From assembly GCA_030672485.1 (NCBI GenBank), contig DAOVGH010000027.1:1-26003 (forward strand): a stretch of DNA of 26,003 nucleotides, given 5' to 3'. Under the pieces are notes generated by a model. That model searched no databases, had not been told where the DNA came from, and saw nothing but the letters and a program-made list of their open reading frames with translations. Every line of letters starts with the position of its first letter. Position 1 is the first letter of the stretch. Both the position numbers and the translations under genes were made by a program. The DNA comes from Desulfobacterales bacterium (lineage in GTDB: Bacteria; Desulfobacterota; DSM-4660; Desulfatiglandales; B25-G16). This document shows, piece by piece, positions 1 through 26,003 of this stretch.

Positions 1-19
1 TCCTGCTCTTATCGATACT

Positions 20-3000
20 GTGTCTTCGGTATTGAGCGAGGAAGATGATTCGTTGGTTTTTGCCGCTTTTCAGACACTAATCTCCCTTAACCCAAAAAAT
101 ATAAAACAAATCACAATAGCACTGTTGAGAAAACATCCTGGGATGAGGACGAGGACCTTCGGTGTCATCCCCCAACTGGGTATGGTAAAGACACAGGAGA
201 TGCTTGATTGTCTAACACCCAAGGAAAGATATCAGGCACGGGCAACCATAGTTGAAACCCTTAGGAAAAGGGATAATGAGCTTAAGGCCCTTTTCTTGAA
301 AGCCGGACTGGAAAGTTCAACTGAGGCGATAAGAAATCAATCGCAACTTCTGTTACAGGAGATAACTTGCCCCGGTGGAAGGACCGGTGATCTTGATAGG
401 GTAGGCAATCCTCCTCCACCCGACAGTGGGAAGCATAGTAAAGGATTGACGGTGAAAGCCCTTTCCCGCCTTAAAAAGAGGTTTCTCCTGAGAAAGCTCG
501 CCAACAGGATCCCCCTCGAGGATGTTGATCTGTCCGGCATGACAATATGCGATCTTGATCTGTCGAGAATAAGCTTGAGCGATGTTGATTTTCGAGGCGC
601 AATCTTAAAGAAAGTGGACTTTTCCGCTGCCAAGCTTTCTTATGTTGACTTCAGCGGCGCCCTCCTTGAGGAGGTAAATCTTGAGGGTGCCTATCTGAAC
701 TCGGTCAATCTCGGTCATGCATCTCTGAAATCCATCTCAGGCAGCAATGCTATCTTTTCAGCAGTGGATTTTTCGAGGAGCTTTGTTCATGACTGCAACT
801 TCACAGAGGCCCAAATGAGGGGCTCGATTTGTGAGCGTACGCGAATCCTGGATTCTGATTTTTCCCTGGCAAACCTGGAGGGGGCATCCTTTTTTGAGGC
901 CGAGATTCGAAATACATTGTTTCTGCTCTCCAATCTCCAGATATCTGATCTGTCCTACGCGTCGATCTCTTCCTCGGCCTTCTCGGGTTCAGACATGTCC
1001 ATGGCCCTTACCTCTCATGCCGAATTCTCCGAAGGATTATCCCCTGAAAACGAGGTACAAATATCATCCCTCCATACCCCTTTCCCATCCATCTTCTTTG
1101 AGGGTGATCCCTTTAAGGGATTCCGGAAGGCATTTGATGCACTTATACTCGCGACGGAAATCAAAAAGCAAAAGAGGATTTTTCTCGAATACAATAAGAG
1201 AAGAATCGAGATAGCCATGGAGTCGTTCAGACCTGAGCAGGCCGATCTTTTTGAATTAATACCCCTTTTGATCCACACAGGAGAGAACCTTCTCCTATAT
1301 GATGGTTATGCGGCTGATTTACCTGAAGGGATTGACAAATATGTACCTGCCCGTACCGCTCTCAAGAAGGTCAGGAAATATTTCCCCAAGGAGAGACTGC
1401 CGTCAATTTTGAGGAAGAAAGGGGATATCCAGGCCCTTTTTACTATTGGAAGTGTTGGCACAGTATCACAAAGTAAGGATTCAGACATTGAGTACTGGGT
1501 CTGTATAGATGCCGACGCTTTGGGCGAGAAAAAGATTAGTCAGCTCAGGATAAAACTCGAGGCTATTTCCACATGGGCATTAAAGATATTTCGCACCAAG
1601 GTTAAGTTTTTCATAGTGGACAAAGAAAAAGCCAGACAGAACGATTTTGGAAGCAGTGACAAAGAGAGCTCAGGTTCAGCCCAGGGAAAGTTGCTAAAGG
1701 AGGAATTATATCGCACCATGATCTTCATAGCCGGCAGACTACCTCTGTGGTGGTTGCTGCCGGCTAACATCAATGACAGGCTTTACGAGTATATGAATGA
1801 GCTGGCCTCTCTGCTTGAAGAGGAGTTCATAGATTTGGGAAACGTAGATAATATCCCTTTGGGTGAGTATTTCGGTGCCTCTATCTGGCAGATCTTAAAG
1901 GGCCTGACCAGTCCATACAAATCAGTCATGAAAATGGCCCTACTTGAAAAGTATACTGGTAAGGGAGAAAACTATCAGCTTCTCTGTGATAAATTACAAA
2001 CCAATTATAACAGAGGCTCACGAGACCTAAGGGAAACTGACCCCTACATTCTTCTCCTTGAAGAGGTTCTCGGATATTATCAGGAAAGGGGTGATGAGGA
2101 GTCCCTTGTTAAAATTCAAACATCTTTCTACTCAAAACTGGGTATCCGGTCTTTGTACGATTTAAAGGATATGGTCTCTATAGACAAGAGGGGCCTGATT
2201 TTTGATTATATGGACAGGTGGAACTGGGATGAGAAAAAGATCCGGTACCTAGATCCGTCTCAGGAGTGGTCTTTTAGAAGATTAGTTGAGCAAGGCACTG
2301 ATATAAACAAATACATGATCAAAACCTATAGAAGGATTGCCAGCGGTTTGGGAAAGGTGAAGGACTCCATTATCTCTCCCACTGATCTGACGATCTTCGG
2401 AAGAATAATTGCCTCACGGTTCACCCAAAAGAAGGGAAAGGTGGATAGGTTGATAATCGCCTCACCCGGGGAAAAGACCTTCAAGAAGCTTTTTATCAAA
2501 TATGAAGGGCAAAAAACTGGCATTACGTGGAAGCTTATCCAGTTATTGGAAGTACCCCGGAAGGAAAGGCGGGAAGAAACCCTGAAGATAACGAGGAGGA
2601 TCGAGTTCCTTGCGGCCTGGATGATAAGTAATGGGTTTTTTTCGACCGAAACATCTGTTAATCTCTATCCGAACCCATCCTCTGTATCAATTCAAGATGT
2701 GCAAGATCTTTTGAAAGAGCTGGCACGATTTTTCCCCAAGGAGTGGATTGAGGACATTTACCTCAAGGATCTCCTCGATAATACTTATGTCAGAAGGCTT
2801 CTCGTTATTCTCAATTTCAACAGGGATAGAAGGGAAAAGAGGATTTTCGAATATACGGCCATCTATGACAACAGCTGGGGTGAACGGTTTTGCCAGACCT
2901 TCTTCAGCCGGGAAGGACTTTTCTCCAGAGAAGAGGTATTGGAAGAGCTAAGAACCTCTCTTGAGCTGCCGTTTAAAAACGATGTAGTAAGGTTCTATGT

Positions 3001-3043
3001 ACCTCAAAAGGCCCGAAAACATCTCTCCGCTGCCCTTTCCTAA
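20..3043 (+). CDS. cyaA: Class I adenylate cyclase-family protein with N-terminal helical region and long pentapeptide-repeat domain; 5' partial (frame open to the window edge)
   Basis: The C-terminal ~620 aa carry class I AC motifs: FTIGSVGTVSQSKDSDIEYWV (cf. GS...SDLDIWV), SGSAQGKLLKEELYRT, EYFGASIWQILKGLTSPYKSVMK, DPYILLLEEV, LAAWMISNG. The codons upstream of the GTG at 20 (cct gct ctt atc gat act) contain no stop, so the true start probably lies outside the window. Confidence 0.85.
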   Translation: MSSVLSEEDDSLVFAAFQTLISLNPKNIKQITIALLRKHPGMRTRTFGVIPQLGMVKTQEMLDCLTPKERYQARATIVETLRKRDNELKALFLKAGLESSTEAIRNQSQLLLQEITCPGGRTGDLDRVGNPPPPDSGKHSKGLTVKALSRLKKRFLLRKLANRIPLEDVDLSGMTICDLDLSRISLSDVDFRGAILKKVDFSAAKLSYVDFSGALLEEVNLEGAYLNSVNLGHASLKSISGSNAIFSAVDFSRSFVHDCNFTEAQMRGSICERTRILDSDFSLANLEGASFFEAEIRNTLFLLSNLQISDLSYASISSSAFSGSDMSMALTSHAEFSEGLSPENEVQISSLHTPFPSIFFEGDPFKGFRKAFDALILATEIKKQKRIFLEYNKRRIEIAMESFRPEQADLFELIPLLIHTGENLLLYDGYAADLPEGIDKYVPARTALKKVRKYFPKERLPSILRKKGDIQALFTIGSVGTVSQSKDSDIEYWVCIDADALGEKKISQLRIKLEAISTWALKIFRTKVKFFIVDKEKARQNDFGSSDKESSGSAQGKLLKEELYRTMIFIAGRLPLWWLLPANINDRLYEYMNELASLLEEEFIDLGNVDNIPLGEYFGASIWQILKGLTSPYKSVMKMALLEKYTGKGENYQLLCDKLQTNYNRGSRDLRETDPYILLLEEVLGYYQERGDEESLVKIQTSFYSKLGIRSLYDLKDMVSIDKRGLIFDYMDRWNWDEKKIRYLDPSQEWSFRRLVEQGTDINKYMIKTYRRIASGLGKVKDSIISPTDLTIFGRIIASRFTQKKGKVDRLIIASPGEKTFKKLFIKYEGQKTGITWKLIQLLEVPRKERREETLKITRRIEFLAAWMISNGFFSTETSVNLYPNPSSVSIQDVQDLLKELARFFPKEWIEDIYLKDLLDNTYVRRLLVILNFNRDRREKRIFEYTAIYDNSWGERFCQTFFSREGLFSREEVLEELRTSLELPFKNDVVRFYVPQKARKHLSAALS
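521..1030 (+). repeat. Pentapeptide-repeat coding region (roughly 33-34 five-residue units)
   Basis: Translation shows strict 5-aa periodicity of the A(D/N)LXX type: VDLSG MTICD LDLSR ISLSD VDFRG AILKK VDFSA AKLSY VDFSG ALLEE VNLEG AYLNS ... Confidence 0.9.
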
Positions 3044-3068
3044 ATAAAGCCTCGAACAGGGGGCTGAG

Positions 3069-3812
3069 CTATTGTTTTGCCTGGCTCGCTACGGCCTCAG
3101 CAGCCCTCTTTGCAACCTCAGGGTCTCCCAAATAATAGTGGTTAATTGCCCTCAGATTGTCATCTAGCTCGTATACCAGGGGAATACCCGTTGGGATGTT
3201 AAGACTGACAATCTCCTCCTCGGGAACATTGTCGAGGTACATGACCAGTGCCCGCAAGCTGTTTCCATGCGCTGCAATCAAGACCTTTTTCCCCTCTTTG
3301 AGAGCTGGGACGATGGTATTATGCCAGTAAGGCAAGAAACGATTAACAGTGTCCTTCAAGCATTCGGTTAAGGGAGTATCCCTTTTTTCAAGATCTGCAT
3401 ATCTGGGGTCTTTTCCAGGATACATATCGTCATTTCTATCCAGTTCAGGCGGCCTGATGTCATAGCTTCGTCGCCATAGAAGAACCTGATCGGCTCCGTG
3501 TTTGGCGGCTGTCTCGGACTTATTCAATCCTTGCAAGGCACCGTAGTGCCTTTCGTTAAGCCTCCAGCTCTTGTATACTGGGATCCACATTAAATCCATG
3601 TCCTCCAAGATAATCCACAGGCTCTGGATAGCCCGCTTGAGAACAGAGGTATATGCGATATCAAAGGCATACTTCTCTTCCAACAGGAGCCGGGCAGCAG
3701 ATTTGGCCTCTTTTATACCTAACTCGGAAAGTCCTACATCTATCCATCCGGTGAACCTGTTTTCAAGGTTCCATGTGCTCTGACCATGTCTGACAAGGAC
3801 CAGCTTAATCAT
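3069..3812 (-). CDS. gpmA: 2,3-bisphosphoglycerate-dependent phosphoglycerate mutase
   Basis: [12 protein letters not shown] (RHG catalytic His), [33 protein letters not shown]; SD GAGGAG upstream of the ATG. Confidence 0.97.
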
Positions 3813-3888
3813 AGCGGGATACTCCTCTGCTTTTCCCTCTTGAGGGTAAGACTATTCACCTCCATAAAAGAGGAGGCTTTTCCAATTA

Positions 3889-3917
3889 AATATACCACCC
3901 AGGAGTTGTCTTTTCAA
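3889..3917 (-). promoter_or_regulatory. Putative sigma70 promoter of gpmA
   Basis: Minus strand reads TTGAAA-17 nt-TATATT, with TG two bases before the -10 (extended -10). Confidence 0.65.
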
Positions 3918-4041
3918 ATCATTACCTCAATACCCTTCAAAAACGCTGAGGCCCTGTGCGCTCCCCGAGAGATATGCAAGATGTTTTTTGGAAAACAGAC
4001 AAGTCACCCTTTTCAAGGTGTGGTTATTGACTTTCCTATTG

Positions 4042-4070
4042 TTGACATGGCTATAGTTAGAAAATATAAT
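4042..4070 (+). promoter_or_regulatory. Consensus sigma70 promoter of selC
   Basis: TTGACA (4042-4047), 17-nt spacer, TATAAT (4065-4070); the tRNA starts 8 nt later. Confidence 0.9.
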
Positions 4071-4078
4071 ACAAGTGC

Positions 4079-4177
4079 GGAAGTGGAAAGCTCACTGGTG
4101 GGGCTCCCGGACTTCAAATCCGGTGTGTCGCGACGAAAATCGGGACAGGTGGGTTCGATTCCCATGCACTTCCGCCA
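4079..4177 (+). tRNA. selC: tRNA-Sec (anticodon UCA)
   Basis: GGAAG... 5' end, anticodon arm CCGGA-CTTCAAA-TCCGG, long variable arm (TGTC...GACA), T arm GTGGG-TTCGATT-CCCAT, 3' CACTTCC-G-CCA with G73; selA is in the same window. Confidence 0.95.
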
Positions 4178-4182
4178 CGTAA

Positions 4183-4195
4183 TATCAAGGACTTA
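4183..4195 (+). promoter_or_regulatory. IHF-consensus site immediately 3' of selC
   Basis: TATCAAGGACTTA matches WATCAANNNNTTR exactly, 5 nt after the CCA end. Confidence 0.55.
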
Positions 4196-4291
4196 CGGGC
4201 CTCAGGAAGCCCAATATTAGAGAAGATTTCCGCTGCTTGGCTTTCAACCGGCAGACGGGTGAAAGAAGATCTGGCGATGAGGGGTGCACAG

Positions 4292-5182
4292 TTAGTCGCC
4301 TTGTGCTCCCGTTTCCTCTCTCAGTAAGTCCTCACCATATTTATCAATAAAAGTGTCAAGGTCCTTTCGCCAGTTGAGCAGGACGTTCAGCCCTTCCCTC
4401 TTCAATTGTCTGTTCTCAAGGATGGAATTGACCGGTCTTATCGCAGGCGTGGGATACTCCTTGGCAGCGCAGGGAACAACAGGGGTCTTAATCCCCATTT
4501 TCTCCAAGAAATACTTTGCCAACTCATATCTACTGCAATAACCCTCTGAGGTGGCATGGTAGATCCCTTCTTTTCCATTGTCTAATAATAGCTTGATCTG
4601 CCGGGCCACCCTATAAGACCAGGTAGGGGAACCGAACTGATCGTTAACAACACATATGGATTCCCGCTTCCTTTTAAGAGCCACTCTCAGTATTTTCTTC
4701 AGGAAATTATCTCCCCGAATGCCGTAAAGCCAACCAGCCCTGATAATGATATAATTTCGAGTGTTTTGCTTCACGGCCATTTCGCTCTCCATCTTTGTAA
4801 AACCATAGAAACAGAGGGGATCCATGGGATCATCTTCAAAATACGGTTGTGGTAGCCTCTTTCGGCCATTAAATACAAAATCGGAAGATATATGAACAGT
4901 CGTCTTATCATATCTGGCCGCTGCCTGTGCCAAGTTCCTGGTGCCTTCCACGTTAATTCTCTCAGAAATCTTTCTCTCTGTTTCACACTCGTCTACCTTG
5001 GTAAAGGCAGCGCAATTAAGAATGATATCGGGTGATAGTTGATTAATGGCGATTATGACCTTATCCCAACTGGTGATATCAAACTCTTCTCTATCTGGGG
5101 CAATGATTTCATAGCCGCTCTTCAGAACCTCCTTACACTCGCTGCCAAGTCCTCCCCGTGCACCAGTCAATAGAATCTTCAT
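4292..5182 (-). CDS. rfbD: dTDP-4-dehydrorhamnose reductase
   Basis: MKILLTGARGGLG Rossmann motif, LNCAAFTKVDECE, HISSDFVFNG, YGFTK (YxxxK), IRAGWLYG, VNDQFGSPT, PAIRPVNSIL. Confidence 0.93.
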   Translation of the reverse strand: MKILLTGARGGLGSECKEVLKSGYEIIAPDREEFDITSWDKVIIAINQLSPDIILNCAAFTKVDECETERKISERINVEGTRNLAQAAARYDKTTVHISSDFVFNGRKRLPQPYFEDDPMDPLCFYGFTKMESEMAVKQNTRNYIIIRAGWLYGIRGDNFLKKILRVALKRKRESICVVNDQFGSPTWSYRVARQIKLLLDNGKEGIYHATSEGYCSRYELAKYFLEKMGIKTPVVPCAAKEYPTPAIRPVNSILENRQLKREGLNVLLNWRKDLDTFIDKYGEDLLREETGAQGD

Positions 5183-5492
5183 TTTTTCCTACCCCCCCAG
5201 CCTTACTTTACATGCTTAAGGCTTGATGTTTGAGAATACGTTTATGCCTTATCCATCGGATTGGCAAAAACATCCCTGGCCCTGTTGCTCCTGTAAACAA
5301 CCTAAATAATTCTACCATTTTTACCACGTATTATCAATTCCAGAAGCGAAAATGGCAACTTGTGCAGGTCAGGCTCAGGTCTTGGATGAAAGCGCGCATA
5401 CACTTCTCAGGCTGGGATAAAAAAATGAGAAGGATAGACGATAAAGAACAGGCATGTGAGAAGATAAAAGGTAGCTACCAAGGGCAGGTTTA

Positions 5493-5501
5493 TGCTATGA
5501 T
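5493..5501 (+). promoter_or_regulatory. Possible extended -10 promoter for pgi
   Basis: TG-C-TATGAT; no recognisable -35 at 17 nt. Confidence 0.4.
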
Positions 5502-5538
5502 TTCAGAGCGCGTATACGCAGGATAATGGATCATAGGG

Positions 5539-7053
5539 ATGGAAGGAATGCAGCTCATTGGTTTTGGTGAAAACAATTCCATAAGAGCGCAAAAACAAAG
5601 GCGTAAAGGCAAAAAAAACCCGTTTAACGAAGGACCGTGGCAATTGGCCAATAGAATCTCTCTTGATCTTACGTATCTTTTTGACACCCCAGGCGACGCT
5701 CCCTCTATAACATTTGAGGATATTGAAGATATTGCACCGCAGGTAATAAGGGCCCATAGGATGTTAAAGAAAGATCAAGGAGATATCTATGACCATGGGA
5801 TACCAATGACAGGCTGGCAGAACCTTCCCGGGGAGATAACACAAGAACATTTGAAGGAGATAAAATCCGCAGCCCGGGGTCTTGGCAGCCAAATCGATGC
5901 ATTTGTTTCCTTAGGCATTGGCGGATCTTCCTTGGGCATCGAGGCCACATTTAAGGCCTTGACCCATACCTATTTCAATCAGTTGAGCCGAAGGGAGAGG
6001 GGGGATGTACCGGAGATCTACTTTCTGGGTCAGAACATGGACCCCGACTATTTCAGGGACACCCTCGATATGCTAAAAGGCAAAACCGTTGGAATGAATG
6101 TTATATCCAAATCAGGTACAACAACAGAAACCGCAATCGCCTTCAGGATCCTGCGTAACTTAATGGAGAAAAACTGGGGTCAAGCTGCCAAAAGCTTAAT
6201 ATACGTGACTGCTGGTGCTGCAACAGGGGCCCTACAGGAATTGTCAAAGCACGAGGGATATAAAACCTTCCCTATTCCGGACAATATCGCTGGCCGCTAT
6301 TCGGTTTTAACAGATGCGGGATTAGTGGGCCTCGCTATGGCCAATATTGATATCGAGGAATTCGCCGCGGGATTTGAATATATGAGGAATGTCACAATGT
6401 CAGACGATCTCTGGGAAAACCCAAGCCTTGTTCACGCAGGGGCTCGGTATGCAGCATGGTTGAAAGGGAAAAAGATAGAGGTGGTGGCCACTAACTCGCT
6501 ACCTCTATATGGCATAGCCAGATGGATGGAACAGTTATTCCCAGAAAGTGAAGGACATGCCGGCCACGGGATGTGGGTGTCTCCTTCCCTTTACCCTGAA
6601 AAGCTACATGCCAATGGCCAAATGGTTCAACAGGGAGAAAGAAACATTTTGGAGACCTTTCTCATGTTACGGGAACATGATAACAGGATTACCATTCCCC
6701 ATGATAAAAATAACCTTGATGGATTGAATTTTCTACTCGATAAAGGTCAGGACATGAATAGCATTAACCGAACGGTTATCGAAGGACCTGCCTATGCCCA
6801 TTATTTAGGGGATGTTCCCAACATGACAATTGAGATTCCGAGAAAAAATGCATTTTGCCTGGGAGAAATCTATTACATGATGGAAAAATCGGTAGCTATA
6901 AGTGGTTACCTCTTAGGTCACAATCCCTTTACTCAACCAGGTGTAGAAGATTATAAGAGGGCGATGTTTGCCCTGCTTGGAAAACCTGGATTTGAGCAAG
7001 AGGGGAAAGAGATCAAAGATAAGATCAGCAAGATGAAAAGGGTCAAAATCTAG
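5539..7053 (+). CDS. pgi: Glucose-6-phosphate isomerase (start uncertain; in-frame TTG at 5644 with an AAGGA SD is a good alternative)
   Basis: LGIGGSSLG, VISKSGTTTET, IAGRYSVL, QLFPESEG, LHANGQ, NPFTQPGVEDYK motifs. Confidence 0.93.
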   Translation: MEGMQLIGFGENNSIRAQKQRRKGKKNPFNEGPWQLANRISLDLTYLFDTPGDAPSITFEDIEDIAPQVIRAHRMLKKDQGDIYDHGIPMTGWQNLPGEITQEHLKEIKSAARGLGSQIDAFVSLGIGGSSLGIEATFKALTHTYFNQLSRRERGDVPEIYFLGQNMDPDYFRDTLDMLKGKTVGMNVISKSGTTTETAIAFRILRNLMEKNWGQAAKSLIYVTAGAATGALQELSKHEGYKTFPIPDNIAGRYSVLTDAGLVGLAMANIDIEEFAAGFEYMRNVTMSDDLWENPSLVHAGARYAAWLKGKKIEVVATNSLPLYGIARWMEQLFPESEGHAGHGMWVSPSLYPEKLHANGQMVQQGERNILETFLMLREHDNRITIPHDKNNLDGLNFLLDKGQDMNSINRTVIEGPAYAHYLGDVPNMTIEIPRKNAFCLGEIYYMMEKSVAISGYLLGHNPFTQPGVEDYKRAMFALLGKPGFEQEGKEIKDKISKMKRVKI

Positions 7054-7198
7054 CCTTCCATTCACCCATGCCTCCACCAACCCCAACATAAATTCTATGA
7101 GTCATCCACATGATAAAAAATATTGACAAAAACAGTGCCATGACCAAAGATAGACCAGTCTAAGATAGACCTGAACAAGGTAGGGGTGAGTATACAAA

Positions 7199-8599
7199 AT
7201 GAAAAAGTCAAGGCTTAAAGGCTTAAGGCTCAACGGTTTAAGGCTTATAAAACCAAGGATTACGGTTGCACTGTCACTAGCTGTTATTATCTCACTCCTT
7301 CTTATCTGGCTGTTGATGACTATCTTTGAAGGCGAAAAACCTGAGGCTCATCTGGAACCAGTGCCGGAGTATTTGAGTAAAGGCATTACGTTCAATGTAT
7401 CCGCTTCCGACCTGAAAATGGGACTGAGAAATATACATGTGAGTGTAAGACAGGATGGGCTTGTTATTCCCATACTAAGACGGGATCTTCCATATGTGGG
7501 ACTATTCAACAAACGGGGAGTCCATAAACTTGAAGAGGAATTTACAGTAGATCCAAAAGAACTAAATATGATACAAGGTCAGGCCAGTCTTATCATTGAG
7601 ATCCACGATTTCTCTAAAAGGAGAGGTGGCGATGGAAATCTTCTCCTATTAGAGCATAAAATGGTAGTTGACACCCTTCCTCCATCAATAACAGCTACCA
7701 GTAGAGGCCATAACATTACCATTGGGGGTTCTGGCCTGATTGTTTACAGGCCCTCATCTGACACCCGTGAAAGTGGCGTTTTGGTAAATGATCTTTTTTC
7801 CCCTGGCGTGCCCTTCTCCAGAGATCCTCAAACTGGACTATATATCTGTTACTTTGCCCTTCCCTACAATTCTAAAAAAGACACTACCTTGTACCTCTGG
7901 GCCAGAGATAGGGCTGATAATGAAACAAAAAGGGTCTTTTCCTGTTATATCAGGCAAAAACGCTTTCGCCGGGAAAAGATCAAGGTATCCGATCGGTTCT
8001 TGGATCATGTAATCCCCCGCTTTTCTCCTGATTTATTTGAGCCAGATAAAACCAAGGTTGAAAAGTATCTGCTCATTAACAGAAGACTGAGAGAGGAAAA
8101 CCATGCTCTTTTGATAGATCTCTGCCAATCGCCCACTGAGGAAAAACTGTGGGACGGTCCCTGGATGAGAATGAAGAATGCTGCAACAATGGCCATCTTT
8201 GGTGAGCAGAGAACCTACTATTACAAGGGCAAGGCAATAGATGAGACCGTACACCTGGGTGTTGATCTGGCATCATTGGCCAGAGCTCCAGTTCAGGCTG
8301 GCAATACTGGCAGAGTTGTTTTTGCCCAAGATCTCGGAATTTACGGCCTAACAGTAGTACTCGATCACGGGCAAGGCCTATACACCATCTACAGTCATCT
8401 AAGCAAGATTGATGTAAATGTTGGTCAACTCGTCACCAAGGGAGATAACATTGGCATTACCGGCCAAACAGGTCTGGCAACCGGTGATCACCTCCATTTC
8501 GGCTTTATGGTGCATGGTGTTTTTGTAAACCCTATAGAGTGGTGGGATCTTCACTGGATAAAGGACAACATATACAGAAAGTTGAACGTGAGTAGATGA
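7199..8599 (+). CDS. Membrane-anchored M23-family metallopeptidase (peptidoglycan DD-endopeptidase-like)
   Basis: N-terminal hydrophobic anchor; C-terminal HLGVD (HxxxD), VVLDHGQGLYTIYSHL, TGDHLHF (HxH). Confidence 0.92.
   Translation: MKKSRLKGLRLNGLRLIKPRITVALSLAVIISLLLIWLLMTIFEGEKPEAHLEPVPEYLSKGITFNVSASDLKMGLRNIHVSVRQDGLVIPILRRDLPYVGLFNKRGVHKLEEEFTVDPKELNMIQGQASLIIEIHDFSKRRGGDGNLLLLEHKMVVDTLPPSITATSRGHNITIGGSGLIVYRPSSDTRESGVLVNDLFSPGVPFSRDPQTGLYICYFALPYNSKKDTTLYLWARDRADNETKRVFSCYIRQKRFRREKIKVSDRFLDHVIPRFSPDLFEPDKTKVEKYLLINRRLREENHALLIDLCQSPTEEKLWDGPWMRMKNAATMAIFGEQRTYYYKGKAIDETVHLGVDLASLARAPVQAGNTGRVVFAQDLGIYGLTVVLDHGQGLYTIYSHLSKIDVNVGQLVTKGDNIGITGQTGLATGDHLHFGFMVHGVFVNPIEWWDLHWIKDNIYRKLNVSR
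7210..7246 (+). repeat. Degenerate tandem 7-8-nt repeat (AAGGCTT) inside the 5' end of the M23 gene
   Basis: AAGGCTT-A AAGGCTT AAGGCTC AACGGTTT AAGGCTT, encoding RLKGLRLNGLRL. Confidence 0.7.
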
Positions 8600-8635
8600 G
8601 ATCGGCGAGAAGTAATGAGGACCTGAAAGCTCCAT

Positions 8636-8887
8636 ATGAGAATTGATTCACGGCTAAAGGTTATCCAAGTTAGCTGCTATTCAGGATATAAGGCAAATGA
8701 GCGGCCGGCGGATCTTACGGTCCGAGGGCGAAAACTCATGGTAGAGAAGATTATCGACCGGTGGTATGGGGTAAATCATAGCTATTTCAAGATATTAGCC
8801 AACGATCAGAAGATCTATCTTATCAGGTATGACCAGGATGAGGATCTCTGGACCCTGGAAAAGATAATGGATTCAAAAATGAGATGA
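8636..8887 (+). CDS. Small conserved hypothetical protein (83 aa, probable beta-rich/SH3-like fold)
   Basis: Pattern [13 protein letters not shown]...IIDRWYG...[17 protein letters not shown]...W resembles a small protein family I recall from Deltaproteobacteria (DUF6504-like, unverified). It is co-oriented after the M23 gene and overlaps the uvrB 3' end by 15 nt. Confidence 0.75.
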
Positions 8888-10888
8888 ATCCCTATAAGCC
8901 AACTCCCTTTTTTGCAAAGAGGATATCCGATCCCGTAACCGGGCTGCCTCCTCAAAATCCAACTTCCTGGCCGCGCTAGACATCTCCTTCTTGAGCGACT
9001 TAATGGCCTTGGGTAAATTATCAGGAGAGATGTATTCCTCCTCTGGTTCTGAGACAGCAGGAATACTCTCATAATCTGCCTCATAAACAGAGCCCAGGAT
9101 ATCGGAAATATCCTTCTTAATTGATTCCGGGGTGATCCCGTGGGCTCCATTATATTTCTCCTGCAGGCTCCGCCTCCTGTTAGTCTCCTCAATTGCCTTG
9201 CTCATGGATGGTGTGACCTCATCGGCATAAAAGATGACCTTACCATCCACATTTCTGGCAGCTCGCCCGCAGGTCTGGACAAGAGACCTCTCAGATCTTA
9301 AGAAACCCTCTTTATCTGCATCCAAAATGGCCACAAGCGAGACCTCTGGTAGATCTAAGCCTTCCCTCAAAAGATTGACTCCAATGAGGACGTCAAAGAC
9401 TCCAAGCCTCAGGTCTCTGATAATCTCCGTCCTTTCAATGGTAGTTATGTCAGAATGAAGGTACCTGACTTTAATGCCTAATTCGGTATAATACTCGGTT
9501 AGATCCTCGGCCATGGCCTTGGTGAGAGTGGTCACTAAAACGCGGTGACCATCACGGATGACATTCCTGATGGCTATTAGCAGATCATCCACCTGGCTTC
9601 TTGCCGGTCTAACTGAAATCTCCGGGTCTATCAGGCCCGTAGGTCTAATAATCTGTTCGATCACATGGGTTACCTTATCCAATTCATACGGCCGTGGGGT
9701 GGCAGAAACATAGATTACCTGGTTGGCTCGAGCTTCAAATTCCTCAAACTTCAGCGGTCTGTTATCAAGGGCAGAGGGAAGGCGAAAGCCAAATTCAACC
9801 AATGTCTCTTTCCTTGATCTATCACCCCTGTACATACCCATGAGCTGCGGAACCGTAATATGGCTCTCATCTAAGATAATCAGGGCGTTGTCTGGAAAAT
9901 AGTCAAGAAGTGTCGGGGGTGGCTCGCCCGGTCTCCTGCCTGATAGATGTCTGGAATAGTTCTCTATGCCATGACAATAACCCATCTCCTCAATCATTTC
10001 TAAATCATAGAAGGTCCTCTCCTGGATCCTTTGGGCCTCAATCCATTTTCTTTCCCTCTGAAAATACTCAATCCTTTCGGCCAGCTCCTCTCTAATCTTC
10101 TCGATGGCCTCTCGCCTCCTGGGCAGTGTGGTCACATAATGGCTCGCCGGGTAGACAGTCACCCGGCTCAGCTCTTGTATCGTGTGGCCGGTAAGTGGAT
10201 CGATCTCCTGAATGCTTTCAACACAGTCGCCGAAGAATGTTAGCCTGATAGAGGAGTACTCCTCGTATGCTGGATAGATATCCACCACATCACCCCTGAC
10301 CCTCAGAGATGAGCGATGGAAGTCAAGGTCACTCCTTTCATAGTGAATTTCCACCAATTTCCTGAGGACATCTTCTCTGCTTATACAATCCCCTTTTTGC
10401 ACGTACAAGAGCATACCATGGTAGGCCTCAGGGGAGCCAAGCCCGTAAATGCATGACACGCTGGCTACAATGAGAACATCATCTCTGTCCAGAAGAGATC
10501 TGGTTGCCGAATGTCTCATCTTGTCGATCTGCTCATTGATGGAGGCATCTTTCTGGATATAGGTATCGGTTTGAGGGACATATGCTTCGGGTTGATAGTA
10601 GTCGTAGTAACTTACAAAATACTCAACTGCATTGTGAGGGAAAAGGTTTTTGAACTCTCCATAAAGCTGGGCGGCCAGGGTCTTGTTGGGGGCAATGACA
10701 AGGGTAGGTTTTTGGGTTCTTGCCACAACATTGGCTATGGTAAAGGTCTTTCCAGACCCTGTTATGCCTAGCAGTACCTGATGTCTGAGCCGTTCTTCCA
10801 CCCCTTCGGCAAGGGCATCGATGGCATGCCGTTGATCGCCTTTGGTTTCAAATGGAGAGATCAGCTGGAAGGCCGAAGACCTTTGCAC
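8873..10888 (-). CDS. uvrB: Excinuclease ABC subunit B
   Basis: GITGSGKT Walker [15 protein letters not shown] beta-hairpin, LDESH motif [28 protein letters not shown]-terminal UVR coil [11 protein letters not shown]. Confidence 0.98.
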
Positions 10889-11025
10889 TTGTGTTTGTCG
10901 TGTTCGTTGAGTTTATTGGACTTTATGTTGCGCGTAACGGGTTACCAGTCAGGTTCACATCCCCGCGTAACATGCTGCTAACTGCTCATAAATAGGACCG
11001 AGAAGTGACAAATGACGAGTGACGA
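10889..11025. repeat. Intergenic low-complexity short tandem repeats between cysS and uvrB
   Basis: About 9-nt units (TTGTGTTTG TCGTGTTCG TTGAGTTTA), two CGCGTAAC copies, and 7-nt units GTGACAA ATGACGA GTGACGA at 11005-11025. Confidence 0.55.
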
Positions 11026-11027
11026 AT

Positions 11028-12494
11028 TTATCTGGACCCCTCAATCCTAAATCGCCATTTTGTGCCGCTTGGTCCATCCTCAAGAATAACATCCCTCCCG
11101 GATAGTTCTTTCCTGATAGCATCGGCTCTGGCCCAATCTCTTGCCCTTCTTGTCTTATCCCTCTCCTGGATCATACGCTCAATCTCCTCAGTGCTTATTC
11201 CAGAGGGTGTCTTAACGATCTCCCGAAAGAATCTGGATGGTTCCTCTTCAAGCAGGCCCAAGACCTTACCACAGTCAAGAAGATTGCCCCTCTCTCTCGT
11301 CAATTGGGATTTAATATCCCCGTGTTTGGCTGATGAATCCATGAGCCTGTTCATTTCCCGTATCCTATCAAAGATTAGGCCTAATCCGCCTGCCGTATTA
11401 AAATCATCATCCATAACGCGTATGAAGCGGCTCCTGAGATCATCTCCACCTGGTTGAGATAAAAATGGGGTGATTACGCCCTTTGAACTACCTTTATGAG
11501 GACCGATTATATCCTCTAGTCTTTGGAGAGTCCTGTAGGCCCTCATGAGCCCTGATCTGGCTTCCAACAGGGCAGACCGGGAAAAATCCAGTGGGCTCCT
11601 GTAATGCTTGGAAAGCAGAAAGAGCCTCAATTCCTGGGGATGATATAACCTGAGCGCATCCTTTATTGTAATAAAGTTACCCAGGGATTTAGACATTTTT
11701 TCCGATTCCACTGTCAGAAAACCGTTATGTACCCAGTAGTTTGCAAAATCGACCCCGTTGGCTGCCATTGCCTGTGCCCTCTCGTTCTCATGGTGTGGAA
11801 ATATGAGGTCTCGACCGCCACCGTGTATGTCAAAATTCGCCCCTAAATACCTGCAGCTCATAGCGGAACATTCAATGTGCCATCCCGGTCTTCCATCACC
11901 CCAGGGGCTTTTCCACTTGGGCTCCCCTGGTTTTGCCCCTTTCCAGAGGACAAAATCCATAGGGTGTCTCTTTCGCTCATCAATAGCAATCCTCGCACCA
12001 GCAACCATTTCCCCCAGTTCGCGACCTGAGAGCTGTCCATAACTGTCAAACTTTTCAACGGAAAAATAGACATCATCGTCACCTACGTAGGCAAACCCTT
12101 TTTCAACCAGGCGTTCGATCATCTCAATGATATCATCAATATGCTCTGTGGCCCTGGGCTCCACATCGGCATTAAACACCCCGAGCGCATGCATATCTTC
12201 GTGAAAGGCATGTATATACCTTTCAGCCATGGTAACTGTATCCTCCCCGGTTTTTCTTGACCGCTCAATGATCTTATCATCTACATCCGTGAAGTTTCTG
12301 ACGTGGGTCACCTTAAAGCCTCCGGCCCTCAGATATCTCACCAAGGCATCAAAAACAATAGCCGAGCGCGCATGTCCTATGTGGCACAGATCGTAGACAG
12401 TGACCCCACAGACATACATACCAACCTCCCCATTTCTGATCGGCCTGAAGATTTCCTTGTTCCGACTTGCTGAGTTATAGAATTTGAGGGGCAT
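11028..12494 (-). CDS. cysS: Cysteine--tRNA ligase
   Basis: CGVTVYDLCHIGHAR (HIGH), WHIECSAM, HGGGRDLIFPHHENE, KMSKS. Confidence 0.98.
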   Translation of the reverse strand: MPLKFYNSASRNKEIFRPIRNGEVGMYVCGVTVYDLCHIGHARSAIVFDALVRYLRAGGFKVTHVRNFTDVDDKIIERSRKTGEDTVTMAERYIHAFHEDMHALGVFNADVEPRATEHIDDIIEMIERLVEKGFAYVGDDDVYFSVEKFDSYGQLSGRELGEMVAGARIAIDERKRHPMDFVLWKGAKPGEPKWKSPWGDGRPGWHIECSAMSCRYLGANFDIHGGGRDLIFPHHENERAQAMAANGVDFANYWVHNGFLTVESEKMSKSLGNFITIKDALRLYHPQELRLFLLSKHYRSPLDFSRSALLEARSGLMRAYRTLQRLEDIIGPHKGSSKGVITPFLSQPGGDDLRSRFIRVMDDDFNTAGGLGLIFDRIREMNRLMDSSAKHGDIKSQLTRERGNLLDCGKVLGLLEEEPSRFFREIVKTPSGISTEEIERMIQERDKTRRARDWARADAIRKELSGRDVILEDGPSGTKWRFRIEGSR

Positions 12495-12514
12495 TTGCTG
12501 GTCTTATTTGCCTA

Positions 12515-13003
12515 TCATGTGCGCGTTAGGGTTACTACCGCGTAGGCAGCTAGCCCTTCCTCTCTTCCGCAAAAACCTAAGCCCTCCGTGGTGGATGCCT
12601 TTATGTTTACCACACGAGGGTCAACCTCCAAGATATCCGATAACCTATCCTCCATATCATTCAGATAGGTAGTCAATTTGGGTTTCTGGGCAACTAAAGT
12701 GGCATCAAGGTTGTTGACTTTGAGTTTTTCATCATGGAGGATTTTCACTACCTTTTCCAGAAGACAGAGACTATCTACTCCCTTGTAAGCTGGGTCGGAA
12801 TCCGGAAAATGGCGACCGATGTCACCCTTGCCAAGGGCACCAAGGATGGCATCGATAACGGCATGTGTTAGCACATCGGCGTCAGAATAGCCCAATAGAC
12901 CTTTTACATATGGAATCTTAACACCTCCCAAGATCAGAGGTCTTCCCTCGACCAGACTATGAACATCATATCCAAATCCAATCCTGAATAGCTCTTCCAC
13001 CAT
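12515..13003 (-). CDS. ispF: 2-C-methyl-D-erythritol 2,4-cyclodiphosphate synthase
   Basis: RIGFGYDVH (Zn ligands D/H), SDADVLTHA, GDIGRHFP, NIKASTTEGLGFCGREEG. ATG at 13003 preferred (AGGTG SD); the track uses GTG 13009. Confidence 0.96.
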   Translation of the reverse strand: MVEELFRIGFGYDVHSLVEGRPLILGGVKIPYVKGLLGYSDADVLTHAVIDAILGALGKGDIGRHFPDSDPAYKGVDSLCLLEKVVKILHDEKLKVNNLDATLVAQKPKLTTYLNDMEDRLSDILEVDPRVVNIKASTTEGLGFCGREEGLAAYAVVTLTRT

Positions 13004-13012
13004 TGTCACCTT

Positions 13013-13975
13013 TTAGGAAGGAATTTTATTATTCTCCAAATTTTCGATCAGGGCTGCTGCAAGCAGAGGAAACATAATCTCATTGTGCCCCGTGAGGGGA
13101 AATCCCTCACCATCCTCCAGGGTTGGCCTCCTAACGACATTATTCATAGGCCTGTAATGTCTTATGAAATCCATATCCACCGTTGTAAATCTCCTCACAT
13201 CAAACCCCAGGTTTCTGACAAGGGTAAGGGCCTTTAAGAATACTTCAGGTAAGATAACAGCTGAGCCAAGGTTGATATATACACCACCTTCAAGGCGCGA
13301 GACCAAGGTGGCAAAGATTCGGAAATCAAGGTGTGAAGTTTTTCCGACTGCTGATCCGTCTACGGCCGGATGAAAATGTATGGTATCCGTGCCTATTGCT
13401 ACGTGCACCGTAAGGGGAATATTCATTCTCGCAGCTCCAGCTAACAAACTGAACTCATTATAGGGAAAAGATGCCTTGAGAACATTCTTCCCGACTGAAT
13501 AGCCCAGTCCATCCCCTCTTTTAGCTCCTTCCCTGATTGCCCTATTGAGAAACTCCCCTGTCTCTCTTGCCATTCCAAATCTTCCGCGAGGCAGTTCAGC
13601 CTCTACATCCTCTGATGTGGCGCCAATCATGGCCACCTCCAGATCATGTATGATGCCGGCACCATTCATGGCTATACCTGTAATTATTCCCCTTTCCATC
13701 AAATCCAAGATCACAGGGCTTAACCCGATCTTAATGGTATGAGCCCCCGTAGCTAATATGATATTCCTCTTTTCTTTTACGGCTATTGTTAACCTATTAA
13801 CCAGCTTTCTAAGATCACTTCCTGCGAGAATATTTGGCAGCCCTTGGAACCAAAGGCCGATCGTACCACCTGCTGTCCAGCCCGACCCGAAATCCGCTAC
13901 TGAGACCTTGCTTGATCTTTTTTTGAGCGAATAGGTTCGTACATGTTTCAGGGATATTGGTTTCAATTTGTCCAT
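13013..13975 (-). CDS. Conserved hypothetical protein with deoxyhypusine-synthase-like fold, function unknown
   Basis: GAHTIKIGL, IAMNGAGIIHDLE, TSEDV, VHVAIGTDTIH, GGVYINLGSAVILPEVFLK, G-H-E-I-M C-terminus resemble DHS-like proteins; embedded in the gmhA-ispF-cysS-uvrB run. Confidence 0.7.
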   Translation of the reverse strand: MDKLKPISLKHVRTYSLKKRSSKVSVADFGSGWTAGGTIGLWFQGLPNILAGSDLRKLVNRLTIAVKEKRNIILATGAHTIKIGLSPVILDLMERGIITGIAMNGAGIIHDLEVAMIGATSEDVEAELPRGRFGMARETGEFLNRAIREGAKRGDGLGYSVGKNVLKASFPYNEFSLLAGAARMNIPLTVHVAIGTDTIHFHPAVDGSAVGKTSHLDFRIFATLVSRLEGGVYINLGSAVILPEVFLKALTLVRNLGFDVRRFTTVDMDFIRHYRPMNNVVRRPTLEDGEGFPLTGHNEIMFPLLAAALIENLENNKIPS

Positions 13976-14000
13976 TTTTGGTCCTTCACTAACCCACTAT

Positions 14001-14028
14001 TAAGGCCTTTAAAGCCTTCAGGCCTTCA
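14001..14028. repeat. Degenerate tandem repeat of the (T)GAAGGC/AAGGCT family at the gmhA 3' end
   Basis: TAAGGCCTT TAAAGCCT TCAGGCCT TCA. Confidence 0.6.
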
Positions 14029-14616
14029 TCCAATAGAGAAGAATCCTTTTTTGAAAAGGATATGATCAACCAACTCACAGATCAGGTGTCCGGCCAGGAT
14101 ATGAGCTTCCTGAACCCTCGGGGTCCTGCCGCTTTCAACCACCAAGGCCAAATCCACCAATTTGATCATATCCCCGCCATCTCCTCCAACAAAACCCGCA
14201 GTATACAATCCCTTTTCTTTGGCAGTTCTTATGGCGGAAAGGATGTTTCCCGACCTTCCACTCGTTGAAATAGCGAGCAAGATATCTCCTTGAACACCAA
14301 GGGCCTTAATCTGCTTTGAAAAGACATCCTCATACCGGTAATCGTTGGCCACGCTCGTAATAATAGAGGTATCGGTAGTCAGTGCTAGGGCCGGTAAGGG
14401 CTGGCGTTCTAACTGAAACCTGTTAACGAATTCTGCAGCAAGATGCTGGGCATCAGCTGCGCTTCCTCCATTACCACATAACATGAGCTTTCCGCCATTC
14501 TCAAAGGCCTTGGAAATATTCTCAGCAAGCTGTATTAACGTGGAGACATTTTTCTTAATGAAATCCTCCTTCACCCTCAGGCTTTCCTCGAGTGCTTTTG
14601 CAATAAGGTCGTCCAC
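14026..14616 (-). CDS. gmhA: D-sedoheptulose-7-phosphate isomerase
   Basis: CGNGGSAADAQHLAAEFVNRF, ALTTDTS, ANDY, ISTSGRS, RVQEAHILAGHLICELVD. Confidence 0.96.
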   Translation of the reverse strand: MDDLIAKALEESLRVKEDFIKKNVSTLIQLAENISKAFENGGKLMLCGNGGSAADAQHLAAEFVNRFQLERQPLPALALTTDTSIITSVANDYRYEDVFSKQIKALGVQGDILLAISTSGRSGNILSAIRTAKEKGLYTAGFVGGDGGDMIKLVDLALVVESGRTPRVQEAHILAGHLICELVDHILFKKGFFSIG

Positions 14617-14668
14617 TCGTTTGCCTCGCTCAGTTATTAAGGATAAATACGGTGCCGTAACGATCTAA

Positions 14669-14695
14669 ATTATAATTCCAGTATGCATTTGTCAA
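14669..14695 (-). promoter_or_regulatory. Putative sigma70 promoter of the gmhA run
   Basis: Minus strand reads TTGACA-15 nt-TATAAT. The spacer is short; TAATTT at 17 nt is an alternative -10. Confidence 0.5.
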
Positions 14696-15105
14696 TGCAG
14701 GATTTGGCTCTGGCTGACCGATTGAAGGTTTCTTGAAGGCCTTAAGACCTACAACCTAATAAATTAGTTTAATTAATTTCGGCATATCACTGTTAATGTT
14801 ATATATCCAAACAATTTCCTGAGAATAAACGGGAACCTGAAAGAATTTTTTGTGATTCACGATATTTTTTATTGAAATTGCTATCTCACTGTGCTAATAA
14901 GGCCGCTAACTCCTGAACTGTCTCCTGAATCGCGATTTTCAGATTGGGGGCATATCTTGCATCTGATGTATCACGATAATCCGCCATTTACATTTAAATA
15001 GATCCTAGAGGGGAATTTATAGGGAAAGGGGGTAAGGAGGCTAATGGTTGTTAGAGGTATTGAGTATCTAAAAACCAAAAACAAAACTTAGGAAGGAGAG
15101 GCAGC

Positions 15106-15378
15106 ATGACAAAAGCAGAACTAATTACAGGAATGGCTAGGAGCACTGGTTTAACAAAGGCCGATTCAGAGAGAGCCCTGAACGCCTTCCTCGCTATTGC
15201 AAAAACGGCCATAAGGAGGGAGGGCAGACTTCCCTTAGCTGGCTTTGGAACCTTTGTAGTAGTCAATAGAAAGGCAAGAACCGGGAGAAACCCGCAGACC
15301 GGGCAACCGATTCGGATTAAAGCCAGCAAGGTTGTCAGGTTTCGCACTGGGAAAGCATTAAGAGAAAGCGTGGCATAG
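15106..15378 (+). CDS. hup: HU family DNA-binding protein
   Basis: MTKAELI, LAGFGTF, RKARTGRNPQTG, FRTGKALR; SD GAAGGAG. Confidence 0.95.
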   Translation: MTKAELITGMARSTGLTKADSERALNAFLAIAKTAIRREGRLPLAGFGTFVVVNRKARTGRNPQTGQPIRIKASKVVRFRTGKALRESVA

Positions 15379-15400
15379 CTAGTTGTTTGTGGTGGCAGGC

Positions 15401-16831
15401 TTAGTTGCCTGGTTTTGCTTCTTCTGCGGATATTTTTCTTATAGCCTCGGCCACGAGCTTCAGCTCTTTTTCCTGGATCGTTCTTACATCCAGTAGAACG
15501 CGGCCTTTCTCCAATCGTGCTATGACAGGCGGATCAGAGGACCTCAAGGACTCCACTATATGAGGGGCGGACAATTTAGCGGGGGATATGCTGAGAAGCG
15601 TGCTCCGTAGCCCCTCCAAAGGCATAGCGCCACCACCAACATAAGAGAAACCATCACACAGGCTTATTGAGAACTTACGTGCATCTATCTTTCCAATAAG
15701 GCCCGCTAATTTTTTCGCTTTTCGACACAGGCTTTGATACGACTGGCATAACATTCTCAGGGTGGGTATCTGTCTCACTGCCCTGTCCTTATCCCTGTAC
15801 ATGTGAAGCGTTTCCTGAAGTGCAGTGAGCGTTAATTTGCCCACCCTGAGGGCCCTGTTCAATTGATTGGTCTTTATGGTCGAAATAATCCCCTTCTTTC
15901 CGAGAATTATCCCGCATTGTGGGCCACCCAACATCTTATCACCACTAAAGGTAACTAAATCCGCCCCTTTTGCTACGGAATCCTGAACTGTTGGTTCTCT
16001 TTTAAGTCCGTACCTTGAAAAATCGACGAGGCAACCGCTACCAAGATCCTCCATTACCGGTAGGCTGTATTTCTTTCCCAAGGCAGCAAGCTCTTCTAAT
16101 CCAACTTCCTCCGTAAATCCAACTATTTGAAAATTGCTTGTGTGAACCTTGAGTAAGAGAGCGGTATCTGGTCCGATAGCAGACTCATAATCATTGATAG
16201 TTGTCTTGTTGGTAGTCCCCACCTCAACCATACGCGCCCCGCTTTTCTTCATGACCTCAGGTATCCGAAAGGAACCGCCAATCTCCACCAACTGACCCCT
16301 GGAGATTATAACTTCCCTATCTTTGGCGATAGTATCCAGGGCAATGAGAACTGCGGCTGCATTATTATTGACAACCGTAGCTCCCCCGGCCCCGGTCAGC
16401 TCCATGAGGATCTCTTCCACATGCACATATCGACTACCCCTTTTGCCAGTCCTCAGATCATATTCCAGGTTGCTATAACAACCTGCCAAGGAGTTTAATC
16501 CCTCAATAACCTTTTTTGATAAGGGGGATCGGCCCAAATTAGTATGCACAATAACCCCGGTGGCATTGATGACATGTCTTAATCCCTGCTGAGATAGAAC
16601 TGATACCCTCCTTACTATCTGATCGACTACATTGTTCAACTCTAAATCTGGCAGCTCATCGTCTGTTCGAGCTCTGTCTATCTTTCCCCTCAGTTCATCC
16701 AGGATTTGGTGAATTGCCCTCAAAACCAAAGCTCTTGGAGTAGTCAACAAGACCCCTCCAACAGGAGACGACTCCAATAGGTAATCCACAGATGGTATCT
16801 GCCTAAAGATCAAGTTCTTGCTATCCTCCAC
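15401..16831 (-). CDS. selA: L-seryl-tRNA(Sec) selenium transferase (476 aa from GTG 16831)
   Basis: VINATGVIVHTNLGRS, NNNAAAV, SRGQLVEIGGSFRIP, EVGTTNKT, EDLGSG, FSGDKMLGGPQ (PLP lysine). The track's extension to 16939 runs into tRNA-His; an AGGGG SD precedes GTG 16831. Confidence 0.96.
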   Translation of the reverse strand: MEDSKNLIFRQIPSVDYLLESSPVGGVLLTTPRALVLRAIHQILDELRGKIDRARTDDELPDLELNNVVDQIVRRVSVLSQQGLRHVINATGVIVHTNLGRSPLSKKVIEGLNSLAGCYSNLEYDLRTGKRGSRYVHVEEILMELTGAGGATVVNNNAAAVLIALDTIAKDREVIISRGQLVEIGGSFRIPEVMKKSGARMVEVGTTNKTTINDYESAIGPDTALLLKVHTSNFQIVGFTEEVGLEELAALGKKYSLPVMEDLGSGCLVDFSRYGLKREPTVQDSVAKGADLVTFSGDKMLGGPQCGIILGKKGIISTIKTNQLNRALRVGKLTLTALQETLHMYRDKDRAVRQIPTLRMLCQSYQSLCRKAKKLAGLIGKIDARKFSISLCDGFSYVGGGAMPLEGLRSTLLSISPAKLSAPHIVESLRSSDPPVIARLEKGRVLLDVRTIQEKELKLVAEAIRKISAEEAKPGN

Positions 16832-16911
16832 CGCTATACCCCTTTGAATAACTATAACAAAAATATCCGGTTGCCAACCAGCAAATAGTATGATAGAAAA
16901 CAAGATTGTGT

Positions 16912-16988
16912 GGTGGGTGTAGCTCAGCTGGTAGAGCACTGGGTTGTGGCCCCAGTGGTCGCGGGTTCAAGTCCCGTCACTCACCCCA
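16912..16988 (+). tRNA. tRNA-His (anticodon GUG) with encoded G-1 and CCA
   Basis: G-GTGGGTG acceptor pairs with CACTCAC-C; D arm GCTC...GAGC; anticodon arm CTGGG-TTGTGGC-CCCAG; T arm GCGGG-TTCAAGT-CCCGT; CCA at 16986-16988. Confidence 0.97.
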
Positions 16989-17073
16989 AAAATAATGTTA
17001 AGCAAAGATAAACATTGTCAGGTCCAGATTAAATAACCTGCCCCTATTTTATCCTTATCTCTCACCAAATTAC

Positions 17074-17736
17074 CTACCCCAAAAAACTCCCTACACTGTA
17101 CATCCAGCTAAGTAAAGCCCCGGAAACATAATCAGCAAGCAGGAAAGGGTATTTTAAGGCATCCGTAAGCATGAGGATAAGGATTATCAACATGCCGTAC
17201 CGTGCCATCCGCTGATATCTGAGCGAAAGAGGATAGGGAAGCAGATAGGCCAGCACATGTGAGCCATCCAGAGGGGGAACGGGGAGAAGATTAAACATGC
17301 CTAAGATAATGTTTATCTTAACGCCGAAAAAGACGCACCTCGCTATGAAAAAGGGGATGCCATGCTCCTTAAAGATCATCATTGAGAGAGGTAACATAAG
17401 GGCAAAGGCAAAGGCCAAAAGCATGTTGGATAGAGGGCCGGCAAGGGAGACAAGGGTGTAATCCCTTGCGGGATTTCTCAACTTGCTTGGCCTAACGGGA
17501 ACAGGCTTGGCCCAACCGAATATGATACCTGATCCGGTCATCAGGTGAAAGGAGAGCAAGATGAGCGGTAAAATAATTGTACCCATGGGATCTATATGCC
17601 TTACTATGTTAAGGGATAGCCTTCCCTGTCTTTTGGCAGTATCATCACCGAACAGCAGAGCGACCAGGCCGTGAGCACATTCATGGACCATGATGGAGAA
17701 GAGGAGTATCGCGATAATCAAAAGTAATTCAAACAT
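17074..17736 (-). CDS. Site-2 protease family (M50) intramembrane metalloprotease
   Basis: HECAHG (HExxH), VSLAGPLSN, NLLPVPPLDG (NxxPxxxLDG), several hydrophobic segments. ATG 17736 preferred over 17748 (GAAGGTGG SD). Confidence 0.92.
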   Translation of the reverse strand: MFELLLIIAILLFSIMVHECAHGLVALLFGDDTAKRQGRLSLNIVRHIDPMGTIILPLILLSFHLMTGSGIIFGWAKPVPVRPSKLRNPARDYTLVSLAGPLSNMLLAFAFALMLPLSMMIFKEHGIPFFIARCVFFGVKINIILGMFNLLPVPPLDGSHVLAYLLPYPLSLRYQRMARYGMLIILILMLTDALKYPFLLADYVSGALLSWMYSVGSFLG

Positions 17737-17788
17737 AGCCACCTTCATGTGAGAAAAGGGGATCTAACAAGGCCTGAAGCCATTGGGA

Positions 17789-20302
17789 TTAATATAGATC
17801 ATCCAGTTCATCTTCTCCGCCGGGCATTCTACCGTGTTCCTGTAAATATTGCTGGATCAGCTCACTTTCCCTCTTTGAATAGAGCGGGTTTTCCTCGTAC
17901 TGAAACCAGGCTACCTTATTGTTGTCCTCAAATACCTCAAGCAGGGTCTCTCTCATATTGATGACACCCTTTATAAGCAAGACCCTTTTGTCAGCATCCA
18001 GCAGTTCGTACACGCCCTCCCCTTCCGGCATGAGCTGAATATTGTCCTCGGTCCATTTCATCAATTTTGCCGGAGGAGGGGTAACCTTCCCCATCTGTAA
18101 TCTCAGATCACATTGCAAACAGCGGGCGGCCTCTTTCCTGGCATGTTCAGGATCAAAACCAAGGGCTACCCCTTCAAAGCACTTGAGTCTTTCTGCCACC
18201 GGCAGTTCCGGAACCTTCTCCCTTGGTAGGTCGGCGAAACCCTCCATTCTTCCCACTGTAGGAGAGAGGGGCTCGGGTTGAAAAAGGCCCTCCTCGATAT
18301 CCCCGTTTCCACCCAGAAACCTGTCGATGGAAGATGCTGCCCTTCTACTCGCCACTATGGCATGAATAATTGCGCCGGGTATCTGAGTCACATCTCCACC
18401 GGCAAATACCCCGGGCATCCCGGTTTCAAGTGTCTCCTGATCCACTACTATCATGCCCCTTTGTATATCAATGGGGCTGCCCGAGTCAATAAAACCAAGA
18501 TCTGAGGCCTGACCTATTGACAGTATAACCTGGTCGGCCTCCACCACCCTTGTTCTGTCATCAAAGCTTGGGGAAAGATTTCCCTCCTGATCAAAAGCGC
18601 GGGCACAACCAATGAGCTCAATGCCCTGTAGTTGGCCATCCTTGCCCAATATCCTCTTCGGGCCCCATGATGTCATGAGGTTGACTCCGTCTTCTATGGC
18701 CTGGTCGATCTCCTGTGCATCTGCCGGCATCTCCTCCCTCTTTTCCAGGCAGGCCATGGTAACATTGGTGGCACCACACCTCAGGGCTGTCAGGGCCACA
18801 TCAACAGCAACGTTCCCTCCACCAATGACGACTACCCTATCCTCTAGTTTGACATGCTTGCGCTCCTTTGCCTGGAAGAGAAAAGCAACACCCCACAACA
18901 CACCGTTCAGATCTGAACCCTCAAGCTCTATCCTTCGGCTCAGCTGGGCACCAACGGCTAAGAATATTGCCTCATAGCCCTCGTTTTTCAGTTGATCAAT
19001 AGTGAAATCCTTTCCCAGTGTGTTTCCTGCTCTGAGCTCTATGCCTGACTCGAGGATATCCCGGATTTCCTTTTCCACGACACTCGAGGGAAGCCGGTAA
19101 TCAGGGATCCCGTACCTCATCATACCACCAGGTAGCGGCCTTGACTCGAATACCGTCACCCGATGGCCGAGCTTCTTCAGGTAAAAGGCAGCTGTGAGCC
19201 CCGCAGGGCCAGAACCAATAACCGCCACCTTATGTCCCGTATCACCCTTAAGGTTCACCGGGCTCTTCCACAATCCGTGCTCACTGTCTGCCGCAAACCT
19301 TTTGAGTGCACAGATGGATATGGGCTCGTTGACATCGCCCCTCCTGCAAACATCCTCACAGGGCCTGGTACAGACCCTGCCCAAGATACCGGGGAACGGG
19401 ACCTTTTCCCTTATTACGGCATTTGCCTCATCCGTCTTTCCCTCGGCAATAAGCCTCACATAACCCGGTATATTAACATGTGCGGGACACGCCGCCTTGC
19501 AAGGAAGGAGATCTTCCTCCTCTTGCCCCGCCCTAATATTCTTATCCATCAGTGACCCTGTGGGGCACACCCCTACACATGCAGTACAGAATCTGCACCC
19601 GGATTCAGCTAAAGCAGGGGATAGCGAACCAACCTGGATGTCGCCCCTTTCATCGAAAACAAAGCCCAGTGCCCCTACCCCCCTCAGATCATTGCAGGCC
19701 CTTACACATCTCAAGCACCCAATACAGAGATTATAGTTCCTTTCAAAGAGTGGTTCATGCTTAACAAGGGGCAAATCAGTAGGAATCCAGCGTGGGGTTG
19801 CGGGATCTATACCAACCCAGTTGGCCACGTCCTGGAGCTCACAGTGACCAAGCAGCTCACAGCACCGCTCCTCTACCGGAACATCCAGCGAACACTCAAG
19901 CCGGTCACACCCTTCCCGCTGAGGACATGCCAGGCACGCATGGGGGTGTCGCGTCATGGTTGAGATGAGGTTCTTTCTCCTCTCCTCCCTGATCCTGTCG
20001 CTGTCGGTCACGATCACCATACCCTCTGCTGCTTCTGTACTACACGACCTTACCAGGTCGGGGAGGTCTTGAACGGCAACCAAGCAGATACCGCATCCCT
20101 CACTCATACGCTCGGGCATTGCGTTGGCAATCCTCTTTTCCCCCCGGTAGATAAGCTCTGCCGCTTTCAGCCCCTCTGAGCTCTTTAGATCAGGATGGTA
20201 ACACACCGTCGGAATATAGATCCCTGCCTTCTGTGCGGCCTCAAGAATGCTAGCCCCTTGTTCAACCTGAACCCGTTTAGAATCAATGGTTACCGTTACC
20301 AT
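17789..20302 (-). CDS. bzdV: BzdV-like Fe-S flavoprotein NAD(P)H oxidoreductase (2Fe-2S + NuoG-like 4Fe-4S + 2x4Fe-4S + GltD/SudA-like FAD/NAD(P)H domains + C-terminal extension)
   Basis: IPTVC...GCGICLV...SC; HPHACLAC; CIGCLRCVRAC and CRFCTACVGVCP; PCKAACP, GRVCTRPCEDVC; VIGSGPAG; VIGGGNVA; EAARCLQCD. Start overlaps the ferredoxin stop (TAATG); position after bzdNOPQM parallels the Azoarcus bzd cluster. Confidence 0.8.
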   Translation of the reverse strand: MVTVTIDSKRVQVEQGASILEAAQKAGIYIPTVCYHPDLKSSEGLKAAELIYRGEKRIANAMPERMSEGCGICLVAVQDLPDLVRSCSTEAAEGMVIVTDSDRIREERRKNLISTMTRHPHACLACPQREGCDRLECSLDVPVEERCCELLGHCELQDVANWVGIDPATPRWIPTDLPLVKHEPLFERNYNLCIGCLRCVRACNDLRGVGALGFVFDERGDIQVGSLSPALAESGCRFCTACVGVCPTGSLMDKNIRAGQEEEDLLPCKAACPAHVNIPGYVRLIAEGKTDEANAVIREKVPFPGILGRVCTRPCEDVCRRGDVNEPISICALKRFAADSEHGLWKSPVNLKGDTGHKVAVIGSGPAGLTAAFYLKKLGHRVTVFESRPLPGGMMRYGIPDYRLPSSVVEKEIRDILESGIELRAGNTLGKDFTIDQLKNEGYEAIFLAVGAQLSRRIELEGSDLNGVLWGVAFLFQAKERKHVKLEDRVVVIGGGNVAVDVALTALRCGATNVTMACLEKREEMPADAQEIDQAIEDGVNLMTSWGPKRILGKDGQLQGIELIGCARAFDQEGNLSPSFDDRTRVVEADQVILSIGQASDLGFIDSGSPIDIQRGMIVVDQETLETGMPGVFAGGDVTQIPGAIIHAIVASRRAASSIDRFLGGNGDIEEGLFQPEPLSPTVGRMEGFADLPREKVPELPVAERLKCFEGVALGFDPEHARKEAARCLQCDLRLQMGKVTPPPAKLMKWTEDNIQLMPEGEGVYELLDADKRVLLIKGVINMRETLLEVFEDNNKVAWFQYEENPLYSKRESELIQQYLQEHGRMPGGEDELDDLY

Positions 20303-20598
20303 TATCTATCCCACGAATGTGAGATGGCGTCCTGGGGGCATGCCTCAACACAGGGAAGCGCAGGTCTATTGGTTGGAGGCTTACACGGGCCACATTCATA
20401 CTTGAGTTTTCGCCCCTTATCCCTGGCAACAATCACAACAGGGTCTTCCCTGAAGGGATCGTTTGGATCCTCATCCACTACCTCAAATACAGTACCGGGA
20501 CAGGCCTCAACACATCTACCACACCCATCGCACTTATCGGTATCTACGGCTATGAAATAGTCTCCTGAACCATCCTTATACCCGTAATTGGCGATCAA
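20302..20598 (-). CDS. bzdM: 2x[4Fe-4S] ferredoxin associated with benzoyl-CoA reductase (98 aa, TTG start)
   Basis: ANYGYKDGSGDYFIAVDTDKCDGCGRCVEACP ... CGPC...CVEACP..AISHSW; AGGAGG SD 7 nt before the TTG at 20598. Confidence 0.85.
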   Translation of the reverse strand: MIANYGYKDGSGDYFIAVDTDKCDGCGRCVEACPGTVFEVVDEDPNDPFREDPVVIVARDKGRKLKYECGPCKPPTNRPALPCVEACPQDAISHSWDR

Positions 20599-20614
20599 CC
20601 GGCCACCTCCTGGA

Positions 20615-21505
20615 CTATTTCCTCCTTCCCTTTCCCTTTTGAACCAGGGCATAGCCAAAAAGGGCAGCGCCTGCTGCGCCTGCGATCTGTGTATCCCACT
20701 CGGTATGCATGGGCTCCACACCGATCTCTTTGGTGAGCCTCTCTATGACGCCCCTATTTTTGGCCAAGCCACCGGTGATGGCAAACCCCTTTTCTATGCC
20801 TATCCTCTCAATAAGCGTAAAAATTCTGTGGCCCATTGCTGAGCAGTAGGCTGCCAAAACCTCGTTGACCGCCCAGCCCTTCCTGAGCAATCCCGTTGCC
20901 TCTGTCTTGGCATAGACGACACAGATGCTGCTAACCGGTTCGGGCTCTTCCTTAACCTCGAAAGAGCGTTCACCGACATCCACAATGGGAACCGACAGGA
21001 GATCGGCAAAGACCTCCATACCCCTCCCCGTACCTGCGGCACATTTATCGTTCATCAAAAAATTGGTAACCTTTCCCTTTTCATCACAGCGAATGGCCTT
21101 GCAATCCTGTCCGCCAATATCGAGAACGGTTCGTACCTCCGGCCCATATATGAAGTGTGCCCCCCTGGCATGGCAGGCTATCTCCGTAATTGATCTGTCC
21201 GCCATCGGGACATTAACCCTCCCATAGCCCGTGCCAATACAATAATCTATGCGGGACTCGGGCATACTGGTGCCCTCCAGGCCCAAATTTAACGCATTTC
21301 TGGCACTTTCAGGGCTATCAGATCCCGTGCGCATATTGGAATAGGCGTAAACCTGTCCATCAGTCATTACCACCGCCTGGGAGCTGACAGAGCCAACATC
21401 AATACCGACGGTGACGATCTTTGCATCTTCCCATTTGATGTCCGGGTTCTTCCAATTTGACTCAGTCCACCTCCAGTATTCTTGCTTCTTTTCCTCTTCT
21501 CCCAC
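20615..21505 (-). CDS. bzdQ: Benzoyl-CoA reductase (bzd-type) ATPase/activase subunit Q
   Basis: N-terminal EYWRWTE extension, GIDVGSVSS, GTGYGR, TEIACHARGA, LDIGGQDCK, MNDKCAAGTGRG, CVVYAK, ITGGLAKN. Confidence 0.9.
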   Translation of the reverse strand: MGEEEKKQEYWRWTESNWKNPDIKWEDAKIVTVGIDVGSVSSQAVVMTDGQVYAYSNMRTGSDSPESARNALNLGLEGTSMPESRIDYCIGTGYGRVNVPMADRSITEIACHARGAHFIYGPEVRTVLDIGGQDCKAIRCDEKGKVTNFLMNDKCAAGTGRGMEVFADLLSVPIVDVGERSFEVKEEPEPVSSICVVYAKTEATGLLRKGWAVNEVLAAYCSAMGHRIFTLIERIGIEKGFAITGGLAKNRGVIERLTKEIGVEPMHTEWDTQIAGAAGAALFGYALVQKGKGRRK

Positions 21506-21514
21506 CTTAATCTC

Positions 21515-22288
21515 CTATGCCTCTTCCTTCAATACCACAGCCGCGCCAACCGCAGCGCCAAAGGCGGGGTCAGCCGGTATATAGACCCTATCAATCCCCA
21601 ATTCCCTTTTAAGGCATCCCACAAACCCGGGGTTCAATGCAACTCCTCCGATCATGACAATATCCTCGTTTACACCAATCCTCCTAATCATCGATACAAT
21701 CCTGCTTGCCATTGCATCATGAATTGCCTTACTGATATCCTCCTTAACGGTCTTTGCATGGATCAAACCAACTACCTCCGATTCAGCAAAGATGGCGCAC
21801 TGGGCATTCATGGGGATAGATTTATCAGACCGGAGGGCCATTGGGCCCATCTCCTCCAGTTCAACCTCGATGGCCCTCGCCATTGCCTCTATAAAGGCAC
21901 CAGCACCCGCGGCACATTTTTCATTAATGGCAAAGTCGATCACCTTACCCCTTTCATCAATCTTTACTGCCCTGCCCATTTCAGCGCCAACATCGGTCAC
22001 TGTCCTTGCTGAGGGAAAAAAGTAATTGGCGGCCTTGGCCATTGCCCTTATCTCATTAACCTTCATGGCCGCATCTTTGATCTCTTCCATCCCCGCACCA
22101 GTTCCACTGATTTTATCGACATCCCGTGCATCAATGCCCGCATCCTTCAGGGAAGCATCCAATGATTCCTTAACGGCACTGGCTTGATCAAAGCCCGTAA
22201 GGGTCATGCCCTTTCCGATTATCTTCCCATCTCTCAGAATGACCGATTTTGTGTTCTTTGCACCACAGTCAATTCCCGCTATTATCAT
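21515..22288 (-). CDS. bzdP: Benzoyl-CoA reductase (bzd-type) ATPase/activase subunit P
   Basis: AGIDCGAKNTK, DVGAEMGRA, INEKCAAGAGAF, NAQCAIFAESEV, GGVALNPG. Confidence 0.9.
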   Translation of the reverse strand: MIIAGIDCGAKNTKSVILRDGKIIGKGMTLTGFDQASAVKESLDASLKDAGIDARDVDKISGTGAGMEEIKDAAMKVNEIRAMAKAANYFFPSARTVTDVGAEMGRAVKIDERGKVIDFAINEKCAAGAGAFIEAMARAIEVELEEMGPMALRSDKSIPMNAQCAIFAESEVVGLIHAKTVKEDISKAIHDAMASRIVSMIRRIGVNEDIVMIGGVALNPGFVGCLKRELGIDRVYIPADPAFGAAVGAAVVLKEEA

Positions 22289-22314
22289 GCCTCATCTCCT
22301 TGCCGTCGCCTATA

Positions 22315-23628
22315 CTATCCCTCCGGCTTTTTAAGGCCCAGGCTTTCGAGAAATATATCAAACCGTGTCTCAGTTGCCGGTAAATCAAACTCCGTCTCAT
22401 CACCCATGTTGCCTTCGTAGGTCATGACCTTGTTTCCCCTTTGGAGCAAGCCTAAGCGATTCTCCGCAATACCGACCGACAGTCCCTCACATCCCCTGTT
22501 GTAATGTAGGATGATACCGTCACACCTCCAGTTTTTTGCAATAGCATCCATCATCTTTGTCTTGTATTCCGGGTGGTAAAAATGCTGATACTGCGGTTTG
22601 CTTAGGTGCCAGTCGGCCAGCATCATACAGGCTTCCTCGCGGGACCTGGGCTTCTCAGGCGGCATGGGTCGAGGCCTCAGATCATTTTTCTCGTCGTCAT
22701 AGAGCCACATCCCCTCAAGTCCAAATGTATAGAGAGAACCAATAGATACCACACCACAGGTTTCCAGGTAGCGATAGATCTTTAAAAATCCCCATGGAGG
22801 CTGAGTATCGGTCATAACGCGTGCCTGCTCATTTGCCACGGCAGCTATTCCCCTTTTTACCCTGTCCTCTACCTCCTCCAAAAGCTCCTCATAGAATTCC
22901 GCAAACTCGCCCCGAGACTTTTGGAGCGTTGCGAAGACATAGAGGGAATAAATGGATTTCTCATCCAGGGGTGCCGGAACAGCCCTGTTTAACATGCATA
23001 TCTTGGCCCAGGTATGGGTGAGCCTGATATCATTCCAGCACGCCTCGAAGAATAGCTCGTCATTGTAAGTTCTTCCGGTAATCTTTTCCATCCATTCTAT
23101 GGAATCCAGTATCTGATCGGCCACGTACCTTAGCCGGTGTTCATACATCTCAGGCTGGAACGGTGGATAGGCCCCTACACCGACATCAATGACATAGAGA
23201 GGAACATCGCCGGCTTCAAGTTCACAGGCATTTTGATACCACTTGCCATGAGAGCAGCATATATGTTGCGTATAGGCAAAATCTGCCTTGGGAAAAGCAC
23301 CGCCAAAGGCAGATTTGTTCACTATGATGGATCCCCAGTAGTTTCTCATATATGAGCATAGATCCCTTGAAAAACCGAAGTTTTCGGCCGCGGCCAGAAA
23401 ATCAGCGGAAAGGGGCCTGTCAAATGCACAGGAGGCGCCATATGGCTCCCCCGTAACCCAGTAGACATCTCTGCCCAGGCCCATGGTAACGGCATCCAGT
23501 GCCCATGCACTTCCCACACATCGAATTCCGCCCTTCTCATGAGCCCCTTTAAAGTCCTCATAGAATCTCTTTCGTAATTCCTTGGCCTTGGCCCAACATC
23601 TCAAAGGTTCAGTGGGGTATTTCGCCAT
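22315..23628 (-). CDS. bzdO: Benzoyl-CoA reductase (bzd-type) subunit O (2-hydroxyacyl-CoA dehydratase family)
   Basis: GEPYGAS, RDLCSYMRNYWG, HICCSHGKWYQ, DTQPPW, NRGCEG, YEGNMGD; operon context. Confidence 0.9.
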   Translation of the reverse strand: MAKYPTEPLRCWAKAKELRKRFYEDFKGAHEKGGIRCVGSAWALDAVTMGLGRDVYWVTGEPYGASCAFDRPLSADFLAAAENFGFSRDLCSYMRNYWGSIIVNKSAFGGAFPKADFAYTQHICCSHGKWYQNACELEAGDVPLYVIDVGVGAYPPFQPEMYEHRLRYVADQILDSIEWMEKITGRTYNDELFFEACWNDIRLTHTWAKICMLNRAVPAPLDEKSIYSLYVFATLQKSRGEFAEFYEELLEEVEDRVKRGIAAVANEQARVMTDTQPPWGFLKIYRYLETCGVVSIGSLYTFGLEGMWLYDDEKNDLRPRPMPPEKPRSREEACMMLADWHLSKPQYQHFYHPEYKTKMMDAIAKNWRCDGIILHYNRGCEGLSVGIAENRLGLLQRGNKVMTYEGNMGDETEFDLPATETRFDIFLESLGLKKPEG

Positions 23629-23656
23629 TTTCCTATCCTCTTCATGTCACTACAAC

Positions 23657-24805
23657 CTAAAACAGATCTTCTTCTGCCTCAAGCGTCTCCAGAAATGCCT
23701 CTGTCCGGATCGCAAAAGGACCAGCAGCTACCGTAACGTCGAACTCCAGGAAATAGGTGGGGATGCCGTTGTCTTCCAGGAATTTCCTGATAAAGGGTAT
23801 GTCGGCTTCATGGGGATCGCAGAATTTCTGCTGGATGACAATGGCACCATCAACCCTGAAGTCCTTTGCTAGCTCTAGAATCCTCTGTAGTCGGGTTCTC
23901 TGCGGCCAATCCTTGGAAGGGCACGGTGTTCTTGAGACATACCTTTCAGCAATTGCCCTCAATGGATCATCGATATTCGTATCGACTTCATCCCAGAAGT
24001 ACCTCGTTGTTGTACAGTGTTCCTCCACCACCACCGTACAGCCGACCGATTCACGCTCACCAAGCGTTTCAATCATATTGATATATTCAATATCATCATT
24101 CTCACTCCCGACGAGCATAATCCTCTTACCGGGGTCACGATCAAGCCTCCGGGAGGCCAGTTCCCTCTTTACGTCTTCTGCCACCGGCAAAAACTCCCTT
24201 GCATCCGTGAAGAACTGGGCACAGGTCATATACATGGCCTCTGTTCCGCTTATAGGAGGATTGTCCTCTTTCCTGAACTCGTAGATCTCCTTCATGACCT
24301 TTCTGGCCTTGTTCATAATGTCTATACCCTGTCTCAAATCGTCATCAGTTATCCTCCTGCCGGCTAACTCCTCTATCTTCTTGATCAGCAACCTGTATTC
24401 CTCTACCAGAAAGGGGACGGCCCTTTTACTCTGGACGTGATTGGGCATGGGCAGAAAATAACTCCAGCCCGGATTCTTGTGTAGATCCCAACTGGTAAAG
24501 GCCTGGCGAAGATGGAGGCAGGATTGTCCAATCGCTATGCCATCGAGGTAGTCGTATCGCCCCTTTATTCCCTGGGCCAAGACATCCCTGCAAAAAGGGC
24601 AAAACATGCTAAATATATGCGGCTCGGTAACATCCTGGGGCTCGTGGGAACCGAGAATCCTGACGGGCAGTATATCCGCGGCATAAAAGATCTCCTCAGG
24701 TGTGTAGGTACAGAAATATCCAACGATCTTATTGCCTGTCCTGTCCTTATACCCCTTTTGGTACTCATGCCTGTTTTCGTACCATTCTCGAAACTTCTCT
24801 ATCAT
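23657..24805 (-). CDS. bzdN: Benzoyl-CoA reductase (bzd-type) subunit N (2-hydroxyacyl-CoA dehydratase family)
   Basis: GYFCTYTPEE, MFCPFCRDVLAQG, QSCLHLRQAF, EEHCTTTRYF, QQKFCDPHEAD. ATG 24805 preferred (AGGAG SD at 7 nt); the track uses GTG 24823. Confidence 0.9.
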   Translation of the reverse strand: MIEKFREWYENRHEYQKGYKDRTGNKIVGYFCTYTPEEIFYAADILPVRILGSHEPQDVTEPHIFSMFCPFCRDVLAQGIKGRYDYLDGIAIGQSCLHLRQAFTSWDLHKNPGWSYFLPMPNHVQSKRAVPFLVEEYRLLIKKIEELAGRRITDDDLRQGIDIMNKARKVMKEIYEFRKEDNPPISGTEAMYMTCAQFFTDAREFLPVAEDVKRELASRRLDRDPGKRIMLVGSENDDIEYINMIETLGERESVGCTVVVEEHCTTTRYFWDEVDTNIDDPLRAIAERYVSRTPCPSKDWPQRTRLQRILELAKDFRVDGAIVIQQKFCDPHEADIPFIRKFLEDNGIPTYFLEFDVTVAAGPFAIRTEAFLETLEAEEDLF

Positions 24806-24832
24806 CTCGAGGCTCCTTTTCACCTATAGGGC

Positions 24833-25276
24833 CTAATCAAGGATCTTCTCCAGGTTAATAAAGTCACATCTGCTGAATCCAAGGGATTTGAAAAAGGATA
24901 GCAGGTCAGTTGAGTCCCACTTAACCGATGTAAACACATTTCTTATACCGATTTTCTTAAATGCGCCGAGAGCCTCCCCGGCCATCATTTTTCCGATTCC
25001 GCGTCCCATATATCTCGGGTCAACACCAAAGAGCCCGATCCAGGCACTTTTCTCCAGACCAAATCCGCCATAGATAACATAGGTAATCATGTAGCCCGCC
25101 ACCTTGCCATCAAGCTCGGCCACAAAGCTCACCCTATCCTCTTTGTCTGCCTCTGCCTCAACAACCCTCTGGTAATCTATTGTGCCAGGACCCTTTGTAA
25201 TTGCCTCCTGGATTCTGGAAATGTCATCGGCATCACGGGCCTCTAACCTTCTAATCAGGAGATTTTCCACTCTCAT
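24833..25276 (-). CDS. GNAT-family N-acetyltransferase-fold protein
   Basis: SFVAELDGKVAGY, IGLFGVDPRYMGRGIG (motif A, R/QxxGxG), LLSFFKSLGF; SD GAGGAGG. Confidence 0.88.
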   Translation of the reverse strand: MRVENLLIRRLEARDADDISRIQEAITKGPGTIDYQRVVEAEADKEDRVSFVAELDGKVAGYMITYVIYGGFGLEKSAWIGLFGVDPRYMGRGIGKMMAGEALGAFKKIGIRNVFTSVKWDSTDLLSFFKSLGFSRCDFINLEKILD

Positions 25277-25304
25277 AAGCCCTCCTCTAACCAGAGTCCA
25301 CTGC

Positions 25305-25481
25305 CTAGTCTATCCTGATTATCTTTACGTGCTTGCCGACCCAATCCGGTGGAAGATATATCCGGCCACTGTTACCGCTCAGTTTTACCTCTTTTGCGAG
25401 CATCTCCTCACCAAAGATCTCAAATTTCACCTTTTTTGTGTCCTGGACTCTAGCTGCCAAGTTTTTTCTTCTATTGTTCAT
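25305..25481 (-). CDS. Unannotated 58-aa protein, DUF2080/AbrB-like (below the ORF-track size cutoff)
   Basis: Manual translation: MNNRRKNLAARVQDTKKVKFEIFGEEMLAKEVKLSGNSGRIYLPPDWVGKHVKIIRID*. The GNSGRIYLPPDWVGKHVKII signature resembles DUF2080 and swapped-hairpin proteins. It lies between a promoter and the GNAT gene, co-oriented with them. Confidence 0.8.
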   Translation of the reverse strand: MNNRRKNLAARVQDTKKVKFEIFGEEMLAKEVKLSGNSGRIYLPPDWVGKHVKIIRID

Positions 25482-25526
25482 CTATGTAACTAAGACTCCT
25501 AATTCCCACAATGTGATTATAATTTA

Positions 25527-25556
25527 GCTATAATGTAACTACATTAGCCTTGTCAA
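25527..25556 (-). promoter_or_regulatory. Putative sigma70 promoter of the microprotein-GNAT-bzd operon
   Basis: Minus strand reads TTGACA-18 nt-TATAGC (or 17 nt-TTATAG), implying a start ~40 nt before the 58-aa ORF. Confidence 0.6.
25531..25546. promoter_or_regulatory. Perfect palindromic operator candidate
   Basis: TAATGTA-AC-TACATTA inverted repeat in the promoter spacer; the core ATGTAACTA recurs at 25484-25492. Confidence 0.65.
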
Positions 25557-25576
25557 CAAAAAAATAAAAAAAATAA

Positions 25577-25619
25577 TTTGGATCCCTTTTAACGTATTAA
25601 GGTAACCCTTTTGGATCCC
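25577..25619. promoter_or_regulatory. Direct repeat TTTGGATCCC x2, 33 bp apart
   Basis: Copies at 25577-25586 and 25610-25619 in the divergent intergenic region. Confidence 0.5.
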
Positions 25620-25690
25620 ACTAGAATGCGAATCATTTTCCTTGACTTAAATTAGAAGAAAAGAATAAATACACCCTATTAGGAGGGATG

Positions 25691-25709
25691 CGCTCAAGGG
25701 TTTTGAGCG
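25691..25709 (+). other. Stem-loop in the leader of the enoyl-CoA hydratase gene
   Basis: CGCTCAA-GGGTT-TTGAGCG, a 7-bp perfect stem with no U-tract. Confidence 0.45.
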
Positions 25710-25753
25710 TTGAAGCAAGTATTCTTAATTATTTGGAGGTAAAGGAGTGAGCC

Positions 25754-26003
25754 ATGTCTTATGAAACCATTATCTATGAGGTGGAGGAAAATATTGCCGT
25801 CATCAAATTTAACCGGCCCAAGGTCTTAAATGCTATCAATCGGACACTGATACAGGAGCTGAAGGATGCCGTGGAGAGGGTTGCCGCCGATAAATCCATA
25901 AAGGTCCTTATCCTGACGGGAACTGGGGATAAGGCCTTTATTTCAGGGGCAGATATAGCCTTGATGAGGGGTTTTACCCCATTAGAGGGCAGGGCCTTCT
26001 CAA
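25754..26003 (+). CDS. Enoyl-CoA hydratase/crotonase-family protein, 3' partial
   Basis: MSYETIIYEVEENIAVIKFNRPKVLNAIN...VLILTGTGDKAFISGADI (crotonase N-terminus with oxyanion motif); SD AAAGGAG; runs off the window, so absent from the track. Confidence 0.9.
   Translation, partial: MSYETIIYEVEENIAVIKFNRPKVLNAINRTLIQELKDAVERVAADKSIKVLILTGTGDKAFISGADIALMRGFTPLEGRAFS

Follow-up and report, generated by a model that had tools for sequence, protein, structure and literature searches.

A class I adenylate cyclase of Desulfobacterales that carries a large N-terminal solenoid and pentapeptide-repeat module

As far as we know, nearly all work on class I adenylate cyclases concerns enterobacteria, and the sole control we know of for them is the glucose phosphotransferase system (PTS) acting together with the C-terminal domain. 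The described enzyme, E. coli CyaA (848 aa), is a cytoplasmic single-chain, Pol-beta-like nucleotidyltransferase with both Pfam class I domains, and short stand-alone class I cyclases (~630–660 aa, NF006981 type) carry the same domain pair. Pentapeptide-repeat proteins (PRPs), for which we know of few cellular roles, include the gyrase-protecting DNA mimics MfpA, Qnr and AlbG, and others that serve multidomain proteins as protein-docking modules (the E3 ligases NleL and SopA, PipB2, HetL); in NleL the beta-helix lies N-terminal to an enzymatic domain. The first-pass annotation of the DNA analysed here had reported a cyclase combining these two worlds, and had stated that class I cyclases normally lack such an input domain and that no description of such an input logic was known to it. 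Both statements held up: a module of this kind is missing from the class I cyclase that has been studied, and a full-text literature search found no paper on a solenoid–PRP–class I cyclase architecture.

The window, meaning the whole stretch of 26,003 nucleotides, belongs to an uncultured Desulfobacterales bacterium from marine sediment, whose genome bin is fragmented and 56% complete. A single frame, already open at the contig's first base and free of stops, occupies 2..3043 on the plus strand (1013 codons, with the stop at 3041–3043), so that the GTG at base 20, initially read as the start, is an internal codon. A metagenome contig that is 98.7% identical over 8875 nt (L002) supplies the missing 5′ end and encodes a complete product of 1341 aa (P0002), placing the true start ~980 nt beyond the end of our contig. 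The window thus holds a 5′-truncated coding sequence of a ~1341-aa protein, and the missing 327 residues, as read from L002, complete a predicted ~410-aa HEAT-like alpha-solenoid. The helical N-terminal part seen at first is real, but it is only the last third of this solenoid. Residue numbers below refer to the truncated window product unless P0002 is named.

The AF2 model of the window product (pLDDT 81.6, pTM 0.70) predicts a succession of domains, all on the plus strand. Helices at residues 1–122 (2..367) would be the last repeats of the solenoid. They are followed by a Pro/Gly-rich linker at residues 125–154 (374..463; P0002 residues 452–475), predicted to be disordered with pLDDT <50, and by a helix at 151–167 (452..502) that caps the N-terminal end of the beta-helix. 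The right-handed quadrilateral beta-helix itself, supported by Pfam, AF2 and structural matches, spans residues 172–343 (515..1030) at pLDDT 90–95 and comprises ~34 pentapeptides, or ~8.5 coils. A second linker, at residues 344–385 (1031..1156), is predicted to be disordered over 344–357 and, by alignment and AF2, carries a semi-conserved P..FF motif and leads into a long cyclase helix. The cyclase consists of an N-terminal nucleotidyltransferase domain (387–584; 1160..1753), a core made of a helical region and a first beta-rich region (608–946; 1823..2839), and a beta/alpha end of this core that is defined by alignment and AF2 (947–1013; 2840..3040). Reading frame, Pfam domains and AF2 model agree that a PRP beta-helix and a class I cyclase are encoded together in one gene, as had been proposed. 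Solenoid, flexible linker, PRP and second flexible linker add up to an N-terminal module of ~670 aa. Counted as solenoid plus PRP, the module is twice the size of what the truncated window shows.

A search for class I loci found ~452. Among the 80 best species-representative loci, 74 carry open frames of 1205–1386 aa, and the architecture is kept in at least 74 species of Desulfobacterales, which are of the sulfate-reducer type. The solenoid–PRP–cyclase order is shared by 33 clusters and is also present in isolate genomes, cultured carriers being Desulfospira joergensenii DSM 10085 and Desulfatiferula olefinivorans. Both the solenoid–PRP and the PRP–cyclase junction are spanned by independent contigs, which come from four studies and for which no joints were reported. 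A fragmented, incomplete bin is the kind of source in which a PRP gene and a cyclase gene might be joined by a chimeric assembly; given the bridged junctions and the matching species-level loci and isolates, we put the chance of such an artefact at close to nil, and the design is common in the order rather than a one-off. In a tree of the cyclase domain, one branch (100/97) separates the 41 fused proteins, without exception, from the bare (~630–750 aa) and C-extended (~930–1016 aa) forms. The fused architecture is of single origin. In an exhaustive profile-free search, the solenoid–PRP module occurred only in this cyclase family among the matches listed: no module alone or fused to another output was seen among the 150 matches listed, where every full-span match was a ~1300-aa member or a fragment. 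At the two nearest bare forms examined, no PRP gene lay beside the cyclase.

The cyclase domains score far above threshold. Adenyl_cycl_N (PF12633; E 1.1e-47, 163 bits) matches residues 387–584 and Adenylate_cycl (PF01295; E 2.3e-57, 195 bits) matches residues 608–946, against a gathering cut-off of 27; the second match covers profile positions 1–341 of 601 and leaves positions 342–601 unmatched. Residues 370–1013 align with E. coli CyaA over roughly its 640 N-terminal residues at ~26% identity, whereas the last ~200 residues of CyaA, including the end of its regulatory domain, have no counterpart. The enzyme had been called a full class I cyclase, which is right for the ~630-aa core form but not for the enterobacterial length. 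It shares core length and domain pair with the short stand-alone cyclases, which are common in the same phylum but have no N-terminal module and branch apart from the fused proteins in the tree. For the window product, none of the NCBIfam class I models reaches its cut-off, the best being NF006981 (428 bits against 802, positions 18–625 of 638 aligned), which indicates a diverged subfamily rather than an equivalog of a curated one.

The catalytic GS...SD-x-[DE]-x-W motif (1448..1498), located by alignment to E. coli CyaA, consists of G483, S484, S494, D495, E497 and W499, equivalent to E. coli G102, S103, S113, D114, D116 and W118. Conserved between the two proteins are G102, S103, S113, D114, W118, K136, E185 and R188, and across an alignment of 34 homologues the catalytic residues are invariant or nearly so. 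For E. coli CyaA, Ser103, Ser113, Asp114, Asp116 and Trp118 are reported to be essential (Linder 2008, cited in PMC12104821). The one substitution concerns Asp116, which is Glu in the bin of the window and Asp in P0002, 33 homologues and four other populations; codon 497 (1490–1492) reads GAG here and GAT in all others compared. Glu is tolerated in Pol-beta-type motifs, and its presence in the window copy could lower activity.

With this Ser/Asp/Trp motif, which E. coli CyaA also uses, conversion of ATP to cAMP is the most likely activity of the core. The ~26% identity to CyaA, together with NCBIfam scores that are all below cut-off, means that the product could differ, and a PDB sequence search returned PRP matches only and no solved class I cyclase structure. 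Even so, we regard another cyclic or linear nucleotide product as very improbable: the two Pfam class I matches greatly exceed their thresholds, the residues essential in E. coli are retained (Asp116 as Glu in the window copy), each of the five genomes searched, all with the fused cyclase, has 4–14 cNMP-binding matches, and at one locus (L016), representing one clade, a gene for an HD-domain phosphodiesterase ends 18 nt upstream of the cyclase. The nucleotidyltransferase fold is echoed by a VIA match to ANT(3'')(9) over residues 408–783 (Z 11), and AAD(9) was also matched; PRP matches took up the lists from Foldseek and VIA, so that cyclase and solenoid were barely sampled.

The solenoid occupies P0002 residues ~37–449 and is modelled by AF2 as ~26 stacked helices at pLDDT ~90. 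HEAT_2 exceeds its cut-off in one homologue, P0010 (42.8 against 27.7), and stays below it in P0002. VIA matches to the HEAT proteins PH0542, CpcE/F and AP2 reach Z ~11, a generic value in the same range as unrelated helical repeats. The most conserved motif of the entire N-terminal module, LLxxGGRGPxxAW, lies in the solenoid.

By sequence, the beta-helix segment is a PRP: PF00805 (Pentapeptide) matches residues ~172–335 with E 2.4e-21 and 75 bits against a cut-off of 20.2, and ~34 tandem repeats of the A(D/N)LXX type run in register, the fold itself being a prediction. It resembles NleL (Z 14.5) and, as there, precedes an enzymatic domain; its NCBIfam matches to HetL, PipB2 and SopA are weak; NleL/SopA, PipB2 and HetL differ in having unrelated catalytic partners and biology, the homology being limited to the repeat fold. 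With MfpA, Qnr and AlbG it shares the quadrilateral beta-helix of ~8 coils, the acidity and superpositions at Z 20–24, but it sits inside a 1341-aa enzyme as one domain among several, with undistinctive charge and an unconserved surface.

This likeness raises the alternative of a topoisomerase-coupled cyclase, in which the PRP would dock on gyrase or topoisomerase IV and the state of this type IIA topoisomerase would be reported by cAMP output or would gate it. A superposition on MfpA takes in 168 of 180 residues (Z 22.7–23.6, rmsd 1.9–2.0), and the fold also superposes on EfsQnr, AlbG and AhQnr (Z 20–22), yet NP275/276 (2j8k), a PRP that is not gyrase-directed, matches at least equally well (Z 25–26, rmsd 2.1–2.5), and the Qnr and MfpA models of NCBIfam score 34 bits against 240 and 25 against 360, far short of family membership. 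The MfpA superposition covers chain residues 2–171 of 180 and so stops short of the MfpA C-terminal end; past the last coil of our model there is only a low-confidence segment, whereas gyrase-protecting PRPs form rod-shaped homodimers through a C-terminal helix. A net charge of −7 to −12 in most members would suit a DNA mimic, but the most distant members are neutral, and acidity was rejected as a DNA-mimic signal because the mean over 129 generic, unrelated PRP segments is −7.1 per 176 aa (sd 7.6). Conservation in the PRP is confined to inward positions; the outward ones vary, and the four faces score alike at 0.43–0.44, with no outer face conserved. Gene order offers a further point: in ~47 of 88 loci the cyclase gene is divergent, typically by 41–140 nt, from a parE-like and then a parC-like gene. 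This synteny is limited to one clade, and no second ParE-like copy was seen in the genome of the window or in G008 (95% complete), where all frames matched by a ParE query were longer, GyrB-like and ~40% identical. The DNA-mimic analogy drawn in the first-pass annotation thus finds no specific support, and a topoisomerase-coupled cyclase appears doubtful.

In the large clade with parE–parC, HPr–Enzyme I genes are also found downstream of the cyclase gene, an arrangement seen in ~40 loci. In Desulfotignum these genes begin 18–24 nt past the cyclase stop, and they also occur in the Desulfamplus and G240 clades; in most loci with this neighbour, an opposite-strand gene lies between the cyclase and HPr. 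Neither HPr–Enzyme I nor parE–parC occurs in the window or in L002, or beside the gene in three other deep clades, and we found no neighbour conserved across the whole family or within the clade of the window itself. An HPr–Enzyme I fusion is encoded elsewhere in the genome of the window. The family context, with HPr–Enzyme I downstream in the largest clade, indicates cyclic-nucleotide and PTS signalling, although both the PTS and the topoisomerase neighbours may be inherited synteny of that one large clade.

We favour, at slightly better than even odds (about 0.55), a class I cyclase with an N-terminal regulatory module for protein interaction, for which the PTS phosphocarriers are the leading candidate input. 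On this reading the protein is a cytoplasmic, CyaA-type, Pol-beta-like nucleotidyltransferase belonging to a conserved ~1300-aa subfamily, in which the ~670-aa module takes the place of the absent enterobacterial C-terminal tail and would act as the regulatory, protein-interaction input of the enzyme. The solenoid, which bears LLxxGGRGPxxAW, would bind the partner or ligand, and the PRP rod would serve as a connector of fixed length or as a second docking surface, relaying the signal to the cyclase. Gating by a partner recognised through the beta-helix, as first suggested, may be part of this arrangement. The leading candidate for the signal would be the phosphorylation state of HPr and Enzyme I.

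Control within the chain is the first alternative to this reading: the solenoid and PRP would fold back on the core, autoinhibiting or stabilising it, with a small ligand or none and no protein partner. The catalytic domain of E. coli CyaA is inhibited in cis by the regulatory domain of that enzyme, the pTM values of the two multi-domain AF2 models (0.70 for the window product and 0.78 for full-length P0002) are fairly high, and a family-wide conserved neighbour is missing, all of which would fit. The predicted disordered linkers on either side of the PRP suggest mobile beads on a string instead, and HEAT solenoids and PRPs are, to our knowledge, protein-binding scaffolds wherever studied (HetL–HetR, PipB2–kinesin, NleL). 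On balance we consider intramolecular control unlikely. A complex prediction of the PRP (160–346) with the cyclase (386–1013) scored 0.00 and was counted neither for nor against contact.

Alternatively, the module could be an arm that holds the cyclase, itself constitutively active, at a cellular structure or complex without gating catalysis. The PRP is 176–178 aa long in 32 of 34 homologues, and such invariant length combined with variable surfaces is what a spacer would show; many genomes also hold a bare class I cyclase and several class III cyclases, which makes local rather than global cAMP pools plausible. By eye, the N-terminus of P0002 shows neither a membrane nor a targeting signal, and nothing direct speaks against tethering; we nevertheless hold it to be rather improbable. 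A bolder reading is that the arm docks on a housekeeping machine, which could be HPr/Enzyme I of the PTS or a type IIA topoisomerase whose DNA substrate the PRP would mimic. This is a speculative proposal to which we would give long odds. If it were true, cAMP synthesis in Desulfobacterales would be a direct readout of DNA-topology or ATP state, or else of the PEP:pyruvate state, an input logic unlike the EIIA-Glc control of enterobacterial class I cyclases; the topoisomerase version would be the more novel.

Anaerobic sulfate reducers have, in effect, swapped the C-terminal tail for a large N-terminal solenoid and beta-helix and kept the exchange through deep divergence. Knowing the input of the module would uncover a second way of regulating class I cyclases, and its role would give a pentapeptide-repeat domain a cellular function; should it be a passive spacer, the finding would be only a catalogue entry. 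The cultured carriers make the role of the module testable.

Apparent split forms were also noted in the survey. The locus L123 is called as two overlapping genes, and G003/L043, L097 and L110 are split over two frames; we set these aside, as they look like frameshifts or assembly errors and not like natural splits.

The cyclase gene occupies a single plus-strand open frame of 1013 codons, which runs off the contig start and extends from base 2 to a stop codon at 3041–3043; the GTG at base 20, taken as the start in the first-pass annotation, is internal to this frame. The genome bin holding the window is 719 kb and 56% complete, and the window covers the initial 26 kb of its contig C56. Pfam searches of the plus-strand frame identified pentapeptide repeats (PRP; residues ~172–335, E = 2.4 × 10⁻²¹), the class I cyclase N-terminal domain (residues 387–584, E = 1.1 × 10⁻⁴⁷) and the class I cyclase core (residues 608–946, E = 2.3 × 10⁻⁵⁷, profile positions 1–341 of 601). 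The top NCBIfam model was NF006981, the 638-residue short class I form, matched over positions 18–625 at 428 bits, below its cut-off of 802. Because of these matches, the earlier observation of PRP and a class I cyclase in one frame proved correct, and the sequence identifies the cyclase as a diverged member of class I. Downstream lies a convergent phosphoglycerate-mutase-family gene (3069–3812, minus strand). Farther along the window, a 319-aa ORF (13013–13975, minus strand) between ispF (YgbB) and SIS-domain genes had no Pfam match at E ≤ 1 × 10⁻⁵.

Recovery of the 5′ end, proposed in the first-pass annotation, was achieved with L002, a JGI metagenome contig with 98.7% identity to window positions 1–8875. 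It carries the whole gene, encoding a 1341-aa product (P0002) with the 327 missing residues, flanked upstream by a divergent isocitrate/isopropylmalate dehydrogenase-family gene and downstream by the same phosphoglycerate-mutase-family gene.

An assembly error joining two genes is ruled out by contigs bridging the junctions and by homologues of the same architecture. Logan contigs from four studies (marine sediment, cold seep and subsurface) bridged both domain junctions, with no joints reported over window positions 1–3100. In the survey of homologues called for earlier, a search of 5.8 billion proteins recovered this domain string in 33 clusters, mostly 1161–1367 aa long and 27–98% identical. 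Among species-representative genomes, a scan recovered 452 relatives; the best 80 loci were examined for architecture, and all of them covered both PRP and cyclase. Open frames of 1205–1386 aa were present in 74 of these 80, and the other six end at contig ends or are split over two frames. Carriers include Desulfobacula, Desulfotignum, Desulfobacter, Desulfobacterium, Desulfamplus, Desulfospira joergensenii DSM 10085 and Desulfatiferula olefinivorans, together with one Desulfarculaceae-labelled genome bin and unclassified Desulfobacterales or ‘Deltaproteobacteria’ bins. A 1273-aa AlphaFold DB cluster representative named ‘Adenylate cyclase class 1’ spanned the whole model, so public databases already list the design, under an automatically assigned name; our literature search found no paper on the solenoid–PRP module described below. 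The window gene genuinely belongs to a class I adenylate cyclase subfamily that has gone unstudied and is common within its order; the novelty of this subfamily lies in its N-terminal module. At a few homologue loci, the cyclase gene is split over two frames or two overlapping calls at or before PRP (L043/L008 on CP070660.1, from the window's genus; L097 and L110 from one Desulfobacula bin; L123); these loci probably reflect frameshift errors or pseudogenization, not naturally split genes.

Class I cyclases were found in 39 of 401 sampled genomes of the phylum, with open frames that are bare (~630–750 aa), C-terminally extended (~930–1016 aa) or fused (~1310–1330 aa). A maximum-likelihood tree built from 70 cyclase domains places the 41 fused proteins, without exception, to one side of a branch supported at 100/97, with the bare and C-extended forms opposite. 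This split fits a single fusion event retained through deep divergence. Several Desulfobacula-type genomes encode two paralogous fused cyclases (locus pairs L064/L065, L069/L078, L068/L070, L073/L120 and L096/L119).

The cyclase portion was aligned to CyaA from E. coli K-12, and its positions were compared across the 34 family members. The CyaA residues reported as essential, Ser103, Ser113, Asp114, Asp116 and Trp118 (Linder 2008, via PMC12104821), align with S484, S494, D495, E497 and W499 of the window frame. CyaA G102, K136, E185 and R188 are likewise conserved, and most catalytic-set positions are invariant across the 34 members. Codon 497 (1490–1492) is GAG, placing Glu at the Asp116 position; Asp (GAT) occupies this position in P0002 (98% identical), the 33 other homologues and all four metagenome populations. 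E497 reflects either variation between strains or an error in this bin's consensus. Glu for Asp is a conservative change, allowed in Pol-β-type motifs, but could lower activity. The predicted cyclase model matched aminoglycoside nucleotidyltransferases (Z = 11), and a sequence search of the PDB found no class I cyclase structure. The window protein stops ~200 residues short of the CyaA end.

The predicted order of parts is a solenoid (~410 aa), a disordered linker, a cap helix, PRP, a partly disordered linker and the ~630-aa cyclase. In an AF2 model of P0002 residues 1–705 (pLDDT 85, pTM 0.78), the 327 missing residues and window residues 1–122 form an all-α solenoid of about 26 helices. Its structural matches to HEAT proteins reached Z ~11 at most, a generic level, and the HEAT_2 Pfam match was below cut-off in P0002 and above it in one homologue. 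The most conserved motif of the N-terminal module, LLxxGGRGPxxAW, lies in the solenoid at about residue 150 of P0002, outside the window. In the window's lineage the solenoid is broken by a low-complexity, Lys/Pro-rich insert (KKPKKPKKPK, P0002 residues ~263–275) that is predicted to be disordered.

The PRP β-helix is predicted to comprise 172 aa, ~34 pentapeptides and ~8.5 coils (pLDDT 90–95). The first-pass annotation likened it to the DNA mimics Qnr and MfpA, an analogy that found no support beyond the shared fold. Superposition of the predicted helix gave Z = 22.7–23.6 with MfpA (rmsd 1.9–2.0, 168 residues), Z = 20–22 with Qnr and AlbG, and an at least equally good fit to cyanobacterial NP275/276 (Z = 25–26); the window PRP's scores for the Qnr and MfpA families were an order of magnitude under the model cut-offs. 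Net charge of the 176-aa region was −7 to −12 in most members, with 0 to +2 for the two most divergent; since 129 unrelated PRP segments of the same length average −7.1 (sd 7.6), this acidity carries no signal. Inward positions are conserved and outward positions poorly so on all four faces (0.43–0.44), and 32 of 34 members share an indel-free length of 176–178 residues. Given the near-invariant length, the variable outer faces and the location of the best-conserved motif in the solenoid, we favor a role for PRP as a rigid connector of fixed length, or as an element that docks through its shape, over a sequence-specific recognition surface.

No conserved neighbor was found in the window's clade, and three homologues from other clades (L003–L005) shared no neighbor with the window's gene or one another. 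In the largest clade, at about 47 of 88 loci (within L055–L122), the cyclase is divergent, typically by 41–140 nt, from a parE-like gene encoding a 647-aa type IIA topoisomerase B-subunit, followed by a parC-like gene (for example, L071:988–3051 and L090:3–1118, both minus strand). This neighborhood keeps the DNA-mimic interpretation alive as a minority reading beside the favored connector or docking role. The arrangement is absent from the window; in the window's genome and its relative G008, a ParE query matched only longer GyrB-like frames (~40% identity), giving no sign of a second, ParE-like copy in either.

Downstream of the cyclase, genes for HPr, Enzyme I and then smpB occur in L074, L075, L095 and ~40 other loci, as well as in L015, L115 and L118. 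HPr starts 18–24 nt past the cyclase stop in Desulfotignum; elsewhere in the largest clade an opposite-strand LOG-family gene intervenes, and in Desulfamplus and genome G240 HPr–Enzyme I lies 1.5–2.3 kb downstream. Where both contexts of a paralogue pair were readable, only one copy kept the parE or HPr–Enzyme I context. These arrangements suggest a PTS link for the fused cyclase, which would echo PTS control of E. coli CyaA, although only one clade has the topoisomerase/PTS block, and shared ancestry may account for its synteny. In the window's genome, HPr and Enzyme I form one 693-aa frame on another contig; the apparent fusion (691–694 aa) is shared with its two nearest relatives (G000:C38:3958–4617, minus strand, in the window's genome; G003:C1:867027–867689 and G008:C50 in the relatives).

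At L016, from a Desulfovibrionales-like host, a DUF3391–HD (HD-GYP-type) phosphodiesterase gene (946–2235, plus strand) ends 18 nt 5′ of the fused cyclase on the same strand, suggesting a synthesis-plus-degradation operon. The family's gene contexts fit cyclic-nucleotide signaling. All five genomes searched, each with a fused cyclase, had 4–14 cNMP-binding matches; class III cyclase matches also occurred in four of the five.

What the first reader, a model, noticed from the sequence alone, without database searches (positions are those of the whole stretch)
24833..25556. Candidate undescribed regulatory system: AbrB-like microprotein + GNAT + operator heading the reductase operon
Seen: promoter with a palindrome in its spacer, then a 58-aa DUF2080/AbrB-like ORF, 28 bp, a GNAT, 27 bp to the bzdN ATG. 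No BzdR, BadM or sigma54 activator gene is in the window. Established: swapped-hairpin proteins bind DNA as dimers; small DNA-binding protein + GNAT pairs autoregulate in TA modules (AtaRT, TacAT, there with RHH partners); GNAT folds can act as CoA sensors (PanZ); the GNAT BadL controls benzoyl-CoA reductase expression in R. palustris. Inference: the pair forms a repressor complex sensing an acyl-CoA (benzoyl- versus acetyl-CoA), or the GNAT acetylates the microprotein or reductase, gating an ATP-expensive enzyme.
Basis: partly seen in the sequence, partly recalled or inferred. Interest (0 to 1): 0.8.

Follow-up and report, generated by a model that had tools for sequence, protein, structure and literature searches.

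The report
Microprotein–GNAT control cassette heading ring-reductase operons
A tiny basic protein and a small acetyltransferase-like protein, always encoded together behind a promoter with three 11-bp repeats, sit in front of the genes for anaerobic benzene-ring reduction in many uncultured sulfate-reducer relatives and are probably an undescribed switch for those genes.

Summary
On the minus strand a TTGACA box and an AT-rich element precede a 58-aa DUF2080 gene, then 28 nt, a 147-aa GNAT gene, then 27 nt and bzdNOPQ.

Comparative data change the reading of the DNA element. The conserved feature is an array of two or three tandem 11-bp units (core TAG[C/T]TA).

- **Pairing:** the two genes are near-obligately linked, in 80/80 loci and 44/45 GNAT orthologues in an even phylum sample.
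- **Copy number and context:** mostly one DUF2080 copy per genome, with no transposase seen in the neighbour clusters and loci annotated.
- **Downstream genes:** about half the pairs head a benzoyl-CoA reductase operon, either class I (bzd) or unrelated class II (bamB).
- **Other promoters:** in larger genomes the same array also precedes other acyl-CoA or aromatic-type catabolic operons.

The best reading is an autoregulated regulator cassette, analogous to BadM/BadL but with a different DNA-binding partner. This is inferred, not shown. AbrB-likeness is inconclusive, and nothing here shows that the two proteins bind each other or that the microprotein binds DNA. A toxin–antitoxin reading is unlikely. 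This scan had already noted the same module on other DNA. In the literature I found only one passing mention.

The parts
25551..25577 (-). T-run followed by a -35-like TTGACA (25556-25551)
   Evidence: Read directly. The T-run plus TTGACA block is conserved in nearly all related loci.
25510..25542 (-). Array of three tandem 11-bp units: GTAGTTACATT (25542-25532), ATAGCTAAATT (25531-25521) and ATAATCACATT (25520-25510). Candidate operator overlapping the -10 region.
   Evidence: Alignment of upstream regions. At least two in-phase TAG[CT]T cores occur in 49/80 upstream windows, against 28/3784 random windows and 3/4000 shuffles. It is the only such array in this assembly.
25531..25546 (.).
   Evidence: Among the loci scanned it is perfect only in the window, L018 and L022, while the right arm is conserved everywhere.
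25484..25492 (-). Fourth TAGTTACAT copy just before the start codon, 49 nt from unit 1 and out of phase. Specific to this window.
   Evidence: Not conserved in the alignment.
25305..25481 (-). 58-aa basic microprotein of the DUF2080 family (6.7 kDa, pI about 10). Residues 16-58 are nearly invariant across relatives; the N-terminal tail is variable and charged.
   Evidence: An RNA-library contig covers 25404-25510.
24833..25276 (-). 147-aa GNAT-fold protein. The GxG acyl-CoA loop is kept (M90-G-x-G-I-G95). Phe129 replaces the usual general-acid Tyr.
17789..24823 (-). Downstream operon: bzdN (23657-24805/24823), bzdO (22315-23628), second activase-type ATPase (21515-22288), bzdQ (20615-21505), ferredoxin (ends at 20302) and an 837-aa FeS/flavin oxidoreductase (17789-20302)
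   Evidence: NCBIfam and Pfam matches. The same synteny occurs in L003/L006/L008.
25754..26002 (+). Divergent enoyl-CoA hydratase gene, cut by the contig end, sharing the intergenic region with the cassette
   Evidence: In relatives the divergent unit continues with thiolase, acyl-CoA dehydrogenase, a CoA mutase, a B12-binding protein and MeaB.

Best explanation
The DUF2080 microprotein and the GNAT form a dedicated, autoregulated transcription-control cassette for anaerobic aromatic (benzoyl-CoA) catabolism.

**Proposed mechanism**
- The basic microprotein, as an oligomer, binds the 2-3 tandem 11-bp units. These lie one helical turn apart and overlap the core promoter of its own operon. Binding would repress the cassette, the reductase genes transcribed with it and, in larger genomes, other catabolic promoters carrying the same array.
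- The GNAT converts a metabolic signal into release of the microprotein. It could make an acylated small-molecule effector, as BadL does. Alternatively it could bind an acyl-CoA or transfer its acyl group to the microprotein.

**What is shown**
- Gene pairing.
- Conservation of the cis-array and its co-occurrence with the microprotein gene.
- Position in front of both reductase classes.

**What is inferred**
- DNA binding by the microprotein.
- The direction of control (repression).
- The role of the GNAT.
For: 1. **Near-obligate pairing.** All 80 GNAT loci have DUF2080 directly upstream on the same strand. In an even sample of 300 genomes of the phylum, 44 of 45 GNAT orthologues (at least 116 bits) do too.
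2. **Strong purifying selection.** The 43-residue core of the microprotein is about 77% identical per column, with 29 invariant positions, and the protein is basic.
3. **Conserved promoter array.** T-run, TTGACA and 11-bp repeats are conserved while their flanks are not. The array is strongly enriched over controls (49/80 against 28/3784).
4. **Array tracks the microprotein.** The pattern gave 0 hits in 5 bamB-positive genomes without DUF2080. It hit just upstream of DUF2080 in 3 of 5 genomes with it.
5. **Arrays at other promoters.** In the larger genomes G002 and G004, arrays in the same promoter arrangement precede other catabolic genes. These include a FAD-oxidase/FeS, acyl-CoA ligase and thiolase operon, a hydantoinase, SDRs and a solo-DUF2080-bamB unit. 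The pattern is enriched over the reversed control in G004 (12+8 against 1+2).
6. **Link to the reductases.** In the phylum sample, 25 of 43 pairs lie directly upstream of bamB. Among the 80 loci, 28-32 of 66 informative ones head bzd or bam operons. BamB occurs in 39/45 genomes with DUF2080 against 53/255 without it.
7. **Copy number.** Mostly one DUF2080 copy per genome, with a family-level distribution. MazE-type genes reach 10 per genome in the same order.
8. **Precedents.** BadM-BadL (repressor plus GNAT next to reductase genes; PMC6191541). MraZ, an AbrB-related regulator, binds four repeated boxes in its own promoter (PMC12957436).
9. **Weak MazE-like motif.** The stretch GNSGRvYLP matches PF04014 below threshold in 18 of 21 members.
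10. **Possible transcription.** A cold-seep RNA library holds contigs on the microprotein gene, its 5' leader, bzdN and bzdO.
Against: - There is no direct evidence that the microprotein binds DNA. Its AF2 model is poor (pLDDT 64), there is no structural match, and profile-profile similarity to MazE/AbrB is negligible.
- About a third of the loci show no reductase within 10 kb. There the pair stands alone or sits inside other operons without an array.
- More distant solo DUF2080 paralogues pair with a pyridine-nucleotide-disulphide oxidoreductase and lack arrays.
- The -10 element in this window is ambiguous, so repression versus activation cannot be decided.
- The pair was not detected in the proteome of the ORM2 benzene-degrading culture (PMC13101534).
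- Arrays were defined on DUF2080 promoters, so their co-occurrence with DUF2080 is partly circular. The genomes compared are related to one another.
Confidence: 0.5

Rival explanations
1. The array is recognised by another, unidentified regulator or is a special promoter class. The pair is merely the first cargo of the regulated operon. In this reading the GNAT is an enzyme, for example a BadL-like small-molecule acetyltransferase or a modifier of the reductase or a CoA ligase. The microprotein would be its non-DNA-binding partner, substrate or adaptor.
For: - No fold or profile evidence shows that DUF2080 binds DNA.
- Solo DUF2080 paralogues sit tightly upstream of unrelated enzymes (Pyr_redox_2, bamB), as a subunit or adaptor might.
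- The GNAT fold resembles small-molecule and protein N-acetyltransferases.
- In R. palustris acetylation controls the pathway through BadL.
Against: - The array follows the DUF2080 gene whatever lies downstream: bzd, bam, an MFS transporter or nothing.
- The array was not found in bamB-positive genomes lacking DUF2080.
- No other regulator gene is conserved next to the cassette.
- The microprotein is basic and carries the MazE-like GNS..V.(I/L)P motif.
Confidence: 0.27
2. The pair is a type II toxin-antitoxin module: a GNAT toxin that acetylates aminoacyl-tRNA, neutralised by a DUF2080 antitoxin that autorepresses the promoter.
For: - The gene order (small DNA-binding-like protein first, then a GNAT) and the autoregulatory-looking promoter fit this class.
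- A DUF2080 protein was validated as the antitoxin of a nuclease toxin (PMC10440598).
- GNAT toxins such as TacT and AtaT are established (my own knowledge).
Against: - The pair shows conserved synteny with catabolic operons, mostly one DUF2080 copy per genome and a family-level distribution. MazE-type genes reach 10 copies per genome in the same order.
- Sequence conservation is very high.
- No transposase or other mobile-element gene was seen in the neighbour clusters and loci annotated.
- The GNAT matches no toxin model in NCBIfam at E of 1e-3 or better. At 145-147 aa it is shorter than the roughly 160-175 aa I recall for TacT/AtaT-type toxins. It has Phe in place of the catalytic Tyr.
- The microprotein has no C-terminal neutralising extension.
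- Solo DUF2080 genes head bamB.
Confidence: 0.06
3. DUF2080 here is a remnant of a transposon-associated gene, as its database name says, with no role in the operon.
For: Pfam and NCBIfam name the family 'transposon-encoded' or 'transposase-associated'.
Against: - No transposase was seen in the frequent neighbour clusters that were annotated or in the two fully annotated loci.
- The protein core is nearly invariant across hundreds of loci.
- Its position is fixed, directly upstream of the GNAT.
Confidence: 0.02

Closest known systems
BadM-BadL of Rhodopseudomonas palustris, with the Rrf2+GNAT pairs of Magnetospirillum magneticum and Geobacter metallireducens (PMC6191541)
   Same: A small DNA-binding repressor gene and a small GNAT gene are encoded together next to benzoyl-CoA reductase genes, in organisms with either reductase class. 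The GNAT is required for induction.
   Different: The partner here is a 58-aa DUF2080 microprotein, not an Rrf2-family protein. The gene order is regulator then GNAT at the head of the reductase operon. The operator is a tandem 11-bp repeat array. Whether this GNAT is a BadL orthologue or acetylates aminobenzoates could not be tested. Its canonical catalytic Tyr is Phe.
MraZ and the SpoVT/AbrB/MazE-type regulators
   Same: A small beta-rich regulator is encoded as the first gene of the operon it controls. MraZ binds several repeated boxes in its own promoter as an oligomer (PMC12957436). There is motif-level similarity to the MazE N-terminal strand-loop (GNS..V.(I/L)P).
   Different: There is no threshold-level match to PF04014 and no match to MraZ. 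The swapped-hairpin fold is not demonstrated. Unit length and sequence (11 bp, TAG[C/T]TA) differ. The obligatory GNAT partner has no counterpart.
GNAT toxin-antitoxin modules (TacAT, AtaRT, KacAT)
   Same: A two-gene operon with a small protein followed by a GNAT, and an apparently autoregulated promoter.
   Different: Those antitoxins are RHH/DUF1778 proteins, and the modules are sporadic, mobile and multi-copy. This pair is mostly single-copy, syntenic with catabolic operons, highly conserved, and its GNAT lacks the catalytic Tyr.
BzdR (Azoarcus/Aromatoleum) and other benzoyl-CoA-responsive repressors
   Same: A repressor-type operator overlaps the promoter of a bzdNOPQ operon.
   Different: The protein families are unrelated, and no effector-binding domain lies on the DNA-binding protein itself.

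Membership tests
DUF2080 (PF09853 / NCBIfam NF033496) | Profile match above the curated cut-off | tested here: met
   PF09853 scores 23.4 bits (cut-off 21.5). NF033496 scores 65.5 bits (cut-off 22) over the full 34-position model. All 21 aligned relatives match PF09853.
DUF2080 (PF09853 / NCBIfam NF033496) | Association with a transposase, as the family name implies | tested here: not met
   No transposase was seen in the frequent neighbour clusters that were annotated or in the fully annotated loci L003 and L004. Not every neighbour cluster was annotated.
SpoVT/AbrB/MazE superfamily (PF04014) | Profile match at family threshold | tested here: not met
   13.6 bits against a cut-off of 24.7, E 0.066. 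Matches are sub-threshold in 18/21 members, best E 0.045.
SpoVT/AbrB/MazE superfamily (PF04014) | Profile-profile homology to bona fide members | tested here: inconclusive
   hhalign of A2 against 23 PF04014 domains from the same order aligns only 12 columns, at probability 1.4%. The query alignment has low diversity (Neff 1.5).
SpoVT/AbrB/MazE superfamily (PF04014) | Swapped-hairpin beta-barrel formed by a dimer | tested here: inconclusive
   The AF2 monomer has pLDDT 64 and three strands. Foldseek against the PDB finds nothing at E below 2.7. No homodimer fold was run.
GNAT superfamily (PF00583) | Profile match and GNAT fold | tested here: met
   PF00583 E 6e-13. The AF2 model has pLDDT 79 and pTM 0.77. 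Foldseek probability is 1.00 to many GNAT structures.
GNAT superfamily (PF00583) | Acyl-CoA pyrophosphate-binding loop (Q/R-x-x-G-x-G/A) | tested here: met
   M90-G-x-G93-I-G95 with invariant glycines. The first position is Met rather than Gln or Arg.
GNAT superfamily (PF00583) | General-acid Tyr in the motif before the last strand | tested here: not met
   Invariant Phe129 aligns with the Tyr of YpeA (LGMYERLGY against LSFFKSLGF).
GNAT toxin-antitoxin modules (TacAT/AtaRT type) | Toxin family match and an RHH/DUF1778 antitoxin | tested here: not met
   No toxin or DUF1778 model appears among the Pfam or NCBIfam hits.
GNAT toxin-antitoxin modules (TacAT/AtaRT type) | Sporadic, multi-copy, mobile distribution | tested here: not met
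   Mostly one DUF2080 copy per genome, conserved synteny and a family-level distribution, in contrast to PF04014 genes.
GNAT toxin-antitoxin modules (TacAT/AtaRT type) | Growth arrest by the GNAT, rescued by the partner | not testable with these tools
   Needs an expression test in a laboratory strain.
BadM/BadL-type regulator-GNAT pair | Regulator and GNAT genes adjacent, next to benzoyl-CoA reductase genes | tested here: met
BadM/BadL-type regulator-GNAT pair | Regulator of the Rrf2 family | tested here: not met
   The partner matches only DUF2080, with no Rrf2 domain.
BadM/BadL-type regulator-GNAT pair | GNAT orthologous to BadL and acetylating aminobenzoates | not testable with these tools
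   No BadL sequence was obtainable through the tools. Enzyme activity needs an assay.

The most novel reading that the evidence does not exclude
The cassette is an acyl-CoA-driven acylation switch. The GNAT would use benzoyl-CoA (or the benzoyl-/acetyl-CoA balance) to acylate lysines of the microprotein. That would release the microprotein from the 11-bp repeat array. One regulator system would then control both unrelated classes of benzoyl-CoA reductase. In larger genomes it would also control other aromatic-activation operons, including FAD-oxidase/FeS clusters of the kind proposed for anaerobic benzene activation.
Probability: 0.12. Interest if true: 0.85.

Novelty: new variant of a known kind. 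Interest (0 to 1): 0.62.

Why it matters
To my knowledge, control of benzoyl-CoA reductase in strict anaerobes is poorly understood. This enzyme carries out the key, energetically costly step of anaerobic aromatic degradation.

A compact cassette that travels with both the ATP-dependent (bzd) and the tungsten-dependent (bam) reductase, in many uncultured Desulfobacterota from marine sediments and cold seeps, would be a widespread regulator of hydrocarbon and aromatic turnover.

It would also give DUF2080, now annotated as 'transposase-associated', a first cellular function. The promoter-operator unit is small and easy to test.

The same gene pair appears to have been noticed and set aside in the benzene-degrading ORM2 culture (PMC13101534), where it could be studied directly.

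Tried and rejected
- **Complex prediction:** GNAT plus microprotein, one copy each, scored 0.00 = no support, no verdict either way.
- **Fold of the microprotein:** the AF2 monomer has low confidence. Foldseek against the PDB gave only chance-level hits such as Hfq and CBMs. An HMM search of PDB sequences found nothing.
- **AbrB/MazE homology by hhalign:** only a 12-column motif match at 1.4% probability.
- **Rosetta-stone search:** among the 150 best 50%-identity cluster representatives of the GNAT profile, no DUF2080-GNAT or recognisable HTH-GNAT fusion appeared. Several have long unannotated N-terminal extensions, and many are tandem double-GNAT proteins.
- **Next-closest GNATs:** these are about 35% identical, occur in genomes without DUF2080 and sit in unrelated contexts with no small regulator upstream. 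They say nothing about BadL orthology.
- **Sigma-70 scan:** it did not call the minus-strand promoter. It found one plus-strand site, within chance expectation.
- **Palindrome as operator:** rejected in favour of the tandem repeats.
- **Transposon-remnant reading:** rejected (see the rival explanations).
- **RNA evidence:** only short Logan contigs from one metatranscriptome. They show presence in an RNA library, not a transcription start site and not co-transcription.

Full report
**What is in the window**

The window is the whole contig C56 of a 719-kb, 56%-complete assembly. Near-identical DNA occurs in marine-sediment and cold-seep metagenomes.

- a T-run and TTGACA at 25556-25551;
- the palindrome TAATGTA-GT-TACATTA at 25546-25531;
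- a 58-aa ORF at 25305-25481;
- 28 nt, then a 147-aa ORF at 24833-25276;
- 27 nt to the ATG of the next gene.

The small ORF is a bona fide DUF2080 member (PF09853 23.4 bits, NF033496 65.5 bits). The second ORF is a GNAT (PF00583 E 6e-13).

The genes downstream match bzdN, bzdO, a second activase-type ATPase, bzdQ, a ferredoxin and an 837-aa FeS/flavin oxidoreductase. An enoyl-CoA hydratase gene diverges upstream. I found no other regulator gene in the window.

**The pair is a conserved module**

- The microprotein has 782 relatives and the GNAT more than 2,000. Many share contigs.
- A scan of species-representative genomes gave 297 GNAT loci. In all 80 that were kept, a DUF2080 gene lies directly upstream on the same strand.
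- In an evenly drawn sample of 300 genomes of the phylum, DUF2080 occurs in 45, concentrated in certain families, and most carry a single copy.
- In that sample 44 of the 45 GNAT orthologues (at least 116 bits, own genome included) have DUF2080 immediately upstream (coordinates compared by hand).
- Residues 16-58 of the microprotein are almost invariant (29 invariant columns). The N-terminal tail is variable and charged. The protein is basic, with pI about 9-10.
- The GNAT is 65-87% identical across these lineages.

**Genomic context**

Clustering the neighbours of the 80 loci and annotating the clusters gave three kinds of downstream context.
- **Class I reductase:** bzdNOPQ follows the pair in 5-6 loci.
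- **Class II reductase:** bamB (a tungsten AOR-family protein) with BamC-, BamD-, BamE- and BamF-like genes follows in 23-27 loci.
- **Other:** an MFS transporter, or nothing (a convergent gene), in the remainder.

Upstream, the close relatives carry a divergent thiolase, hydratase, acyl-CoA dehydrogenase and CoA-mutase unit. More distant ones carry a methyltransferase and a transglutaminase-like gene.

In the phylum sample, 25 of the 43 pairs in other genomes lie directly upstream of bamB, and one more lies 3.4 kb away. BamB is present in 39 of 45 genomes with DUF2080 against 53 of 255 without it. Related genomes are not independent, so this is an association, not a test.

No transposase appears in the neighbour clusters and loci I annotated, despite the family's database name.

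**The cis-element**

Aligning the regions upstream of the microprotein gene showed a conserved block that is absent from the flanks. It consists of a T-run, TTGACA and then tandem 11-bp units.
- In the window's lineage the units are (A/G)TAGTTACATT, ATAGCTAAATT and ATAATCACATT.
- In the next group they are CGTAGTTACTT, TGTAGCTAAAT and TGTAGTTAAAT, starting one base after TTGACA. A TAAATT -10 then falls at a 17-nt spacing.
- Further groups have two AATGTAGCTTT units.

That arm is perfect only in the window and two other loci.

With a strict definition (TAG[CT]T cores exactly 11 nt apart), 49 of 80 upstream windows have two or three units. The same holds for 28 of 3,784 random windows from the same loci and 3 of 4,000 shuffles.

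In this window the array spans 25542-25510. Its -10 is ambiguous:
- TTATAG at 17 nt lacks the T at position 6, and the scan tool does not call it.
- A perfect TATAAT lies inside unit 3.
- The only RNA-library contig over the leader ends at 25510. That hints at a start site but does not establish one.

**Does the array belong to the microprotein?**

- In the small genomes (this one, G001 and G003) the array occurs once, at the cassette.
- In the larger genomes G002 and G004 the same arrangement of TTGACA plus array precedes other genes that lack the pair. These are:
  - a FAD-oxidase/FeS-CCG fusion followed by an acyl-CoA ligase and a thiolase-like gene (three loci);
  - a hydantoinase-type carboxylase subunit;
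  - SDRs;
  - a CCG protein;
  - a solo DUF2080 gene directly followed by bamB.

  A Zn-alcohol-dehydrogenase-type gene in G005 shows the same arrangement.
- The pattern was absent from five bamB-positive genomes without DUF2080. It lay just upstream of DUF2080 in three of five genomes with it.

This is what a regulon of a DUF2080 regulator would look like. The samples are small, and the pattern was derived from DUF2080 promoters, so the argument is partly circular.

**What the proteins look like**

The GNAT folds confidently (pLDDT 79) into a generic small GNAT. Its nearest solved relatives are YpeA, RimI/Naa-type enzymes, and aminoglycoside and polyamine acetyltransferases.
- It keeps the glycine loop for the CoA pyrophosphate.
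- It has an invariant Phe where YpeA and most GNATs have the general-acid Tyr.

The microprotein gave a poor monomer model and no structural match. Its only link to AbrB/MazE is the stretch GNSGRvYLP. That stretch matches the start of PF04014 below threshold in 18 of 21 members and aligns over 12 columns in hhalign at 1.4% probability. I therefore treat 'AbrB-like' as a lead, not a finding.

**Literature**

- DUF2080 appears in four papers in the library. One validates a DUF2080 protein as the antitoxin of a nuclease toxin (PMC10440598).
[quoted passage not shown] This is very probably the same pair, but I could not check the sequences.
- BadL/BadM (PMC6191541) is the functional precedent. A GNAT encoded with a repressor next to reductase genes makes acetamidobenzoates that release the repressor. 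Homologous Rrf2+GNAT pairs exist in Magnetospirillum and Geobacter.
- MraZ (PMC12957436) shows an AbrB-related first-gene regulator binding four repeated boxes as an oligomer.

**Earlier notes of this scan**

The scan had already described the same module on other DNA (e1-1390328, e1-2868819, e1-2372507). It had also described HTH-GNAT fusions before reductase operons (e1-1351072, e1-926104). I saw these notes only after deriving the repeats myself. They agree with my reading but are not independent evidence. I looked for such fusions among the closest GNAT relatives and found none.

**Weighing**

- The comparative facts fit a dedicated regulatory cassette best. They are obligate pairing, mostly single copy, a conserved array in the cassette's own promoter and in other catabolic promoters, and a position before two unrelated reductase classes.
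- A toxin-antitoxin module is unlikely on distribution, conservation, context and the missing catalytic Tyr.
- Another factor could bind the array, with the microprotein serving as a partner or substrate of the GNAT. This remains a serious alternative, because DNA binding is not shown.
- The sign of regulation and the signal sensed are open.

I rate the best explanation at about 0.5. I file the finding as a new variant of a known kind, a regulator-plus-GNAT control of benzoyl-CoA reductase in which the regulator is an unrelated microprotein and the operator is a tandem-repeat array.

Noticed in passing
L093/L120:2700-8444, L099/L121, L102 (genomes G004, G002): The same TTGACA plus 11-bp repeat array precedes an operon without the pair. 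It encodes a FAD-oxidase fused to an FeS/CCG domain (864 aa), an AMP-forming acyl-CoA ligase and a thiolase-like protein. This resembles the FAD-oxidoreductase/FeS genes of the 'Magic' benzene cluster of ORM2 (PMC13101534).
   Followed up: partly
L103, L114, L112, L095, L090, L105: Further array-bearing promoters precede a hydantoinase/oxoprolinase-type gene, three SDR genes, a Zn-alcohol-dehydrogenase-type gene and a CCG-domain gene. Together they look like a possible regulon.
   Followed up: partly
L122:8136-8309 (-) and L122:7399-8010 (-): In genome G002 a third DUF2080 copy with a full array is followed after 126 nt by bamB, with no GNAT between them.
   Followed up: partly
L164:1354-2926, L165:2899-4484, L169:3339-4925, L171:3160-4754: In one GC-rich family, solo DUF2080 paralogues sit 9-20 nt upstream of a roughly 480-aa pyridine-nucleotide-disulphide oxidoreductase. 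They lie inside operons and have no repeat array. This is a second recurrent DUF2080 partnership.
   Followed up: partly
Proteins P0272, P0276, P0281 and about 40 others: Many of the nearest non-orthologous relatives of the GNAT are tandem double-GNAT proteins of 300-345 aa.
   Followed up: no
window:25550-25577 (+): A plus-strand sigma-70-like site (TTGTCA, 16 nt, AATAAT) for the divergent hydratase gene overlaps the TTGACA of the cassette promoter, so one bound protein might affect both directions. The count of such sites is within chance expectation.
   Followed up: no
window:22435-22604, 24084-24181, 24504-24661, 25351-25510: A cold-seep metatranscriptome library (run X20) holds short contigs at 99% identity or more on bzdO, bzdN and the microprotein gene with its leader. 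It holds none on the upstream intergenic region or the hydratase gene.
   Followed up: partly
window:4079-4177 (+), 15401-16939 (-), 16913-16988 (+): A tRNA-Sec gene and selA lie in the same window as a class I reductase. The listed selA ORF start overlaps a tRNA-His gene by 27 nt, so its true start is probably further downstream.
   Followed up: no
window:20302-20721 (-): The ferredoxin ORF as listed (GTG start) overlaps the end of bzdQ by about 100 nt. The orthologue in L003 is 96 aa, so the real start is probably later.
   Followed up: no
L012:4421-6097, L008:6491-6898, L003:7668-8627: In relatives, the unit divergent from the cassette carries a methylmalonyl-CoA-mutase-family protein, a B12-binding protein and MeaB. 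These sit beside thiolase, hydratase and acyl-CoA dehydrogenase genes.
   Followed up: no
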